From positions 146,288 through 210,287 of the forward strand of contig JARVJZ010000004.1 in the NCBI GenBank assembly GCA_029775855.1: DNA of 64,000 nt. The letters run 5' to 3'. The translations under genes and the position numbers were made by a program. The DNA comes from Nitrososphaeria archaeon (GTDB taxonomy: Archaea; Thermoproteota; Nitrososphaeria; Nitrososphaerales; JAAOZN01). Shown here in pieces: positions 1 through 64,000 of the stretch. The notes below the pieces were generated by a model that saw only the letters and a list, made by a program, of their open reading frames with translations, ran no database searches and had not been told where the DNA came from. How positions within the stretch are numbered: the first letter of the stretch is position 1; every line of letters begins with the position of its first letter.

Positions 1-457
1 TTTGTGGGTTTCTTATTAGAGCCATAGCCATAGCTAGCATCTGCTTCTCTCCACCACTTAGCGTGCTAGCTTTCCGATCTAGGTAGGTCTTTAATACGGG
101 GAAGAAGTTGAGGCTTTCTTCTACTCTATCTTTTAGTTCTTCGCCGCATCTATAGCCAGCCATAAGCAGATTCTCTCTCACTTTTAGAGTGTTGAATACG
201 TTGTTGGTCTGTGGCAGATATGCTACTCCTTTTTCAGCTATCTTATGTGGCGGTAATCCGTTCAACTCGTATCCATTATATTTGATTTCGCCTGAAAAGA
301 TGGTTGTTAATCCGAAGATGGTTTTTAGTAATGTGCTTTTCCCGCTACCATTTGGTCCAACGATGACGGATATGCTTCTTCTTTGCACATCTAAGTTGAT
401 GTCATAGAGAACTTGAAGCCGACCGTATCCGGCAGAGAGGTTTTTGATGCTCAACAT
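1..457 (-). CDS. livF: Branched-chain amino acid ABC transporter ATP-binding subunit (LivF-like), 3' end outside window
   Basis: Manual translation from ATG at 457 gives [41 protein letters not shown] (Walker A); lies directly downstream of livG. Confidence 0.9.
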   Translation of the reverse strand, partial: MLSIKNLSAGYGRLQVLYDINLDVQRRSISVIVGPNGSGKSTLLKTIFGLTTIFSGEIKYNGYELNGLPPHKIAEKGVAYLPQTNNVFNTLKVRENLLMAGYRCGEELKDRVEESLNFFPVLKTYLDRKASTLSGGEKQMLAMAMALIRNPQ

Positions 458-459
458 AC

Positions 460-1218
460 TTATCCACCTAGGTAGGCGCTTATGACTTGCGAGTCTCGCA
501 TCACCTTCTCTTTTTCCCCTTGCGTTATAAGTTTACCGTATGCTAGGACGTAGACGTAATCTACATACGGTAAGGCTAGATCAAGTCTATGTTCTATGAT
601 CAAGAATGTCAGCCCTAGCTTATCTCTTAGATTAAGTATGTATGTGAAAATCTCATGCGCTAAGGTTGGGTTTACACCAGATATGGGTTCATCTAGTAAG
701 ATCATCTTCGCATCACTCATTAGGCTTCTCCCTATTTCAAGTAGCTTCATCTGCCCACCACTCAGCTTCGAAGCCCTAAGGTCCCAAAGGTGATCTATCT
801 TTAGGAGCTGTAGTATCTTTAACGCTTTATCTAGATTCTCCTCTTCATCTTTGAGCCAAGAACCCGTGAAAGGCGCCTTTAGAAAGCTTTCACCTCTGTT
901 TACCTTAGAGGCTACGAGCAGATTCTCCAGCACAGTCAATCTTGTGAATAGGGATGGTATTTGGAAGGTTCTTACTAATCCGAGTTTGTATATTTGATGT
1001 GGTGGTAGGGCGGTTATGTCTCTGCCGTTGAAGTAGATCTTACCTTCATCAGGCGCATAGAAGCCAGAAACCACATTTATTAAAGTGGTCTTCCCGCTGC
1101 CGTTAGGCCCGATCATCAACGCAACTTGCTTCTCATTTACCTTTACGTTCACACGGTCTAGTGCTTTGACTCCTCCGAAGCTCTTTGAGACTGATTGTAT
1201 GTCGAGGAGAGTGTTCAT
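460..1218 (-). CDS. livG: Branched-chain amino acid ABC transporter ATP-binding subunit (LivG-like)
   Basis: GPNGSGKT, RTFQ, LSGGQ, LLDEP, IEH and C-terminal AYLG motifs. Confidence 0.92.
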   Translation of the reverse strand: MNTLLDIQSVSKSFGGVKALDRVNVKVNEKQVALMIGPNGSGKTTLINVVSGFYAPDEGKIYFNGRDITALPPHQIYKLGLVRTFQIPSLFTRLTVLENLLVASKVNRGESFLKAPFTGSWLKDEEENLDKALKILQLLKIDHLWDLRASKLSGGQMKLLEIGRSLMSDAKMILLDEPISGVNPTLAHEIFTYILNLRDKLGLTFLIIEHRLDLALPYVDYVYVLAYGKLITQGEKEKVMRDSQVISAYLGG

Positions 1219-1251
1219 GCCCCAAAAAATAGGGGATGGGTGTTCGATATT

Positions 1252-2619
1252 TTAGGTTGGCTGTAGCCATGTTATAGAGTCGGATGCAAAGTTGTAGACC
1301 GCTGCTTTAACCCAGTCGTAGGTGCCTTGAGGTGTCTTTGCTACGCCCCAGATGTCATAGTCTCCGCCAGCCCTATCTCCCGCCTCATTAAGCAGTGTCC
1401 AGCCGCTCGCGCCGAAGTAGTTTGCGCAGATAGAAGGATAGATTTGCTTGATGGCGGTTGCATCGTATACTCCTGTTACAGATATTGCGATGGCTAGTGT
1501 CCAAGCTATGTCATATATGGTGTAGGAGTAAATTTCTGGGTCTTCACCTATCGCTGCTTTTACCTGTGACCTTAGCTTCTCGTATTTTGGTGATGAAGTC
1601 GCTGCGAAGATTGTGCTGTAGAGCTTAATCTTCTCAGCTATAGGACCTGCGTCTGAGACTACTCTGCTGTTTTGAGCTGTGCCATCGGTCCCATACCAAG
1701 TTACATTTACTAGGTTGGGATAGTCTTTTGCTTGGAGCAGTATTAGAGCCGCTTCGTCAAATGAAATGTCAAGGAGAGCAACCTTAGCAGCACCGTAGCT
1801 CTTTATCCAATCACCTATCTTTGTGTTTGCGCTGCTTAGCTCTGCTGAGAAGTCCTTTGCATCAGGGTTGTATCTAATAGGCACAACTTCACCACCTACC
1901 TTGCTGAATTCCCTTGCAAAAGCGTCTTGAAGCCCATCACCCCAAGCGTCACCTCTATAGAGCACAACAACGTGACTTACGCCAGCGCTTGAGAGCAACT
2001 TTGAGAGAGCTTTACCTTGGAAGTTATCATCAGGCACAAGTCTGAATACATAGTCATCAGGTATTGCTAGAGCTGGTGCAGTAGAAGATTGGCTTACAAC
2101 CAAAATTCTGTTAGAGTCAGCATACCCCTTTATGTTTCTCAGCTCACCACTAGATAGAGGGCCGATAACAAGCTTTACACCCCTTGCTGCTAAGGACTGA
2201 AGCTTCTGTAGAGCTACTGCTGGTTGTGTTGCGGTATCTTCTTCGATGATCTTGAATGTCCAACTCTGCCCAGATAGTTTAAGCCAGTCGTTTATCTCTT
2301 TTTCAGCTATCTTTAGGGATGTTGACTCCCTTTTGCCGAAGCTTGCTAAGTCTCCGCTTAAACTCATTAAAGCTCCTACCGCAATTTCGCCGCTTAGCCT
2401 AGCGCCAGGCGCTGTTACAGTTGTTGTTACTGTTGTCGGAGCAGCTGTTACCGTTGTTGCTGTTGTCTGTGTTGTAGTTCTGACTTCGGTTACTGTGCTA
2501 ATGACTGGTGGAGTGGATGAGCCTACAAGATATCCTCCAGCTGCGCCTATTATTAAGCCAACGATTAGTAATACAGCCGCTATTGCTGAAGAAACACCTA
2601 ACCTTTTTCTGATACGCAT
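1252..2619 (-). CDS. ABC transporter substrate-binding protein (LivK/type I PBP) with N-terminal anchor and Thr-rich linker
   Basis: Basic N-terminus, hydrophobic helix and Thr-rich linker; IGPLSS, SSTAPAL and FRLVPDD motifs; located in liv cluster. Confidence 0.88.
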   Translation of the reverse strand: MRIRKRLGVSSAIAAVLLIVGLIIGAAGGYLVGSSTPPVISTVTEVRTTTQTTATTVTAAPTTVTTTVTAPGARLSGEIAVGALMSLSGDLASFGKRESTSLKIAEKEINDWLKLSGQSWTFKIIEEDTATQPAVALQKLQSLAARGVKLVIGPLSSGELRNIKGYADSNRILVVSQSSTAPALAIPDDYVFRLVPDDNFQGKALSKLLSSAGVSHVVVLYRGDAWGDGLQDAFAREFSKVGGEVVPIRYNPDAKDFSAELSSANTKIGDWIKSYGAAKVALLDISFDEAALILLQAKDYPNLVNVTWYGTDGTAQNSRVVSDAGPIAEKIKLYSTIFAATSSPKYEKLRSQVKAAIGEDPEIYSYTIYDIAWTLAIAISVTGVYDATAIKQIYPSICANYFGASGWTLLNEAGDRAGGDYDIWGVAKTPQGTYDWVKAAVYNFASDSITWLQPT

Positions 2620-2704
2620 AAAGGTTGTATCTATGCGTTGGATTTATAAAGCTTATCTTCTAGATATCGATAAATGATTAAGAGATGGCTGGTGATGCTT
2701 TAGT

Positions 2705-3640
2705 TTGATTGATCCTCTTCTTAGAAATGCAATAATCTTTGCTAATATGCTTACTTTGATGAGTATAGGTTTGACCCTAACTTATATGACGACAAAGGTT
2801 CCTAACTTTGCTCACGGCACCTTAGTGACTGTAGGGATCTATGTGTCGATGACTGCAGGTCAGATCTTTAACTTGACGCCTTACCTTGCTCTTCCGTTCT
2901 CCTTTGTTTTAGGTGGTTTTACGGCAGTCGTCATCTACCTGCTAGTTTTGAGACCGCAGATGAAGCGTGGCGCTTCGATTGTGGGGCTTATGGTTGCCAC
3001 ATTAGCTATTGATGTCTTCTTCATAGGTGTGCTCAACATATATGCAGATAGTGTGCAGCGTATCTCTAAGGTTGTGACACGCTACTTTATTTTGAGGAGA
3101 TTTGACTTTACATTTGCTGACCAGCCAGGTATCTTTTTTGTGCTTCCAAGTTTGGTTGTATGTTCGGTTGTGCTTCTTTATATTCTTCTCACACGCACAA
3201 AGTTTGGTATAGCTATGAGAGCGGTAGTTGAAGATGCGTCTCTTGCGGGGGTTCTTGGAATAAACGTGAATAAAGTGTATCTTGTTTCGTGGTTTATAGC
3301 AGGAGGGCTGGCTTCGCTTGCTGGTGCTCTTTTACCACTCTGGCTTCAAGGTTCAACTGACACAGGCACAAGGATGATAGTTAGTATCTTTTCTGCCAGC
3401 ATATTAGGCGGGCTTCTTAACATATATGGCGCGGTCTTAGGTGGGCTGCTTGTCGGTTTGGTTGAGGTTCTTGGAACCAATCTACTTGCGCAAATATTTG
3501 GAGTCTGGATTATACCGTATAGACCAGCCCTACCTCTAGCAATTATGGTTGTTACTCTACTAGTAGCACCTATGGGTTTAGCTAGTATAAGAAGGTCAGA
3601 ACTAAGAGCGGTAAAGAGGAGGGGAAGAAGTTGGCTCTAG
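2705..3640 (+). CDS. livH: Branched-chain amino acid ABC permease (LivH-like)
   Basis: GLTLTY..NFAHG and TKFGIAMRAV motifs; polytopic membrane protein. Confidence 0.9.
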   Translation: MIDPLLRNAIIFANMLTLMSIGLTLTYMTTKVPNFAHGTLVTVGIYVSMTAGQIFNLTPYLALPFSFVLGGFTAVVIYLLVLRPQMKRGASIVGLMVATLAIDVFFIGVLNIYADSVQRISKVVTRYFILRRFDFTFADQPGIFFVLPSLVVCSVVLLYILLTRTKFGIAMRAVVEDASLAGVLGINVNKVYLVSWFIAGGLASLAGALLPLWLQGSTDTGTRMIVSIFSASILGGLLNIYGAVLGGLLVGLVEVLGTNLLAQIFGVWIIPYRPALPLAIMVVTLLVAPMGLASIRRSELRAVKRRGRSWL

Positions 3641-4704
3641 CGTTATTTGCACAGTTTATTGTGGATCTGCTGGCCTTCTTCGCTGTCTACATGATCCTAT
3701 CTGTGAGTCTAAATCTTGAATTTGGATATACAGGTGTCCCTAACTTCGGTAAGGTTCTTCTTGTAGCTGGAGGAGCGTATGTAGTAGCAGCATTCTCAGG
3801 TAGGTTCTCTCAGCTACTACTTAATGTAGCGGTAGATAAGGACTTTATCAAGGATAATGCTGCGGTTATGGCTGCGGTTAACTCGGCTTTCTCTCAAGAC
3901 ATCGTTGCAGCCCTCATAGTCTTCTTCGCTACAATAGTCCTAGCAGCTTTTGTGGGTGGGGCTTTAGGGTATTTGGCTTCATACCCTGCGGTTAGACTGA
4001 GAGAAGACTACCTTGGTATGACGCTCTTAGCCATAGGTGAAATATCACGGGTTATCGGTCAGAACTATGAGCCTATAGCTGGTGGAACATTGGGTGTGCA
4101 GGTGCCAGATCCCTTTGCTTGGGCTGGTGAGGTTAGGTTCTTAGCATTTACTTTGATCTTACTCGCCTTTGCGGGCTTGATCTATCTTTATGCTGAGAGG
4201 ATAGCTCGTTCGCCTTTAGGTAGGCTGCTGCGCTCGATTAGAGATAATGAACTTTCTGCTGAGGCGCTAGGCAAAGATGCTACAAAAGTTAGGATAAAGA
4301 TACTTATTGTAGGTTCTGCTATCGCTGGTGTAGCTGGTGCGCTCTATTCGTTCTATGCTGGAGGCGTGGTTGCTACAGCATTTAATAGAGTGGATTGGAC
4401 TTTTTGGCCTTGGCTTATACTAATAATTGGTGGTGCTGCAAATAATGTGGGTGTAGCGTTTGGTTCATTCATCTTCATCACAGCGAGAAGGGTTATCGAG
4501 TTTTACAAAGATTCATTCACATTTTTACCCTTCGATGCGGTTTGGCTTGAATACCTTCTTCTCGGCTCAATCCTTATACTTGTGCTCATCTATAGACCTG
4601 AGGGGCTTATACCTGAGAAGGCTACACCAACTATCAGCAACAAGCGTCTTAAAGCCCTTATAAAGAAGGTTAAAGATGAAGCTGCTCACAAAGATAATGT
4701 TTAG
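3631..4704 (+). CDS. livM: Branched-chain amino acid ABC permease (LivM-like)
   Basis: SLNLEFGYTG, RLREDY, SPLGRLLRSIRDNE and RPEGL motifs. Confidence 0.9.
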   Translation: MALALFAQFIVDLLAFFAVYMILSVSLNLEFGYTGVPNFGKVLLVAGGAYVVAAFSGRFSQLLLNVAVDKDFIKDNAAVMAAVNSAFSQDIVAALIVFFATIVLAAFVGGALGYLASYPAVRLREDYLGMTLLAIGEISRVIGQNYEPIAGGTLGVQVPDPFAWAGEVRFLAFTLILLAFAGLIYLYAERIARSPLGRLLRSIRDNELSAEALGKDATKVRIKILIVGSAIAGVAGALYSFYAGGVVATAFNRVDWTFWPWLILIIGGAANNVGVAFGSFIFITARRVIEFYKDSFTFLPFDAVWLEYLLLGSILILVLIYRPEGLIPEKATPTISNKRLKALIKKVKDEAAHKDNV

Positions 4705-4737
4705 AAAGGTGGTCTAGATAGGTCTGTTGGTTGTGCA

Positions 4738-5286
4738 TTGGTTGTAGTTATTGCTGTAGTGGGTGGTAAAAAGTCTGGTAAGACTTGGACCATGGAGTAT
4801 CTTATCTCTAGGCTCTCTGCCCTAAATTTTAAGGTGGCTGCTGTAAAACATATTCACGAAGAAGGAATTACAATAGACACCGCTGGCAAAGATACTTGGA
4901 GGTTCGCAAAGGCTGGTGCAAAAGTAGTCCTAAGTGCATCTCCAGATGAGTTAGCCTTGATCAAAAAGGCTAAGATGTATTACAGCAACTTGGATAACAT
5001 TTTGGATTATTTAAAGGGTGAAGATTTGGACTTCATATTCGTCGAAGGATTTCATTCACTTGCAGCGAAAAGAATGGATGTATATAAGATCATAACCGCA
5101 AAAGATTTAGATGATTTAAACAGACTTCTTGTAGGCACAGAGCCCCCTATACTTGCTGCAACAGGCGTAATAGGTCAGAGCGTAAGCCAAACTTCAGCAT
5201 CCGACATACCGATAATTAACCTTATGGTGAATGGAGAAGCACTAGTTGATATGGTTAGGCGGCTTGCTGTTAGAGGCAAACATTAA
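4738..5286 (+). CDS. mobB: Molybdopterin-guanine dinucleotide biosynthesis protein B
   Basis: GGKKSGKT P-loop, VKH, GKDTWRFAKAGA and VEGF motifs. Confidence 0.88.
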   Translation: MVVVIAVVGGKKSGKTWTMEYLISRLSALNFKVAAVKHIHEEGITIDTAGKDTWRFAKAGAKVVLSASPDELALIKKAKMYYSNLDNILDYLKGEDLDFIFVEGFHSLAAKRMDVYKIITAKDLDDLNRLLVGTEPPILAATGVIGQSVSQTSASDIPIINLMVNGEALVDMVRRLAVRGKH

Positions 5287-6002
5287 GCTTTGAGCACTTC
5301 TACTCCACTTATAACCTCTTCTTCGTTGGCCTCAATAACCTCCTCAGCGTTGTTGAACTTTGTTGACTGGGCGAGCTTAACTCTAACACTGCAGCCCTTA
5401 TAAGTGAAGGTCGCTGTATCATCTATAGGCTCTACAGCACGAAACCTCTTATTTGTAGCACCCATAGGAGCTTGGATGCCGTCTGCTATACAACCTTTAG
5501 CAGATACTATAACCTTAAGCTCTCTATCTCTTGGATAGCAACCTAGTTCACTTACCGCCCTGTAGAGCATTCTTACACCTATGGCAACACCAGCACATAG
5601 ATCGCCGTGAAAGTGTTCAGCTTCCTTTAACATAGATTTAAGCATCACCGTCTTTGGTGTGCTGCTGAATTTAGTTGCGTCATTTGGCGTTGAAGCGCTA
5701 TATATGCAATCATCTGCTGTATGATATGGCTGGATATGTAATATATTGGTAGGCTTCTTTATATTATTTGTTCTAACTTTGATTTCTACACCCTCTTTGC
5801 TAATAACTTTAGCGACATAAGCTACCGTGCTCCTACTTCTTTTCGAGTAAGCTACGAGGATTATGTGTGAGAAGCCTTTAATCTTCTCGATTATTCCTTC
5901 GGGGTCTTCAAACAACCTGATCTTAACTAGACCATTGAGAAACGATTGAGCGCCCTCTGTTAAAGGTTCTGCTTGTGCTATCCATTTAACCTTTAAATAC
6001 AT
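5283..6002 (-). CDS. FmdE-family protein with a degenerate TrmO/TsaA-like N-terminal region
   Basis: C-terminal FHGDLCAG...CIADGIQ is the FmdE Zn motif; N-terminal GFSHIILV and ILHIQPY resemble TsaA/YaeB (ILDIKPY). Confidence 0.6.
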   Translation of the reverse strand: MYLKVKWIAQAEPLTEGAQSFLNGLVKIRLFEDPEGIIEKIKGFSHIILVAYSKRSRSTVAYVAKVISKEGVEIKVRTNNIKKPTNILHIQPYHTADDCIYSASTPNDATKFSSTPKTVMLKSMLKEAEHFHGDLCAGVAIGVRMLYRAVSELGCYPRDRELKVIVSAKGCIADGIQAPMGATNKRFRAVEPIDDTATFTYKGCSVRVKLAQSTKFNNAEEVIEANEEEVISGVEVLKA

Positions 6003-6036
6003 AGTTGGTTACTTGCTCATCTTAGCTAAATAAAGG

Positions 6037-6603
6037 TTAAACAAATCGCTCTTCTTCACCGACGATCTTCGTGAAGTTGGAGAGTATCTTTGACCCATCT
6101 CTACTACATTCAGGGTGGAATTGAACGCCATAAAACATCAACTCTTCATGCCCAATTATTTCGTTTTCACAGTTTTCGGAATAACCTAACGTCTTGAAGC
6201 CATTTGGTAGGCGAGATATGTTGAAGATGTGCGATTCAAATACTTTAAGCCTTGAATACGGTTCGGTCAATATATTTGGCTTCCTCACATATACGGTTTG
6301 ATAGCCATAGACTTTTTGACCTAACCTAGTGAGCGCCCCACCCATAGCTAGAGATAAGATTTCAGCGCCATAGCATATTCCTAGTAGCGGTTTATGCTTT
6401 ACTAGAGCTTGTTTAATCACCTTTATGTTTGCTCGGTTGATTTCGTCTGAAGCTGATCTGCGTCCAGTTAAGATAATGCCTCTATAGTCATCTAGTTTGA
6501 TTGGTTGGTCATATCGGATTATTTGATATGCAGCTCTAAGCTTCTCCAAGCTATCCACCAACTCTGGGAGTGTTGTTGAGTCGTTGTCTAGTATGAGCAG
6601 CAT
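6037..6603 (-). CDS. Class I glutamine amidotransferase (GMP synthase subunit A-like)
   Basis: GICYG nucleophile elbow and QFHPE triad motif. Confidence 0.8.
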   Translation of the reverse strand: MLLILDNDSTTLPELVDSLEKLRAAYQIIRYDQPIKLDDYRGIILTGRRSASDEINRANIKVIKQALVKHKPLLGICYGAEILSLAMGGALTRLGQKVYGYQTVYVRKPNILTEPYSRLKVFESHIFNISRLPNGFKTLGYSENCENEIIGHEELMFYGVQFHPECSRDGSKILSNFTKIVGEEERFV

Positions 6604-6660
6604 CCTTCAGCCTATAACCAACACCCTTTATATTCATCTTCTCCCAGCTTAGTTAAGTAC

Positions 6661-7437
6661 TTGCTCAGTAAAGATGAGTTATTTGATGTTAGTGGTAGAG
6701 TTGCAGTAGTAACTGGAGCAGCTGGCACATTAGGCTATGCTTTCGCAGAAGCTTTAGCTTCGAGAGGCGCAAAAGTCTTTTTAACAGATAGAAGAGCTGA
6801 AGACCTTAGGAAAGTAGCATTAGACCTCAGTGGTAAAGGCTTAAATGTTGATTGGCTTGAAGCCGATTTAACCAGAGAAGAAGATGTAGACCGAGCCTTT
6901 AACAAATGTGAATCAACTCTGGGGCATCCAAATGTGCTTGTTAACAGCATCGGCGACTCGATTTACAAACCAACCTTAGACCTCTCTCTCGCAGAGTGGA
7001 ACAGAGTAATCAACGTGAACCTAACCGCAGCATTCCTATGCTCAAAAAGAGCGGCAAAAAGCATGATAGAAGCAAGCATAAGAGGAAAGATAATACACAT
7101 AGCCTCAATCTACGGACTACGAGCAGACCGCTTCCCTATAGCAGCCTACTACTCTTCTAAGGCTGGGCTTGTGAACTTGACCAAAGCACTTGCAGTCGAA
7201 TGGGCAAGATATGGTATAAATGTGAATGCAATCGCACCATCATTTTTTGCTAGTAGATTGACTAAAGTTATTCTTGAAGACACTAAGAGTAGAGAGCATC
7301 TGCTCAACCATACACCACTAAGGAGACTTGCTGAGCCTCAAGATCTAGTAGGCGCATTAATCTTCTTGGCGTCTCCAGCATCAGACTACGTGACGGGGCA
7401 GGTTATCGTTGTTGATGGCGGTTGGTCTTCTTGGTAA
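6661..7437 (+). CDS. Short-chain dehydrogenase/reductase (gluconate 5-DH/KduD-like)
   Basis: TGAAGTLG, YYSSK, NVNAIAP and VDGG motifs. Confidence 0.9.
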   Translation: MLSKDELFDVSGRVAVVTGAAGTLGYAFAEALASRGAKVFLTDRRAEDLRKVALDLSGKGLNVDWLEADLTREEDVDRAFNKCESTLGHPNVLVNSIGDSIYKPTLDLSLAEWNRVINVNLTAAFLCSKRAAKSMIEASIRGKIIHIASIYGLRADRFPIAAYYSSKAGLVNLTKALAVEWARYGINVNAIAPSFFASRLTKVILEDTKSREHLLNHTPLRRLAEPQDLVGALIFLASPASDYVTGQVIVVDGGWSSW

Positions 7438-9597
7438 TCAGTCGCCACAGTAGTTGAATTCCGCTACTTCTCTAATCTTAGATGCTGTCTTATCTCCTAT
7501 TCCCTCAACCGTCTTTAATTCATCTAAGCTTGCTGAGAAGACCCCCTTAACGTTCTTAAAGTGTTTGAGAAGCCTATCAGCCAAGATAGCATCAATACCC
7601 GGCACACCAGCAACAACATACTTCTGAATCTCTGGTGTAGTTAATGGTTTTCTGCCCTCCCTAACTCTTACAGCCTTTCTTCCCTCCTCTTGCTCCCTTT
7701 TAGCTATATAGTAGATAATTACAGCTGTCTCTTCATCGTCTTCTGACGTATATATTGGGATGTAAAAGTCTGTTAATGCACTCGCGAGTGAAGAGTAGAA
7801 GGCTGGTAGCCCTATGCTGGCGCCCTTCTTTCTACTGCCTTGCACGATGAGCAGCGGCTTTGGATACTTATTCTTCATTGCTACCAGTTGGCTGAAGAGC
7901 CTGTTATCCATAAGCGACTTGATGTAGTCTTCAACGGTCTTTCGTTCAACAACAATATCCTCACTCAAGACGAAGTCTCCTATGTCTAGTTGCTCAATGT
8001 GGACTTCTGCACCCATCCTCTCCAGACAATCTACGAGAGATCTTGACTCACGCGTGTCAACATATATTATTGGACCCTTTGTGGGTTTTAAGTATGTGTC
8101 TAGGATTTGAGCTTCTTTCTTAACCTTAAGCTCTTCAATCACTTGCTTTGCTTCCCTCAACCTTTTCTTAGCCAGCCAATAGTATGCTTCATCTCTTGTT
8201 CCTTTAACTAAGAATGCCACTACTCTACCCGGCGCTCTTCTTCCTGTTCTTCCTCTTCGCTGAACAAAGCGTATCGCGCTAGGCACGTTGTCGTAAAAGA
8301 CTACCAGCCTACATTCAGCTATGTCTAGACCCTCTTCGCCAACTTGTGTTGATATAAGTATGTCAAATTCTCCTCTTCTCATCTCCTCAAGCACCGCTAC
8401 TTGCTCCTTTTGTGTAAGACCGCCGCTTCCTCGCTTTCCCACTAAGATTCTTGCTCTTAGACGCTCTGAAGCCAGCTTCTTATAGATCTCTTGAACTGAG
8501 GCTCTGTAGCTAGTGAATACGATAGCCTTTTCTCCTGGAGGTAGGGTTTTAAGCACCTTGATCAGCTCCTCAAGCTTAGGGTGCTCGACCCCTAACTCGA
8601 GTGTACCCTTGGCTATTTCATATGCAGTCCTCAGATGCTCGTTTTGCAGAAGTTCTTTTAACCCTATGCCTTTACCTCTACTTAAGAGCCGCTCCATAAA
8701 CTGAGTGAATGATGCTACTGTCTGAGTCTCTATTAGCCCAAGCATCATGGTTAACCTAATTAGAGAGAAGAGCGCGCTCCGTGCAGCAGGATTTGCTGAA
8801 TACTCCGGCTTAGCCCTCAACTCAATTAGATGCTTCATCTTAGGCTGAACACCTATTTCTCCTAAACCAAGTGCAGCAAGCCTACTCACATAGTCTTTTA
8901 TTGCTTCAAGCAGTTCACTTCTTATTCTATTCAAGAGAGGGTTAAGTTGAACTTCAATCCATTCGATAGAGGTCTTTTGCACATACCGCGCTATCTGCTC
9001 ACTATCTTCCCTCTTCGCCTCCACTCGATTTAGCTTGAGGTTCCTCAGAATCTCCTCTACCTTCTCTTTTTCTGCTGGTAGTGATGCTGTCATCCCAAGC
9101 CTCTTTACATTAGGGTTTTCACCCATTTTCATACTAACCAAAGTGTAAGCGTAGGCTCCAACAGACCTATGCGCTTCGTCAAATATTATGAGTGAAAACT
9201 GTTTGGGATCTATCAGCCCACGCTCCAAATCAGCAGCCATTATTTGAGGGGTTGCGCAAACCACACGCTTAGACCAAGCAAGCACTCTATCATTTAACTT
9301 CATCTCACCAGTTACAACAGAAATATCCTCTGAAGATATATCCAACATCCTAGAAAGGAAAGCCTCGTGCTGAGAAGCCAAGACCCTAGTTGGTGTAAGC
9401 AAGACGCACTTCTTATCAGGATACCTATAGAGCATCTCAGCAATTAGAAGGAGAGCTACAGCTGTCTTGCCTAATCCTGTGGGAAGCACGATGAGAAGGT
9501 CTTCTTCTAAGCAGAGTCTAAATAGGTCTAACTGATAATCTCTTTTCTCAAGCGTCTGGCTTTTTAGTAGAGGGTGGCTTACCCACTCCATAGGCAA
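7438..9597 (-). CDS. hef: Hef helicase-nuclease (FANCM/ERCC4 family)
   Basis: PTGLGKT, DEAH, QRRGRTGR helicase motifs; ERCC4 VDTRE/GDF/ERKT; C-terminal tandem HhH. Confidence 0.93.
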   Translation of the reverse strand: MPMEWVSHPLLKSQTLEKRDYQLDLFRLCLEEDLLIVLPTGLGKTAVALLLIAEMLYRYPDKKCVLLTPTRVLASQHEAFLSRMLDISSEDISVVTGEMKLNDRVLAWSKRVVCATPQIMAADLERGLIDPKQFSLIIFDEAHRSVGAYAYTLVSMKMGENPNVKRLGMTASLPAEKEKVEEILRNLKLNRVEAKREDSEQIARYVQKTSIEWIEVQLNPLLNRIRSELLEAIKDYVSRLAALGLGEIGVQPKMKHLIELRAKPEYSANPAARSALFSLIRLTMMLGLIETQTVASFTQFMERLLSRGKGIGLKELLQNEHLRTAYEIAKGTLELGVEHPKLEELIKVLKTLPPGEKAIVFTSYRASVQEIYKKLASERLRARILVGKRGSGGLTQKEQVAVLEEMRRGEFDILISTQVGEEGLDIAECRLVVFYDNVPSAIRFVQRRGRTGRRAPGRVVAFLVKGTRDEAYYWLAKKRLREAKQVIEELKVKKEAQILDTYLKPTKGPIIYVDTRESRSLVDCLERMGAEVHIEQLDIGDFVLSEDIVVERKTVEDYIKSLMDNRLFSQLVAMKNKYPKPLLIVQGSRKKGASIGLPAFYSSLASALTDFYIPIYTSEDDEETAVIIYYIAKREQEEGRKAVRVREGRKPLTTPEIQKYVVAGVPGIDAILADRLLKHFKNVKGVFSASLDELKTVEGIGDKTASKIREVAEFNYCGD

Positions 9598-9619
9598 GAG
9601 GAGGCTCCTTTAGCTTGCT

Positions 9620-9883
9620 TCAGCCAAACCGTCTTGTGAATTCTTCTCTGGGTATCGCAGGGAAGGTTTCGGTTGAGCATATATCTGATAAACCTACGAC
9701 CACTTCGGTAACCTTTAGTTGGTCATCAGCCTCAACGTGCCAGATCACGTCGTATCTACCTAAAGTGAAGTACATGCCGTGTGGTTTGAAGCCTGGAGGT
9801 GGTTTTTCACATAGGTTGTTTAGGCGGCTTAGAGTTTCTCTCCCAACCTTGCTTCTAAACTTCATCACGATTATGAAGTCCAT
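9620..9883 (-). CDS. GYD domain protein
   Basis: YFTLGRYDV motif, 87 aa. Confidence 0.8.
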   Translation of the reverse strand: MDFIIVMKFRSKVGRETLSRLNNLCEKPPPGFKPHGMYFTLGRYDVIWHVEADDQLKVTEVVVGLSDICSTETFPAIPREEFTRRFG

Positions 9884-9925
9884 ACTTACTGTTGCAGGGC
9901 TAGAACTATTTATATCTAATATGGG

Positions 9926-10438
9926 CTAAGCAAGGACTAGATTATACAGATATTCCCACCCTATGTGACCTACGTGAGCATAGATGAGGTTAAGAATTAT
10001 CTTACCGGATATGGCTGCTAAAAGTGCCTTGAGCTTGGGATACCTCATTGCTCCTAATGGTATCCATATTAGGTCGTCTGGGGTCAGAGGTGTAGCTGCA
10101 AAAAGAAATATCAAGATTACCCCGTATTTGTCAAGTCTCTTTCTCCATTTATCTAACCCCTCCCTCCGCTTTGTTGAGAGGAGATACCTACCACCTAACC
10201 CAACATAGTAATGCAGAAACTGCCCTACGCCAGCACCTAGGCCTCCTAACACTCCTACAATTATAGGGTTAAGCGTCGCCCCTAGAAGCGCGATGACGAC
10301 ATAGGATGGGAAGATAGATATGAAGAGGCTGCTTGAGCCTAATACACCAGCTACAAAGGCGCCCACATAGCCAAGATTTGACACAATCTTTAATATAAAT
10401 GCTATATCAAGCAACCTTGGTCTCTCATCTACTTTCAT
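9926..10438 (-). CDS. VTT/DedA (SNARE-associated) family membrane protein
   Basis: G..YYVG.GGR and FAATPLTPDDL motifs. Confidence 0.8.
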   Translation of the reverse strand: MKVDERPRLLDIAFILKIVSNLGYVGAFVAGVLGSSSLFISIFPSYVVIALLGATLNPIIVGVLGGLGAGVGQFLHYYVGLGGRYLLSTKRREGLDKWRKRLDKYGVILIFLFAATPLTPDDLIWIPLGAMRYPKLKALLAAISGKIILNLIYAHVGHIGWEYLYNLVLA

Positions 10439-10441
10439 AAA

Positions 10442-10867
10442 TTAAACAGAATGCTCAAAATAGTCTACTTTTAGCTGTAGAATACCCCTTAAAGAAGCTA
10501 ATTCCTCGCCAATTTTCTTTATCTCGAAGCTAGAGCCTCTTACCACAATAACCGCCAAACACTTGATTTCATCGAGATGGATGTGTAGTGTTGAGGACAC
10601 CAAATTTCTATATTTGTGCTGTATGTCGGTTATCTTCTCATCCAGTCCACCTACTTCGTGGTTATAGATCAGCAATATGACCGCTGAACCTCTTGACTTA
10701 GGTTCCTGGCTCCATTGAAATTCGCTTATGAAGTTTCTCATTGCGGCTTGTATGGCTCTTGAGCGTTCATTATACCCCATAGATGAGGAGACCTTATCAA
10801 AGAGGTCCAGTAGGGTTGGTGGTAAGGATATGCTAATTCTCTTGACATTCTCCTCTTTTTCTTTCAA
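10442..10867 (-). CDS. nikR: NikR-family ribbon-helix-helix metalloregulator
   Basis: RISISLP..LL..FD RHH, YNH, QH and HIHL..C metal site. Confidence 0.85.
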   Translation of the reverse strand: MKEKEENVKRISISLPPTLLDLFDKVSSSMGYNERSRAIQAAMRNFISEFQWSQEPKSRGSAVILLIYNHEVGGLDEKITDIQHKYRNLVSSTLHIHLDEIKCLAVIVVRGSSFEIKKIGEELASLRGILQLKVDYFEHSV

Positions 10868-10911
10868 CCTAGAATAGGCACCATAGACCTTATGTATAAA
10901 CTTGATGGGAC

Positions 10912-11595
10912 TTACTTGCGTCCTGCAACCAAGAGAAGTATGTCCGAGAGGTTATCTACCAGATAGTCTGGTTCAGCATCTAAGTCACTCTTAGAGCCGA
11001 AGAATGTGCTTTTTAAGGCCACAACCACTACCCCGGCCGCTCTACCAGCCTTAACATCTATGGGGCTATCTCCTACAAACATAGCACGACTTTCAGAAAC
11101 AGCAAACCTTCCTAAAACCCATTTTATACCATCAGGATAAGGTTTCAACCTAAGCCCATCGTTTCTGGTTATAATAGCGTCAAAGAAGCCTTCTAAACCA
11201 AACTTCTTTATCATAAACTCAGTAGCTTTCCTACCGTTATTAGTAACTAAAGCGAGCTTCAAACCGAGCTTTTTAAGAGCTTGTAGAACTTGTAATGTGT
11301 CTTCAAATAAGCGCGTCGTAAGAGCAGCTTCCATCTCATATTCGTCAATTACTTCGCTAACACGCCTCATGACTTCATCCAAGTCAAGCGAACCTAATCG
11401 CTTGACTTGGAAAACAATTTCGTCAAATATATCTTGCGTGGATTTGCGTAGAGCTTCATCAGATAAAGATATTCCCATTTCAGCCAAGATCTTCAGAACA
11501 CTTATCTTGGCTTCTTTGAAACGGTATCTGAACTCAACTAAAGTGCCATCAAGATCAAATATAACTAGATCTACTGAACGATTAACGATAACCAA
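10912..11595 (-). CDS. HAD-superfamily hydrolase (phosphoglycolate phosphatase-like)
   Basis: DLDGT, TNN, KPYP and GDSPID motifs. Confidence 0.88.
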   Translation of the reverse strand: MVIVNRSVDLVIFDLDGTLVEFRYRFKEAKISVLKILAEMGISLSDEALRKSTQDIFDEIVFQVKRLGSLDLDEVMRRVSEVIDEYEMEAALTTRLFEDTLQVLQALKKLGLKLALVTNNGRKATEFMIKKFGLEGFFDAIITRNDGLRLKPYPDGIKWVLGRFAVSESRAMFVGDSPIDVKAGRAAGVVVVALKSTFFGSKSDLDAEPDYLVDNLSDILLLVAGRK

Positions 11596-12052
11596 TTTGC
11601 ATACCTAAATTTTTGGGTTCTAATTCAAGCGTGGAATAAGCTTTCCAGATAGCATCAATAGCATCCTTCTCTCCATAAGATTTATGGTGGAGGAGATGCC
11701 CGAGACAACCTTGCTTACAATCTGAGGAGCCAAATCCTTTAATCGGTTGAGCGCCCAATAGTAAGCAGATCCTCTTATTAACTTCACACTCCATTCTCTT
11801 CTTAGTAGGTGAGAAGACGGCTTCCAACACTACACCATCACCATCAAGCAGATAATCTATATGCCAAAATCGCTTTTTATTTGGAACCAGATGTCTCCCA
11901 ATCCTCCTCTCTAGGCTCGCTGAACCTTCCCCAAATGCTGAACCTGTGTAGATGTAGTAGCCCTTTTCAATATAAAGCTGTAAGCCAGATCTGAGCCTAA
12001 TCGGCTTATCCTTACATAACTCTATAAATAGACTATACACACCCTTACTCAA
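11582..12052 (-). CDS. DUF123/GIY-YIG (Uri superfamily) nuclease-like protein
   Basis: GVY..YIYTGSA, WHIDYLL and GFGSSDC..C..HL motifs. Confidence 0.85.
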   Translation of the reverse strand: MSKGVYSLFIELCKDKPIRLRSGLQLYIEKGYYIYTGSAFGEGSASLERRIGRHLVPNKKRFWHIDYLLDGDGVVLEAVFSPTKKRMECEVNKRICLLLGAQPIKGFGSSDCKQGCLGHLLHHKSYGEKDAIDAIWKAYSTLELEPKNLGMQIGYR

Positions 12053-12053
12053 A

Positions 12054-12185
12054 CTAGTCAGCTCGCCCCTTAGCGACCAAGATCAGAATTACAAGCCCAG
12101 CAAATCCCAATGCAACAATAAGTAAAGATATGGGAAACATCAGCTCAGAGCCTTTAACTGCAAGCATCAAAAACTCCTTTAGCAT
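12054..12185 (-). CDS. Small single-pass membrane protein, 43 aa (absent from ORF track)
   Basis: MLKEFLMLAVKGSELMFPISLLIVALGFAGLVILILVAKGRAD*; AAACTTTAAG TATA-like box 25 nt upstream; stop lies 1 nt before the next start. Confidence 0.65.
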   Translation of the reverse strand: MLKEFLMLAVKGSELMFPISLLIVALGFAGLVILILVAKGRAD

Positions 12186-12281
12186 CCCAAAAGATGTGAT
12201 TAGACACCATCTTAAAGTTTAAGTTCGGTAATCAAAAGGGTTAAAAGTTAAGTATAGCCAGTTCGAATCCCATATTGAAGG

Positions 12282-13505
12282 TTGATTAGAGAAATGAACT
12301 TGGAACAAGGACCTTGGGTAGGCGACAAATGGTGGGTCAGCCACTTCAACTATGTAGAAGAGGTAAGAAAGAACTTCAACCTACCTAACAGAGTCGAAAT
12401 ATACGATGTGACTCTTAGAGACGGGGAGCAGACACCCGGAGTAGTCTTCAAAAAGGAAGAAAAACTGCACATAGCACAGCTCCTAGACGAAGCTGGTGTG
12501 CATAGAATCGAAGCCGGCATGCCAGTAGTCTCATCTGAAGACGCTGAGGCAGTCAAAGCCATAGCCCACGCCGGGCTTAAGGCAAAGATCTTTGGCTTCT
12601 GCCGTATGGTGAAGGGCGATATCGACGCTGCGATAAAAAGTGATGTTCAAGGAGTAATAATAGAGGGACCTGTCGGTGTGCCTAAGCTGAAGCAGTTCGG
12701 CTGGCCTTACGATGAAGTCGTTAAGAAAGCTATAGAGGCTGTGGATTATGCTAAAGCGCACGGGCTGCAGACAGCATTCTTCTCTGTAGATATGACTAGA
12801 GCGGAACTCTCATTCATAAAGAGGCTGTTGAGCGAAATAGGCACACAAACAAAGGTTGACTCCTTCATTGTTGTTGATACGTTTGGTTGCGCTTTACCCG
12901 AGGCTATGGCCTACTTGGTTAGGGAGCTCAAGAAGGTGGTTAAGCAGCCGCTTGAAATGCACTGCCACAACGACTTTGGCTTGGGTACGGCTTGCACATT
13001 AGCTGGTATAGCTGCTGGAGCTGAGGTAGCGCATACGTCTGTTAACGGCATAGGTGAGAGAACTGGAAACGTCTCTTTTGAGGAAGTTGTTATGGGTTTG
13101 AAGTATCTTTATGGTGTCGATTTAGATATAAAGACTGAAAAGTTATATGAGTTATCTAAAGTCGTTGAACAATACTCAAGGTTCAAGGTTCCAGTTAATA
13201 AGCCGTTTGTAGGCGATCGAGCCTTTACCAGAGAAGCAGGAATATCAATCGCTGGTTGGGTTAAGTACTACCTCGGTTCAGAACCTATTCTCCCTGAGTT
13301 GGTAGGCAATAGACACGGTGTAGTTATGGGGAAGAAGAGTGGTAGGCATTCGGTTGAGTGGAAACTGCAGCAGCTAGGTATGCACGCTCCTCCTGAAAAG
13401 ATCCCACTGATACTTGAGGAGCTTAAAAACGAGTCTGTAAGAAGAAAAGCAGCGATAGAGGATGAAGACTTCAAGAGCATAGTCGCCAAGGTGCTTTCGT
13501 CTTAA
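12282..13505 (+). CDS. DRE-TIM metallolyase (homocitrate/isopropylmalate synthase-like, no regulatory domain)
   Basis: DVTLRDGEQ, HCHND, GIGERTGN and GKKSGR motifs; substrate cannot be determined from sequence. Confidence 0.8.
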   Translation: MIREMNLEQGPWVGDKWWVSHFNYVEEVRKNFNLPNRVEIYDVTLRDGEQTPGVVFKKEEKLHIAQLLDEAGVHRIEAGMPVVSSEDAEAVKAIAHAGLKAKIFGFCRMVKGDIDAAIKSDVQGVIIEGPVGVPKLKQFGWPYDEVVKKAIEAVDYAKAHGLQTAFFSVDMTRAELSFIKRLLSEIGTQTKVDSFIVVDTFGCALPEAMAYLVRELKKVVKQPLEMHCHNDFGLGTACTLAGIAAGAEVAHTSVNGIGERTGNVSFEEVVMGLKYLYGVDLDIKTEKLYELSKVVEQYSRFKVPVNKPFVGDRAFTREAGISIAGWVKYYLGSEPILPELVGNRHGVVMGKKSGRHSVEWKLQQLGMHAPPEKIPLILEELKNESVRRKAAIEDEDFKSIVAKVLSS

Positions 13506-13602
13506 ATCGGAGTGTGAGTGGCTTTCTCAATAACCCCATCTCTTCAAAAAGTTTAACTAACAAGAGAAGAAAACACAGCTCAGCAGAAGAGAAGCGGCTA
13601 AA

Positions 13603-14274
13603 GTGAGCCATATGCTAGCAATCTTTGACTTAGAGGGTGTTCTTGTCGACGGGGAATTCCTTCCAGAATTAGCCAAGCTTAAAGGTATAGAGGATAGGAT
13701 CTGGGATATAACGCTGAAAGGGATAAGAGGGGAAATAAACTGGGAAGATGGTTTACGAATGAGAATAGAAGAGCTAAAGGGCGCAAGCTACAGCGACTGC
13801 GTAAACATATCTAACAGCCTTAGGCTTATGCCGGGCGCTAAAGAAGTCTGTAAAGCACTAAGAGAGATGGGGTTTATGTTGGCATCAGTTTCAGGAGGAT
13901 TCACTTTACTTGCTGAGCGTGTTCAAAAAGAACTCGGCTTGGACTATTTTTTCGCTAATGAGTTAGTGTTTGTAGCGGATAAATTAAATTCTGTAGTTAT
14001 AAGAGTTAACTCAAATAAGGCAAACTCGATTCAAGGTTTGGTAAGGGCGTTAAAGGAGCCTAAGGAGCAGATAATAGCTGTGGTGGATGGGGCTAATGAC
14101 CTTACACTCTTTGAACTAGCGGGGTTAAGAGTGGCGTTCTGCGCACAACCTGTAGTAGAATCTAATGCAGACGTGGTCATAAAAAATAAAGATTTGAGGC
14201 TTATCTTACCGCATATCAGAAGATATATCAATAATTTAGAAAACAACGGCATCATAATCAAGAAATACAGATAA
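13603..14274 (+). CDS. serB: Phosphoserine phosphatase
   Basis: DLEGVL, SGGF, ANEL and DGAND motifs. Confidence 0.82.
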   Translation: MSHMLAIFDLEGVLVDGEFLPELAKLKGIEDRIWDITLKGIRGEINWEDGLRMRIEELKGASYSDCVNISNSLRLMPGAKEVCKALREMGFMLASVSGGFTLLAERVQKELGLDYFFANELVFVADKLNSVVIRVNSNKANSIQGLVRALKEPKEQIIAVVDGANDLTLFELAGLRVAFCAQPVVESNADVVIKNKDLRLILPHIRRYINNLENNGIIIKKYR

Positions 14275-14385
14275 AATAGAGAGACTCACCTTGAAAAACC
14301 TAAACTATTTAGTGATCTTATTCGGTCTAAATTATGCTAAGCATATATCTTAGAAAAGGTTAATCACAGCTCGGAGGCGCCTAAC

Positions 14386-14955
14386 TTGCTGGAGGATGGA
14401 GGGTTGATAGAGATACGCTGGCACGGGCGAGGTGGACAAGGTGCTGTCACGGCTGCTGAACTATTTGCACACGCGGCTATAAATCAAGGCTGGTACGCTC
14501 AAGCATCCCCTTCTTTTGGTCCAGAGAGGCGTGGTGCACCCGTGATGGCTTATAATAGATTAGACAATGTGCCCATAGGTATAAGGTCTGAAGTCTATGA
14601 GCCAGATGTTGTTGTAGTTATAGATCCAAGTCTTCTGAAGATGGTAAATGTGCTGGAGGGCCTTAAAGAAAATGGGACGCTTATAATAAATACAAGGAAG
14701 ACGATAAATGATATTAGAGGAGAATTGGGTTTAAACTACCGAATCGCAGTTATAGATGCCAAAAAAATAGCGCTTGAAACACTTGGGGTACCAATAGTCA
14801 ACACAACGATGCTAGGAGCAGTTACTAGAGTAATCGGTCTAGTTGACTTAGAATTTATTTTAGACGCTGTAAAAGAACGATTCAGTGCAAAAGCCAGTGA
14901 AATGAATGCTAAAGCGGTAGCAAGAGGGTTCAACGAAGTTAAAATAGGTGAGTAG
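14386..14955 (+). CDS. porG: Pyruvate/2-oxoacid:ferredoxin oxidoreductase gamma subunit
   Basis: EIRWHGRGGQG and FGPERRGAP motifs. Confidence 0.92.
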   Translation: MLEDGGLIEIRWHGRGGQGAVTAAELFAHAAINQGWYAQASPSFGPERRGAPVMAYNRLDNVPIGIRSEVYEPDVVVVIDPSLLKMVNVLEGLKENGTLIINTRKTINDIRGELGLNYRIAVIDAKKIALETLGVPIVNTTMLGAVTRVIGLVDLEFILDAVKERFSAKASEMNAKAVARGFNEVKIGE

Positions 14956-15244
14956 ATTGACCACTGACAAACCTACAGTTAAAAACCTACCAATAGCAGG
15001 CATAATCTTCGTCCCAGGTTCAGCAAAAGAGTATAACACAGGCGCATTTAGAAGCCAGAAGCCAATCCTAGACGCTAAACTTTGTACTAAATGTGGAATG
15101 TGCTGGGTTTACTGCCCAGATGGAGCGGTCTTTGTCAACTCTGAAGGCATGTATGAAATCAACTTAAAGTATTGTAAGGGCTGTGGGATATGCTCTGAAG
15201 AATGCGCTAGAAAGGCCATTAAGATGGTTGATGAGGAGGAGTAA
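14948..15244 (+). CDS. porD: Pyruvate/2-oxoacid:ferredoxin oxidoreductase delta subunit (2x[4Fe-4S])
   Basis: CTKCGMCWVYCP and YCKGCGICSEEC motifs. Confidence 0.92.
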   Translation: MSRLTTDKPTVKNLPIAGIIFVPGSAKEYNTGAFRSQKPILDAKLCTKCGMCWVYCPDGAVFVNSEGMYEINLKYCKGCGICSEECARKAIKMVDEEE

Positions 15245-15246
15245 AG

Positions 15247-16428
15247 TTGGGTAAGCGGATCTCTATAGAATGCGCACACGCAGCATCCTTAGCCGTCAAG
15301 TTAGCTAATGTAGATGTAATAGCAGCCTACCCTATAACACCGCAGACACATATCGTAGAGCGCTTAGCGGAATATGTGGCAAATGGAGAACTCGATGCAG
15401 AATACATAAATGTCGAATCAGAGCATTCAGCTATGAGCGCATGCATAGGTGCGAGTGCAGCTGGAGCTAGAGTCTACACGTCAACGGCTGGTCAAGGGTT
15501 AGCTCTTATGCACGAAATGCTCTTCATTGCTGCTGGGAACAGGCTTCCTATAGTTATGGGTGTGGCAAATAGATCACTTTCACCAAACTTGAACATATGG
15601 GGTGACCAAAGCGACATGATGGCTTCTAGAGACTGCGGATGGATCCAGATATATGCTGAAAACGCGCAGGAGGTCTTTGACCACACGCTTCAAGCCTTTA
15701 AGATTGCTGAAGATGAGCGCGTTCTCTTACCTGTGGCTGTTTGCTTCGACGGTTTCCACGTCACACACGTTATAGAGCCTCTTATTACACTCGACCAAGA
15801 AGAGGTTGACCGCTTTCTACCCAAACATAGAAAGGCAGTATACAAGCTTACACCCGACCAGCCAAGCACGTGGGGTCCTGTTGCCGGGCCTGATATCCAG
15901 ACGGAGTTGAAGGTTCAAAATGAATGGGCGCTGAATTCATCGAAGGATGTAATCTTAGAAGTTTGGCGTGAATTTGGCGATCTATTTGGGCGATACTATG
16001 CGCCCCTTGAGACATATAAAGTCGAGGATGCTGATGCCGTTATACTCATATTAGGGGGCTTTGCGGGAACGGGAAGAGTGGCTATAGATAAGATGAGGGA
16101 AGAGGGCAAGAAGATAGGTTTAGTTAAACTTAGACTCTACAGACCATTCCCCATACAAGAAGTGAAAGATCTTTTGACTAGAGTTAAGGCTGTGGCTGTA
16201 GTGGATAGGGCAATATCTGCAGGAGGATTAGGAGGCCCGGTCTACGGCGATATAAGAAACATACTATATGATGAAGAGCATCGACCGAAAGTTCTAAGTT
16301 TCATAGCAGGCTTAGGAGGACGGGACATAACGGTAAAGGACTTTAAGAGGATAGGTGAGAAGGTGCTAGACGTGGCAGCCAAAGGGCATAGTGAACATAA
16401 GGTTGACTTTATTCAGGTGAGGATATAA
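15247..16428 (+). CDS. porA: Pyruvate/2-oxoacid:ferredoxin oxidoreductase alpha subunit
   Basis: AYPITPQT, VESEHSA and GLGGRDI motifs. Confidence 0.93.
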   Translation: MGKRISIECAHAASLAVKLANVDVIAAYPITPQTHIVERLAEYVANGELDAEYINVESEHSAMSACIGASAAGARVYTSTAGQGLALMHEMLFIAAGNRLPIVMGVANRSLSPNLNIWGDQSDMMASRDCGWIQIYAENAQEVFDHTLQAFKIAEDERVLLPVAVCFDGFHVTHVIEPLITLDQEEVDRFLPKHRKAVYKLTPDQPSTWGPVAGPDIQTELKVQNEWALNSSKDVILEVWREFGDLFGRYYAPLETYKVEDADAVILILGGFAGTGRVAIDKMREEGKKIGLVKLRLYRPFPIQEVKDLLTRVKAVAVVDRAISAGGLGGPVYGDIRNILYDEEHRPKVLSFIAGLGGRDITVKDFKRIGEKVLDVAAKGHSEHKVDFIQVRI

Positions 16429-16429
16429 G

Positions 16430-17365
16430 ATGAGCGCACAAGCATTCAGAAGCATAAAAGATATTCCTCTTGAGGAATACTTTACACCAGGCCATAGAGC
16501 CTGCCAAGGATGCGGGGAAACCATAGCAGTTAGGCATATTTTGAAAGCAGCCGGACCTGATGTAATTGTGGTGAACGCTACTGGATGCCTTGAAGTAATT
16601 TCATCACCCTACCCCTACACAGCTTGGGCTGTGCCTTGGTATCACGTCGCTTTTGAAAATGCTGCCGCTGTAGCTTCTGGTATTGAGGCTGCTCTGAAGG
16701 TTTTAACGAGGAAGAATTTGATCTCTGGGAAGAAGATTCATGTGGTTTGCTTTGCTGGAGACGGGGGCACAGCAGACATAGGTTTTCAAGCGCTCTCTGG
16801 CGCCTTAGAGCGGGGGCACGACTTCCTTTACGTATGTTTAGATAACGAAGCATATATGAACACAGGCATCCAGAGGTCGAGCTCAACACCATACGGCGCT
16901 TGGACCACAACCTCTCCGCCTGGTAAAGTAAAACCAGCTGGTCAGATGACATATAAGAAGGATCTACCTTCAATATTCGCTGCACATGGAATACCTTACG
17001 TGGCAACAGCAACAGTAGCCTATCCACTAGACCTCATTAATAAGGCTAAGAAGGGGCTTGAGGTTGAAGGGCCTGCTTATCTACATGTATACACTCCTTG
17101 CTCACCAGGATGGCGGATTCCAAGTGAAAAGGTGGTTCAAGTTAGTAGGCTTGGTGTTCAGACAGGTATGTTCCTCATCTACGAGGTTGAGAATGGGCAG
17201 TTGAGGTTGACGGTCAAGCCTTCGCGAAGGAAGCCTGTTACTGAGTATCTTAAGATGCAGGGTAGGTTTAGGCACCTCTCTGATGAAGATGTTGAGAGGA
17301 TTCAGCGCCTCGTTGATGAGCGGTGTGCTAAGTTTGGGCTTCCTCCCTTAGAAGCTTCTACTTAG
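16430..17365 (+). CDS. porB: Pyruvate/2-oxoacid:ferredoxin oxidoreductase beta subunit
   Basis: GHRACQGCG and GDGGT..DNEAYMNTGIQ (TPP-binding) motifs. Confidence 0.93.
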   Translation: MSAQAFRSIKDIPLEEYFTPGHRACQGCGETIAVRHILKAAGPDVIVVNATGCLEVISSPYPYTAWAVPWYHVAFENAAAVASGIEAALKVLTRKNLISGKKIHVVCFAGDGGTADIGFQALSGALERGHDFLYVCLDNEAYMNTGIQRSSSTPYGAWTTTSPPGKVKPAGQMTYKKDLPSIFAAHGIPYVATATVAYPLDLINKAKKGLEVEGPAYLHVYTPCSPGWRIPSEKVVQVSRLGVQTGMFLIYEVENGQLRLTVKPSRRKPVTEYLKMQGRFRHLSDEDVERIQRLVDERCAKFGLPPLEAST

Positions 17366-17903
17366 CTGAGTTCCCGCTGATCCACTCTTTCTCAACCACG
17401 CCACTCTTTAATGCTGTGTATCTTGCCGCTACATATAGTAGTGAAGATAGTCTGTTAAGATATTTGACGGAAGAGAGTAGTCGTGAATCTGTTCTTGATA
17501 GCTTCACTATGATGCGCTCAGCCCGCCTTACTACACTTCTCGCCAAGTATAGTGAGGCTACAGCTGGTGTTCCATTTGGAAGCACGAATCTACGGTAATC
17601 AGGTAGAGCTTTGGCAAGTATATTTAGATGCTCTTCCAGAACCTTCACCATACTTTCATTCACGCGGCTTTCTGAAATTGGGGAGATAACATCCAAGCCG
17701 ATTAGGAAGAAGTCTTGCTGCACCGCTTCGAGTATGCTGTTTATTTCTGGTAGATTGACGAAGCTTCTAGACAAGCCTATCATAGAGTTTGCTTCATCGA
17801 GCTCGCCTAAAGCCTCTATTCTAATGTCATCTTTACCAACTCTAACGCCTTTTAGAAGGCTTGTCTCACCTTTATCTCCACTACCCGTATAGAACTTGGT
17901 CAT
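17358..17903 (-). CDS. pduO: ATP:cob(I)alamin adenosyltransferase (PduO type)
   Basis: YTGSGDKGET, DEANS, RSVVRRAER and YLNRLS motifs. Confidence 0.9.
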   Translation of the reverse strand: MTKFYTGSGDKGETSLLKGVRVGKDDIRIEALGELDEANSMIGLSRSFVNLPEINSILEAVQQDFFLIGLDVISPISESRVNESMVKVLEEHLNILAKALPDYRRFVLPNGTPAVASLYLARSVVRRAERIIVKLSRTDSRLLSSVKYLNRLSSLLYVAARYTALKSGVVEKEWISGNSAK

Positions 17904-17984
17904 ACAGCATCCTCATACTGTGATGGTTGATTAAAATCCTTACCTTCCTCTTATGTTACAATCAAAACACTTTTTAGTCTAATA

Positions 17985-18000
17985 CGCTTAATATTAAGCG
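17985..18000. promoter_or_regulatory. Perfect 16-bp palindrome, candidate operator
   Basis: CGCTTAATATTAAGCG ends 2 nt before the ATG at 18003. Confidence 0.5.
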
Positions 18001-18002
18001 GC

Positions 18003-18281
18003 ATGACCCTAGGCTTTGTCATATTTTATAGAGTAAGGGAGCTAACGCCTAAGGAGCTAGAGGACTCAAAGAAGAAGTGGGAGGATTTCAAGCAGAAGAA
18101 GTGGCCTAAAGATGTGAAGCTGGTAGGTGAATACGACCACGCATTCGGTATAGGGTACAACGGCTTCTTTGTGGTTGAGGCTGAGGATTACGATGCTTTC
18201 TTAAAGTTCTATGACACCTTTAGGGATCACACTAGATGGTATGTGACTGAAACTAGAACGATAACTGGGGTTAAGCAGTAG
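18003..18281 (+). CDS. Small dimeric alpha-beta barrel (GYD/DUF3303-like) protein
   Basis: 92 aa with G.YD/GYNG pattern similar to the GYD family; assignment tentative. Confidence 0.55.
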   Translation: MTLGFVIFYRVRELTPKELEDSKKKWEDFKQKKWPKDVKLVGEYDHAFGIGYNGFFVVEAEDYDAFLKFYDTFRDHTRWYVTETRTITGVKQ

Positions 18282-18289
18282 GCGCCCCT

Positions 18290-18484
18290 TCAACTCCTTT
18301 TTTCTTTTTGTAAGACCCCTTTTAGCCACGCTTCTAAGGTGATCTCTGGGGGGCGCTCGTAAGTCTTTTCAAAACCGCATTTGTTGCATCTCACATATAC
18401 TCTTACAACATTTCTTAATGGGTTTTGTGTTGTACTTACTTTGAGGCTACCACCGCATACTGGGCAATTTACCTCACTGCTCAT
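18290..18484 (-). CDS. Small zinc-ribbon protein
   Basis: CPVCGG...CNKCGF motif. Confidence 0.7.
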   Translation of the reverse strand: MSSEVNCPVCGGSLKVSTTQNPLRNVVRVYVRCNKCGFEKTYERPPEITLEAWLKGVLQKEKRS

Positions 18485-18518
18485 ACCTTAGGTTATTATG
18501 TGAACCCGTATATGAAGA

Positions 18519-19718
18519 TTAATCGAAGCCTTTATGAGTTAAGTCTCTTAGCGCAGCTTCTGCTAAAGAGGGGTTTGAAGCGCTTACTATTAGAAGTTTG
18601 GTATCTTGTGTTAGCATCGCTAGATTTCTACCATCAATTCTTAATATTCGCCCATCTTTAGATAGTGCTCCACTCAGCTCACTGTAGAGCATCTGCTTTA
18701 ATGTTTTGGCTTGCTCATCGGTTGATAAGTTGATCTGCCAGTAGAGTAGTAGGTCTTCTTCGTTTAGGTAGAGAGTTGAATTATCGCCAATCCACCAAGA
18801 TGTAGCCTTGAGTGCTTCCTCGGAATCTAATGTGCGGGTTAGAAAGAGGTTAAAGAAGTAGGCGCCTAAAACATCTGGGTAGTAGATGCGCCAGCCAGAA
18901 GTGGGTGGAGAAGGATTATTTGGGTAAGCTGGTTTAAAGCCGCTTAGGTAGAGGTTTGGGTATAGTATTTCAGCTGTTGATGTAGGGGGTTCTACGTGAG
19001 CTTGATCTAAACCACGCCAGCCTTCAGCGACATATATTTTATAAGCAAAGGTTAGACCATAGATATATGGAAATAAAGTTAATTGATCTACAAACCACTT
19101 ATTTATACCGCTTTTGGGCGGCTTCGGCATAGGCATAGTTGAGGTAAGTCTACCCGTTTTATTTGATGTATATAGCTCTGCTACCAAGTCTGCTTCTCCT
19201 TCAATGAAGGCTGACCAAGCTAGTTGTGAATCCATAGTTAGGAACTTGGAATGCTTTGCTCTGTTATATTGGAGAATATGTGTATATTCATGCGCTAGGA
19301 TTCTGGGTGCATCATCAGAGTGTGGATTGAAATATTCTCTGACTATATAGAGTGTGTAGGCTGAGGCTGCTGCTACCACGAGCCCAGCCCTCTCTTTCTT
19401 ATATTCTTTGATGGAGAAGTTTTGTGGTACAAGTAGTAGAGATTTATACAGTGCTTCCCTCGCGGCATCCAATTCATCTACGCCGTCTGATGTATCTTTC
19501 TGGAAGAAGGATATGTCAACTACTTTCAGATTTATGGGGTTTGTAGATGTTAGGTTGCGTAAGGATTCTGTATCAGCTTTAACTTTTTGGAATAGTCTTC
19601 TGACTTCCGCTTCGTATTCATCTTCTTCGCTGGCTCGGTTGAGGTATAGGGCTGAGGCTGTGATAAGAAGCGCAGCGAATATTATTGTTAGAAGCAGCTT
19701 TTTTGAAGCCGTTCTCAA
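18519..19718 (-). CDS. Membrane-anchored zincin-like surface protein (Hvo_1808-like)
   Basis: N-terminal TM; LAHEYTHILQ (HExxH), EGEAD, FPYIYG and PPTSTAEIL motifs. Confidence 0.7.
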   Translation of the reverse strand: MRTASKKLLLTIIFAALLITASALYLNRASEEDEYEAEVRRLFQKVKADTESLRNLTSTNPINLKVVDISFFQKDTSDGVDELDAAREALYKSLLLVPQNFSIKEYKKERAGLVVAAASAYTLYIVREYFNPHSDDAPRILAHEYTHILQYNRAKHSKFLTMDSQLAWSAFIEGEADLVAELYTSNKTGRLTSTMPMPKPPKSGINKWFVDQLTLFPYIYGLTFAYKIYVAEGWRGLDQAHVEPPTSTAEILYPNLYLSGFKPAYPNNPSPPTSGWRIYYPDVLGAYFFNLFLTRTLDSEEALKATSWWIGDNSTLYLNEEDLLLYWQINLSTDEQAKTLKQMLYSELSGALSKDGRILRIDGRNLAMLTQDTKLLIVSASNPSLAEAALRDLTHKGFD

Positions 19719-19767
19719 CCGAACGATGGTTCGCTTTAAAGCATTTTAACTTTATCTGCTTAACTGG

Positions 19768-20835
19768 ATGCGTATGGAAAGCGTCGATATTGGGAGCCTA
19801 CCTTTCCAAGGTGACTATGAAAAGTTGAATAGAGGGGCTAGAGGTGAAGAACAACATTACTTTGAGAAGATAATAGTTGACTACTATGTTGGTAAAATAA
19901 TGGCTGGGTTAGATGTTGCGACCTACCCGCAGCTCAGAGACATGTGCGGCATGTTTCTTGATGAATTATCTGGTCTTGTTAAGGTTGAGGGGAAGTATGC
20001 TGCTCTGGACTCTCTTAAGCCTAGATGTAAAGGTATAGCTGAAGTCGATGTAATATTCAAGCATTCAAGGCGTATCTATGAGAAGGTCAACAAGCCGTTT
20101 AAGATGAGGGTTTGCCTGACAGGACCATATACACTTTCATCATTTCTAATCGAGTCAAATGTTGACCAAGTGTTAGATCTTGCTGAGGCTCTCTATCAGA
20201 TAGCAGAAGGCTCTATTCACTCAAACAGCTATGGTTGCGTGGAGATGCTTGCTATAGAAGAGCCTCTTTTAGGGGTTGTAGACGACCCTAGGCTTGATTA
20301 TGCTGGGGAGTGGAGTGAAGCCTTTTTGAGGGCTTGGGATAAAGTCTTCTACGCTGCCTCAAGTAAAGGTGTTTTATGCTCTATGCATTTACACAGCACA
20401 TCGAACAAAATATTCTGGGATGTAGATAGGCTCAACATAATCGAAGCAGAAGCGGATGACGATATATTTAGAGCAGAAAGAACGAGAAAACTACTTGAGC
20501 GGCTTGACAAGAAGCTGAAGGCAAGCATATGCATAACAGATGTAAACAGACTCGCTGAGAAAGCTGCAGAACATACACCACGCTACAGCACACTACCTGA
20601 GGAGCACCGGGTGGGTCAGCTATGGGCTGACATAAAGCGTGGAAAGGAGGATGCCACGATTCTTCTAGAGAGCGAAGAAGAGATTTCTGCAAGGCTCCAA
20701 CAGACGATTAAACTTGTAGGTCTGGAGAACATTCCTTACGCTGGTCCGGAATGCGGGTTAAAAGGTTTCTTAACTTTAGACAACGCGCTCCTCTACTTAA
20801 AGAGATGCAGCGATGTGGTAAGGCGATTTGGTTAA
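19768..20835 (+). CDS. Cobalamin-independent methionine synthase catalytic-domain (core MetE/Mes-like) protein
   Basis: DIGSLP, TGPYTL, IEEP, MHLH and PECGL motifs; single barrel with no folate-binding N-terminal half. Confidence 0.65.
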   Translation: MRMESVDIGSLPFQGDYEKLNRGARGEEQHYFEKIIVDYYVGKIMAGLDVATYPQLRDMCGMFLDELSGLVKVEGKYAALDSLKPRCKGIAEVDVIFKHSRRIYEKVNKPFKMRVCLTGPYTLSSFLIESNVDQVLDLAEALYQIAEGSIHSNSYGCVEMLAIEEPLLGVVDDPRLDYAGEWSEAFLRAWDKVFYAASSKGVLCSMHLHSTSNKIFWDVDRLNIIEAEADDDIFRAERTRKLLERLDKKLKASICITDVNRLAEKAAEHTPRYSTLPEEHRVGQLWADIKRGKEDATILLESEEEISARLQQTIKLVGLENIPYAGPECGLKGFLTLDNALLYLKRCSDVVRRFG

Positions 20836-22321
20836 GTATAGACTCAATCCAACAATCTACGAGGTTAACACGCTACTGTGGCTTAACCAGCTCAGAGAAG
20901 TTTACGGCTCAGATCTAACCCTTTCTAGGGTGCCTTACGAGGAGTGGCTGCGACTTAAGAAGCAAGGTTTCGACTACATTTGGCTCATGGGTGTATGGAA
21001 AAGGAGTAGTAAAAGTAGGGAAATAGCGATGAATATAGATGCGCTAAAGGCTCAGTACTCCTTAGCCCTACCAGAGTGGAAGCCTGAGGATGTTGTCGGT
21101 TCACCATACGCTATACAAACCTATGATGTTGACCCGTTGTTAGGTAGGCTAGAGGATCTGAAGGAAGTTAGGAAGATTTTGAACGAGTTAAACATAGGGC
21201 TTATACTTGATTATGTGCCTAACCATGTTGCTATCGACCATCCTTGGGTCTTTAAGCATCCTGATTACTTCATATGCGTTGATGCAGCAGAAGCTGAGAG
21301 AAACCCACCTCACTATACCGTTGTCGATTTAGGCTCTGAAAGAGTATTTATTGCACACGGCAGAGACCCCTATTTTCCACCTTGGACTGATACGGTTCAA
21401 ATCAATATATTCTGCGCTGAGGCTAGAGAGGCACTTATTGAAGTTCTTGAGTTGATTTCAAGTCTTTGTGATGGTGTTAGATGTGATGTGGCTATGTTGC
21501 TGCTTAATGATGTCTTTGAAAGAACTTGGGGTCATCTGCTTAAGAAGCTCAGATTTTCAAGAAGCGGCGAAGAGTTTTGGAGAGAGGCTATATCTCGAGT
21601 GAAGACGCTAAACCCAGACTTTAATATGATAGCTGAAGTCTATTGGGGTCTTCAAGATCGATTGCTAGACCTTGGCTTCGACTATGTGTATGATAAGGAT
21701 CTTTATGACAGTTTATTTAATGAGCAACTTGAAGCCTTAAAGCGGTGCACCTCAATAAATGTCAGCAGACAGAGCAGATATGTTAGGTTCACAGAGAACC
21801 ACGACGAGATAAGAGCGGTGAACGCCTTCGGGAGGGAGAGGTCTATGGCAGCTTCACTTATAACCTACACTACACCGTCTATGAGGCTGTTCCACCAAGG
21901 GCAGCTCGAAGGCAGACGCATAAAGGCACCACTTCAACTCCAAAGGATAAAGAGCGAGGATGTCGACGAAGAGATACAAAGATTCTACAACGATTTATTA
22001 AATTTGTTGAACACCAATACACTACATAACGGAGACTGGCGCCTCTTAACTGTAGAGGGAGCTCAGACCGTCTTCGGCTGGATATGGGAATATGATTTAG
22101 AAAGTGTGTTGATCTGCGTAAACTACTCGGGCAGAGAAGCTGAGTGTAGCGTTAAAGTCGATGGATTGACAAACATACCACTTAACATCACACCCTTTTT
22201 CAGAAAAGGTGCTACACTTATCGATGCAGAGAAGGATTATGTTAGACTCAGATTTGAGCCTTACGGGTTTTGGCTAAGTCGGATGGTTTCTCACCCTCCT
22301 AATCAGCAGAATGAAGGGTAG
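20828..22321 (+). CDS. GH13 alpha-amylase family glycoside hydrolase
   Basis: DYVPNH, DGVRCDVA, AEVYW and ENHDE catalytic regions. Confidence 0.9.
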   Translation: MVKYRLNPTIYEVNTLLWLNQLREVYGSDLTLSRVPYEEWLRLKKQGFDYIWLMGVWKRSSKSREIAMNIDALKAQYSLALPEWKPEDVVGSPYAIQTYDVDPLLGRLEDLKEVRKILNELNIGLILDYVPNHVAIDHPWVFKHPDYFICVDAAEAERNPPHYTVVDLGSERVFIAHGRDPYFPPWTDTVQINIFCAEAREALIEVLELISSLCDGVRCDVAMLLLNDVFERTWGHLLKKLRFSRSGEEFWREAISRVKTLNPDFNMIAEVYWGLQDRLLDLGFDYVYDKDLYDSLFNEQLEALKRCTSINVSRQSRYVRFTENHDEIRAVNAFGRERSMAASLITYTTPSMRLFHQGQLEGRRIKAPLQLQRIKSEDVDEEIQRFYNDLLNLLNTNTLHNGDWRLLTVEGAQTVFGWIWEYDLESVLICVNYSGREAECSVKVDGLTNIPLNITPFFRKGATLIDAEKDYVRLRFEPYGFWLSRMVSHPPNQQNEG

Positions 22322-23431
22322 AACAGAAGATAACTCAATCAAAATAGAGAAGGCTACAATATACACATACCCCAAATTATAGAGCCAACCTATCACACTA
22401 CCGCCTACAAACCACGAAAAGCCGAGCACAGCGTTAAGAGCACCGAATCCAAACCCTCTTTTTACTGCCGGAAGAATGCTGGCGGCGCCAGCCCTCAAAA
22501 TAGTCTCGTGCAGACCCATAACTACACCCCAAAGCAGCGAGGCGAGGACAATCAAAGCATAGCTCTGCGTAAAAGCAAACACAGAAATTAGGGCTGTAAA
22601 CGCCGGTATGATACTTAGCATAAGTAGCCCAAATCTGTCGAAGAATCGGCCTACACCAAGCGCTGCAACCGCATCAAAGACCATAGCCAAAGAGAACAGC
22701 AGAGGTATATCAGCGTCTGCAAAACCCAAAGTATTCATGTGATAAGCCATGAGTTGAAAAGGAGCAAACCCGGCGACACTCAACCCAACGAATAAAAGAT
22801 ACGCTTTAACCAACCCCGTCTCGCTAACCTCTCCCAATCTAGAGCTCTTCTCCATCCTCTCTGGCTTAGGATACGCTTTAGCAACAAAAGCTAGTATGAT
22901 TAGAGCAAGTAGTGCCGGTAAAGCCAAAAAAGCGAAACCTTCACGATACCCGCCACCTAAAAGAAAAACTGCCGCAACTAGAGTAGGCCCCAATACCGCC
23001 CCAACTTGATCTAAAGCTTCGTGTAAAGCATACCCCTTACCTAACCCTATATTTGAAGACGCATAAGAAATGATTACATCTCTAGCCGGAGTTCTGACAG
23101 CCTTACCTAAGCGCTCAGCAAAGATCAGCATAGCAGCCAATTCCCATCGACCAACAAAAGCTAGAAGAGGAACTGAAACAAGATTCACAAAATACCCTAG
23201 GAAGAGTATCGGCCAATAACTCTTAGATCTATCAATCAGCGCCCCTGAAGCTAAACGGAGACCATACCCTAGAAGTTCACTGAAGCCGCTTACAAACCCT
23301 ACCGTAAGGGCGGAAGCGCCTAAGATAGCGAGGTAAGGTCCGACTATACTTCTAGCACCCTCATATGTGACATCAGCGAGGAGACTTACTAACCCTAAAA
23401 GCAGAATAAGGTTTAACGCTTGGCTACGCAC
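22274..23431 (-). CDS. MFS transporter (start revised to GTG 23431)
   Basis: GLVSLLADVTYEG, ERLGKAVRTPARD and DQVGA motifs; the ORF-track extension to 23554 overlaps udp. Confidence 0.85.
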   Translation of the reverse strand: MRSQALNLILLLGLVSLLADVTYEGARSIVGPYLAILGASALTVGFVSGFSELLGYGLRLASGALIDRSKSYWPILFLGYFVNLVSVPLLAFVGRWELAAMLIFAERLGKAVRTPARDVIISYASSNIGLGKGYALHEALDQVGAVLGPTLVAAVFLLGGGYREGFAFLALPALLALIILAFVAKAYPKPERMEKSSRLGEVSETGLVKAYLLFVGLSVAGFAPFQLMAYHMNTLGFADADIPLLFSLAMVFDAVAALGVGRFFDRFGLLMLSIIPAFTALISVFAFTQSYALIVLASLLWGVVMGLHETILRAGAASILPAVKRGFGFGALNAVLGFSWFVGGSVIGWLYNLGYVYIVAFSILIELSSVLPFILLIRRVRNHPT

Positions 23432-23493
23432 ACCACACCAATATACTCTAAGGGGAAAAGGTTTTAGAATGTTACCCAACAAACGAATAGAAG

Positions 23494-24273
23494 ATGAGTT
23501 CTGAACCATTCTACCATGTGAGGGTAAAGGAAGGCGAGGTGGGCAGACTCGCACTCTTACCCGGAGACCCAGCTAGGGTAAAATTGATAGGCGAACAACT
23601 TAAAGAACCAAAGATAATAGCTTCACACAGAGAGTTCACAGTATTGAATGGGTATCTAGATGATGAATTAGTTACTGTATGCTCAACAGGCATAGGTGGG
23701 CCATCTGCTGCTATAGCGGTTGAAGAGCTCTCTCGAGCCGGTGTAAAGACGATGATAAGAGTAGGCACCTGCGGCGCAATACAAAGAGAAGTGAAGATTG
23801 GTGATCTCGTAATAGCAACTGCAGCGGTGAGACTCGATGGTACTTCAAAGCAGTATGTTGTGCCTGAATACCCAGCTGTAGCATCACCACAGATAGTCTA
23901 CGCGCTATCTAAGGCTGCAAAAGAGCTTGGCTTCAGATTCCACATCGGCTTATGCGCTTCTACAGACGCATTCTATATAGGGCAGGGTAGACATGGCTTC
24001 CAAGGCTTTCGCACAGCTGAAAGCAGAAGCATATCATATTTGATGCGTAGACTGAGGGTTCTTTGCTTCGAGATGGAGGCTTCAACTATATTCACCTTAT
24101 CGACAATATATGGGCTGAGGGCTGGCGCAGTCTTTGTAGCCATACCAGCAAAAGCATCAGACCCAGATAGGTTGGGACACGAGCTAAGAGTCTCAAAGAG
24201 CGCAGTAGAAGCCCTAAGAATATTGATGAAGTGGGATAAAGAGGCAGAAGGAGGCATATGGCTGCCCAAGTAG
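23494..24273 (+). CDS. udp: Uridine/purine nucleoside phosphorylase
   Basis: PGDPAR, HREF, GIGGPS, RVGTCG and EMEAS motifs. Confidence 0.88.
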   Translation: MSSEPFYHVRVKEGEVGRLALLPGDPARVKLIGEQLKEPKIIASHREFTVLNGYLDDELVTVCSTGIGGPSAAIAVEELSRAGVKTMIRVGTCGAIQREVKIGDLVIATAAVRLDGTSKQYVVPEYPAVASPQIVYALSKAAKELGFRFHIGLCASTDAFYIGQGRHGFQGFRTAESRSISYLMRRLRVLCFEMEASTIFTLSTIYGLRAGAVFVAIPAKASDPDRLGHELRVSKSAVEALRILMKWDKEAEGGIWLPK

Positions 24274-24917
24274 GTAGAAGCACGCTAAAAAAGATCATAG
24301 CGGCGATAGACGAAGGTAAATTAAACTTAGATGAGTTTAGGAAGGCAGCTGCTCTTACAGAACCGTTATTCAAGGAAGGAAGCGCTCTGCTGTCATCAAA
24401 TCAAATCGGCATCTGGAGTGATTATACAGTGACATTTAGAAGAGGAGACAAGATGAAGGCTGCACTACTACTCTGCAAAATGGGCGAACCCTTGAATGAG
24501 GTCGCCAAGATGCTAAAATGGTCTGAATTCGAAGACTTCGCAGCAACACTTCTGGAAGGCGAAGGCTACTCTGTTAGAAGGAGGGTTAGGTTAAAGAAGC
24601 CGAAGTGTGAAATAGATATAGTTGCTGCTAAAGATGACTTAGCCTTAATCATAGACTGCAAACACTGGCGTAGATCCGGAGGAACCTCAACGATAAGTAA
24701 AGTGGTAGACGCCCAAATAAATAGGGCAAAAGCCCTTGCCGCAAATAAACCGAGCTTTATGAGCGGGTGTGATAAGTTTCTTACAGTCATTCTGACACTT
24801 TACAGCGAAAGTTTCACTATGCTAAAAGGCGTTCCTATCGTGCCTATTAACCTACTCTCAGACTTTATACTGAAGATAAGAGGCTACCTAAACGAAGTGA
24901 ATATCATAAAAAACTAA
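24258..24917 (+). CDS. Mrr-like PD-(D/E)XK endonuclease
   Basis: WSEFEDF, EIDIVA and IIDCKHW motifs. Confidence 0.75.
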   Translation: MAAQVGRSTLKKIIAAIDEGKLNLDEFRKAAALTEPLFKEGSALLSSNQIGIWSDYTVTFRRGDKMKAALLLCKMGEPLNEVAKMLKWSEFEDFAATLLEGEGYSVRRRVRLKKPKCEIDIVAAKDDLALIIDCKHWRRSGGTSTISKVVDAQINRAKALAANKPSFMSGCDKFLTVILTLYSESFTMLKGVPIVPINLLSDFILKIRGYLNEVNIIKN

Positions 24918-26041
24918 AGAAGGCTAGTTGGATCACATATAGGTAGAGCCATCGTAGACACATATTCATTAAGACGCTCAACAACAGCGCTCGGCTCAGC
25001 ATCCTCAACTCTAAACTCTAGAAGCCTCTGAAGAGGTATGGGTGTAGATATAAGACCAGTCTTATAATGCATAGATAGAGGTGCTCTCACATCACCCATA
25101 GGTTTAAGAAGCGACCAATCGACAAGAATCTGCTTCAACCTCTTCTCCTTATGCGCAACTTGTGATGTAGTAAACCCAGCTTCTAAATCAACCATATCTC
25201 TAAATCGGTCGATAAACGATCTATCAGATCTAAGCCTCCGCTCAAGCTCAGCCTGAACCTTGACGGCTATTTTCCTATAGGCTTTAAAGACATCACCTCT
25301 ATGTTTAAGTGAAGTGTTATCAAGCCTAGCCCAGATCTGAAACCCCCTTGAGCCACTAAACTTAACCATAACCGTGATACCATACTCTGTAAGCATTTCA
25401 GCCAGCCTATATGTGACCTCCTTCAGCAGCTGGAAACCGTCTTCAACTCTAAGAAGCTCTCCGCCAGCATCTAGATCTAGCACAAAAAAGTCTGGCTCAC
25501 TGGAGTTTAAGGTGTGTATGTAGGGTATAAAGTCAACGCAGTGGTCATAAACCAACTCAATAAGCCTCTCCTTACTACCTATAGTCAAGAGCTGCGGCTT
25601 AGGCTTATACTTCGCATACCTCACAAATATCGCCTCAACTTCATTAAGCGGATCTTTCTTACCAGAAAAGACCTTAACCGCTGATACAGCTCTATCTTTA
25701 AGGAAGGGCATCATATAATCTGCCACCCTTGGGTAGTAATCTTTAGCAACCCAAACCCTAAGGTAAGAGGTGTTTAAGAGTGCTCCTACACGCTCAGCAC
25801 ACCTCCGTACTACATCGTCAAGCAGATCAGTCTTAGCGAAGCCTTCAACACCCTTCACAACAAATCCACTTGCAACCATCTTACCTAAAGCCTTTTGAAC
25901 CTCATCAACACCAACCTTCCTCTGCTCAGCAGCCTCCACATCTCTAGCCACCTTAGAATACAAGTGTTCAAAATCAACAAACTTCCCAGGCTCCTTTATG
26001 GCTAATAGTAGAGCAAGCCTCTCTTCGACAGTAGCCCTCAC
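24914..26041 (-). CDS. LigD-type primase-polymerase (AEP superfamily) with N-terminal wHTH-like segment
   Basis: YYPRVA..MMPFLKDRAVS, PDFFVLDLD (DxD), KFSGSRGFQIW, ILVDW and APLS motifs. Confidence 0.75.
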   Translation of the reverse strand: MRATVEERLALLLAIKEPGKFVDFEHLYSKVARDVEAAEQRKVGVDEVQKALGKMVASGFVVKGVEGFAKTDLLDDVVRRCAERVGALLNTSYLRVWVAKDYYPRVADYMMPFLKDRAVSAVKVFSGKKDPLNEVEAIFVRYAKYKPKPQLLTIGSKERLIELVYDHCVDFIPYIHTLNSSEPDFFVLDLDAGGELLRVEDGFQLLKEVTYRLAEMLTEYGITVMVKFSGSRGFQIWARLDNTSLKHRGDVFKAYRKIAVKVQAELERRLRSDRSFIDRFRDMVDLEAGFTTSQVAHKEKRLKQILVDWSLLKPMGDVRAPLSMHYKTGLISTPIPLQRLLEFRVEDAEPSAVVERLNEYVSTMALPICDPTSLL

Positions 26042-26061
26042 ACCAACACACCCCTCTTTTC

Positions 26062-26123
26062 GGAGTCTCAGCCTAATGCCTTATCTTCACACATCAGATC
26101 AACTCTGAGCCATCATCGACTCC
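26062..26123 (-). ncRNA. Box C/D 2'-O-methylation guide sRNA
   Basis: Minus strand reads GGAGTC G ATGATGG (C) CTCAGAGTTGAT CTGA (D') TGT GTGAAGA (C') TAAGGCATTAGG CTGA (D) GACTCC: a 6-bp terminal stem and two 12-nt guides. Confidence 0.85.
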
Positions 26124-26208
26124 ACTACTATAAGAAAAAGGTTAGATATTAGCGTTAAACCAGCTACACAACCAAAACTCTTTAGAGCGTATCATCAGAG
26201 GCTAAGAT

Positions 26209-27369
26209 GTGCAAGAAAAGAAAGCGTTTCTTCTACCAGCCTTCGCCCTCGGGCACACAGCCCACCACCTATACACAGCCATAATACCGGCGCTTCTACC
26301 CATCTTTAAATCTACATTCAACCTAACCTATGTTGAGACAGCACTACTGCCCACAGCGTTCCAAGTAGGCTTAACAGCCCAGATAATCGTAGGACTCTAC
26401 TCAGACAAAACCACAAAACGAAGCATAATAGTATCACTAGGACTCGCAGCAACAGCAGTCGCAATAGCGGCGCTAAGCCTAGCCAACGCATACCCCTCAC
26501 TCCTAATAACATCCTTCCTAGCGGGTGTCGCAGCGAGCACATACCACCCAGCTGGCACAACACTTGTCACAGAACACTACCCACAAAAAATGGGTTTCGC
26601 ACTAGGCATACACGCAATAGGAGGCGGATTAGGAACATCACTAGGGCCAATAATGCTCGGCGCCTTAGCCGCAACCCTAACATGGCAAGAAGCCCTCTAC
26701 ATTATAACCCTACCCGGCTTAATAACCTCCCTAATATACTCAAAGCTTGTAAAAGATGTCTGGACATTTAAGCCAGAATCACAAAAGCAGTCTAAAACGC
26801 AAGAAGATGTCATGCGACGAATCGCACCTACACTAACTATCTTTCTAGCAGCCTACCTCATGGGGCAGTTCGCAGCCGAAACAATGGTAGATTTTATACC
26901 ACTATACCTCACAGCAACCTTCCTAGTCGCAGCGCCTATAGCAGCCATACTACTAGGACTAATGCGCATACTAGGCGTAATAGGCGGACCAATAGGAGGG
27001 CTCATAGTAGACAAACTAGGCTCAAAACGCATCGTAAGCCTCAGCTTCTTAGGTCAAGCAGCCTGCATACTACTCCTACTCCAAATGGAACTAGGGGGAA
27101 ACCTCTATCTGCTGCTAGCCTTAATGGGATTCTTCTTCGCCATCCAGATACCAGCAGGCAACGCATACCTCGCCAAACTCGTGCCAGAAAGAAGAAGAGG
27201 CACAGCATACGCAATATTCTTCACCGCAAACGTAGCCTGGGCAGCGCTTGTCCCACCCATCTCAGGAGCAATCATAGAAGCCTATAACTTCCACACAGCA
27301 TTCACAACAGCAGCACTAATCTGCGCAGCAGGAGCCACAATAATGCTTACTCTCAAAGAGCCTAAGTGA
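26209..27369 (+). CDS. MFS transporter (FSR-like)
   Basis: GH..HH.Y..IIPALLP, YHPAG and G..SD/VD loop motifs; about 12 TM segments. Confidence 0.88.
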   Translation: MQEKKAFLLPAFALGHTAHHLYTAIIPALLPIFKSTFNLTYVETALLPTAFQVGLTAQIIVGLYSDKTTKRSIIVSLGLAATAVAIAALSLANAYPSLLITSFLAGVAASTYHPAGTTLVTEHYPQKMGFALGIHAIGGGLGTSLGPIMLGALAATLTWQEALYIITLPGLITSLIYSKLVKDVWTFKPESQKQSKTQEDVMRRIAPTLTIFLAAYLMGQFAAETMVDFIPLYLTATFLVAAPIAAILLGLMRILGVIGGPIGGLIVDKLGSKRIVSLSFLGQAACILLLLQMELGGNLYLLLALMGFFFAIQIPAGNAYLAKLVPERRRGTAYAIFFTANVAWAALVPPISGAIIEAYNFHTAFTTAALICAAGATIMLTLKEPK

Positions 27370-27406
27370 AAAAGATTTAGGTATCAACCAAGCCAACCCA
27401 CTTAGA

Positions 27407-27480
27407 GCCCCGGTAGCTTAGCCCAGCAAAGCGCCTGCCTCGTAAGCAGGAGATCGCGGGTGCAAATCCCGCTCGGGGCT
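27407..27480 (+). tRNA. tRNA-Thr(CGT), intronless, atypical A18/G55
   Basis: GCCCCGG/TCGGGGC acceptor, CCTGC-CT CGT AA-GCAGG anticodon arm, T-loop TGCAAAT, U73. Confidence 0.92.
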
Positions 27481-27548
27481 TTTCTACTACAATAAATATT
27501 TTCAGGAAGAGATATTTACTTAAATAATCTGAGGGTTGGTTTGAAGGA

Positions 27549-30500
27549 ATGTCTCTGCTCGATAGATACGCAGCAAACACTGTTAAGCGTCCCAAAACAC
27601 TTATAGCGGTAGCTGTGGTTATTATAATACTGCTAAGTTTTAATGCTCCACACCTGGATGAGTACATCCTGTATAGCATCGACCTGTTCATACCCACTAC
27701 ACTTGAAGCGAAGAGGACCCAAGAGATTATCAGTACAAAGATAGGTGTGGAACAAGCTGACGTGGAGTTTATTGTAGTAGAAGCAGATGGATCCAGACTT
27801 TTCTCAGAGGATGGACGGCTACTACTATCTAGGCTAACTAGGGGTTTAGAAGAGAGCAGTGGTGTGACTCTGAAGGGAGTTAGGGAGGTAGTAAGTATCA
27901 CAAAGGTCTATGACGAGGTGCTTAACGTATATTGGCTGAAGATGAATGAAACTTATCGCAATATAGAAGATTTTGTGAGAAGTAATCTAACCAAGCTCCA
28001 TCTAGCATTTTATGAAATGGTAGACAGCTTACACACACTACACACACAGCTTTACCACACTCTAAATAACCTAACCGCAGCATCCGAAATAGTATACGGA
28101 GTACCTGCACTATACCTCAAAGTTTGGAGTAATACAGTGGAACAAATGTTTAAAGCTAACCCTACACGCCCAATATCAACCAAGCTCGTTAACGAATTAG
28201 CGTTTAACACATCTTTAGCAATGCTACCAGCTGACGGTCGAGCTTTAACCGAAAGCTACCTTAAAGCATTCTACAGCGCTTGGTCCTCAAGCTTAAAGGA
28301 AGACTTTTTGAGTTTAAGCGACCTTACACCACAAAATCTTTATGGGAGAGCCCAAGAAGCCATAGACTCAACCGCCCCTCTTATATTTAATTCTGCTACT
28401 CTCGGCAAAGCTTCCCTGTTATTCACAAAAGTCCATAATATAATGAATCTAACAACGTGGTTAGATGCATCTCTAAGGCATGACTTGCTAAAGGATGTAA
28501 CAATTACTCTAGTATCTGAAGAGGCTGGTCTAGAACCTGAGAGCGTGAAGAAAGTTTTCAACTTAGGTGCTGAAATTTCAGAGCAAGAACTGAATAAATT
28601 AACCGTAGACTTGTTGAGCGAAAGGCAGGTTGCTAATAGGACTCTACTCGAGACATGCTTAGAGCTAGGTCGTAACCCAACCAGTGAAGAGATAGACGCT
28701 GTCGTAAAGAGCGTCACATCAAAGCTGTTTGAGGATATTAAAGCTCGTTTTCCAAAACCAAGTTTCCCAGAAAGCATCCCAAAAGATCTGTATAACAGAT
28801 TTGTGAGCAGTGATAATAAAACTACCATCATTATAGTAAGATTTAACCACAACCTAACCGAGTCAGAAAAGGAAGCCAACATTAAGAGCTTACATAACAT
28901 AGTTGAAGAAGTGAAAGAGCCCAGCTTCACAATTCTACTTACAGGACCGATGAGCCTCTCTCACGACATCAAAAGCATAAACACTAGAGACATAGAGAAT
29001 ATAGATAAAGCGACTATCATAGTTGTGTTTATACTCGGTGCTTTTGTGTTAACCTCGTTAGTAGTACCATCCATATCGCTGATAACCGTAGGCGCAGCGC
29101 TTTTTGCTGCCTTAGGCCTATTGACCCTCTTATCTTCAATAGGCTTCAAACCCTACTACCTGCTAAGAAGTATGATAAGCGTAGTCACGTTAGGTGCTGG
29201 CGTAGATTATGTGATCTTTATGCTCTTTAGATACCTTGAGGAGCGAACTATTCAAAGTGATAATTCTGTAGCGGTTAAGAGGACGGCTTTACACGCTGGC
29301 GGCGCAGTAGTTCTAAGCGCATCGGCTGTCATCATCGGCTTCCTCAGCCTAACACTCTCAGAAATAGGCATCCTTCGAAGCATAGGCCTTGGTCTAGCGA
29401 TAGGCATACTCATAACCCTAGCAGCTGCTCTATTAATAATACCCTCAACGCTCTTTATAGTTAAAGAGAGGATTCTTTGGCCAAGGAAGAGGATCCCAAC
29501 ACACGCAGCCAGAATAGTCCTCTTCAGGAGGATGGCACACTACTGTGTGTCAAAACCTAAAAAGATTCTGGCAATAGGGTTATTAATAACAGTAGCATTA
29601 GGCGTAATACTCTCCACAATAACCGTCACGTTTAACGACATAGAAATGTTGCCTCCCTTTGAATCTAAGGAAGGTGTGGAACACATTCTTAACGCATTCG
29701 GGGCGGCACCATTCTCACAAGCCCAAGTTGTAGTATTAAGTAAAGAGCCCCTCTTCTATGACACAATAATTAACGTTGGACTTTACCTAGCGTTAGACAG
29801 GCTCGGCCAAGAAGTATCTGCTGTAGATGGTGTAGTCGCTCACTACACGTTAGGCCCGACGAGACCAAATGGTACTTATATTTCGCCAGAAGAAGCTGAT
29901 AAAAGCATCATTAAGCAGTTCATGGATAAAGAAGGTAAAATCTTCCTCATCACGACAAGCCTCAAACACTTTTACACAAGCGACGAAGCGTTTAGAACGA
30001 TCAAATCTATTAGGGAAAAGGCTGCAGAGCTTGTTAGAGAAGAAAAAGCGTTGAGTGGGGCAGAGATTCTGGTCGGGGGTAGCGCTGCATTTTACTATGA
30101 TATAATGAGCAAGATAAACGCCGACTTCCTCTACTTTATAATCCCTGTGGCGTGTGTAAGTATCTTCTTAATACTTTTGATTGCATTAGGCTCCTTTATC
30201 ATCCCGCTTCGGCTTCTTGCAACAACAGCGATGAGCGTAGTGTGGTCTCTTGCTCTTCTAGTTTTAGTATTCCAACATTGGTTAGGCTTCCAGATATACT
30301 GGCTTACACCATTCCTGACCTTTGCTCTACTTATGGGGCTAGGTATGGACTACGACATCTTCCTCATAACAAGAGTTAGAGAAGAAGCCCTTAAAGGTTT
30401 CAGTGACGAGCAAGCAGTCGTTAACGCCGTAGAGAAAACTGGTTTGGTGCTTACCGGCGCAGGCTTGATACTAGGCTCGGCTCTTGCCACACTTATGCTC

Positions 30501-30656
30501 AGCCCAAATATAGTTCTTAAGGAGATGGGGTTTGCTTTAAGCGCAGCAATCTTCATAGATACATTCTTCATGCGGCTCGTCTTTAACCCATCTATAATAG
30601 TGGTAGCTAAGAAATGGAATTGGTGGCCAAGAAGGTTAGCGCAGAAAAACCAATGA
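27549..30656 (+). CDS. MMPL/RND-family exporter
   Basis: Two repeats with GAGVDY..F..RY.EE and GLGMDYDIFLITRVREE; large extramembrane loops. Confidence 0.9.
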   Translation: MSLLDRYAANTVKRPKTLIAVAVVIIILLSFNAPHLDEYILYSIDLFIPTTLEAKRTQEIISTKIGVEQADVEFIVVEADGSRLFSEDGRLLLSRLTRGLEESSGVTLKGVREVVSITKVYDEVLNVYWLKMNETYRNIEDFVRSNLTKLHLAFYEMVDSLHTLHTQLYHTLNNLTAASEIVYGVPALYLKVWSNTVEQMFKANPTRPISTKLVNELAFNTSLAMLPADGRALTESYLKAFYSAWSSSLKEDFLSLSDLTPQNLYGRAQEAIDSTAPLIFNSATLGKASLLFTKVHNIMNLTTWLDASLRHDLLKDVTITLVSEEAGLEPESVKKVFNLGAEISEQELNKLTVDLLSERQVANRTLLETCLELGRNPTSEEIDAVVKSVTSKLFEDIKARFPKPSFPESIPKDLYNRFVSSDNKTTIIIVRFNHNLTESEKEANIKSLHNIVEEVKEPSFTILLTGPMSLSHDIKSINTRDIENIDKATIIVVFILGAFVLTSLVVPSISLITVGAALFAALGLLTLLSSIGFKPYYLLRSMISVVTLGAGVDYVIFMLFRYLEERTIQSDNSVAVKRTALHAGGAVVLSASAVIIGFLSLTLSEIGILRSIGLGLAIGILITLAAALLIIPSTLFIVKERILWPRKRIPTHAARIVLFRRMAHYCVSKPKKILAIGLLITVALGVILSTITVTFNDIEMLPPFESKEGVEHILNAFGAAPFSQAQVVVLSKEPLFYDTIINVGLYLALDRLGQEVSAVDGVVAHYTLGPTRPNGTYISPEEADKSIIKQFMDKEGKIFLITTSLKHFYTSDEAFRTIKSIREKAAELVREEKALSGAEILVGGSAAFYYDIMSKINADFLYFIIPVACVSIFLILLIALGSFIIPLRLLATTAMSVVWSLALLVLVFQHWLGFQIYWLTPFLTFALLMGLGMDYDIFLITRVREEALKGFSDEQAVVNAVEKTGLVLTGAGLILGSALATLMLSPNIVLKEMGFALSAAIFIDTFFMRLVFNPSIIVVAKKWNWWPRRLAQKNQ

Positions 30657-30855
30657 AAAAGCAAAAATCTTATCTCTTTAAAGTATGCTCAGTACGTCTA
30701 TAATGCAATAAAACTCTCGAAAAAGTGCTCTTAAATATAGCGCTTTTTAGCTTCTTTGGCAATCTTCAAAATAAAGTTATCTAGAAAACATACAAACGCC
30801 TTTGGATTGGAAGATTTAAGAAACTTATTCTGCTCTCTATCCTTCCCCAACTTCT

Positions 30856-30924
30856 CTAAAGACATCCTTTATCTGTAAAGCTGCGAATACTACGCCTAGT
30901 CGCTATCGCCTCCAAAACACTCAA
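30856..30924 (-). pseudogene. Nitroreductase 5' remnant
   Basis: TTG-start MSVLEAIATRRSIRSFTDK (RRSIR.F FMN-binding motif) followed almost at once by a stop. Confidence 0.65.
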
Positions 30925-31109
30925 CACAACTATCCATTCGATGTTAAAGACACAAACTATTAATCATTTCAAATAGCAACTAAGGAAAACATTAAAGACT
31001 CGATATATCTAAACAACATCAGCCGGATCGAGTCTGATTATTGTATGGATGTTATAATATTCGCCGAAAACTTTAGGAAGATGCTGAACAAAATTGATAA
31101 GGAGCGTAT

Positions 31110-31475
31110 TTGGTTAAAGAAGATGAAATTCTGGAAGAGCTAAAACGAATTCGTACGCTTATAGAACCTAAGCCCGCGCCACCTCCACCTAAAGGATTCT
31201 GGGCTGAATTTCTAGACTTTCTCTCAAAATACAAGGTTATGGGCATGGCTGTTGCCTTTATTCTTGGTTTATATCTCGGTGCGCTGGTCAAAGCGCTAGT
31301 CGATGACCTTATAATGCCAATCGTGCAGTTCGCTGTCCCCAACGTTGCTTGGGAAGCAATAGAGATAGGTCCTTTCCGTGTAGGCCATTTTGCAGGAGCG
31401 GTCATCACATTCATAATAATCGCGCTAGTTGTCTTCGTAATGGTGAAGATAACCAGAAGATTAGGAGTAGAATAA
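31110..31475 (+). CDS. mscL: Large-conductance mechanosensitive channel
   Basis: EFLDFL..KVMGMAVAFILG, LVDDLIMP and G.F..AVITFIIIA motifs. Confidence 0.88.
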   Translation: MVKEDEILEELKRIRTLIEPKPAPPPPKGFWAEFLDFLSKYKVMGMAVAFILGLYLGALVKALVDDLIMPIVQFAVPNVAWEAIEIGPFRVGHFAGAVITFIIIALVVFVMVKITRRLGVE

Positions 31476-31741
31476 GACTACACCAAAATACACCTCCACA
31501 GAGGAGAGCAAATATTACAGCCAGAGAATTAGCAAGCCTAACCTCGTGCATCTTGTGCTACCTTGTTGCCTGTTTTTCTCATAGGTTCTGCCTCGACATC
31601 GGCGTATAAGGGTGGTCTATTCCTGGTTTATCCATAAAAGCAATGGTCAATGGTAACTTGAGCTGATGTAGGCTCACATTGACTTACCGAGCTTTGGAAA
31701 GAGATTTTGAAGCCTACAAAGGAGACTATGTGAATTAATAG

Positions 31742-31833
31742 TGCGGTCGCCGGGATTTGAACCCGGGTCGCGAGCTTGGAGGGCTCGTGTCCTAGACCAG
31801 ATTTTCCGCTTGTCTGCTCTGGACGACGACCGC
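31742..31833 (-). tRNA. tRNA-Gly(TCC) with a 17-nt D-loop intron (about 31802-31818, 15/16) and C33
   Basis: GCGGTCG/CGACCGC-A acceptor; CGAGC-CCTCCAA-GCTCG; removing AGCAGACAAGCGGAAAA restores the D-arm GTCCAG-TCTGGTCTAGGAC. Confidence 0.9.
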
Positions 31834-31873
31834 TACTAGATGGTTTGATGAAGGGTGATTAAAAGCGTATATG

Positions 31874-32740
31874 TTATTTGGAGAGGTATCTCCAAGAGAG
31901 AATTATTCCTAGGGTTGATAGCGTGGCTGCGAAGGCTGCTAGGTATGTGAAGCCGAAGCTTAGGTCACTCATGCCTGGAGATGCTAGTAGAAGTTGTCTG
32001 CATATGTCTGCTGCGTAGCTTATTGGGTTTATCTTCGCTATTGTCTGTAACCACGTTGGCATGTAGTTTACTGGGAACATAGCGTTGCTTGCGAAGAGAA
32101 TGGGTAGATTTAGTAGATTCATGACTGCCATTTGAGCCTCCCAGCTTGTTGACCTTATGGCTAGGGTGACGAATAGTGAGGCGAAGCCTACTATGAGTAG
32201 AAGTAAAGCCAAGAAAGACCCAAGCAGACCAGCAGGGGTTATATGTGATATATCCATACCTAATAGCGCAGCGAGTAAGAGTACTATTGCTGCTTGAGCT
32301 AGAGCGCGAATCACTGTTGATATAACTTTGGCCATAGGTATGGCGCCTCTTGCTACTGGCGTGCTGAGAACTTTATCTAGGAAGCCTAGTCTTCTATCCC
32401 AGACTATTGACATGCCGCTGAACATAGCGGTGAATATTGAGATGAATGTGAGCATGCCTACTGCTAGGTATGAGAAGTAGTCTTGTGTGCCGAAGGTCTG
32501 GAGCATTATCTGCTTACCAATTTGGTTTACAACTTCCTTGGGTATGTTTAATCCGGGTATGTTGAAGGCGCTTCCTGTAAATAGAGCGGTTATGTTCATA
32601 GCTTTTCCGAAGAGTGCTAACCAGATGAATGGTTGGATAAGGGACATCAGAAATATGAATGGCACCTTATACCATTTTTTGAGGTCTCTGTTTGTTAGAG
32701 CCCATATGCCGTGTAGTGGGCTTGTGTTGACTTTGTCCAT
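31874..32740 (-). CDS. ABC-2 type permease (DrrB-like)
   Basis: GMSIVWDRRLGFL, FASNAMFP and NPISYA motifs. Confidence 0.9.
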   Translation of the reverse strand: MDKVNTSPLHGIWALTNRDLKKWYKVPFIFLMSLIQPFIWLALFGKAMNITALFTGSAFNIPGLNIPKEVVNQIGKQIMLQTFGTQDYFSYLAVGMLTFISIFTAMFSGMSIVWDRRLGFLDKVLSTPVARGAIPMAKVISTVIRALAQAAIVLLLAALLGMDISHITPAGLLGSFLALLLLIVGFASLFVTLAIRSTSWEAQMAVMNLLNLPILFASNAMFPVNYMPTWLQTIAKINPISYAADICRQLLLASPGMSDLSFGFTYLAAFAATLSTLGIILSWRYLSK

Positions 32741-32744
32741 TGGT

Positions 32745-33749
32745 TTAACCTCTTGCTTTGTGTAGTGTCCTTCTCAATGCCATCATTTCCTCCTCGCTTG
32801 CTTGCTCAGCTCTTAATGAGCGACCAGTGTATTCAAGGTAGACTTCGTCTAAGGTTGGTTTTATCATAGAGAGTTTTGATACGGTTAGGCCTCTGCTTCT
32901 CATTGCTTCGATTACTGCTGGGGCAACTTCTTCACCTCTCTCGGCTTTTATGCGGTAGAGAGCATCCGCTTTCTTAACTTCTTTTACGCCCTTGATCTCT
33001 CTGATTAATGTTGTCAAGTCTAGTTTGTCTGTGTTTACGCTTATTTCTATGATGTCTCCACCTAGTCCAGATTTTAGTTCGTTTGGACTACCGATTTTAA
33101 GTATCTTCCCATGATCTATGATGGCAACTCTGTCACATATAGCATCTGCTTCTTCCAAATAGTGTGTAGTCATAAAGATGGTCATACCATACTCTTCCTT
33201 CAATCTTTTAATGTAGTTCCAAACCGCTACCCTAGTCTGCACATCTAATCCTAATGTTGGTTCGTCTAGAAAGAGTAGTGTTGGTCTACTTATCAACCCA
33301 CACGCCAATTCTAACCTCCTTCTCATCCCTCCTGAATATGTTTCGACCTTACGTTTAGCAGCCTCTTTGAGTTCAACGAGTTCGAGTAGTTCCCACGCTC
33401 TCTGCTTTGCTGTGCTGCTTGGTATGCCGTAAAGGGCTGCGCATAGCAGTATGTTGTCCAGTCCTGTGAGGTCTTCGTCTGCGGTATATTCTTGGTGGAC
33501 TACTCCTATGGAGCGTCTTACTTCAGCTGCTTCTCTTATGATGTCGTAGCCGCAGACCTTTGCTGTGCCTGAGGATGGTTTGAGGATGGTTGTAAGCATG
33601 TTTATCATTGTGCTCTTTCCCGCGCCATTTGGTCCTAGTAGCCCGAAGGTTTCTCCTTGTTCAATCTCTAGATTTACGTTATCTACTGCTTTTACTTTTT
33701 TGTTAAATATTTTTGTGAGGTTATGTGCTTCAACTACTTTAGGTGGCAT
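32745..33749 (-). CDS. ABC exporter ATP-binding protein (DrrA-like)
   Basis: GPNGAGKS, YSGGM, LDEPT and TTHYLEEAD motifs. Confidence 0.92.
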   Translation of the reverse strand: MPPKVVEAHNLTKIFNKKVKAVDNVNLEIEQGETFGLLGPNGAGKSTMINMLTTILKPSSGTAKVCGYDIIREAAEVRRSIGVVHQEYTADEDLTGLDNILLCAALYGIPSSTAKQRAWELLELVELKEAAKRKVETYSGGMRRRLELACGLISRPTLLFLDEPTLGLDVQTRVAVWNYIKRLKEEYGMTIFMTTHYLEEADAICDRVAIIDHGKILKIGSPNELKSGLGGDIIEISVNTDKLDLTTLIREIKGVKEVKKADALYRIKAERGEEVAPAVIEAMRSRGLTVSKLSMIKPTLDEVYLEYTGRSLRAEQASEEEMMALRRTLHKARG

Positions 33750-34327
33750 AGTTTAACATCCTCCTTATTTTTGAGTGTTTGTATCTTCTGCTTTACCCAC
33801 TTTATTTCATCTTCTAGGTGCTTTGCGTATTCGGTTAAGATCTTTTGTGTGATTTCTGGGTTTAGCTTCTGAGTATTCTTATCTATTATTGCGTGTAGTA
33901 TGTTGAAGTGTAGTTTAGAGCCTTCGGCTATGAATTTTGGTATATCTTCGGTGTCCAGCATATCTATAAGTAAGTTGCGGGATGCTGCAAGGCGTTGGCT
34001 CCCATTTATAAAGAGGGATTTAGCGGTTCTTAGGTGGTGCAGACCTTTTGGTGTTATGGTGTAGAGCCTTCTAATCTTCCTTCTAGCCTCTACTTCCTTA
34101 ACTTCGATGAAGCCTTTTTCAAGCATCTTTTTGAATAAAGGGTAGAGTGAACCCGGGCTTGGTTGCCACTTGCCTTGTGTTTTATGTGTTATGTCTTTTA
34201 GGATTTCGTAGCCGTATGCTGGCTTAGAAGCTAGCTTGTGGAGTATGTAGTGCATCAGTAAGCCTATGGGCACACCTTGACGAGTTGAACATAGAAGCGG
34301 TTCTTTGGAAGAGATTACTGTTTTCAA
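33734..34327 (-). CDS. PadR-family transcriptional regulator
   Basis: YGYEI, PSPGSLYP and YTITPKG motifs. Confidence 0.9.
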   Translation of the reverse strand: MKTVISSKEPLLCSTRQGVPIGLLMHYILHKLASKPAYGYEILKDITHKTQGKWQPSPGSLYPLFKKMLEKGFIEVKEVEARRKIRRLYTITPKGLHHLRTAKSLFINGSQRLAASRNLLIDMLDTEDIPKFIAEGSKLHFNILHAIIDKNTQKLNPEITQKILTEYAKHLEDEIKWVKQKIQTLKNKEDVKLCHLK

Positions 34328-34361
34328 ACCCTTAACAATCTTCTCATTTGGGTGTAGATAA

Positions 34362-34381
34362 ATATATCGGATACGATATAT
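34362..34381. promoter_or_regulatory. PadR-type operator palindrome
   Basis: ATATATCG-GATA-CGATATAT with perfect 8-bp arms, 35 nt upstream of padR, over the TATA region. Confidence 0.75.
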
Positions 34382-34389
34382 GCAGCTGT

Positions 34390-35892
34390 TTAGTGAAGGT
34401 GTTTTAGTTTTCCTAATCCTGCTGGCTCCAAGTTGAAGATAATGGTCTTGAGCCTCGTCATCTCATCTATACTATATCCTATTCCCTCTCTACCTATGCC
34501 TGAATCCTTCCAGCCTCCAAATGGGAAGTAGCCTACACCATGCTTTGGTAGGTCATTAACGGTAATTTCACCAACCTCTAGTTTCTTGGCTACCTTCCAC
34601 ATTCTGTAGAAGCTGCTCGTGAATACGCATGAATCTAGACCGTAGCGTGATTTCTTAGCCAACTCAATTGCTTCGTCTTCATCTTTAACTACAACAATCG
34701 TAACTACGGGGCCAAAGGTTTCTTCGTAGACGATCTTTGAGTTAAGTGGGACGGAGTCTAGGATGGTTGGTTGGTAGTAGTGTCCATGGTATGCTCCACC
34801 AATTAGTAGTTTAGCGCCTTTCTGTATAGCATCTTCTACTAGTGAATGTATTCTTCTCACTGCTTCTTGGTTTATTAATGGGCCTACTTTCCAGTTTCTT
34901 ACTTCTTCAAGCACTTTAGTTATGAATTGGGTGTGAATATTGGTTTGGACTGCTATGAGGCTGATGGCATCGCACCTCTGGCCAGCATTCTTTAATGCGC
35001 CTTCAACGCATTTTTTGGCTGCTAAGTTTAGGTCTGCATCATCTAAGACGATGGCTAAGCCTTTCCCTCCTAGTTCTAAGTGTAGGTGTTTTAATGTGGC
35101 TAGGCTGGATATCTTTTTACCCACGGTTGTGCTGCCGGTGAAAGATATCATGTTAACTCGTTCATCTAGGATCATTCTCTCTCCTATATCTCCGCCTCCT
35201 GTTAAGGTGTTTAGCACACCTTTTGGCAGTTTTGCTTCCTCAAGCACCTTTGTGAATAGGAGTAGTGATAGGGGCGTTTCGCTTGAGCTCTTGGCTACTA
35301 CAGCATTCCCAGACAGTAGGGCGGGTATAATTTTAGCTGAGGCTATATAGAGTGGGTAGTTAAAAGGTGTTATTGCTGCTATAACGCCTAGAGGCTCTCT
35401 TATAACTAGTGCGATCTTACCGCTTGTGCCTTCAGACCAGTCTCCTGGTATGTATTCGCCGAAGATCTTTCTGATTTCTTCCAGCGTTAGGTTTAGCCGC
35501 TCGATGGTTGCATTCACCTCTCCTTCGGCATCTTCAGGTGTCTTTCCTACTTCTAATGTGAGTGTATTTATGAAGTCTTTTTTATGGCTTTTTAAGATAT
35601 CTGCTGCGCGTTTGAATATCTCTATTCGGTCTATTCCTGGGATGTCTCTAATTTCTTGCTTATTGTTATGCGCTGAGGCTATTGCTCTGTCGACATCTTC
35701 TAGGCTTGCTTTACTTGCATACGCTATTACCTTTCCGTTTATTGGTGTGTCTACTTTGATGTATTCTTTTGTGCTTGACTCTACCCATTCGCCGTTTATA
35801 TAGAGTTTGAATAATGGTAGGTCATCTTCGCTTCTTCTCCAGATGCCGTCAAATAGGGGAGAAAGCCTCAGCTCAACGTTATTTTGATGCAT
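34390..35892 (-). CDS. gapN: NAD(P)-dependent aldehyde dehydrogenase, GAPN-like
   Basis: GEYIPGDW, PFNYP, FTGS, ELGGK, GQRC, EETFGP and FPFGG.KDSG motifs as in archaeal GAPN. Confidence 0.8.
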   Translation of the reverse strand: MHQNNVELRLSPLFDGIWRRSEDDLPLFKLYINGEWVESSTKEYIKVDTPINGKVIAYASKASLEDVDRAIASAHNNKQEIRDIPGIDRIEIFKRAADILKSHKKDFINTLTLEVGKTPEDAEGEVNATIERLNLTLEEIRKIFGEYIPGDWSEGTSGKIALVIREPLGVIAAITPFNYPLYIASAKIIPALLSGNAVVAKSSSETPLSLLLFTKVLEEAKLPKGVLNTLTGGGDIGERMILDERVNMISFTGSTTVGKKISSLATLKHLHLELGGKGLAIVLDDADLNLAAKKCVEGALKNAGQRCDAISLIAVQTNIHTQFITKVLEEVRNWKVGPLINQEAVRRIHSLVEDAIQKGAKLLIGGAYHGHYYQPTILDSVPLNSKIVYEETFGPVVTIVVVKDEDEAIELAKKSRYGLDSCVFTSSFYRMWKVAKKLEVGEITVNDLPKHGVGYFPFGGWKDSGIGREGIGYSIDEMTRLKTIIFNLEPAGLGKLKHLH

Positions 35893-35949
35893 ATCATCTT
35901 TAAATACGGCTTACAGACTTAAGAAGATTGCCGAAGATAAGGGGTTAGT

Positions 35950-36465
35950 ATGCATAGAGCATACTGCAAGTTTGTAAACTCTCCACTAGGTTCAGTTTCG
36001 CTTTTTGCTACAGATAAAGGGTTGATTTTGGTAAAAATTGGGGCTGAACTCAACACCATTAGCGGCGGAACTTTAGCATCAGACATAAAATTTGCTGGTG
36101 AGAATGATGTGCTTAAGTTGGCTGAAGTTGAACTCAACGAATACTTTGAAGGGAGGCGTAAATACTTCACAGTTAACCTAGACATCTCTGGCTCCGAGTT
36201 TGATATGGATGTGTGGGATGCTGCTAAAAGCATACCATATGGTGAGACCAGAAGCTACTGCTGGCTATCTGAGCAGATAGGTCGACCTAAAGCATATAGG
36301 GCTGTAGGTGGGGCTTTAAGTAGAAACCCAACCCCTATCTTTATTCCATGCCATAGGGTTATCCGCTCTGACGGTGGTTTAGGCGGTTATAGCGCAGGTC
36401 TTCGGGTTAAGCGCCTTCTACTTAAGTTTGAGAAAGAAGGCAAATTAGATCCTAACGACCTCTAG
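35950..36465 (+). CDS. ogt: Methylated-DNA--protein-cysteine methyltransferase
   Basis: IPYGET, RAVG and IPCHRV motifs. Confidence 0.93.
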   Translation: MHRAYCKFVNSPLGSVSLFATDKGLILVKIGAELNTISGGTLASDIKFAGENDVLKLAEVELNEYFEGRRKYFTVNLDISGSEFDMDVWDAAKSIPYGETRSYCWLSEQIGRPKAYRAVGGALSRNPTPIFIPCHRVIRSDGGLGGYSAGLRVKRLLLKFEKEGKLDPNDL

Positions 36466-37278
36466 TCCTACTTCATCTATTATGCTGAGAAGATTCTGCT
36501 TCTCTGTTGACAACCCCTTCCAATCTAAGATAGCATAATTGACATCTTCAACACACCTACTAACCATTAGCCTCACGGTATCGACAGTCAGCTCTTTAAG
36601 CATGTGTTTAGAGGCTACCGCACCCAATGCATATTCAGATTCAACTAAAAGCTGCGTAAACTTCGACGAGTAATGTGTGCCGCCAAACCCTAAACCGATT
36701 TTAGAAGCATATTCATTGTTGCAGAGAGCAGACCAAAGCGAGTCAGCAACAACAGAAGCAGCATGCGTATCAGCCCACTGAAGAGGCGTAGAACCCACTT
36801 CAACGAACATGCAAGGCTTCTTTAGGCTTGATGGGCCGTGATGCATAGGCTCTAAAACAACTTGGTATCCTTTAACCTCATTCCTCCTAAGCCATAGCTC
36901 TTTAATGTATCTCTTGAGTAGGCTCGGATAGGTTATAGAAGGCTCTTTAGGTTTGCCACCGTAACTTGCGTCTGCACCCAAGTTTCCTGGGAAGTGGGCT
37001 GTTAGACACGGTATACCTTTCTCTGAGCTGTGGCGTGAAAGGAAGATGTATGCCTTGGGTTTAAATGCGTAATCTAAGTGGTCAGCATATATAATCTCCC
37101 TCTCTGTGTATATGAGCTTGACGCCATCCTTATCAAAGACACTATACCCTTCAAAATGCTCAGATGACTCTCTGAAACCGTATTTGGATCTTAGCGAGGA
37201 AGCTATGTTACATCCAGCCTTATCTTTAATTGAGGCTACAAGTATATACTCTGCACCCTCTGCATCCATCTCCCTCAC
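36445..37278 (-). CDS. dtdA: D-aminoacyl-tRNA deacylase (archaeal DTD2)
   Basis: SRHSS, LTAH, HHGP, EVGS and GGTHY motifs. Confidence 0.9.
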   Translation of the reverse strand: MREMDAEGAEYILVASIKDKAGCNIASSLRSKYGFRESSEHFEGYSVFDKDGVKLIYTEREIIYADHLDYAFKPKAYIFLSRHSSEKGIPCLTAHFPGNLGADASYGGKPKEPSITYPSLLKRYIKELWLRRNEVKGYQVVLEPMHHGPSSLKKPCMFVEVGSTPLQWADTHAASVVADSLWSALCNNEYASKIGLGFGGTHYSSKFTQLLVESEYALGAVASKHMLKELTVDTVRLMVSRCVEDVNYAILDWKGLSTEKQNLLSIIDEVGLEVVRI

Positions 37279-37284
37279 ACCATT

Positions 37285-38268
37285 CTACTCTTTTGAACGC
37301 CAGAGTCTTCCATAGGTTCCCTGCTTCATCACAACTCGATTGGTTTTGAAGGCGATCCCCTTCTCTTTTTCAACGATCTCCATAGACGATAGAAGCGCTT
37401 GAGCTATCGCAACGATCTCACCTTTGAGCGTGTAGATCACCACAATATCTCCCGCAGCGATGTCACTTGACAATCTTACAATTCCTGGTATGGCGAGCTG
37501 TGCACCGTGACATATAGCATCTACCGCAGAGTCTCTGATGTATACCTCCTTCATCCAAGCTGTAGCGTATTCTACTGGGCGAACACAGCGCCTCATGTAG
37601 CTTTCGTCGCCAGCTGCTAACATTTCTTTTGCGTAGAGCAAGTCGTGTAATCTTACAAAGCCGTCTTGCTCTGAGATGTTGCAGACTTTTATCCTTCTTA
37701 ACTCAACCATCGTAGCTCCGCAGCCGAGCACCTCACCTACATCGTAGATGAGCTTCCTAATGTATGTCCCGGCTTGGCACGAGACCTTAAGTAAAATCAG
37801 TTTACCAACTTGCTCTAAGAGTTCGATGCTATATATTCTTCTGACCCTTGTGATTCGCTTCACGGAAGACCTTTGAGGAGGCCTCTGATAAATATCGCCT
37901 ACAAACTCTTGAAGAACCTTCCTAAGCCTCTCTTCACCCACTGGGTCGTGAAGCCTCGCGACAGCAACATACTCTTTAGGCCCTAGCAGTAAGGTTGATA
38001 GGGCTTTTGTTGCTTCCCCTATGCCCACGGGTAAGAGACCTGTCGCTGGCGGGTCTAATGTGCCGCTATGCCCAGCTTTTTTTACATTCAAGATTCTTCT
38101 AACATATGAAACTACCTCATGGCTAGTTGGACCTTCTGGCTTATCCAATGGGATTATGCCATATTGGAGAAGGACATCAATTGGTCTTTTGTCAAAGGGA
38201 TATCCGTAGGATGGGTTAGAGTCTTCTTGTGCGAGCTCTATGAGCGGAGCTTTCTGCTTCTCCAACAC
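37285..38268 (-). CDS. cbf5: H/ACA RNA-guided pseudouridine synthase Cbf5
   Basis: DKPEGPTSH, GHSGTLDP and GTYIR motifs; PUA domain. Confidence 0.95.
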   Translation of the reverse strand: MLEKQKAPLIELAQEDSNPSYGYPFDKRPIDVLLQYGIIPLDKPEGPTSHEVVSYVRRILNVKKAGHSGTLDPPATGLLPVGIGEATKALSTLLLGPKEYVAVARLHDPVGEERLRKVLQEFVGDIYQRPPQRSSVKRITRVRRIYSIELLEQVGKLILLKVSCQAGTYIRKLIYDVGEVLGCGATMVELRRIKVCNISEQDGFVRLHDLLYAKEMLAAGDESYMRRCVRPVEYATAWMKEVYIRDSAVDAICHGAQLAIPGIVRLSSDIAAGDIVVIYTLKGEIVAIAQALLSSMEIVEKEKGIAFKTNRVVMKQGTYGRLWRSKE

Positions 38269-38271
38269 ACC

Positions 38272-38844
38272 TCACACAAATTGTTTAACGAAGGTTGCAA
38301 CAATTTCAACGACTGCATCTCTACTAAGAATGTCTGTGTTTACTATGAGGTCGAAGACCGATAGATCCTCTCCGAACTTTATACCGTAGATCTTCAGATA
38401 GAGGTTTCTATTCTCCTCGTCACGCTTCTTAACAATAGTTAGAGCTTCTTCATAGCTTATCTTATCTCGCTCAACCATACGCTTAGCCCTCTTTTCAAGG
38501 CTCCCTCGAAGCCATATCTTTACCCCTAAATCTGTAATCCAAGGCAGTGAGTAGCTAGTTACAACTACACCGCCGCGCTCCAATTCCGCTATAAGCATTT
38601 TATCTACTTCTTTATCATACTCTGGGTTCGCAGCCCGCTCAGCTAGAAAACGCATTCCTTGAGCGGTATCCCACCAATCTCTTCCCTTAGGGGTATACCC
38701 TCTTTTCGCCGCCAGCTCTTTAAGGGCATCGCCACCACCATAAACTCTTAACCCAAACCTTTCAGCTAATGCTTCGGCTACCGTCGTCTTTCCAACCGCT
38801 GGAGGACCGGAGATTATAAAACTCATTTTAAGCATACATTGCAC
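38272..38844 (-). CDS. cmk: Cytidylate kinase (archaeal type)
   Basis: SGPPAVGKTT P-loop; conserved position next to cbf5 and DUF106. Confidence 0.88.
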   Translation of the reverse strand: MQCMLKMSFIISGPPAVGKTTVAEALAERFGLRVYGGGDALKELAAKRGYTPKGRDWWDTAQGMRFLAERAANPEYDKEVDKMLIAELERGGVVVTSYSLPWITDLGVKIWLRGSLEKRAKRMVERDKISYEEALTIVKKRDEENRNLYLKIYGIKFGEDLSVFDLIVNTDILSRDAVVEIVATFVKQFV

Positions 38845-39357
38845 CTAGTCTGTTAGGCTCACACCAAAGAGTTTTGTTATCATCCCGCTAAACGCGAACG
38901 ATGAAATCATATACCACCAAAATAGGTTCAGCTCAGGACCTATAGGGCCTCCGTTAGCCCCAAGTGGGATGGGGATGGGAACAGGTGAGACTGCTACTGT
39001 GCCTGGGCCGATTATGCCGTTTACAAGCCACCATAAGAGCATTAGCGGGATGAAGAATAGGAAGGTGACTTTAAGGTTGTCAGTTGCAACCTTGGCTTGC
39101 AGCTTATCCATCTGCGGCTTCTTCTTCTTGAGCTTCTCCTCCTTTGCTTTATTCCTCGTCATAATCGCTTCTCTGAGCTCCTTTTGATATTCTTTAAGTT
39201 CTGCTTGTATGCGTTTCATCTGCTCCACGTTGGTCAGCAGCCTCCGCCCAACCGCGTAGAGTATATTCACCCCCAAAGCCATCGCGATAACAACTAAGGT
39301 TGAGTAAGGTATGTGTGTGAATGTGTCGCCAAGTATCTGAAGCATAGCCGCAAACAA
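38845..39357 (-). CDS. EMC3/TMCO1 (DUF106, Oxa1 superfamily) membrane insertase
   Basis: TM, coiled coil, TM layout with WWYMISS motif; synteny with cmk. Confidence 0.85.
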   Translation of the reverse strand: MFAAMLQILGDTFTHIPYSTLVVIAMALGVNILYAVGRRLLTNVEQMKRIQAELKEYQKELREAIMTRNKAKEEKLKKKKPQMDKLQAKVATDNLKVTFLFFIPLMLLWWLVNGIIGPGTVAVSPVPIPIPLGANGGPIGPELNLFWWYMISSFAFSGMITKLFGVSLTD

Positions 39358-39513
39358 CCCCTTTTCTCTTACACAAACTAACCAGCGAATGTAGGCTAAT
39401 AAGGGTTACGCAAAGCAGTCTTGTAGGTAAGGTAAGTTATACAGCTTCGCATAGTGCTAACCATCTAGCTAATAGAAAGTCAGGTAGAAAACTTTTCCTT
39501 TAACTCCTCTACC

Positions 39514-39702
39514 TCAGCTTCTAAAATAGTTAAGCGCTGTATTCACATCTAACCGCTTCTCCAGACCCTCGAAGCTGCGTTCAAGAGCGTCCAGCCGCGC
39601 ATCAACAGCCTTAAAGCGCTCATCGACGGTAGTTCTCAAACCGTATACGCTTGTTCTTAAATCATCGATTCTCTTATTTATCTCTATCAACTCCTCCTTC
39701 AA
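39514..39702 (-). other. Short coiled-coil ORF, probable gene fragment
   Basis: Heptad repeats (INKRIDDL, VDERFKAV, LEKRLD) with no other domain; isolated in a 430-bp gap. Confidence 0.4.
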
Positions 39703-39786
39703 TAAAGCAAGATATGTTGAAAATATCTCCCACTCATAATCGTATGACCAACAAGCTTATTTCTCCAGCCTTACACTACTTGTTAA

Positions 39787-41376
39787 ATGCATCCTACTCA
39801 ACCCCTATTGGCCTCTGAAGGGATTGTTGCCTCAGCACACCCCTTAGCTTCACTCGCTGGGATTCGCGTAATGCAAGAGGGTGGGAATGCGTTTGATGCT
39901 GCTATAGCGGTTAACGCTGTGCTTAACGTCACTCAACCCCATATGTGCGGTATTGGTGGGGACATATTCTACCTTCTGTATTCTTCTGACGAGGGGTGTG
40001 TGCGCTTCCTTAATGGTAGCGGTAGGGCTGCTAAAAGAGCAAATATAGAATACTTTCTTCAACGCGGGCTAAAGAAAATTCCTTCCTACGGGCAGCTGGC
40101 TTGCGTGACTGTGCCTGGATGCGTTAGCGGTTGGGAAGCATTAAACAAAAAGTATGGCTCAAAGGGGTTAGGTGAACTTCTACGCTTCGCCATAGAATAC
40201 GCTCAAAAAGGAATTCCAGTAAGTAGAAACTTGGCTAACACTATCACACAAATCTCCAAAAGCGAAGCTTCCAGTAGCTGGTTTAAAGTGTATACGCCGA
40301 ACGGAAGGGCTCCTAGGGAAGGGGATATTTTGAAGCAAGAGGCTCTTAGTAGAAGTCTCAGAGTTGTTGCTGAAGGTGGTGCTGAAGCCTTTTACGCTAT
40401 GTTGGCTGAAGAGATCTCTGAGAATGAGCCTGAGATTCTGCTTACTGAAGAGGACTTTACTACGCATACATCGGATTGGGGTGAGCCGATTTCAACAGAG
40501 TATCGTGGATATGTTGTTTATGAGACGCCGCCTAACACGCAAGCCATCTCAACTCTAATTGCTTTAAATGTGTTAGAAGGCTTTGATCTAAGTGGAAAGG
40601 CTCATCATTCGGCTGAAACCATACACATCTTGGTCGAAGCCGTAAGGCTTGCATATGAAGATAGAGCCAGATACATAGCAGACCCAAGATTCATTGAAAT
40701 TCCTGTAGATTATCTACTTTCGAAAAAGCATGCATCTGATCTTAGGGGAAGAATATCTCTTAACCAAGCCTTACCCTATGCAGAAGAAGTTTGGACGAAT
40801 GAAGGAGATACGACCTACTTTGCTGTTGTAGATAAAGATAGGAACTGTGTCTCTTGTGTCCAAAGCCTATACCACCCCTTCGGCTCACGCGTAGTAGTTG
40901 GTAAAAGCGGTGTAGTATTGCATAACAGAGGCTCATACTTCACACTAGATCCTAAGCATCATAATAGGCTTGAACCTGGTAAGAGACCCTTCCACACGCT
41001 ATGCGCATCTATCACGTTTAAAGAAGAAGAGCCGCATATTATCTTAGGCTCTATGGGTGGAGATGGGCAACCGCAAACACATCTACAGATCCTATCCTCA
41101 ATCATAGACTATGGGTTGAATATTCAAGAAGCTATCTATAAACCAAGATGGGTTCTCCCCGGCACCATATATGAGAAGCATAAGATTCTGCTTTTGGAAG
41201 GGAGGTTTTCAAGCAGCGTGGTCGATGGGCTTAAGGCATTAGAGCATAAGGTTAGTGTAATAGAGCCATTCTCATCTATGATGGGGCACGCTCAAGGTGT
41301 TGTGATTAGCAACGGTGGTAAGGTAATACAAGGAGGCGCTGACCCACGAGGCGATGGGTTGGCGATAGGCTACTAA
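39787..41376 (+). CDS. ggt: Gamma-glutamyltransferase
   Basis: GGNAFDAA, GDTT (Thr nucleophile), KRPFHT, MGGDGQPQ and DPRGDG motifs. Confidence 0.93.
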   Translation: MHPTQPLLASEGIVASAHPLASLAGIRVMQEGGNAFDAAIAVNAVLNVTQPHMCGIGGDIFYLLYSSDEGCVRFLNGSGRAAKRANIEYFLQRGLKKIPSYGQLACVTVPGCVSGWEALNKKYGSKGLGELLRFAIEYAQKGIPVSRNLANTITQISKSEASSSWFKVYTPNGRAPREGDILKQEALSRSLRVVAEGGAEAFYAMLAEEISENEPEILLTEEDFTTHTSDWGEPISTEYRGYVVYETPPNTQAISTLIALNVLEGFDLSGKAHHSAETIHILVEAVRLAYEDRARYIADPRFIEIPVDYLLSKKHASDLRGRISLNQALPYAEEVWTNEGDTTYFAVVDKDRNCVSCVQSLYHPFGSRVVVGKSGVVLHNRGSYFTLDPKHHNRLEPGKRPFHTLCASITFKEEEPHIILGSMGGDGQPQTHLQILSSIIDYGLNIQEAIYKPRWVLPGTIYEKHKILLLEGRFSSSVVDGLKALEHKVSVIEPFSSMMGHAQGVVISNGGKVIQGGADPRGDGLAIGY

Positions 41377-41387
41377 GGTAATGCAAG

Positions 41388-42053
41388 ATGCCTAACATCG
41401 CTGCAGTAGTCTTCGATTTCGACGGCACACTTGTAGATGAAAGCAAAATCTTTGAACAATCTCTGATATACGCTTGCAAGGCAGTTGGTTTTACACTGTT
41501 AGGCAAAGGTGAGATTAAGCGCTTGGCTAAACAGCATCCAGACATCTATCTGCAGCGCGTAATACCTACTGACATAGCCGATAGAAATAAGCTTGTAGAG
41601 CGTTTTCTTAAATCATTTACAGAAGCATATGAGCGCAATGGGCATAAGCAAGCTAAACTCGTTAAGCACGCTAAACCGCTGTTGAGAGCGTTAAAGATGA
41701 GTGGTGTAAAGGTTGGTTTGATAACCCGGAGGATAACCTTGTGGCGTGCTGTGCCGGAAATACTTCAGATGTTCTCAATATCTACATTGGTGGATAGGTT
41801 AGTAACTTGCAGGGAAGCAGAGAGCAAAGTGGAGCAGCTAAGGATATGTCTAAAAGATCTTCAAGTAAAGGCTTCAGCATCATCAGTGGTAGGGGATACT
41901 GCTGAAGACATCTATGCTGGTAAAGCGGTTGGATGCTTAACCATAGCGTATACAAAGGGTTTCGGAAGCAAAATCGAGATTTTAAGAGCCGAACCAGACT
42001 ACCTTGTCGCAGACCTCATAGATGTGCTGCAAATACTTGCATCAATAAAGTAA
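41388..42053 (+). CDS. HAD-superfamily hydrolase
   Basis: DFDGT and GDTAED motifs. Confidence 0.85.
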   Translation: MPNIAAVVFDFDGTLVDESKIFEQSLIYACKAVGFTLLGKGEIKRLAKQHPDIYLQRVIPTDIADRNKLVERFLKSFTEAYERNGHKQAKLVKHAKPLLRALKMSGVKVGLITRRITLWRAVPEILQMFSISTLVDRLVTCREAESKVEQLRICLKDLQVKASASSVVGDTAEDIYAGKAVGCLTIAYTKGFGSKIEILRAEPDYLVADLIDVLQILASIK

Positions 42054-42087
42054 AGCCTAACTTCAACTTCCTACCTAGCTCTGGTGG

Positions 42088-42735
42088 ATGAGGACAGCAC
42101 GCTTATATTGGATAGACCCATATATCAGCGACTTTAACGCTAAAGTCGAATACATAAACGGTAAAGAAGTTGTGTTAGATGGCACCTACTTCTACCCTCA
42201 AGGCGGAGGACAGATCTATGATACTGGCACAATCTCAGAGATTAGAGTGGTAAAAGTTAGGAGAGAAGGCGACTTGATTATACACACACTCGAATCAGAA
42301 CCAAACTTTCAAGTAGGCAGTGTAGTGGAGTGTAAGGTTGACTGGAGTAGAAGATATAAGATAATGAAACTACATTCATCAGCCCACCTACTTTACTACG
42401 CCATGCAAGAAGAATTCGGCGAAGAATGCAGACCGGCAAGCCCAGGCTTGACGGATGATGTTAAATCGAGAGAAGACTACATCTTCAAAGAAAAGATAGA
42501 CCTACAGAGGCTTCGACGCGTTGAGGAGAAGGTGAACACTCTGATAGCAGCCAACCTAAACATACACACTTGGAGTGAGGGGGAGACAAGATACTGGAAG
42601 ATAGAACCCTATCCACCTATGCTGTGCGGAGGCACGCACCCAAAGAAGACTGGCGAAATAGGCGCAGTGAAAGTTAGCAGAGGAAAAAAGCCAGGGGCTG
42701 GAAAGGAGAGGATAGAAGTAACCTTACTAGCGTAA
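42088..42735 (+). CDS. alaXM: Free-standing alanyl-tRNA editing protein (AlaX-M)
   Basis: FYPQGGGQ, HSSAH and CGGTH motifs. Confidence 0.9.
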   Translation: MRTARLYWIDPYISDFNAKVEYINGKEVVLDGTYFYPQGGGQIYDTGTISEIRVVKVRREGDLIIHTLESEPNFQVGSVVECKVDWSRRYKIMKLHSSAHLLYYAMQEEFGEECRPASPGLTDDVKSREDYIFKEKIDLQRLRRVEEKVNTLIAANLNIHTWSEGETRYWKIEPYPPMLCGGTHPKKTGEIGAVKVSRGKKPGAGKERIEVTLLA

Positions 42736-42793
42736 AGATTACATTAAAGTTTATTTTCTTCACGGAAGTGGGTAGAGTGGAGCAACTCCAGAA

Positions 42794-42870
42794 GCCGCCG
42801 TAGCTCAGCGTGGTAGAGCAGCTGGCTGTTAACCAGTTGGTCGTCGGTTCAAGTCCGACCGGCGGCGCCA
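42794..42870 (+). tRNA. tRNA-Asn(GTT), intronless, CCA encoded
   Basis: GCCGCCG/CGGCGGC-G-CCA acceptor; GCTGG-CT GTT AA-CCAGT anticodon arm. Confidence 0.97.
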
Positions 42871-42938
42871 CCCTTTTTCAACTAGCTGTAAATTGCATCC
42901 TTAACCTTATATCTTACTGCTGTCTCGTCGCATATAGG

Positions 42939-43565
42939 ATGAATTCAGATGTGCTGTCGATCTTAACAAGCCGCTTCGAAGCGATTAAGAGTAGGGACGC
43001 TGAGAAGATCATGGGGTTGATAGAGCTGAGACGCTACACTAAGTTTGATGACTGGCCTCCTTTTAAGAGGATGAAGATGGATGGGTTTGAGGAGGAGAAA
43101 GCAGCTTTAAAGGTCTTGAAGGAGTATGTATATAAGATTGAGGAACCTATGATTGAAGTAAACGGAGACACAGCTTGGGCAACATTCTACTTGAGCTATG
43201 CTGGTGTTATTCGCGACATGGAATTCGCCATAAAATCAAGGGCAACAGTCATATTTGTGAAGACTCAAGGTGAGTGGAAGATCGTGCACGAGCACTACTC
43301 TAGGATTCCTGGTTTAGAGCCCACAGACTTGTTAAGAGGAGCTGAACAAATCAAGGTTGAGGAGGATCTGTTAGAGAAGAGGATTCTAGAGGCTTTGGCT
43401 GATGGTAGTGCTTTGACAGCTATAGAGATATCGGAGAGAATAGGCAAGGTTAGCGGGGAGAAGGTTGAGCCCTCTGAAGTTGCTAGAAAGTGCAGAGAAC
43501 TTGTGGAGAGGAAAAAGCTTGAAAAAGAAGGTTTTCTGCAGCCTAAGTATAGGCTGAAGCGGTAA
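42939..43565 (+). CDS. SnoaL/NTF2-like domain fused to C-terminal winged HTH (start revised to ATG 42939)
   Basis: RATVIFVK..GEWKIVHEHYS NTF2 motif; ILEALA..LTAIEISE..CRELVE HTH; the ORF-track 5' part overlaps tRNA-Asn. Confidence 0.75.
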   Translation: MNSDVLSILTSRFEAIKSRDAEKIMGLIELRRYTKFDDWPPFKRMKMDGFEEEKAALKVLKEYVYKIEEPMIEVNGDTAWATFYLSYAGVIRDMEFAIKSRATVIFVKTQGEWKIVHEHYSRIPGLEPTDLLRGAEQIKVEEDLLEKRILEALADGSALTAIEISERIGKVSGEKVEPSEVARKCRELVERKKLEKEGFLQPKYRLKR

Positions 43566-43580
43566 GGTGAGGAAGCAGAC

Positions 43581-44429
43581 TTGACTCCAAAGAGTGATGA
43601 TGTAGCGGCTGCGTATAATATACCGCGCCCTAAAGAATATTTGATGAAGGCATCTAGAATAGTAGTCAAGGTCGGCACAAGCAACCTAACCGAAGAAGAC
43701 TCAAAGATAAGTGAAGCGAAGATCAAAAGGCTTGTCGACACTATTATGGCTTTAAAGAGAGAAGGGCGTGAAGTCTTTTTAGTCACCTCAGGCGCTATAG
43801 CTTCAGGCTTAGGCGCATTAGGTTTAAAGGCACGCCCTAGGCAGATGCCTTTTCTACAAGCAGCTGCTTCTATAGGTCAGAGCATACTTATGAAGACTTA
43901 TGCTGAACACTTTGCCAAGTATAATCAGATGGTAGCCCAACTTCTCCTAACAAAGGAGGACTTTATGGATGAGCATAGACATCAGAATCTCATGAATACT
44001 CTGGAGGCTCTAATAACTTGGGGTGTGCTTCCGATAGTGAATGAAAATGATACTGTTGCTGTAGATGAAATTAGATTTGGAGATAACGATAACCTCGCCG
44101 CACTGCTAAGTATAAGTGTTAAAGCAGACCTTCTTGTGCTGCTTTCAGACGTAGATGGTATATACACCAGCGACCCTAATTTAACATCTGCATCTAAACC
44201 CATACGCACTTTAACCTCTGTGACACCCGAGTTGGAGGCTATGGCTGGAGGGGCGCATAGAGGTTCAGGTGGGCTGATAACCAAATTACAGGCAGCAAAG
44301 GTAACTCTACAAGCTGGTATACCTATGGCAATCGTAAACGGTGAAGAGCCTAACGCCATCCAAATGCTTCTTAGAGGCGAGATGATTGGTACATTATTTG
44401 TGCCTATGAGTCTGGTGAAGGTGAGTTGA
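43581..44429 (+). CDS. proB: Glutamate 5-kinase (no PUA domain)
   Basis: VVKVGT, TSGA, NEND and FGDND motifs. Confidence 0.93.
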   Translation: MTPKSDDVAAAYNIPRPKEYLMKASRIVVKVGTSNLTEEDSKISEAKIKRLVDTIMALKREGREVFLVTSGAIASGLGALGLKARPRQMPFLQAAASIGQSILMKTYAEHFAKYNQMVAQLLLTKEDFMDEHRHQNLMNTLEALITWGVLPIVNENDTVAVDEIRFGDNDNLAALLSISVKADLLVLLSDVDGIYTSDPNLTSASKPIRTLTSVTPELEAMAGGAHRGSGGLITKLQAAKVTLQAGIPMAIVNGEEPNAIQMLLRGEMIGTLFVPMSLVKVS

Positions 44430-45754
44430 GCACCGTTAGAGAATTGGCGTTAGAGGCTAGAAGAGCGTTTTACGAGTTAGCGAAGCTGCCACGCTCCACT
44501 AAAGATAAGGCTCTAATGGAGATGGCTGATACGATATGGAGAGAGAAGGATAGGCTACTTGAGGCTGCTTTAACAGATGTTAAATCAGCTCAAGCAGAGG
44601 TCGAGGCTGGTAGGCTTACAAAGCCTGTCTTGGAGCGGCTTAAGCTAGATGAGGTAAAGCTGAAGGCTATAGTCGATATGGTTAAAAGCGTTGCTGCACT
44701 CGACGACCCAGTCGGTAAGACTCTTTACGCTGTTGAGTTAGATGACGGCTTTGAACTCTATAAAGTGACTTGCCCACTTGGCGTCATAGGTGTAGTCTTT
44801 GAGGCGAGACCGGATGTGCTACCTCAGATTTCAAGTCTATGCCTAAAGTCTGGTAATGCGGTTATACTAAAAGGTGGGCGTGAAGCAGCGAATATAAACC
44901 GCGCGCTCTACACAGTCATCAAAGAATCTACAGAGAGAGTAGGCATCCCAAGAGGTTGGATTCAACTCCTAGAAGCTAGAGAAGAAATCATGGAGCTTTT
45001 AAAGCAAGATGATTTAGTTGATCTGATCGTGCCAAGAGGAAGTAATGAGTTCGTCAGATTCGTGCAGGAGAACACACGGATACCAGTCTTAGGGCACTCA
45101 TCTGGTGTATGCCAGATATATGTGGATAAGGCTGCTGATATTACTAAGGCAGTTGAGGTGTGTTTCGATGCGAAAGTGCAGTATCCTGCGGTCTGTAATG
45201 CCGTTGAATGCATACTGGTGCATAAAGATGTTGCACACACATTCCTACCCAAGTTGGCTGAATGGTTCTCGAAGGCTGGTGTTGAGATGAGATGCTGCCC
45301 AAGGGCTAAGGAAGCTTTAAGCGGTTTTAATGTTAGAGATGCTACAGAAGAAGACTGGGGCCGTGAATACTTAGATTTGAAGGTCGCTTTAAGAGTAGTA
45401 GATTCTTTGGAGGAAGCAGTTGACTACATAAATAAATACGGCTCCAAACACACAGATGCTATAATAACTGAAGACCGCTCTGCAGCCTCAAGATTTATAG
45501 CTGGTGTGGACTCGTCAACGGTGATACACAACGCTTCAACGCGTTTCAGCGACGGCTACAGATTCGGCTTAGGCGCAGAAGTAGGAATAAGCACAAGCAA
45601 GATACACGCAAGAGGACCAGTAGGGCTAGAAGGGCTAGTAACATACAAATACATCCTATTAGGAGACGGGCAGAAAGTTTCAACATATATAGGTGCTAAC
45701 GCAAAGAAGTTCAAGCATAAGCGTTTAGATAAAACGTGGACGCCAAGCGAATAG
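44426..45754 (+). CDS. proA: Gamma-glutamyl phosphate reductase
   Basis: FEARP, LKGG, VCNAVE, NASTRFSDG and HARGPVG motifs. Confidence 0.95.
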   Translation: MSTVRELALEARRAFYELAKLPRSTKDKALMEMADTIWREKDRLLEAALTDVKSAQAEVEAGRLTKPVLERLKLDEVKLKAIVDMVKSVAALDDPVGKTLYAVELDDGFELYKVTCPLGVIGVVFEARPDVLPQISSLCLKSGNAVILKGGREAANINRALYTVIKESTERVGIPRGWIQLLEAREEIMELLKQDDLVDLIVPRGSNEFVRFVQENTRIPVLGHSSGVCQIYVDKAADITKAVEVCFDAKVQYPAVCNAVECILVHKDVAHTFLPKLAEWFSKAGVEMRCCPRAKEALSGFNVRDATEEDWGREYLDLKVALRVVDSLEEAVDYINKYGSKHTDAIITEDRSAASRFIAGVDSSTVIHNASTRFSDGYRFGLGAEVGISTSKIHARGPVGLEGLVTYKYILLGDGQKVSTYIGANAKKFKHKRLDKTWTPSE

Positions 45755-45799
45755 ATAGAAGTTATATACACCACATTAGGAAGCCCTACTTGAATAAAC

Positions 45800-47038
45800 T
45801 TGCCGAGTAAAATAGCAGACCCATCCTTAGCGAAGAAAGGCGAACTATCATATAATTGGGCTTACAACCACATGCCAACCTTAACAACTATAATAGAACG
45901 TGAAGTATCTAAGAAACCTCTTTTTGGCAGAAGAGTTGGTGTATGTCTTCACGTTACAAAAGAGACATCTGTTCTCGTTATGGGTTTGGCTAGGCTTGGT
46001 GCTGAAGTCTACCTTACCGCTGCTAATCCACTATCAACACAAGACGACATAGCAGCTTACTTAGCCTCACAAGGCATAAACGTGTATGCTTGGCGAGGCG
46101 AAAAGCCTGAAGAATACTATGACTGCATACGACAAGTGTTATCATCAAACATAGAGTTTCTTATGGACGATGGTGCAGATGCCCACGCAGAAGCCCATAA
46201 GATAGGAGTAAGAGGAATATTTGGTGGAACCGAGGAGACTACGACTGGTGTAATTAGGCTTAAGGCTCTTGAGAGGGAGAGGTTACTTAAATACCCAGTA
46301 ATAGCAGTTAACAACGCCTACACAAAGTATCTATTCGATAACAGATACGGCACAGGTCAAAGCGTCATAGACAGCATTATGAGGGCTACAAGCTTACTTT
46401 TGGCTGGAAAGACGGTTGTTGTATGTGGCTATGGTTGGGTTGGAAGAGGGATTGCGAAGAGGGCTAGAGGAATGGATGCACATGTGATAGTGACTGAAGT
46501 TGATCCTCTTAAGGCTCTGGAAGCACATATGGACGGCTACGAAGTTATGCCCATATCTAAAGCTGCTGAGGTAGGGGACTTATTCATCACAGCAACAGGT
46601 CAAACTGGTGTGATTAGAGGAGAGCATATAGAGAAGATGAAGAGCGGAGCCATACTCGCAAACGGCGGGCACTTTGATGTAGAAATAGATGTAAAATACC
46701 TAAACTCAGCTGCAACCTCTAAAGTTGAAGTCAGACCATACACAGAAGAATATAGGCTTAAGAGCGGTAAGAGAATCTACCTAATCGGACAAGGCAGAAT
46801 CTCTAATTTAGTAGCGGCTGAAGGACACCCTCCAGATGTGATGATGATGTCCTTCTCGAACCAGCTCCTATCCCTACTTCATCTTACCAAGAACCATAAA
46901 GAGATGCAGGCGAAGGTTTATGATGTGCCCCAAAGCATAGATCAGCAAGTAGCTAGAACAACCTTAGAGGCGCTAGGCATAGAGATAGATGAGATGACAG
47001 AAGAACAGAAGAAGTATGCTGAAACTTGGCTCTTATGA
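45800..47038 (+). CDS. ahcY: S-adenosylhomocysteine hydrolase
   Basis: NPLSTQD, EETTTG, KYLFDNRYGTGQS, GYGWVG and GHP motifs. Confidence 0.95.
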   Translation: MPSKIADPSLAKKGELSYNWAYNHMPTLTTIIEREVSKKPLFGRRVGVCLHVTKETSVLVMGLARLGAEVYLTAANPLSTQDDIAAYLASQGINVYAWRGEKPEEYYDCIRQVLSSNIEFLMDDGADAHAEAHKIGVRGIFGGTEETTTGVIRLKALERERLLKYPVIAVNNAYTKYLFDNRYGTGQSVIDSIMRATSLLLAGKTVVVCGYGWVGRGIAKRARGMDAHVIVTEVDPLKALEAHMDGYEVMPISKAAEVGDLFITATGQTGVIRGEHIEKMKSGAILANGGHFDVEIDVKYLNSAATSKVEVRPYTEEYRLKSGKRIYLIGQGRISNLVAAEGHPPDVMMMSFSNQLLSLLHLTKNHKEMQAKVYDVPQSIDQQVARTTLEALGIEIDEMTEEQKKYAETWLL

Positions 47039-47057
47039 CCTAAATGTGAAACTCTAA

Positions 47058-48716
47058 ATGGGCAGCGAAAAGATCGTCATCACAAGCGCACTACCATACG
47101 CAAATGGTGAAATTCACCTAGGGCACGTTGTCTCCACATATTTACCCGCAGATATCTACGCAAGATTCTGCAGAATGAAGGGCTACGACGTTGTGTTCAC
47201 ATGCGCCACAGACGACTATGGCACCCCCATTCTCATAAGAGCGGAGCAAGAGGGGAAGACACCAAGGGAGTATGTGGAATACTGGAATAAAAGAGACCTC
47301 GAAGACTTTACGAAGCTAGGCATAACATTTGACATCTTCTACAAAACATCTTCAGAAGAAAACTTAAAACTTACGCAATACTTCTTCCTAAGATTATATG
47401 AAAAAGGCTACATCTATAGCGCGGAAGTTGAGCAACCATACTGTAAAAATGATAAAAAGTTTCTACCAGACCGATATGTAGTTGGTAGGTGCCCATACTG
47501 CGGCGCAGAAAACCAATATTCTGACGGCTGTGAAGTTTGCGGGCGAACCTTTGCTGCTGGTGAAATTAAGGAGCCAAAGTGTATACTTTGCGGCACACCA
47601 CCAACCACGAAAAGAAGCGTACATTACTTCTTTAGACTCTCACAATTCTCAGAGCGGTTAAAGGCTTGGCTTGAAGGAAACACCAATCTCCAAACCGAGG
47701 TTAAGAACTATGTGTTAAGATGGATTGAAACAGGGCTTAAAGATTGGGACATAACTCGAGACATCTCTTGGGGTGTCCCTATACCGCTGAAGGAGGCTGA
47801 GGGGAAGGTTCTTTACGGCTGGTTTGATAACCATTTATGCTACATTTCTACTACAATCAAATACCTTGAGGAGAAGGGTATTGATGGTAAGAAGTTTTGG
47901 AATTCAGCCAAGATTTTACATTTTATAGGCAAAGATATCGTCTATCACCACTACCTATTCTTACCAGCGATGAGAATGGGGTTAGATGAAGAATACGCTC
48001 TACCATATGCTATACCAACAAGGGGGCATCTACTACTTCAAGGCCAAAAATTCTCTAAAAGTAGAGGATGGTATGTGAGTCTAAGAGAGTTCCTTGAATA
48101 CTTCCCAGCAGACTACCTAAGGTATTACCTCGCATCTATCACGCCTTATAGCCAAGCAGATGTAAATTTCGATTGGCGGGAGTTCGCTGCCAAGATTAAT
48201 AATGAGTTGGTTGCTAACATAGGCAATTTTGTGTATCGCGTGCTCAGCTTTATATATAGTAGATTTGAAGCAACGGTACCTCAACCTAAGGAGCCAGATG
48301 AACTTGACACAGAACTGATAGATAGAATCAAGTCTACCACGGTAAATGTAGGCTCACATATCGAGAAGAATGAGTTAGATAGAGGGTTAAAGAGTATAGT
48401 AGAGCTTTCAGCATTCTGCAACCAATATTTTCAAAGAAAGGAGCCTTGGAAACAGAGTGAAAAAGCTGCGAACTGCCTATATTATTCAGTAAATGCAACA
48501 CGGAGCCTAGCAATACTCCTACACCCCTACATACCATACTCAACAGAAGAACTTTGGAGGCAACTTTCATTAGGAGGTAAGCTGGACCTACAGAGTTGGG
48601 ATTCAGCAAAAGAACTTCTGATTAAAGGGAACCATAAGATTTCGAAACCTAGAGTTCTGTTTAGGAAGATTGCTGAGGAAGAATTGGAACCTTGGTTAGA
48701 AAGGTTAAAGAAGTAG
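47058..48716 (+). CDS. metG: Methionyl-tRNA synthetase catalytic/anticodon subunit
   Basis: PYANG..HLGH, Zn knuckles and KFSKS; lacks the C-terminal OB domain. Confidence 0.95.
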   Translation: MGSEKIVITSALPYANGEIHLGHVVSTYLPADIYARFCRMKGYDVVFTCATDDYGTPILIRAEQEGKTPREYVEYWNKRDLEDFTKLGITFDIFYKTSSEENLKLTQYFFLRLYEKGYIYSAEVEQPYCKNDKKFLPDRYVVGRCPYCGAENQYSDGCEVCGRTFAAGEIKEPKCILCGTPPTTKRSVHYFFRLSQFSERLKAWLEGNTNLQTEVKNYVLRWIETGLKDWDITRDISWGVPIPLKEAEGKVLYGWFDNHLCYISTTIKYLEEKGIDGKKFWNSAKILHFIGKDIVYHHYLFLPAMRMGLDEEYALPYAIPTRGHLLLQGQKFSKSRGWYVSLREFLEYFPADYLRYYLASITPYSQADVNFDWREFAAKINNELVANIGNFVYRVLSFIYSRFEATVPQPKEPDELDTELIDRIKSTTVNVGSHIEKNELDRGLKSIVELSAFCNQYFQRKEPWKQSEKAANCLYYSVNATRSLAILLHPYIPYSTEELWRQLSLGGKLDLQSWDSAKELLIKGNHKISKPRVLFRKIAEEELEPWLERLKK

Positions 48717-48784
48717 GAAGCTGTCGACGACCTTTAAATGCGGCTAATGTCGTTAAGAGTTTAATTCTTTAGGGATGTGTTGAT

Positions 48785-49156
48785 TTGAGCTGGAAGGAAA
48801 CTGCCCAAGAGGTTGAAGAAGTGTATGCTGAAGCTCGAAAATCATTAGGGAGGATTAGACCTGCTGAGCTTGAGCGTAAACTGAAGCTAAAGGGTTGGAG
48901 GTTCATACAGCCCCTATCTGTAGGTGATGACCTATCTGTGGTGTTGAAACTTAGCTTTAAGCAGCCAAAGAGGGAGGTGATTGAGAGTTTTGCAGCAGCC
49001 TTTGGATTGAAATTAGGTGCGATAAAATCATTTGACCAAGTCTTGGTGTCTGAGGGTGGAGGATATGTTGGTATAGGTGGTGGGATTATGAGAATATCAC
49101 CAAAGTTCCCGAGTGAATTATTAACCGAAGCATTGAGATTACTCCTCAGTTCATAG
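48785..49156 (+). CDS. Hypothetical protein
   Basis: Co-oriented 123-aa ORF with host-like composition; no recognised motif. Confidence 0.6.
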   Translation: MSWKETAQEVEEVYAEARKSLGRIRPAELERKLKLKGWRFIQPLSVGDDLSVVLKLSFKQPKREVIESFAAAFGLKLGAIKSFDQVLVSEGGGYVGIGGGIMRISPKFPSELLTEALRLLLSS

Positions 49157-49244
49157 GTTGAAGTGAACCTTCTCCTGCTCTTCAATCGAATACGCTACTC
49201 TTTGCAAATCCTTTTAAACCTCATAGAACCATAGATACATCGCC

Positions 49245-49577
49245 TTGGCATCAAAGACTGTGTCATTTGAAGAGTTTTCCAAGATAGATATGCGAATAGG
49301 ACGTATCGTTGACGCTGAGCTTGTCCCCAACTCTAAGAAGCTTTTGAAGTTGAAGATAGATTTAGGGGGCGTTGTGAAGCAGTCGGTAGCTGGGTTAGGG
49401 GATCAGTATAAGCCAGAGGAGTTAAAGTCAAAACTTGTTGCTGTAGTGACGAATCTAGCGCCTCGGAAAATCTTCGGGTTGGACTCAGAGGTTATGTTGC
49501 TTGCTGCTGTAGATGGCGATAAAGTGTCTATCCTTCAACCGGATAAGCAGCCAAGAGAAGGCAGCAAAATAACTTAG
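49245..49577 (+). CDS. MetRS C-terminal/Trbp111-CsaA-like tRNA-binding OB protein
   Basis: FEEFSKIDMRIG, KLLKL, NLAPRK and SEVMLLA motifs. Confidence 0.9.
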   Translation: MASKTVSFEEFSKIDMRIGRIVDAELVPNSKKLLKLKIDLGGVVKQSVAGLGDQYKPEELKSKLVAVVTNLAPRKIFGLDSEVMLLAAVDGDKVSILQPDKQPREGSKIT

Positions 49578-49636
49578 ATTTAAAACAGTCAACATACTTT
49601 ATATAGCTCTGCGGTCTTACGGATAAAGAGTGTAGC

Positions 49637-49924
49637 GTGGCTAAGGAGATTACATTAGAAGATTATAAGAGAGCTTATAGGGAGATGGAGAAGGAGGAGG
49701 CAAGAAACGGGTTTATCGTTCATCTAGTTGTCTACATTCTCGTGAATGTTATGCTGATAGTTATAAACCTCATGTATACTCCTGAAGCACTTTGGTTTTT
49801 CTTTCCCCTTATAGGATGGGGGATTGGGGTATCGATGCATTATCTCTTTGGTGTGCGTTTGATTGAGAAGGACCTCATAGAAAAGGAGGCTAAGGCTGAG
49901 TATAGAGCTAGACAAGGGAAGTAG
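49637..49924 (+). CDS. 2TM domain protein
   Basis: F.VHLVVY.LVN...W...PLIGWGIG..H motif. Confidence 0.85.
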   Translation: MAKEITLEDYKRAYREMEKEEARNGFIVHLVVYILVNVMLIVINLMYTPEALWFFFPLIGWGIGVSMHYLFGVRLIEKDLIEKEAKAEYRARQGK

Positions 49925-50000
49925 CTTCGGTATCTCCGTATTTTTGCTGAGTGGAAGTCGACGGTTATAGTGGATGTGCGTAAAAGGTTTAAATATTTAA

Positions 50001-50014
50001 TATAACGCTGTTAT
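50001..50014. promoter_or_regulatory. Palindromic operator upstream of sufB
   Basis: TATAAC-GCT-GTTAT between the TTTAAATA box (49988) and ATG 50027; a second copy precedes sufC. Confidence 0.7.
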
Positions 50015-50026
50015 TATCAGAAGCCT

Positions 50027-51424
50027 ATGGAACCACCAAAACTATTTGAAGAATACAAATACGATTTTAAAGACCCAATAGACAAATATGTTCACATAAG
50101 CCAGAAAGGGCTCTCAAGAGAAGTTGTTGAAGAAATTTCAGCGATAAAAAATGAGCCTAAATGGATGCTCGACTACAGATTAAAGGCATATGAACACTTT
50201 AGATCACGCCCAATGCCGACTTGGGGGGCAGACTTATCAAACATAGATTTTAACAACATACGCTACTACGTTAAGGCTACTGAGCGTGTTGGGCGCACTT
50301 GGGATGAAGTTCCTGAGCAGATCAAAAGGACATTCGAGAAGCTCGGCATACCTGAAGCTGAAAGGAAGTTTCTTGCCGGTGTTGGCGCGCAATACGAGTC
50401 AGAGGTGATCTATCATAGCCTAAAGAAGGATTTGGCTGAGAAGGGTGTAATATTCAGCGATATGGATAGCGGTCTTAGGGAGTACCCTGAGATAGTGCGT
50501 AAATATTTTGGGACAGTAGTACCCTACAACGACAATAAGTTCGCAGCCCTTAACAGCGCTGTATGGAGTGGTGGCAGCTTCATCTATGTGCCTGAAGGTG
50601 TTGAAGTGAACATCCCTCTTCAAGCATACTTTAGAATAAATGTGATGAATATGGGGCAGTTTGAAAGAACACTAATAATCGCTGAGCCTAATAGTAAGGT
50701 GCATTACATAGAGGGGTGCACAGCCCCCATATATTCCTCAGACTCACTACACGCAGCGGTAGTTGAAATTATAGCCAAAAAGGGTGCACATGTAAGATAC
50801 ACAACACTTCAAAACTGGTCGAAGGACATCTACAATCTAGTCACCAAAAGAGCACACGCTTATGAAGACGCAACAGTCGAATGGATTGATGCGAACGCTG
50901 GTAGCAAGGTTACTATGAAATACCCATCAGTCTACCTCTTAGGTAGAAGAGCGAAGGCAGAGATAGTTTCAGTCGCCTTCGCTAACACTGGTCAGCATAT
51001 AGATTCTGGGGCGAAGGTTGTTCATCTAGCACCAGAAACTACATCGAAGATAACTTCTAAGTCTGTCTCTAAGGGTGGGGGTAGGACTAGCTACAGAGGG
51101 CTGCTTTATGTCGGTAAAGGAGCATACGGTGTTAAGTCAACTGTTAGGTGTGATGCTCTTCTGATAGATGATCATTCGCGTACAGACACTTACCCATATA
51201 ATGAGGTCTATGAGGATGATGCAACCATAACACATGAAGCTACAGTCGGCAAGATAGGTGAAGACCAACTCTTCTATTTAATGAGTAGAGGGATAAGTGA
51301 GCAAGAAGCCCTAAGTATGGTTGTGATGGGTTTCTTTAACCCATTCACAAAGCACCTCCCTATGGAGTATGCAGTTGAGTTTAACCGATTGATAGAGTTA
51401 GAGATGACTGGCGCGGTAGGCTAA
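50027..51424 (+). CDS. sufB: Fe-S cluster assembly protein SufB
   Basis: QFERTLI, EGCTAP, LHAAVVE, HEATV and FYLMSRG motifs. Confidence 0.96.
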
Positions 51425-51425
51425 A

Positions 51426-52739
51426 TTGACCATTAACTTAATCAAAAAAGTTTCACAGAGCTTAGGCGAAGATGTAGAGAGCTTAGAAAAGAGGATTAAA
51501 AACTTCGAACTCTATAAGGGCTTACCTCTAGAACCCTCCCCCCTATACGCAAAATACGTAGACGCCAAGATTGCTGAAATCGATTTAAACACACTATGGG
51601 ATACAGATAAGACTATAGAATGGGATCTTCCATCTAAGTTAGGTCAGATACTTTACAATGGGCGTCTTATAGGAAAGAGAGAATCTACAGATGTTAAACT
51701 ACAGACTTTACAAGAAGCAAAAGATGGTTTAAACAGCCTTAACCACAGCTTCTTAGATCCTCGTGAAAATAGGTTCACAGCTCTCATTCAAGCACTATAT
51801 TCAAGCGGACACATACTAGTGATCCCAAGAGACACAGTTGTTAAAGAACCTATACACTTAGTGACCTTAGTCGATAGATCAAATATTTTAAGAAATATCA
51901 TAATGGTAGGTGAGGGAGCACAAGCAAAGGTGGTTCAAGAGATCTATTCACCTAACCAAGTTGAGAAAAACACCTTCCACGCTTACAGCAACGAAATTCT
52001 ACTCGAAGAAGGTGCTTTGTTGCAGATGACAACAGTCCAAGCAGCAGACCAATCATCCAAAATATTTAACACTACAAAGACGATTTTAAAGAAAGGCTCA
52101 AATCTTGACTTTGCTACAACGTACTTAGGAGGACTACTGCATATAGGTAGGGTAGAGCATAGATTAGTGGAAGAAGGCGCAACAGCAAAAGATACTCACA
52201 TCGCCTTACTTACGAGCAACCAAGTGTTAGATTTAACCACAAATCTGCTACATCAAGCCCCAAAAACGAACGGAAGCATACTCACTAAGGTTGCGTTAAA
52301 AGACAGCAGCAAAGCTCTAACTAAGGGGATGATAAGAATACCCTTAGAGGGAAAGCAGTCTAATGCCTACTTAGCTCAGCACGCCATAATGCTAAATGCA
52401 GGCGCATCTGGCATCACTATACCAGGCTTAGAGATCTTAACAAATGATGTTAAGGCTACACACGCATCATCAATCTCACAGCTCGATGAAGAACAGATCT
52501 TCTACTTGATGAGCAAGGGGCTGAGTAGAGAAAACGCTGTTAAAATGGTCACTTTAGGATTCTTTGAACACGCATTAACAAGACTAAACCAGTCAAGTGT
52601 TAGGGAGGGTTTGAGGCAGATGCTTGAAGATAAGTGGCAAGGCAGAGTCGCAATCTTCAAGCCAATAGAGCAAGAAGATGTAAGCTTTGAAGATGTTGAG
52701 AAAAGAGATATGTTTGAAGGGCACTACAAATATAGGTGA
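51426..52739 (+). CDS. sufD: Fe-S cluster assembly protein SufD
   Basis: PGLEI..DVKATHA and FYLMSKG motifs; beta-helix repeats. Confidence 0.9.
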   Translation: MTINLIKKVSQSLGEDVESLEKRIKNFELYKGLPLEPSPLYAKYVDAKIAEIDLNTLWDTDKTIEWDLPSKLGQILYNGRLIGKRESTDVKLQTLQEAKDGLNSLNHSFLDPRENRFTALIQALYSSGHILVIPRDTVVKEPIHLVTLVDRSNILRNIIMVGEGAQAKVVQEIYSPNQVEKNTFHAYSNEILLEEGALLQMTTVQAADQSSKIFNTTKTILKKGSNLDFATTYLGGLLHIGRVEHRLVEEGATAKDTHIALLTSNQVLDLTTNLLHQAPKTNGSILTKVALKDSSKALTKGMIRIPLEGKQSNAYLAQHAIMLNAGASGITIPGLEILTNDVKATHASSISQLDEEQIFYLMSKGLSRENAVKMVTLGFFEHALTRLNQSSVREGLRQMLEDKWQGRVAIFKPIEQEDVSFEDVEKRDMFEGHYKYR

Positions 52740-53047
52740 GTGAGTTGAAGAAGGTTGTAGCAAAGACGAGCGAAATACGCGAAGGTGAAATAAAAGCATT
52801 CAAAGTGGATGGTAAGCAGATTATTCTCGTGAAAAATGGTGGTAAGATATACGCACTTTCAAGGTTCTGTACACACGAAGAAGCAGACCTCTCCACAGGC
52901 TTCTTGCTTGAAGATAGGCTAGTCTGCCCCCTACATCTATCACAATTTGATCTAAAAAGCGGTGCTGCTCTAACCCCTCCTGCAACTGAACCTCTTGCAT
53001 CCTATGTTGTTGAAGTCGTTGAGGATATGGTGGTGCTTGATTTTTAA
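52736..53047 (+). CDS. Rieske-type [2Fe-2S] ferredoxin
   Basis: CTH...CPLH..FD motif. Confidence 0.9.
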   Translation: MSELKKVVAKTSEIREGEIKAFKVDGKQIILVKNGGKIYALSRFCTHEEADLSTGFLLEDRLVCPLHLSQFDLKSGAALTPPATEPLASYVVEVVEDMVVLDF

Positions 53048-53058
53048 TTAAAAGCTTT

Positions 53059-53072
53059 TATAACAGCGTTAT
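53059..53072. promoter_or_regulatory. Palindromic operator upstream of sufC
   Basis: TATAAC-AGC-GTTAT overlapping the 3' end of the AAAGCTTTTATAA BRE/TATA. Confidence 0.7.
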
Positions 53073-53086
53073 GATAAAAATATTAG

Positions 53087-53870
53087 GTGATAAAACTCGA
53101 AACTCGAAGCAGTTGACCTATATGTAGAAGTGGCTGGAAAACAAGTGATAAAAGGCCTTAACCTAACGGTATCTCAAGGAGAAGTCCACGCACTAATGGG
53201 TCCAAACGGTTCTGGAAAAAGCACACTAGCACATACAATAATGGGGCATCCAAGATATAAAGTAAGTAAAGGGGATATACTCTTAGACGGCCAATCCATT
53301 TTAGATTTAACACCAGATCAACGTGCAAGAAAAGGACTATTCTTAGCTTTCCAATACCCCTATGAAATCTCTGGGGTCACAGTAGCCAACTTCTTAAGAA
53401 CAGCTTACAACTCAATACACTACAACGGGCAGAAAGATGTCGGCGCATCATATCTTGAATTCAGAAGGCTTCTAAAAGAGAAACTTAACGCCTTAAAGGT
53501 TGATGACTCATTCGCTGAAAGATATCTTAACGAAGGATTTTCAGGCGGCGAAAAGAAAAGATGTGAAATACTTCAACTGGCGGTTCTAAAACCAAAGATC
53601 GCACTACTAGACGAGACAGACTCAGGCCTGGATATCGACGCACTAAAAATCGTGGCAGAAGGAGTCAACACACTACTAGGCCCAGATATGGGCGTGCTCC
53701 TAATCACGCATTACAACCGTATACTCAAATACATCAAACCAAGATTCGTGCACATAATGATTAATGGCAGAATAGTAAAATCCGGCGGCGAAGAATTAGC
53801 AACCCTACTAGAAGAAAAGGGATACGACTGGCTAAAGCAAACAGCAACCAGCAATACAACAAAAACCTAA
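53087..53870 (+). CDS. sufC: Fe-S cluster assembly ATPase SufC (true start uncertain; in-frame GTG at 53130)
   Basis: [22 protein letters not shown] and DETDSGLD motifs; the in-frame segment [11 protein letters not shown] lies upstream of the ORF-track start. Confidence 0.92.
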
Positions 53871-53899
53871 ATCCACAGCCAACATACCCCTAATACCGC

Positions 53900-54025
53900 G
53901 GGCCGGTCGTCTAGACCCCAACCGGGACAACCACCTCCAGCAAGGTGGTCTAATCTGGTAGGATACCGCTTTGGCAAGTAAACCCAAAGTGGCGGGGGTC
54001 GGGGGTTCAAATCCCCCCCGGTCCA
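53900..54025 (+). tRNA. tRNA-Ala(GGC) with three introns (53915-53930 and 53931-53953 at 15/16; 53977-53989 at 37/38)
   Basis: GGGCCGG/CCGGTCC-A acceptor with G3:U70; each insert can be folded into a BHB-like motif; the spliced product is a canonical cloverleaf. Confidence 0.9.
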
Positions 54026-54058
54026 CTCCCCTCTTTAACCGTTAGCGTTAAGCTGTTT

Positions 54059-54550
54059 TTATTCCACTCCTAGTTCTTTGGCAATCTTCTTTATGTCTTC
54101 GAACGAAGCTATTATTACATTATTAGGACCGTGTAAGGCTCTGAATTCAATTAATGCTTTTTCAAAACGATTTCGAATAGGTTCTAAATGTTTACCTTCT
54201 GTTGGTAAGTCTCTTCCTCTATATACTACGATAACACCAAAGGGTATTTTAGAAAGATTCGAAATGTCGCCTTTCATAGCCTTTGTGGTTACATCTGAAC
54301 CCTCAATTTCAAACGCAGCGTAGAGCTGTCTCTTTAAACTCGCTTTCCTTTCTATAAGTTCTTTGTACTCTTGGGTTAAATCGTTTTGTGAGATTATGGT
54401 TTCAAATAATCGGCTAACTCATTCTTGTGGTTTGGTATACCACAATACATCATGCCTAATCGTAAGTTTACCTAATTCTGATTCCTGACCTTCTTCTACA
54501 TCAACTTCGAAACCAAGTTTTATTCCTAACTTGCATAGTAGAATTTTCAT
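54059..54550 (-). pseudogene. PD-(D/E)XK nuclease-like gene interrupted by in-frame TGA (54419-54421)
   Basis: MKILLCKLGIKLGFEVDVEE...RHDVLWYTKPQE*VSRL...AAFEIEGSDVTTKAMKGDISNL; AT-rich; abuts the tRNA-Ala 3' end. Confidence 0.6.
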
Positions 54551-54730
54551 TTGATAAGTTTCTTCACTTTCAACTTAGTCTTCTTAATTTGGTTGCAATC
54601 TTTGATGTCTCGCAATCTTCATCATATACACAGAATATGTTAACAGAAGATATTTATGTTGTGAGCAAGTCAACTTTAAATTGGAATATTCTAGTGCTGG
54701 TTCTGTTAACCACGGAGTTGCAGATAAACA

Positions 54731-55417
54731 ATGTTGCTGAAGGATGTTGTTGATGATTATATGGGTAGGGTTGCTGGGTTGAGGGAGCATTGTGATAGAT
54801 GCCTTAGGAGTGAAAGGTGGGGTGGGAGTGTTGTCTTGATGGTTGTTGATGCCGCCTTCACATCCATAGGCTTGAACTACTTTACCGCGGTTGTGCCTAA
54901 GGTTGAAGAGTTCAGCAAGCGGTTTGTGGAGAGCGGCAGAGTTAAGAGCCTAAGAGATTTGGTGGATGCTAATTTAAGTGAGTTAAGGGCTGTCTGGAGA
55001 AATCTACGCTCTTGGAGAATGGCTAAAGAAGTTGCAGCGTACCTATCAACAGTAAGCGGAGATGACAAAGATGCGCTAAGGACTTGGGCTAAAAATTCAA
55101 GAATTGATGGATGGAAGACCGATCCTATAGGTAAGGTCAAGGGTGTTGGATTGGTTACATTTCAATATCTGCGGATGATGGGTGGTGTCGACACCGTAAT
55201 GCCTGATAAGATAGTTAAGCGTGTAATAAATGAGATCTTGGTTAAAGCCGGGTTAGAACCTGTGAATGATGACCTCAATTTCATAAAGCGGGCTGAAGAG
55301 GTTGCTTTAGAATGCGGATATAGACCAATAGAGCTCTGCTGGATGACTTGGCTCATCCAACCCGAGGGAAAGAGGATGAGAATGGAGAAATACGCACATA
55401 TACTTTCAAAGATTTAA
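54731..55417 (+). CDS. HhH-containing DNA glycosylase-like hypothetical protein
   Basis: VKGVGLVTFQYLRM..G.DTVMPD resembles the HhH-GPD hairpin plus Asp. Confidence 0.55.
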   Translation: MLLKDVVDDYMGRVAGLREHCDRCLRSERWGGSVVLMVVDAAFTSIGLNYFTAVVPKVEEFSKRFVESGRVKSLRDLVDANLSELRAVWRNLRSWRMAKEVAAYLSTVSGDDKDALRTWAKNSRIDGWKTDPIGKVKGVGLVTFQYLRMMGGVDTVMPDKIVKRVINEILVKAGLEPVNDDLNFIKRAEEVALECGYRPIELCWMTWLIQPEGKRMRMEKYAHILSKI

Positions 55418-55443
55418 GCCTTTAACCATAGTGTTAAGCAAAA

Positions 55444-56412
55444 CTATAGAAAATCTTCTAAAGCCTTTAGGAATTGCTGTAAAGAATCTTTTGGTATCCT
55501 AGCTCCACTAGCCTTACTGTGACCACCACCAAACCCCCCAAGTTTTGAGGCGAGACGCTGCGTTATTGAACCAAGATCTTTGGTGTAGTTTGATGAAGCT
55601 CTGAGGGAGAGCTCAACAAAATCAGAGTCCCTCTTAACAGTATAGGATAATCCCACTGGGACTTCCAGTAAGCATCTCACTAAGTTAGCTGCTGTACCTT
55701 TAGGGAAATCTGATGCGTCTATATAGGCATATTTTCTACCAACCTTAGCATCCTTCTTCACTTTTTTCATGAACTCTGAAACTCGACGAGCATGTTCAGA
55801 AGCATACTCAACTACACTTTCGATTTCGTGAGGATACTTTAGCCTACTTAACTCTTCAACTAAAATGCTAAGCTTCTTCAGCATATCGCCTAACTGCTCT
55901 ATCGCATACGATAAAGTAGAAGCCTCATAGTAAAGATGGATTCTATCATATAGAGCTAGTATCTTCGATGCTATAGGCCCTTCTTCTAGATAATCTGTAA
56001 GCGCTGCATATGCTACTAAGATAGAAGCCTCTTTAGGCAGTACACATTTAAAGTAATTGTAGGTCAATGCTGCAGTACAGTCTTTTAAGCTATGAACCAC
56101 TTTCAGATCTGAAGCTGACTTGTAATTAAAGAGACCCTTAACCTTCTGATGGTGATCTATGTAAGTGACCTTTGCAAACCTTCGTATACGATTAACCTCT
56201 TCAAAAAAAGGCTGTATAGTTCCTAGGGATAACCCCAGGTCGCAGATATATACTTCAGAGGCGTCAGAGATAGCTTTCAAAGTGTCGATGAAGTTTCCGT
56301 AGCTCGTTAAGTAAACCTCAGCTTTTGTGGCACATTTTACAAGGGCTGCTGATGCTAATCCATCTACATCGCTTGAATGTGATATGCAGATGGTTTGATG
56401 CACTTTATGCAC
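55444..56412 (-). CDS. DHH/DHHA1 family phosphoesterase
   Basis: SHSSDVDG, DLG, IDHH, SLR and GGGH..ASGA motifs. Confidence 0.88.
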   Translation of the reverse strand: MHKVHQTICISHSSDVDGLASAALVKCATKAEVYLTSYGNFIDTLKAISDASEVYICDLGLSLGTIQPFFEEVNRIRRFAKVTYIDHHQKVKGLFNYKSASDLKVVHSLKDCTAALTYNYFKCVLPKEASILVAYAALTDYLEEGPIASKILALYDRIHLYYEASTLSYAIEQLGDMLKKLSILVEELSRLKYPHEIESVVEYASEHARRVSEFMKKVKKDAKVGRKYAYIDASDFPKGTAANLVRCLLEVPVGLSYTVKRDSDFVELSLRASSNYTKDLGSITQRLASKLGGFGGGHSKASGARIPKDSLQQFLKALEDFL

Positions 56413-56986
56413 CTATGCGTTCTTTGACTGCTTGCTCTATTCTGTAGAGATACCAGAGTGTGTATGCTGAAATCGCTGAAAGCGCTGTGAAGAGCTTTGT
56501 GGCGAAGACTAGGTTCCAAGGCGTCTCAGGGTTAGGGCTCTTATTCAACAAGACATCTGGGATTATGTTTCCGGTTGTTGCTTGGTAAGCCATTAAGGCG
56601 CTCCATATGCTGAAGTTGTATAGCACCTCGTACGCCGATACACAGAAGACTACGAAGGCGATTAATCTGAAGATTGATAAGCGGAACATGGAATACTTTA
56701 GAAGCCTTGACTTATTCAATTCGAGAACAGAGAACCAGCAAAGCACCATACCAACATAAAGCCAAGTAACAGGCTTCGCGTAAATAGGAAAGTACTCTGG
56801 CTCAGGAAACTCAAACGGTTTACTTTGGATGTGCACCAAGCTATCTCCAACACCTTCACTTCTATGTAGAAAGAACTCGAGGCCAGCGTATGCGATAAGC
56901 CCCACCACCAACGCAAGAGAGAGAAGACCTATGGTCAAATAGAGAGCTCTAAACCGCTGGTCTTCCCTTTCTTCTGGGGATGGCAT
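56405..56986 (-). CDS. Conserved archaeal membrane protein
   Basis: About four TM segments; YEVLYNF.IW and NLVFATK motifs; function unknown. Confidence 0.65.
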   Translation of the reverse strand: MPSPEEREDQRFRALYLTIGLLSLALVVGLIAYAGLEFFLHRSEGVGDSLVHIQSKPFEFPEPEYFPIYAKPVTWLYVGMVLCWFSVLELNKSRLLKYSMFRLSIFRLIAFVVFCVSAYEVLYNFSIWSALMAYQATTGNIIPDVLLNKSPNPETPWNLVFATKLFTALSAISAYTLWYLYRIEQAVKERIGA

Positions 56987-57042
56987 AAGAGATAGATTCC
57001 CTTATAGATCATTATAAGTGTATCGTAGAATAGTAGCGTATG

Positions 57043-57414
57043 TTAGACAAAAGCATCCATTAGGTGGAGTATTTTAGGTGAAGATAGGCTGTAGAGTATC
57101 CATTTTCCTTCCCGCCTCTTCTTCGCTATTCCTTCTCGTTCAAGCATGTTTAGGTGGTGGGAAGCGTTAGGTTGGGTAAGGTTCAAGGCAGCCATAATCT
57201 CACAGACACACATCTCTCGTTGCGCAATTATCTTAATTATCTTAAGTCTAGTGGGATCGCTGAGTGTCTTGAAGAATCGGGCTTTCGCTCTAAAATACTC
57301 TTCACCGCCAATACTTTCAGCAAGTCTTCTAAGCTCTTCTGCATACTGCTCTAGATTTCCAGCTTTACAGATCTCTGCATATCGTCTTCTAAGTCTGTCT
57401 TCGGCTTCATTCAC
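57043..57414 (-). CDS. ArsR/SmtB-family regulator
   Basis: FKTLSDPTRL, EMCVCEI and SHHL motifs. Confidence 0.92.
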   Translation of the reverse strand: MNEAEDRLRRRYAEICKAGNLEQYAEELRRLAESIGGEEYFRAKARFFKTLSDPTRLKIIKIIAQREMCVCEIMAALNLTQPNASHHLNMLEREGIAKKRREGKWILYSLSSPKILHLMDAFV

Positions 57415-57431
57415 GGTTTCTATTTTGGATG

Positions 57432-57449
57432 AACATACTTAAATGTGTT
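57432..57449. promoter_or_regulatory. Imperfect palindrome, candidate ArsR autoregulatory operator
   Basis: AACATACTTAAATGTGTT (14/18 self-complementary) 18-35 nt upstream of arsR. Confidence 0.5.
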
Positions 57450-57461
57450 TAATGAGTAAAC

Positions 57462-58136
57462 TTAGCTCGGTGGTGTAGCATATTTTATGTAGATGTATGA
57501 CTGAGTAACGGAAGCCCAAGCAGCAACAAACAAGCCGATAAGGAAGGAGATGACCGAGCCTATTAAGGGTATAATACTGAATACACCACCTATCAAGGCA
57601 AAGATCCCGAGTATTATTATTACTGCTAATGTGTTCAACTTCTTATTACGCCCAAATGATTTACTAGCTGACATAGCCTCCAGAGCACCTTTATCCTCTA
57701 ACATAAGGGCGGGTATGGTGTAGAAGAACCAAGTCAGAAAGATTAACCCAGGCACTACAAGCAGGATTAACCCTATTGCAACGATAATGGAAACTAATAT
57801 CGATGCTGCTATAAGTGAGATTATCTTCCTAAAAGCGTTTTTAGATGCTGAGGCTAAGCTCGGAGACACCCCGTTTACTACATCTTTTACTAAGATGGGA
57901 TACATACCTGAAACTATGACGTAGATTATTAAACCAAGTAGAAACAGAATGGGAGTGGCTGGAGCTAGTGCAAGCCAGCCTAATGGGGTTGTGAACAAGG
58001 CTAAAGCACTTAAGCTTGAGCCCATAGTAAATATCAGAGAAGATATGAATTGCGGTATCAGAATTTTAGGGTTCTTAACCAAGATGTTGAAGGAACTCGT
58101 CAGCGCCTCTCCTATATCAAACCCTTTTGATGCCAT
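57462..58136 (-). CDS. Integral membrane protein of unknown function
   Basis: Five to six TM segments; GLILLVVPG and LED.GAL.AM..S patterns. Confidence 0.7.
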   Translation of the reverse strand: MASKGFDIGEALTSSFNILVKNPKILIPQFISSLIFTMGSSLSALALFTTPLGWLALAPATPILFLLGLIIYVIVSGMYPILVKDVVNGVSPSLASASKNAFRKIISLIAASILVSIIVAIGLILLVVPGLIFLTWFFYTIPALMLEDKGALEAMSASKSFGRNKKLNTLAVIIILGIFALIGGVFSIIPLIGSVISFLIGLFVAAWASVTQSYIYIKYATPPS

Positions 58137-58178
58137 GGGCTCTGTTTGTCTTGGGCTCCTAAATAAGCTTTGAATAGC

Positions 58179-59054
58179 TCACATCTTATTGCTTGTATAG
58201 AGCTCTCTGCGTCTAGCTTCAAGCATGTCAACCGGCTTACCCAAATACTCTGCTGCGCAAAGAACCTTGACGCCACATTCTTCACCGGCTTCATAAACAG
58301 CGTGCATCTTCTCCTTATACCCCAAGTCACGAAGTAGGTGATGATCTAATATTATAGTGCCCAGCCCCTTCTTACTTAGGGTTTTTGTGATATTAAGTAG
58401 ATTTTGAATGGCACAACTTAGAGCATCATCGGCGAAGCTTGACCCAAGAAGATAAGTTGGAGGCCCATCAACTATTAGGGTATGAGGGGTGTTATCGAGT
58501 ATGGTCTCGGTATGCTCCTTTGTAGCAGGTCCTTGCACATCTGAGGAGAAGTGCATTATTTCACCGCCGCATCTCACACTTAACTCAACAACATACCCCA
58601 ACTTGGTGTCTACACCGTGGCTTACAGCCTGCGAAAAACTTAGTGTGGTACCCTTTATGCTGAATGTTTTGCCATCGGCTTGCTTGATCTCCTTCGGCAA
58701 CCCTTGTATACTCTGAAGGAAGTAGGCTGCACGCCACCTTTGGCTGGGATTTATGTTCTCTGCTGGGTCTTTGATTATCAAGACCTTATTCTTGAAGATT
58801 TCTGGGTAGTTTGGTGAGTGATGGTCATAATGATAATGCGTCAGAACCAGAATATCAGCGTATTCAGCGTATTTCTTTATACTAGCCCAGGACTCATCCA
58901 ACCTAAGCCATTCGACAGCGTGTGGGCTTAAACCGTAGCGTTTAGGTGCTAAAGCCGCAGCTGGATCGATGAGTAGACTTACATTCTTGGTTTCAACAAA
59001 GGTAGCCATAGATCTTACACCTAAGCTATCAAACGCGATCGGCTTAACTAGCAT
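58179..59054 (-). CDS. MBL-fold hydrolase (UPF0282)
   Basis: DSLGVRSMAT, THYHYDH, SDVQG and DHHLLRD motifs. Confidence 0.88.
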   Translation of the reverse strand: MLVKPIAFDSLGVRSMATFVETKNVSLLIDPAAALAPKRYGLSPHAVEWLRLDESWASIKKYAEYADILVLTHYHYDHHSPNYPEIFKNKVLIIKDPAENINPSQRWRAAYFLQSIQGLPKEIKQADGKTFSIKGTTLSFSQAVSHGVDTKLGYVVELSVRCGGEIMHFSSDVQGPATKEHTETILDNTPHTLIVDGPPTYLLGSSFADDALSCAIQNLLNITKTLSKKGLGTIILDHHLLRDLGYKEKMHAVYEAGEECGVKVLCAAEYLGKPVDMLEARRRELYTSNKM

Positions 59055-59137
59055 TAAAGAAGCCTCCTGAAGCTTTGAGCAAATGATCTGCTCAGCATTA
59101 GATGGCAGTTTAAAAAAGATGGTAGGGGGCGCAAAGC

Positions 59138-60295
59138 TTAACTTTTGGCTGTTATAGTAAGGAACTTCGTTATCCTTCTCGCACCTTCTTCAACCTTATC
59201 TATAGAGGTAGCGTATGATATGCGGATGCATCCTTCACCAAGCTTACCGAAAGCAGAGCCAGGAACCACAGCTACACCAATCTCCTTAATCATCTTCATA
59301 ACTAGATCTTTGGATGGGATTTCTATTCCTTTGAGCCGTGGGAAGAGGTAGAAGGCACCCTTAGGCTTCTTAAAAGATAGATAAGGGCAATCTGAGAGGA
59401 TGTTGCATAAAGTATCTCTTCTTCGCCTATATTCACGCAACACATCGTCAAAGAAGCTCTGTTGCGAGTGGAGAGCTTCAACCGCTGCCTTCTGGATGAA
59501 GGATGGTATGCACGCGCTACTATACATCTGCACCTTAGCCATCTGCTCTATAACTTCTGGTGGAGCGGCAACATAACCTAATCTCCAACCTGTCATAGCA
59601 AAGGCTTTCGAGAGGCTGTTTACCGTGATGACGTGTCCTTTAAAGTCTGGTACGCTGGCTGGGCTGAAGTGCTTACCCTCATACACAAACTTCTCATACA
59701 CCTCGTCTGAAATTATCATCAAGCCATTCTCTACCGCTATTGAAGCTGCTTCCTTAATCTTCTCAGCATCAGAGACAGCGCCTGTAGGGTTTGAAGGTGA
59801 GTTCAGTATAAGAATCTTCGTCCTCTTGGTTATGGCTCGCCGAATATTATCAGGCTCTATCGAGTAGTCTTCACCTAAGCCTACTTCAATAGGCACACCA
59901 CCAGCAAGCTTTGTAGCCGCAAAATATTGGACGAAGGCTGGGCTCGGGATGAGCACCTCCTCACCTTCACATAAAAGCGTAGTTAGCGCTAGGTATATCG
60001 CTTGGGTGCCGCCTACAGTAACCATAACTTCACTCTCAGGGTTCACATCTATCCCATTCTCCCTCTTGAGCTTTAATGCCAATGCTTCAAGTAGATCTGG
60101 GTAGCCTTTCGTTGGAGCATAGTGAGTATAACCTTGATCTAAAGCCTTCTTCGCAGCATCCTTTATGAAAGATGGCGTATCTAAGTCAGGCTCACCTATC
60201 GACAAGTTGATTATATCCTTAGACCTCACAACCAAGTTAAAGATAGCCCTAATACCAGACTCCTCAATGCTCAGCACACGTTCAGAAAACCGCAT
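59138..60295 (-). CDS. PLP-dependent aminotransferase class I/II (aspartate aminotransferase-like)
   Basis: GEPD, NPTG, DEVY and SKAFAMTGWRLG motifs. Confidence 0.92.
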   Translation of the reverse strand: MRFSERVLSIEESGIRAIFNLVVRSKDIINLSIGEPDLDTPSFIKDAAKKALDQGYTHYAPTKGYPDLLEALALKLKRENGIDVNPESEVMVTVGGTQAIYLALTTLLCEGEEVLIPSPAFVQYFAATKLAGGVPIEVGLGEDYSIEPDNIRRAITKRTKILILNSPSNPTGAVSDAEKIKEAASIAVENGLMIISDEVYEKFVYEGKHFSPASVPDFKGHVITVNSLSKAFAMTGWRLGYVAAPPEVIEQMAKVQMYSSACIPSFIQKAAVEALHSQQSFFDDVLREYRRRRDTLCNILSDCPYLSFKKPKGAFYLFPRLKGIEIPSKDLVMKMIKEIGVAVVPGSAFGKLGEGCIRISYATSIDKVEEGARRITKFLTITAKS

Positions 60296-60488
60296 ACACT
60301 AATCCCCACCTAACTTATATATTAAAATCACGCTAATCCTAAGCGTCAAAGGTGAAAGAGCTGCAAGCTGTTAAAAAAGAATTTTGCCTGACTAGAGCAA
60401 GATCACCGCAATCCTCCAAACGGAATATCGGTAGCTTATGCATATTACATACACCTACACATTAACCTTTTAAGGTTAGTATGTAAAT

Positions 60489-61016
60489 ATGTGCCGTGTG
60501 AGTCTTGTAGCGGTGGGCTTAACCGGGGCTAGCGGCGCTCTATTAGCTTTAACGGTTCTGGATAAACTTGCACAGAGAGGTTTTGGTATTGCGCTGCTGC
60601 TTTCAGATAACGCTGCTACCGTAGTTAAGCTTGAGCTTGGTTTGAGCAAGAGTGATCTTATAAAGGCTGCAACCTTTGTGGTGGATAGTGTTGACGATCT
60701 TAGGTTAGAGGGTCTCAGAAGTTTAATCGTTGTCCCTTGCAGTGTGAAGACGTTAGCGGGCATAGCTTGGGGGCGCACTGACACCCTTCTACTCAAATTA
60801 GCGAATAAGGTTTTGAATGCAGGCATTAGAACCGTTCTTGTGGTTAGGGAGACGCCTTGGAGTCTAATACACTTAAGAAACATGCTTAGAGCGTGTGAAA
60901 GAGGAGCCGTAATAATGCCCCCAACGATTCAGCCCAAGCCGAATCAAAAACAGTTAAAGGAAGTGGTGGCAGAGCTTGCTGACAAAATAATAGATCTAAG
61001 CCTAAAGGTTGTTTAG
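60489..61016 (+). CDS. ubiX: UbiX-like flavin prenyltransferase
   Basis: GLTGASG, PCSVKTLA.IA.G and RETP..IHLRNM motifs. Confidence 0.78.
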   Translation: MCRVSLVAVGLTGASGALLALTVLDKLAQRGFGIALLLSDNAATVVKLELGLSKSDLIKAATFVVDSVDDLRLEGLRSLIVVPCSVKTLAGIAWGRTDTLLLKLANKVLNAGIRTVLVVRETPWSLIHLRNMLRACERGAVIMPPTIQPKPNQKQLKEVVAELADKIIDLSLKVV

Positions 61017-61047
61017 CAAACTACAGAATAGACTTCTTACGATATAT

Positions 61048-61176
61048 TGGCGCCCTGGCCGGGACCTTCAGAGCCGGAGGCTCTTTTGAACCCGGGTCAG
61101 AACGGTGACAGCGTCCTATGCTAGACCGGGCTCTCGGCGGGGAATGCTTATGAGCATACCCCTACACCACCAGGGC
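61048..61176 (-). tRNA. tRNA-Asp(GTC) with introns at 13/14 (61133-61163) and 59/60 (61065-61084); CCA encoded
   Basis: GCCCTGG/CCAGGGC-G-CCA acceptor; GGACG-CT GTC AC-CGTTC; the T-loop intron forms a perfect BHB (TTCA/TGAA). Confidence 0.93.
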
Positions 61177-61240
61177 GCAGATAAGGGCTTAGATTGGGTT
61201 GAAGATAAGATTTTCTTTTAGATGGTTGTGTGGTTGGTAG

Positions 61241-62296
61241 GTGGTTTATTTGATGGTTGGGGTTGCTTCTTCCAAGGGTGTGGTATTGTATGCGCCTTTA
61301 GATGGGTTCGTATCTTTCTTTAACAGCCCTTATAGTCCACATATCGGATTTGCTGCGGTAGATGTCTACACTGGTTCACGAAGGTTCGGCTCTGAAGCGC
61401 CTTCTCCTGTTAGAGGGAGGGTTAGGCGAGTATTTGCTTTTGAGCCTCCTTCTTCAACTTGGTTTGATGCGCCTAAGGTTGAGCAGCTGCTGTTGGTAGA
61501 GTGTGCTGATAATAAAGAGGTTTGGGCGAAGATACTCCACATACAACCTTATGTTAAAGAGGGAGACAAAGTCGACGTCGGTTCGCCTTTAGGGCACTAT
61601 ATTAGAGATGGCTACTTTCACCCTTGGACAGATCCTCATATGCACGTCGAGTTGAGGAGCTGCTCAGATCCGCTTAGAGCTAGGGGTGGCTACCCTCTTA
61701 AACCTTTACACACAAATCAGCTTCGCATCGATGGTGCTTTGGATGGAAAAAGAGGCTATAATGGTATAGTGGACAAGTTAGGTGAACGCTACGCACTAGT
61801 GAAACTGCAGGCACCTTTCGCTTATCTTGAACCTTTCTTTGGTTTAGCTGCGCAAGTAGGTTGCGGTATTGGTTTGGTTGATGGCGGTGTACCACATTAT
61901 CAGTGGGCGGGGGTTTTAGGTGTGGAGAGTGGTAATATATCCGCTGATGTCAAGATTCTCGGCGCATCAATAGGGACAGTGCAGTGCTTAAGCAGAGGGG
62001 CTGCCCTCTTAACCTGTGAAGCCGCCGATGTGTTTGTTGAAGGTTTAAGGTGTGTAGGGTTATCGTGCTACCTCAGCTTAAAAAGAGAAAAGTACGTTAA
62101 GGTCATCTTACCTACAAGCGCTTCTTTGAAGATAGGGCAAAGAGTAAATCTTGAGCTACGCAGAGGGGAAGAACAACTCACAACACGCCTAAATGAAGCC
62201 TTCCAAGGGTTAGTTGAACACGACATCTACTCAAGAAGCCTACTAAGAGATAGGAGAGAAAAGATAGCTCAGTCGTTAAGATCACTTCAAGAGTAA
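61241..62296 (+). CDS. Hypothetical protein with M23/duplicated-hybrid-like N-terminal domain
   Basis: SPH....AVD, SPV.G.V, KILH..P.VK.GD.V..G..LG and DPHMHVE (HxH) motifs. Confidence 0.55.
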   Translation: MVYLMVGVASSKGVVLYAPLDGFVSFFNSPYSPHIGFAAVDVYTGSRRFGSEAPSPVRGRVRRVFAFEPPSSTWFDAPKVEQLLLVECADNKEVWAKILHIQPYVKEGDKVDVGSPLGHYIRDGYFHPWTDPHMHVELRSCSDPLRARGGYPLKPLHTNQLRIDGALDGKRGYNGIVDKLGERYALVKLQAPFAYLEPFFGLAAQVGCGIGLVDGGVPHYQWAGVLGVESGNISADVKILGASIGTVQCLSRGAALLTCEAADVFVEGLRCVGLSCYLSLKREKYVKVILPTSASLKIGQRVNLELRRGEEQLTTRLNEAFQGLVEHDIYSRSLLRDRREKIAQSLRSLQE

Positions 62297-62335
62297 GGTA
62301 GCTTAAACAATAAACAGATGGCTCTCAGGTTGATT

Positions 62336-63054
62336 AGATGATGTTAAGATAAGCCGTTGAGGAGCACCCAGTTGTAGAGGGTGAAGGCTTCTAGGAACTT
62401 AGTATCGATGTGAGGGTTCGTTGGCTGGGAAGCGGTTGTAGAAGGTTTTGAGCTTCGCCTTGAGGGTGCCGAAGCCACCTCTCTATGCGGTTCCTCTCAC
62501 CGAAGGTTCGATGCTGATGCCTTAACCCACGCCTCTCTAGAGCATCCCTGTAGCACGGCCCTTTATCCACGAGTATGATGGGTTTATCCTCACAGAATTG
62601 AAGAACCTGCTTGAGGAAGAGCTCTGCATCAAGACTGCTCCTCGAGAAGGATGCTCTACAGGCTAAGACCTCCTTCATATCCACATCTCTCGCAGCCCAT
62701 ATGAAGAGCTGCTCCCAGCCCAGCTTCCTCTCTGCTTCATCCACAGCTATGCATCTCCGATACTTCCTCTCAGGCCTTGGAAGAGCCCCCTCAAGGCTAT
62801 GAAGGCGTCGTGAACAGCCACATTGGATAAGCCGCCTATGAGCCTTGACGCATTCCTATACGATAAACCTGCAGAGCAGAGGAGGGCTGCAAGAACCTTC
62901 GCCTCCAAAGGCACCCTACCCCTCTAAAAGGCCTTTCCCTCAATCCCTCATCATCTGAAGGGCTGACATACATCAAAGCAGACCCAACAACGACCTTAAG
63001 CACGTTCAACAAAACCCATAGACTAAACAGTCAAACCTTATCTTAACATCATCC
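62336..63054 (-). mobile_element. Decayed IS6-family insertion sequence (about 720 bp)
   Basis: Perfect 17-bp terminal inverted repeats GATGATGTTAAGATAAG (62337-62353) and CTTATCTTAACATCATC (63037-63053); no target-site duplication seen. Confidence 0.88.
62344..62969 (-). pseudogene. IS6 DDE transposase, frameshifted
   Basis: Fragments in different frames: VPLEAKVLAALL..GLSYR, IAVDE, WAARDVD, VDKGP, FGERNRIERW; final stop lies within the left IR. Confidence 0.85.
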
Positions 63055-63055
63055 T

Positions 63056-63475
63056 GTGGAATTCTTTGCATACCTCTTCACAAAAACTCTCTCATTGCCG
63101 CTGTTCCTATCTGTGCTTGCACCAAGCATGGTCGTAACAATCGGCGCAAGCGCCATGAACAACCGGCCGATGACCATCATTGGCCTTTTATCGATAAAGC
63201 ATGCAGCAAACAGCGTTAGCCTAAACTCGCAGAGTCTCACAAGCATGGTTTTCTCAAACATTATTGGAAACAACTTGAGCCCACACTTTTTCCCTCTTGG
63301 ATCTTTAGCAATTTTAATGTGGCTTGAAACAATGCGCCGAAAAGGCGTTGCAATAAGGCTTAGGGATTATTTGAAAGTCGGTTCAGTCGTGTCAATTATT
63401 GAGGTTACTGTAGCATCCCTAGTCTTATGGATGGAACTTACTTTCATAAATTTAAACTTGAACATTCAACTTTAG
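63056..63475 (+). pseudogene. C-terminal fragment of an ArsB/NhaD-family permease truncated by the IS
   Basis: MNN.P, IG.NL.P...PLGSLAILMW...KG motifs; the frame begins immediately after the IS end. Confidence 0.7.
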
Positions 63476-64000
63476 CATTGCACATGCCTTGCTTGCAATT
63501 TATTTACAAGTTGACTTTTATATAGTGATCTGCTTCCCGTAAGAAAATAACTGACAGCAGCGGAAACAACGGTGGGGATTATAAAGCTTGGACCCATAGT
63601 TTCAGCAACCAGAGTTATACTTGTCAAAAGGCTTTTGCTCGTCGCAGCCAGCACTGCAGCCATTGATAATATGACATATAAAACAGGCGTCTCAAGGTTC
63701 AAAGTTTGTGCGTAAATGAGCCCAAGTGTGCCGCCAACATAAAGCGATGGAATGAATAGTCCCCCGTTTCCACCGAAATTCAGTGTTACGCTTGTGGCTA
63801 CAATTTTTAAAATTAAAAGTGCGGTCAAATTTGTCAAAGTTAATTCTCCTAATTCGGCTATTGTGATTTTGTGAATGAAATCGTAACCTAGCCCAAGCGC
63901 TTCAGGGTAAAGCAAGCCTATGACACTGAGAATTAATCCAGCAAATATTGTCATAAGCAACATTGGAAGTCTGCTGGCAAGCCGTTTGCTTATGATGTTT
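63472..64000 (-). CDS. ClC-family chloride channel/antiporter, 5' end outside window
   Basis: LGLGY, GGNGGLFIPSL..G and SLY.SQ motifs; frame stays open to the window edge. Confidence 0.88.
   Translation of the reverse strand, partial: NIISKRLASRLPMLLMTIFAGLILSVIGLLYPEALGLGYDFIHKITIAELGELTLTNLTALLILKIVATSVTLNFGGNGGLFIPSLYVGGTLGLIYAQTLNLETPVLYVILSMAAVLAATSKSLLTSITLVAETMGPSFIIPTVVSAAVSYFLTGSRSLYKSQLVNKLQARHVQC

Follow-up and report, generated by a model that had tools for sequence, protein, structure and literature searches.

The tRNA-Ala(GGC) gene of an uncultured hot-spring archaeon is a functional, single-copy gene interrupted by three mini-introns. One of them sits at the canonical position 37/38, while the other two, here called A and B, lie side by side in the D-loop. 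They abut at 53930|53931, where they have one cleavage site in common, and they also share the strand GGAC, whose pairings with two different GTCT strands are mutually exclusive. We consider it probable (about 0.68) that these are two abutting introns that share GGAC and that the productive order of splicing is B and then A.

The gene is carried by a 64,000-nt stretch of DNA (the window), which corresponds to positions 146288-210287 of contig C4 of the genome G000 (1.5 Mb in six contigs, 43% G+C). The sequencing runs in which the window occurs bear the label hot springs metagenome; for one of them, X3, the occurrence was confirmed by a contig match. The host belongs to a Nitrososphaerales-level order and is Nitrososphaerales-like, not a member of the Thermoproteales. 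The coordinates of the features are collected in Table 1.

Table 1. Features of the tRNA-Ala(GGC) gene and of the tRNA-Gly(UCC) gene in the window (the order of removal is the proposed one)
Feature	Position	Strand	Description
tRNA-Ala(GGC) gene	53900-54025	+	126-nt precursor region, 74-nt mature body, CCA not encoded
Exon 1	53900-53914	+	tRNA positions 1-15; identical in the six genes compared
GTCT, 5' strand of the D-stem (positions 10-13)	53909-53912	+	5' strand of the central helix of intron A; followed by AG at 53913-53914
Intron A, 16 nt	53915-53930	+	ACCCCAACCGGGACAA; bulges 5' AG|A and 3' AA|N; predicted to be removed second
GGAC, shared strand	53925-53928	+	3' strand of helix A and 5' strand of helix B; invariant in 5/5 variants
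Intron B, 23 nt	53931-53953	+	CCACCTCCAGCAAGGTGGTCTAA; bulges AA|C and AA|T; predicted to be removed first
Inner hairpin of intron B	53932-53947	+	CACCT (53932-53936), loop CCAGCA, AGGTG (53943-53947)
GTCT, 3' strand of the central helix of intron B	53948-53951	+	pairs with GGAC
Exon 2	53954-53976	+	tRNA positions 16-37; opens with TCTGGTAGGAT at 53954-53964
Canonical intron at 37/38, 13 nt	53977-53989	+	helix TTGG/CCAA, bulges CA|A and AG|T; the inner helix is one closing pair
Exon 3	53990-54025	+	tRNA positions 38-73
tRNA-Gly(UCC) gene	31742-31833	-	17-nt intron at 15/16 (31802-31818)

With the introns in place, the gene is poorly visible to standard tools. ARAGORN missed it when run on the window, where it called a total of two tRNAs versus the at least four that are present, and the Rfam tRNA model matched 53944-54019 only (31.9 bits). 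We then gave ARAGORN four forms of the RNA. Nothing was called in the precursor, the B-less form and the A-less form, and only the form without A and B (1/4) was scored: after in-silico removal of both, the program called a tRNA-Ala(ggc) with a 13-nt intron, i(39,13), and a cloverleaf with anticodon GGC was obtained once the introns were removed. From the sequence and the ARAGORN drawing, the acceptor stem is GGGCCGG/CCGGTCC with G3:U70, an Ala identity element, and the discriminator is A73; the T-arm is GGGGG-TTCAAAT-CCCCC. The 15-nt 5' end of the gene has a single match in G000, i.e., this gene, and the two other tRNA-Ala genes listed in the genome carry the anticodons TGC and CGC. Since this is the sole tRNA-Ala(GGC) gene, decoding of GCC and GCU would need three small excisions, two of them in the right order.

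The 39-nt insert that holds A and B is located in the D-loop, between G15 and U16 (53915-53953). The strings and coordinates given in the original prediction are all present in the sequence, and we evaluated whether the insert itself is real and what the gene looks like in related genomes. A BLAST search of the 126 nt against 40 relatives matched three genomes of the same genus (G001, G002, and G003). The insert is 38 nt long in G001 and 39 nt in G003, and the G002 gene (L034) has no insert at all: it reads GTCTAGTCTGGTAGGAT, which is the very junction that had been predicted for the product after removal of B and then A. Scans with exact patterns added two metagenome variants, L062 (identical to L065, 38 nt) and L063 (31 nt); a fourth metagenome match, L064, was discarded as a chance match outside any tRNA. 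Six distinct genes could thus be compared (G000, G001, G002, G003, L062, and L063), five of which bear an insert of 31-39 nt.

The six genes agree at all 74 exon positions, whereas each has its own version of the insert and of the canonical intron's loop; judging from this comparison, the gene is under strong purifying selection. Furthermore, a 418-nt DNA contig from run X3, which belongs to another study, spans 53609-54026 with 0 differences. Because this contig is identical and homologous inserts occur in relatives (G001, G003, and three metagenome contigs, of which L062 and L065 are identical), the insert is not an assembly artefact, an outcome that the original prediction had named as fatal to it.

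The variation among the five insert-bearing variants is informative about the helices. All five carry the tetranucleotide GGAC unchanged, with AA or AG directly after it. Its partner on the 3' side reads GTCT in four variants; G003 has GTCC there, so that a G-U pair is replaced by G-C. In the same variant, the inner stem CACCT/AGGTG becomes CACTT/AGGTG, with the pair retained as G-U. The hairpin stem of intron B is kept in 4/5 variants, whose loops all differ; L063 has lost the stem but retains GGAC/GTCT. The changes are one-sided only, and no compensatory double change was found in any helix among the five related variants, a small set. This pattern is conservation consistent with the structure, and it is not covariation proof. 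In one alignment (A1), G003 was off by one column, and it was excluded from the pair counts.

To establish whether the insert is better described as one intron or as two, we enumerated all series of up to three excisions leading from each variant to the intron-less G002 sequence. The BHB rule was strict: a central helix of 4 bp, in which G-U counted as a pair, and bulges of 3 nt with the cut behind their second nucleotide. No variant (0/5) reaches the G002 product by a single strict excision. Conversely, removal of B and then A is the only path of at most two steps in 5/5 variants, and both steps use GGAC. In G000 and L063, it is the only path at all; further paths of three steps exist in G001 (2), G003 (10), and L062 (6), through excisions of 8-16 nt, none of which is common to the variants. 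When one helix mismatch was allowed, the number of paths rose to 145-2579 and the discrimination was lost. With bulge offsets of 0-4 nt, both proposed helices have 4/4 pairs at the canonical offset in 5/5 variants. One-step excision with fixed outer cuts was tried over the same offsets and discarded for G000, G001, and G003, where it gives at most 3/4 pairs.

It is reasonable to ask how often such a path arises by chance. Among 3000 shuffled inserts, the exact product can be reached by a strict two-step path in 137 cases and by a one-step path in 75. A single sequence therefore reaches only about p=0.05, and the weight of the argument rests on the presence of the same path in 5/5 diverged variants. 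The split of the insert into A and B at the proposed point, with GGAC in both helices, is borne out in every variant. The same holds for the claim that removing A before B leaves no helix for B: there is no strict path starting with A, and B is left between GTCT and GTCT. As for the obligatory order of splicing that had been put forward, what stands is that B-then-A is the sole strict path of two steps or fewer, and an obligatory order in vivo is what this suggests.

The two introns are not built in the same way. Intron B has two 3-nt bulges on opposite strands and the 4-bp helix GGAC/GTCT, including one G-U pair, at canonical offsets in 5/5 variants; its inner helix is of 5-6 bp in 4/5 variants and of 1 bp in L063. 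An outer helix, ACCG/TGGT, can be drawn in G000, where it requires a 4-nt bulge, and it is not kept in G001. In intron A, the central helix GTCT/GGAC also has 4/4 pairs at the canonical offset in 5/5 variants, but the inner helix is of only 1-2 bp and a search for an outer helix found none, so this intron falls short of a full BHB. It is better described as a relaxed helix-plus-loop motif, the minimal design also seen in the canonical 13-nt intron and in the intron of the tRNA-Gly(UCC) gene. In the relatives, A measures 15-16 nt and B 16-24 nt.

The tRNA-Gly(UCC) intron begins after AG and ends in GGAAAA ahead of TCTGG, and it is retained at 15/16 in G001 and G002 with a different loop. A 24-nt intron at 15/16, ending in CGGAAAG, is also present in the tRNA-Ala of G087 (L071), a genome of another family. 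These two cases indicate that mini-introns of the A type occur alone; the B type does not.

On this basis, a splicing route can be proposed. In the primary transcript, GGAC would pair with GTCT at the 3' end of the insert, forming a BHB in which the bulges are AA|C and AA|U and the inner hairpin has 5 bp. EndA would cut out the 23-nt intron B, and RtcB would seal the ends. The freed GGAC would then pair with GTCT of the D-stem (positions 10-13), giving a relaxed motif whose bulges are AG|A and AA|U; intron A (16 nt) would be excised, and the normal D-arm could form. If A were cut first, B would be flanked by identical GTCT strands, a dead end with no helix, hence the productive order B and then A. 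The cleavages themselves, their order in vivo, and the ligation of the intermediate before the last cut are what we infer from the sequences. That the arrangement acts as a maturation checkpoint is speculation. Contigs of the metatranscriptome runs X7, X9, and X10 have no bearing on splicing: none of them covers 53903-53964 and none contains joints.

The enzymes that this route calls for are encoded in G000. The genome holds two single-domain EndA paralogs (two PF01974 matches, with ORFs of 185 and 180 aa) and RtcB. On contig C1, the EndA genes are found in the regions of 250462-250695 and 5132-5386, and RtcB at 175556-176863. The 185-aa EndA aligns over its full length to PDB chain 3p1z_B (8e-42), with chain B of the heterotetramer structures 3p1z, 3ajv, and 2zyz as its nearest matches. 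The His of the aligned GIDHAP motif, which we take to be the catalytic one, is present in the 185-aa protein and absent from the 180-aa paralog. By these features, the EndA is of the two-gene heterotetramer type (alpha-beta)2, with one catalytic and one structural subunit. The Crenarchaea-specific loop (CSL) region of the 185-aa EndA aligns without gaps and has a Lys opposite K44 of 3p1z_B, presumably the conserved lysine of the loop. Passages of two papers describe the EndA of Thaumarchaeota as of the alpha2-beta2 type and heterotetramer-type EndAs as enzymes that cleave relaxed motifs (PMC4090602, PMC6379350), and a passage of one of them mentions a conserved Lys in the CSL (PMC6379350).

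We folded both conformers, as the original prediction had proposed. In constrained folds, the B conformer lies below the A conformer by 8.2 kcal/mol in G000, 3.1 in G001, 8.8 in G003, and 6.0 in L063, so that B is favoured in 4/5 variants, but the two are equal in L062 (-55.8 and -55.4). The B conformer of G000 is not the MFE structure (-55.7 vs -61.8 kcal/mol): the unconstrained fold has a register-shifted 3x4 internal loop instead of the BHB. In the ensemble, the probability of GGAC/GTCY is at most 0.002 in G000, about 0.1 in G001, 0.74 in G003, 0.002 in L062, and 0.005 in L063. As a control, the helix TTGG/CCAA of the canonical intron has a probability of 0.96-1.0 in G000, and the anticodon stem flanking the canonical BHB is also at or below 0.10 in 6/6 genes, G002 included. 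As the anticodon stem beside an undoubted BHB also scores low, the energy model under-predicts bulged BHB conformers in general. Once B is removed, the A-BHB conformer and the native D-stem conformer are of about the same stability, both 4-12 kcal/mol above the MFE.

We then compared the gene with other members of the order. The order-wide sample comprised 401 genomes, 305 of which have the 15-nt 5' end (tallies that include G107, G259, and G270), and the loci examined at sequence level were L031-L098 with L072 left out; no sequence-level result draws on these three genomes. Seven tRNA-Ala(GGC) genes of other families (L035, L038, L040, L080, L069, L052, and L073) have D-loop introns at 17/17a with a self-complementary CTAG. 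The strict path test on eight genes, i.e., these seven and L071, gave one step in 5/8 and two nested steps in 2/8 (L052 and L073), while L071 of G087 has no strict path. These introns resemble those of the present genus in the tRNA and loop concerned and in consisting of mini-modules that end in a 4-nt helix strand and then AA|, but they sit two nucleotides further 3', whereas those of this genus are at 15/16. One-step excision is possible in the five genes because CTAG is self-complementary, versus 0/5 in this genus. Among the loci examined, abutting introns that require two steps were found in this genus only.

In an alternative reading, for which these one-step D-loop introns of the CTAG type would speak, the insert is a single intron, excised in one step in a shifted register (TAGA/TCTA or CTAG/CTAR), with the removal of 37-39 nt and a slightly different D-loop. 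In the TAGA/TCTA version, the cuts fall after insert nucleotide 3 and after U16; this helix is strict in G000, G001, L062, and L063, has one mismatch in G003, and yields an 11-nt D-loop. CTAG/CTAG is strict in L062 and L063, CTAG/CTAA has one mismatch in G000 and G001, and the product has A16. TCGT/GTGG is strict in 4/5 variants and gives a product without A14. No shifted-register helix, however, is strict in all five variants: neither TAGA/TCTA nor CTAG is strict in G003, where the CTAG helix is absent, and, from reading the sequences, neither is followed by a convincing inner helix. The products also disagree with the intron-less allele, having five nt between G15 and G18, or A16 for U16, where G002 has AGTCTGGTA, despite the identity of all other exon bases across the six genes. 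Two-intron splicing predicts AGUCUGGUA as the D-loop of the mature tRNA. Lastly, one-step excision leaves the invariant GGAC followed by AR unexplained, and for these reasons we regard it as quite unlikely.

Two introns could also be removed with no obligatory order, either by independent cuts with ligation at the end or by a relaxed single-bulge cut of B after A, which seems to us unlikely. Whichever conformer forms, the middle site is a bulge flanked by two helices, the conformers of L062 are isoenergetic, and the relaxed motifs cleaved by heterotetramer-type EndAs (PMC6379350, PMC4090602, in passages on these enzymes) would favour such freedom. On the other hand, strict paths starting with A are lacking in all five variants, and in the A-less form the predicted MFE buries the 5' junction in a continuous stem and has no 4-bp helix ahead of the 3' site of B. 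Cuts without ligation of the intermediate might keep the anatomy and weaken the word "obligatory". It is instead very improbable that the gene is a decaying pseudogene, or that the insert is retained and splicing is unneeded. The failure of ARAGORN and Rfam to recognise the whole gene would agree with decay, but six genomes or contigs share 74/74 exon bases in spite of diverging introns, the helices required for excision are conserved, and this is the only Ala(GGC) gene found in G000. Splicing of two introns, B and then A, remains our preferred reading.

How the insert arose is a separate question. We put forward, as a conjecture that we consider unlikely to be right, that abutting BHB introns are traces left where an EndA cut site has gained an intron: at D-loop position 15/16, a resident A-type mini-intron would act as a landing pad, a second, excised intron would be ligated into the cut 3' splice site of A and fixed in the DNA, and it would survive only by pairing its 3' end with the resident GGAC. 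The shared strand would then be a two-state RNA switch that times both excisions. If this were true, the switch would bring a built-in risk of a dead end, which is foreign to classical nested introns.

It is also possible, albeit doubtful, that the insert is one element of 32-33 nt with a 6-bp target-site duplication, GTCTAG, and not an intron that landed on an older splice site, in which case the two alternative helices would be a by-product of GGAC lying between two copies of GTCT. In L062 and L063, the insert is bordered on both sides by exact GTCTAG repeats (GTCTAA in G000 and G001), and G002 is without A and B jointly while it keeps the canonical intron. Moreover, a tRNA-Ala with only intron A of the GGAC type was not found in the genome-contig, metagenome, and order-wide pattern scans. 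The first of these returned one stretch, with A+B (L061, the G001 contig), and the second four stretches, of which L062, L063, and L065 have A+B and L064 is the chance match. The order-wide pattern occurred in 2/401 genomes, G001 (A+B) and G087 (the different 24-nt intron), with a range N{8,38} that leaves the 39-nt inserts of G000 and G003 outside and uncounted. Against a single element, the 3' GTCT must pair with GGAC anyway, so the repeat may reflect splicing constraints only, and A-type introns stand alone at 15/16 in tRNA-Gly(UCC) and in the tRNA-Ala of G087. Furthermore, G000 has no other copy of the insert: a BLAST search of the insert against the whole genome matched itself only, which gives no sign of intron transposition within the genome.

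The flanks of the G002 gene are mosaic, being similar to those of L062 upstream (74%) and to those of G003 downstream (84%), and its canonical intron is identical to that of G003. Given this, the loss of A+B in G002 appears more parsimonious than three or four gains.

A and B are two close, interacting introns in one pre-tRNA, and the arrangement belongs to a kind already known in archaea, that of close introns spliced sequentially. According to passages of three papers, it is established that BHB introns nested in or close to one another are removed in order (PMC3978253, PMC3728597, PMC8450103), and two of them cite Sugahara 2007 (RNA) and Tocchini-Valentini 2009 (PNAS) for nested pre-tRNA introns (PMC3978253, PMC3728597). 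The original prediction had taken the nested introns of Thermoproteales as its precedent; this holds as far as ordered removal is concerned, while the Thermoproteales frame does not suit an organism that is Nitrososphaerales-like. In the nested pre-tRNAs of Crenarchaeota/Thermoproteales, as these same passages present them, there are likewise successive rounds of EndA and ligase, with the order set by which BHB can form (PMC3978253, PMC3728597). There, the last intron has to wait for the removal of the others before its BHB can form (PMC3978253, PMC3728597), whereas in tRNA-Ala(GGC) both strands of helix A are already in the precursor and the dependence is inverted, as it is B that needs the GGAC of A. 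In addition, the present introns abut, sharing a cleavage site and a strand, while those of Thermoproteales, as presented there, nest inside one another.

tRNAscan-SE 2.0 iterates for nested or close introns and has a BHB model specific for Thaumarchaeota, where passages of its description count 107 non-canonical introns (PMC8450103); no example of abutting introns that share a strand appears in these passages (PMC8450103). In the red alga Cyanidioschyzon merolae, too, one pre-tRNA can have several BHB introns, with intermediates detectable by RT-PCR, but, in the passages concerned, each of them makes its BHB independently of the others and none is nested (PMC3728597). Group I/II/III twintrons are similar in that the inner intron must leave before the outer one; they are, however, ribozyme introns with unrelated chemistry, and, as described in passages of PMC11782384, the inner lies within the outer, whereas A and B abut. 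Abutting archaeal tRNA introns with a shared strand and an inverted dependence were not found in the passages covered of the adjacent-intron and twintron BHB literature, which is a thin basis for novelty.

The gene is of interest as a compact substrate for studying how an endonuclease of broad specificity picks between two mutually exclusive helices. The pieces of the system are small, i.e., an RNA of 126 nt, two EndA subunits, and RtcB. When the G002 allele and the A-only analogues are added, the gene becomes part of a small natural series on the gain and loss of archaeal tRNA introns outside the Thermoproteales. There is also a practical lesson, in that standard tRNA finders overlook genes of such build.

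As regards the immediate surroundings of the gene, a sigma-70 promoter/terminator scan, whose models are not applicable to archaea, gave no match. The ORF upstream of tRNA-Ala(GGC) ends at 53870, 30 nt away, and a 64-aa ORF that overlaps the gene on the minus strand is probably spurious.

Direct-repeat copies of 6 nt lie on both sides of the insert in the tRNA-Ala(GGC) gene. The repeat is exact (GTCTAG) in both metagenome variants (L062 and L063); its 3'-side copy reads GTCTAA in this genome and in the same-genus genome G001, and GTCCAC in the congener G003. The intron-less allele of a third congener, G002, has mosaic flanks. Its upstream flank resembles metagenome contig L062 (74% over 1134 nt) and its downstream flank resembles G003 (84% over 1031 nt), which suggests recombination at or within the tRNA-Ala gene of G002.

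In all five variants carrying both introns, G15 and the initial four bases of intron A (ACCY; window 53914-53918) are complementary to the variable-loop GGGTC at positions 44-48 (53996-54000), and this helix is present in most RNAfold predictions. If formed, it would mask the 5' splice site; it may be fortuitous. The 64-aa antisense ORF is most likely a chance frame.

In the tRNA-Ala(GGC) genes of another family (from genomes G025 and G053), the distance from G15 to TGGTAGGAT is 67-72 nt, and the sole solution of the strict search was two nested introns, with the inner one removed first.

The window also contains a tRNA-Gly(UCC) gene, which was missed by ARAGORN in the window scan and scored 27.7 bits in the genome search, under the Rfam cut-off. 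The same intron design, with a different loop, is found in G001 (L099) and G002 (L100); G003 gave no match at E<=1e-5.

Elsewhere in the genome, the D-loop insert of the L030 tRNA has the direct repeat GCCTAG on both flanks. Inspection by hand found no strict one-step BHB for it, and the best candidate was GGC/GCC, a helix of 3 bp whose cuts would fall one nucleotide earlier. Four further tRNA genes, on C4, C1, and C6, are 96-163 nt long in the genome tRNA listing and clearly contain non-canonical or multiple introns. The genome is rich in such genes, and its tRNA number will be under-counted by ARAGORN-type finders.

Coordinates of the features described (window positions unless a contig or locus is named)
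Feature	Position	Strand	Remark
ORF, 64 aa	53832-54026	-	antisense, spans entire tRNA-Ala gene
Direct repeat, 6 nt	53909-53914 and 53948-53953		both sides of insert
Region of tRNA-Ala insert and 6-nt repeat	L062 698-761; L063 555-611	-	
tRNA-Gly(UCC)	31742-31833	-	17-nt D-loop intron at 15/16, 31802-31818
tRNA-Ala(GGC), another family	L052/L070 (G025); L073 (G053); at about position 1501 of the locus		
tRNA (L030)	G000:C6:74728-74818	+	16-nt D-loop insert at 15/16; outside window
tRNA, non-canonical or multiple introns	G000:C4:127777-127939	+	outside window
tRNA, non-canonical or multiple introns	G000:C1:29521-29644	-	outside window
tRNA, non-canonical or multiple introns	G000:C6:70587-70697	-	outside window
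tRNA, non-canonical or multiple introns	G000:C1:229636-229731	-	outside window
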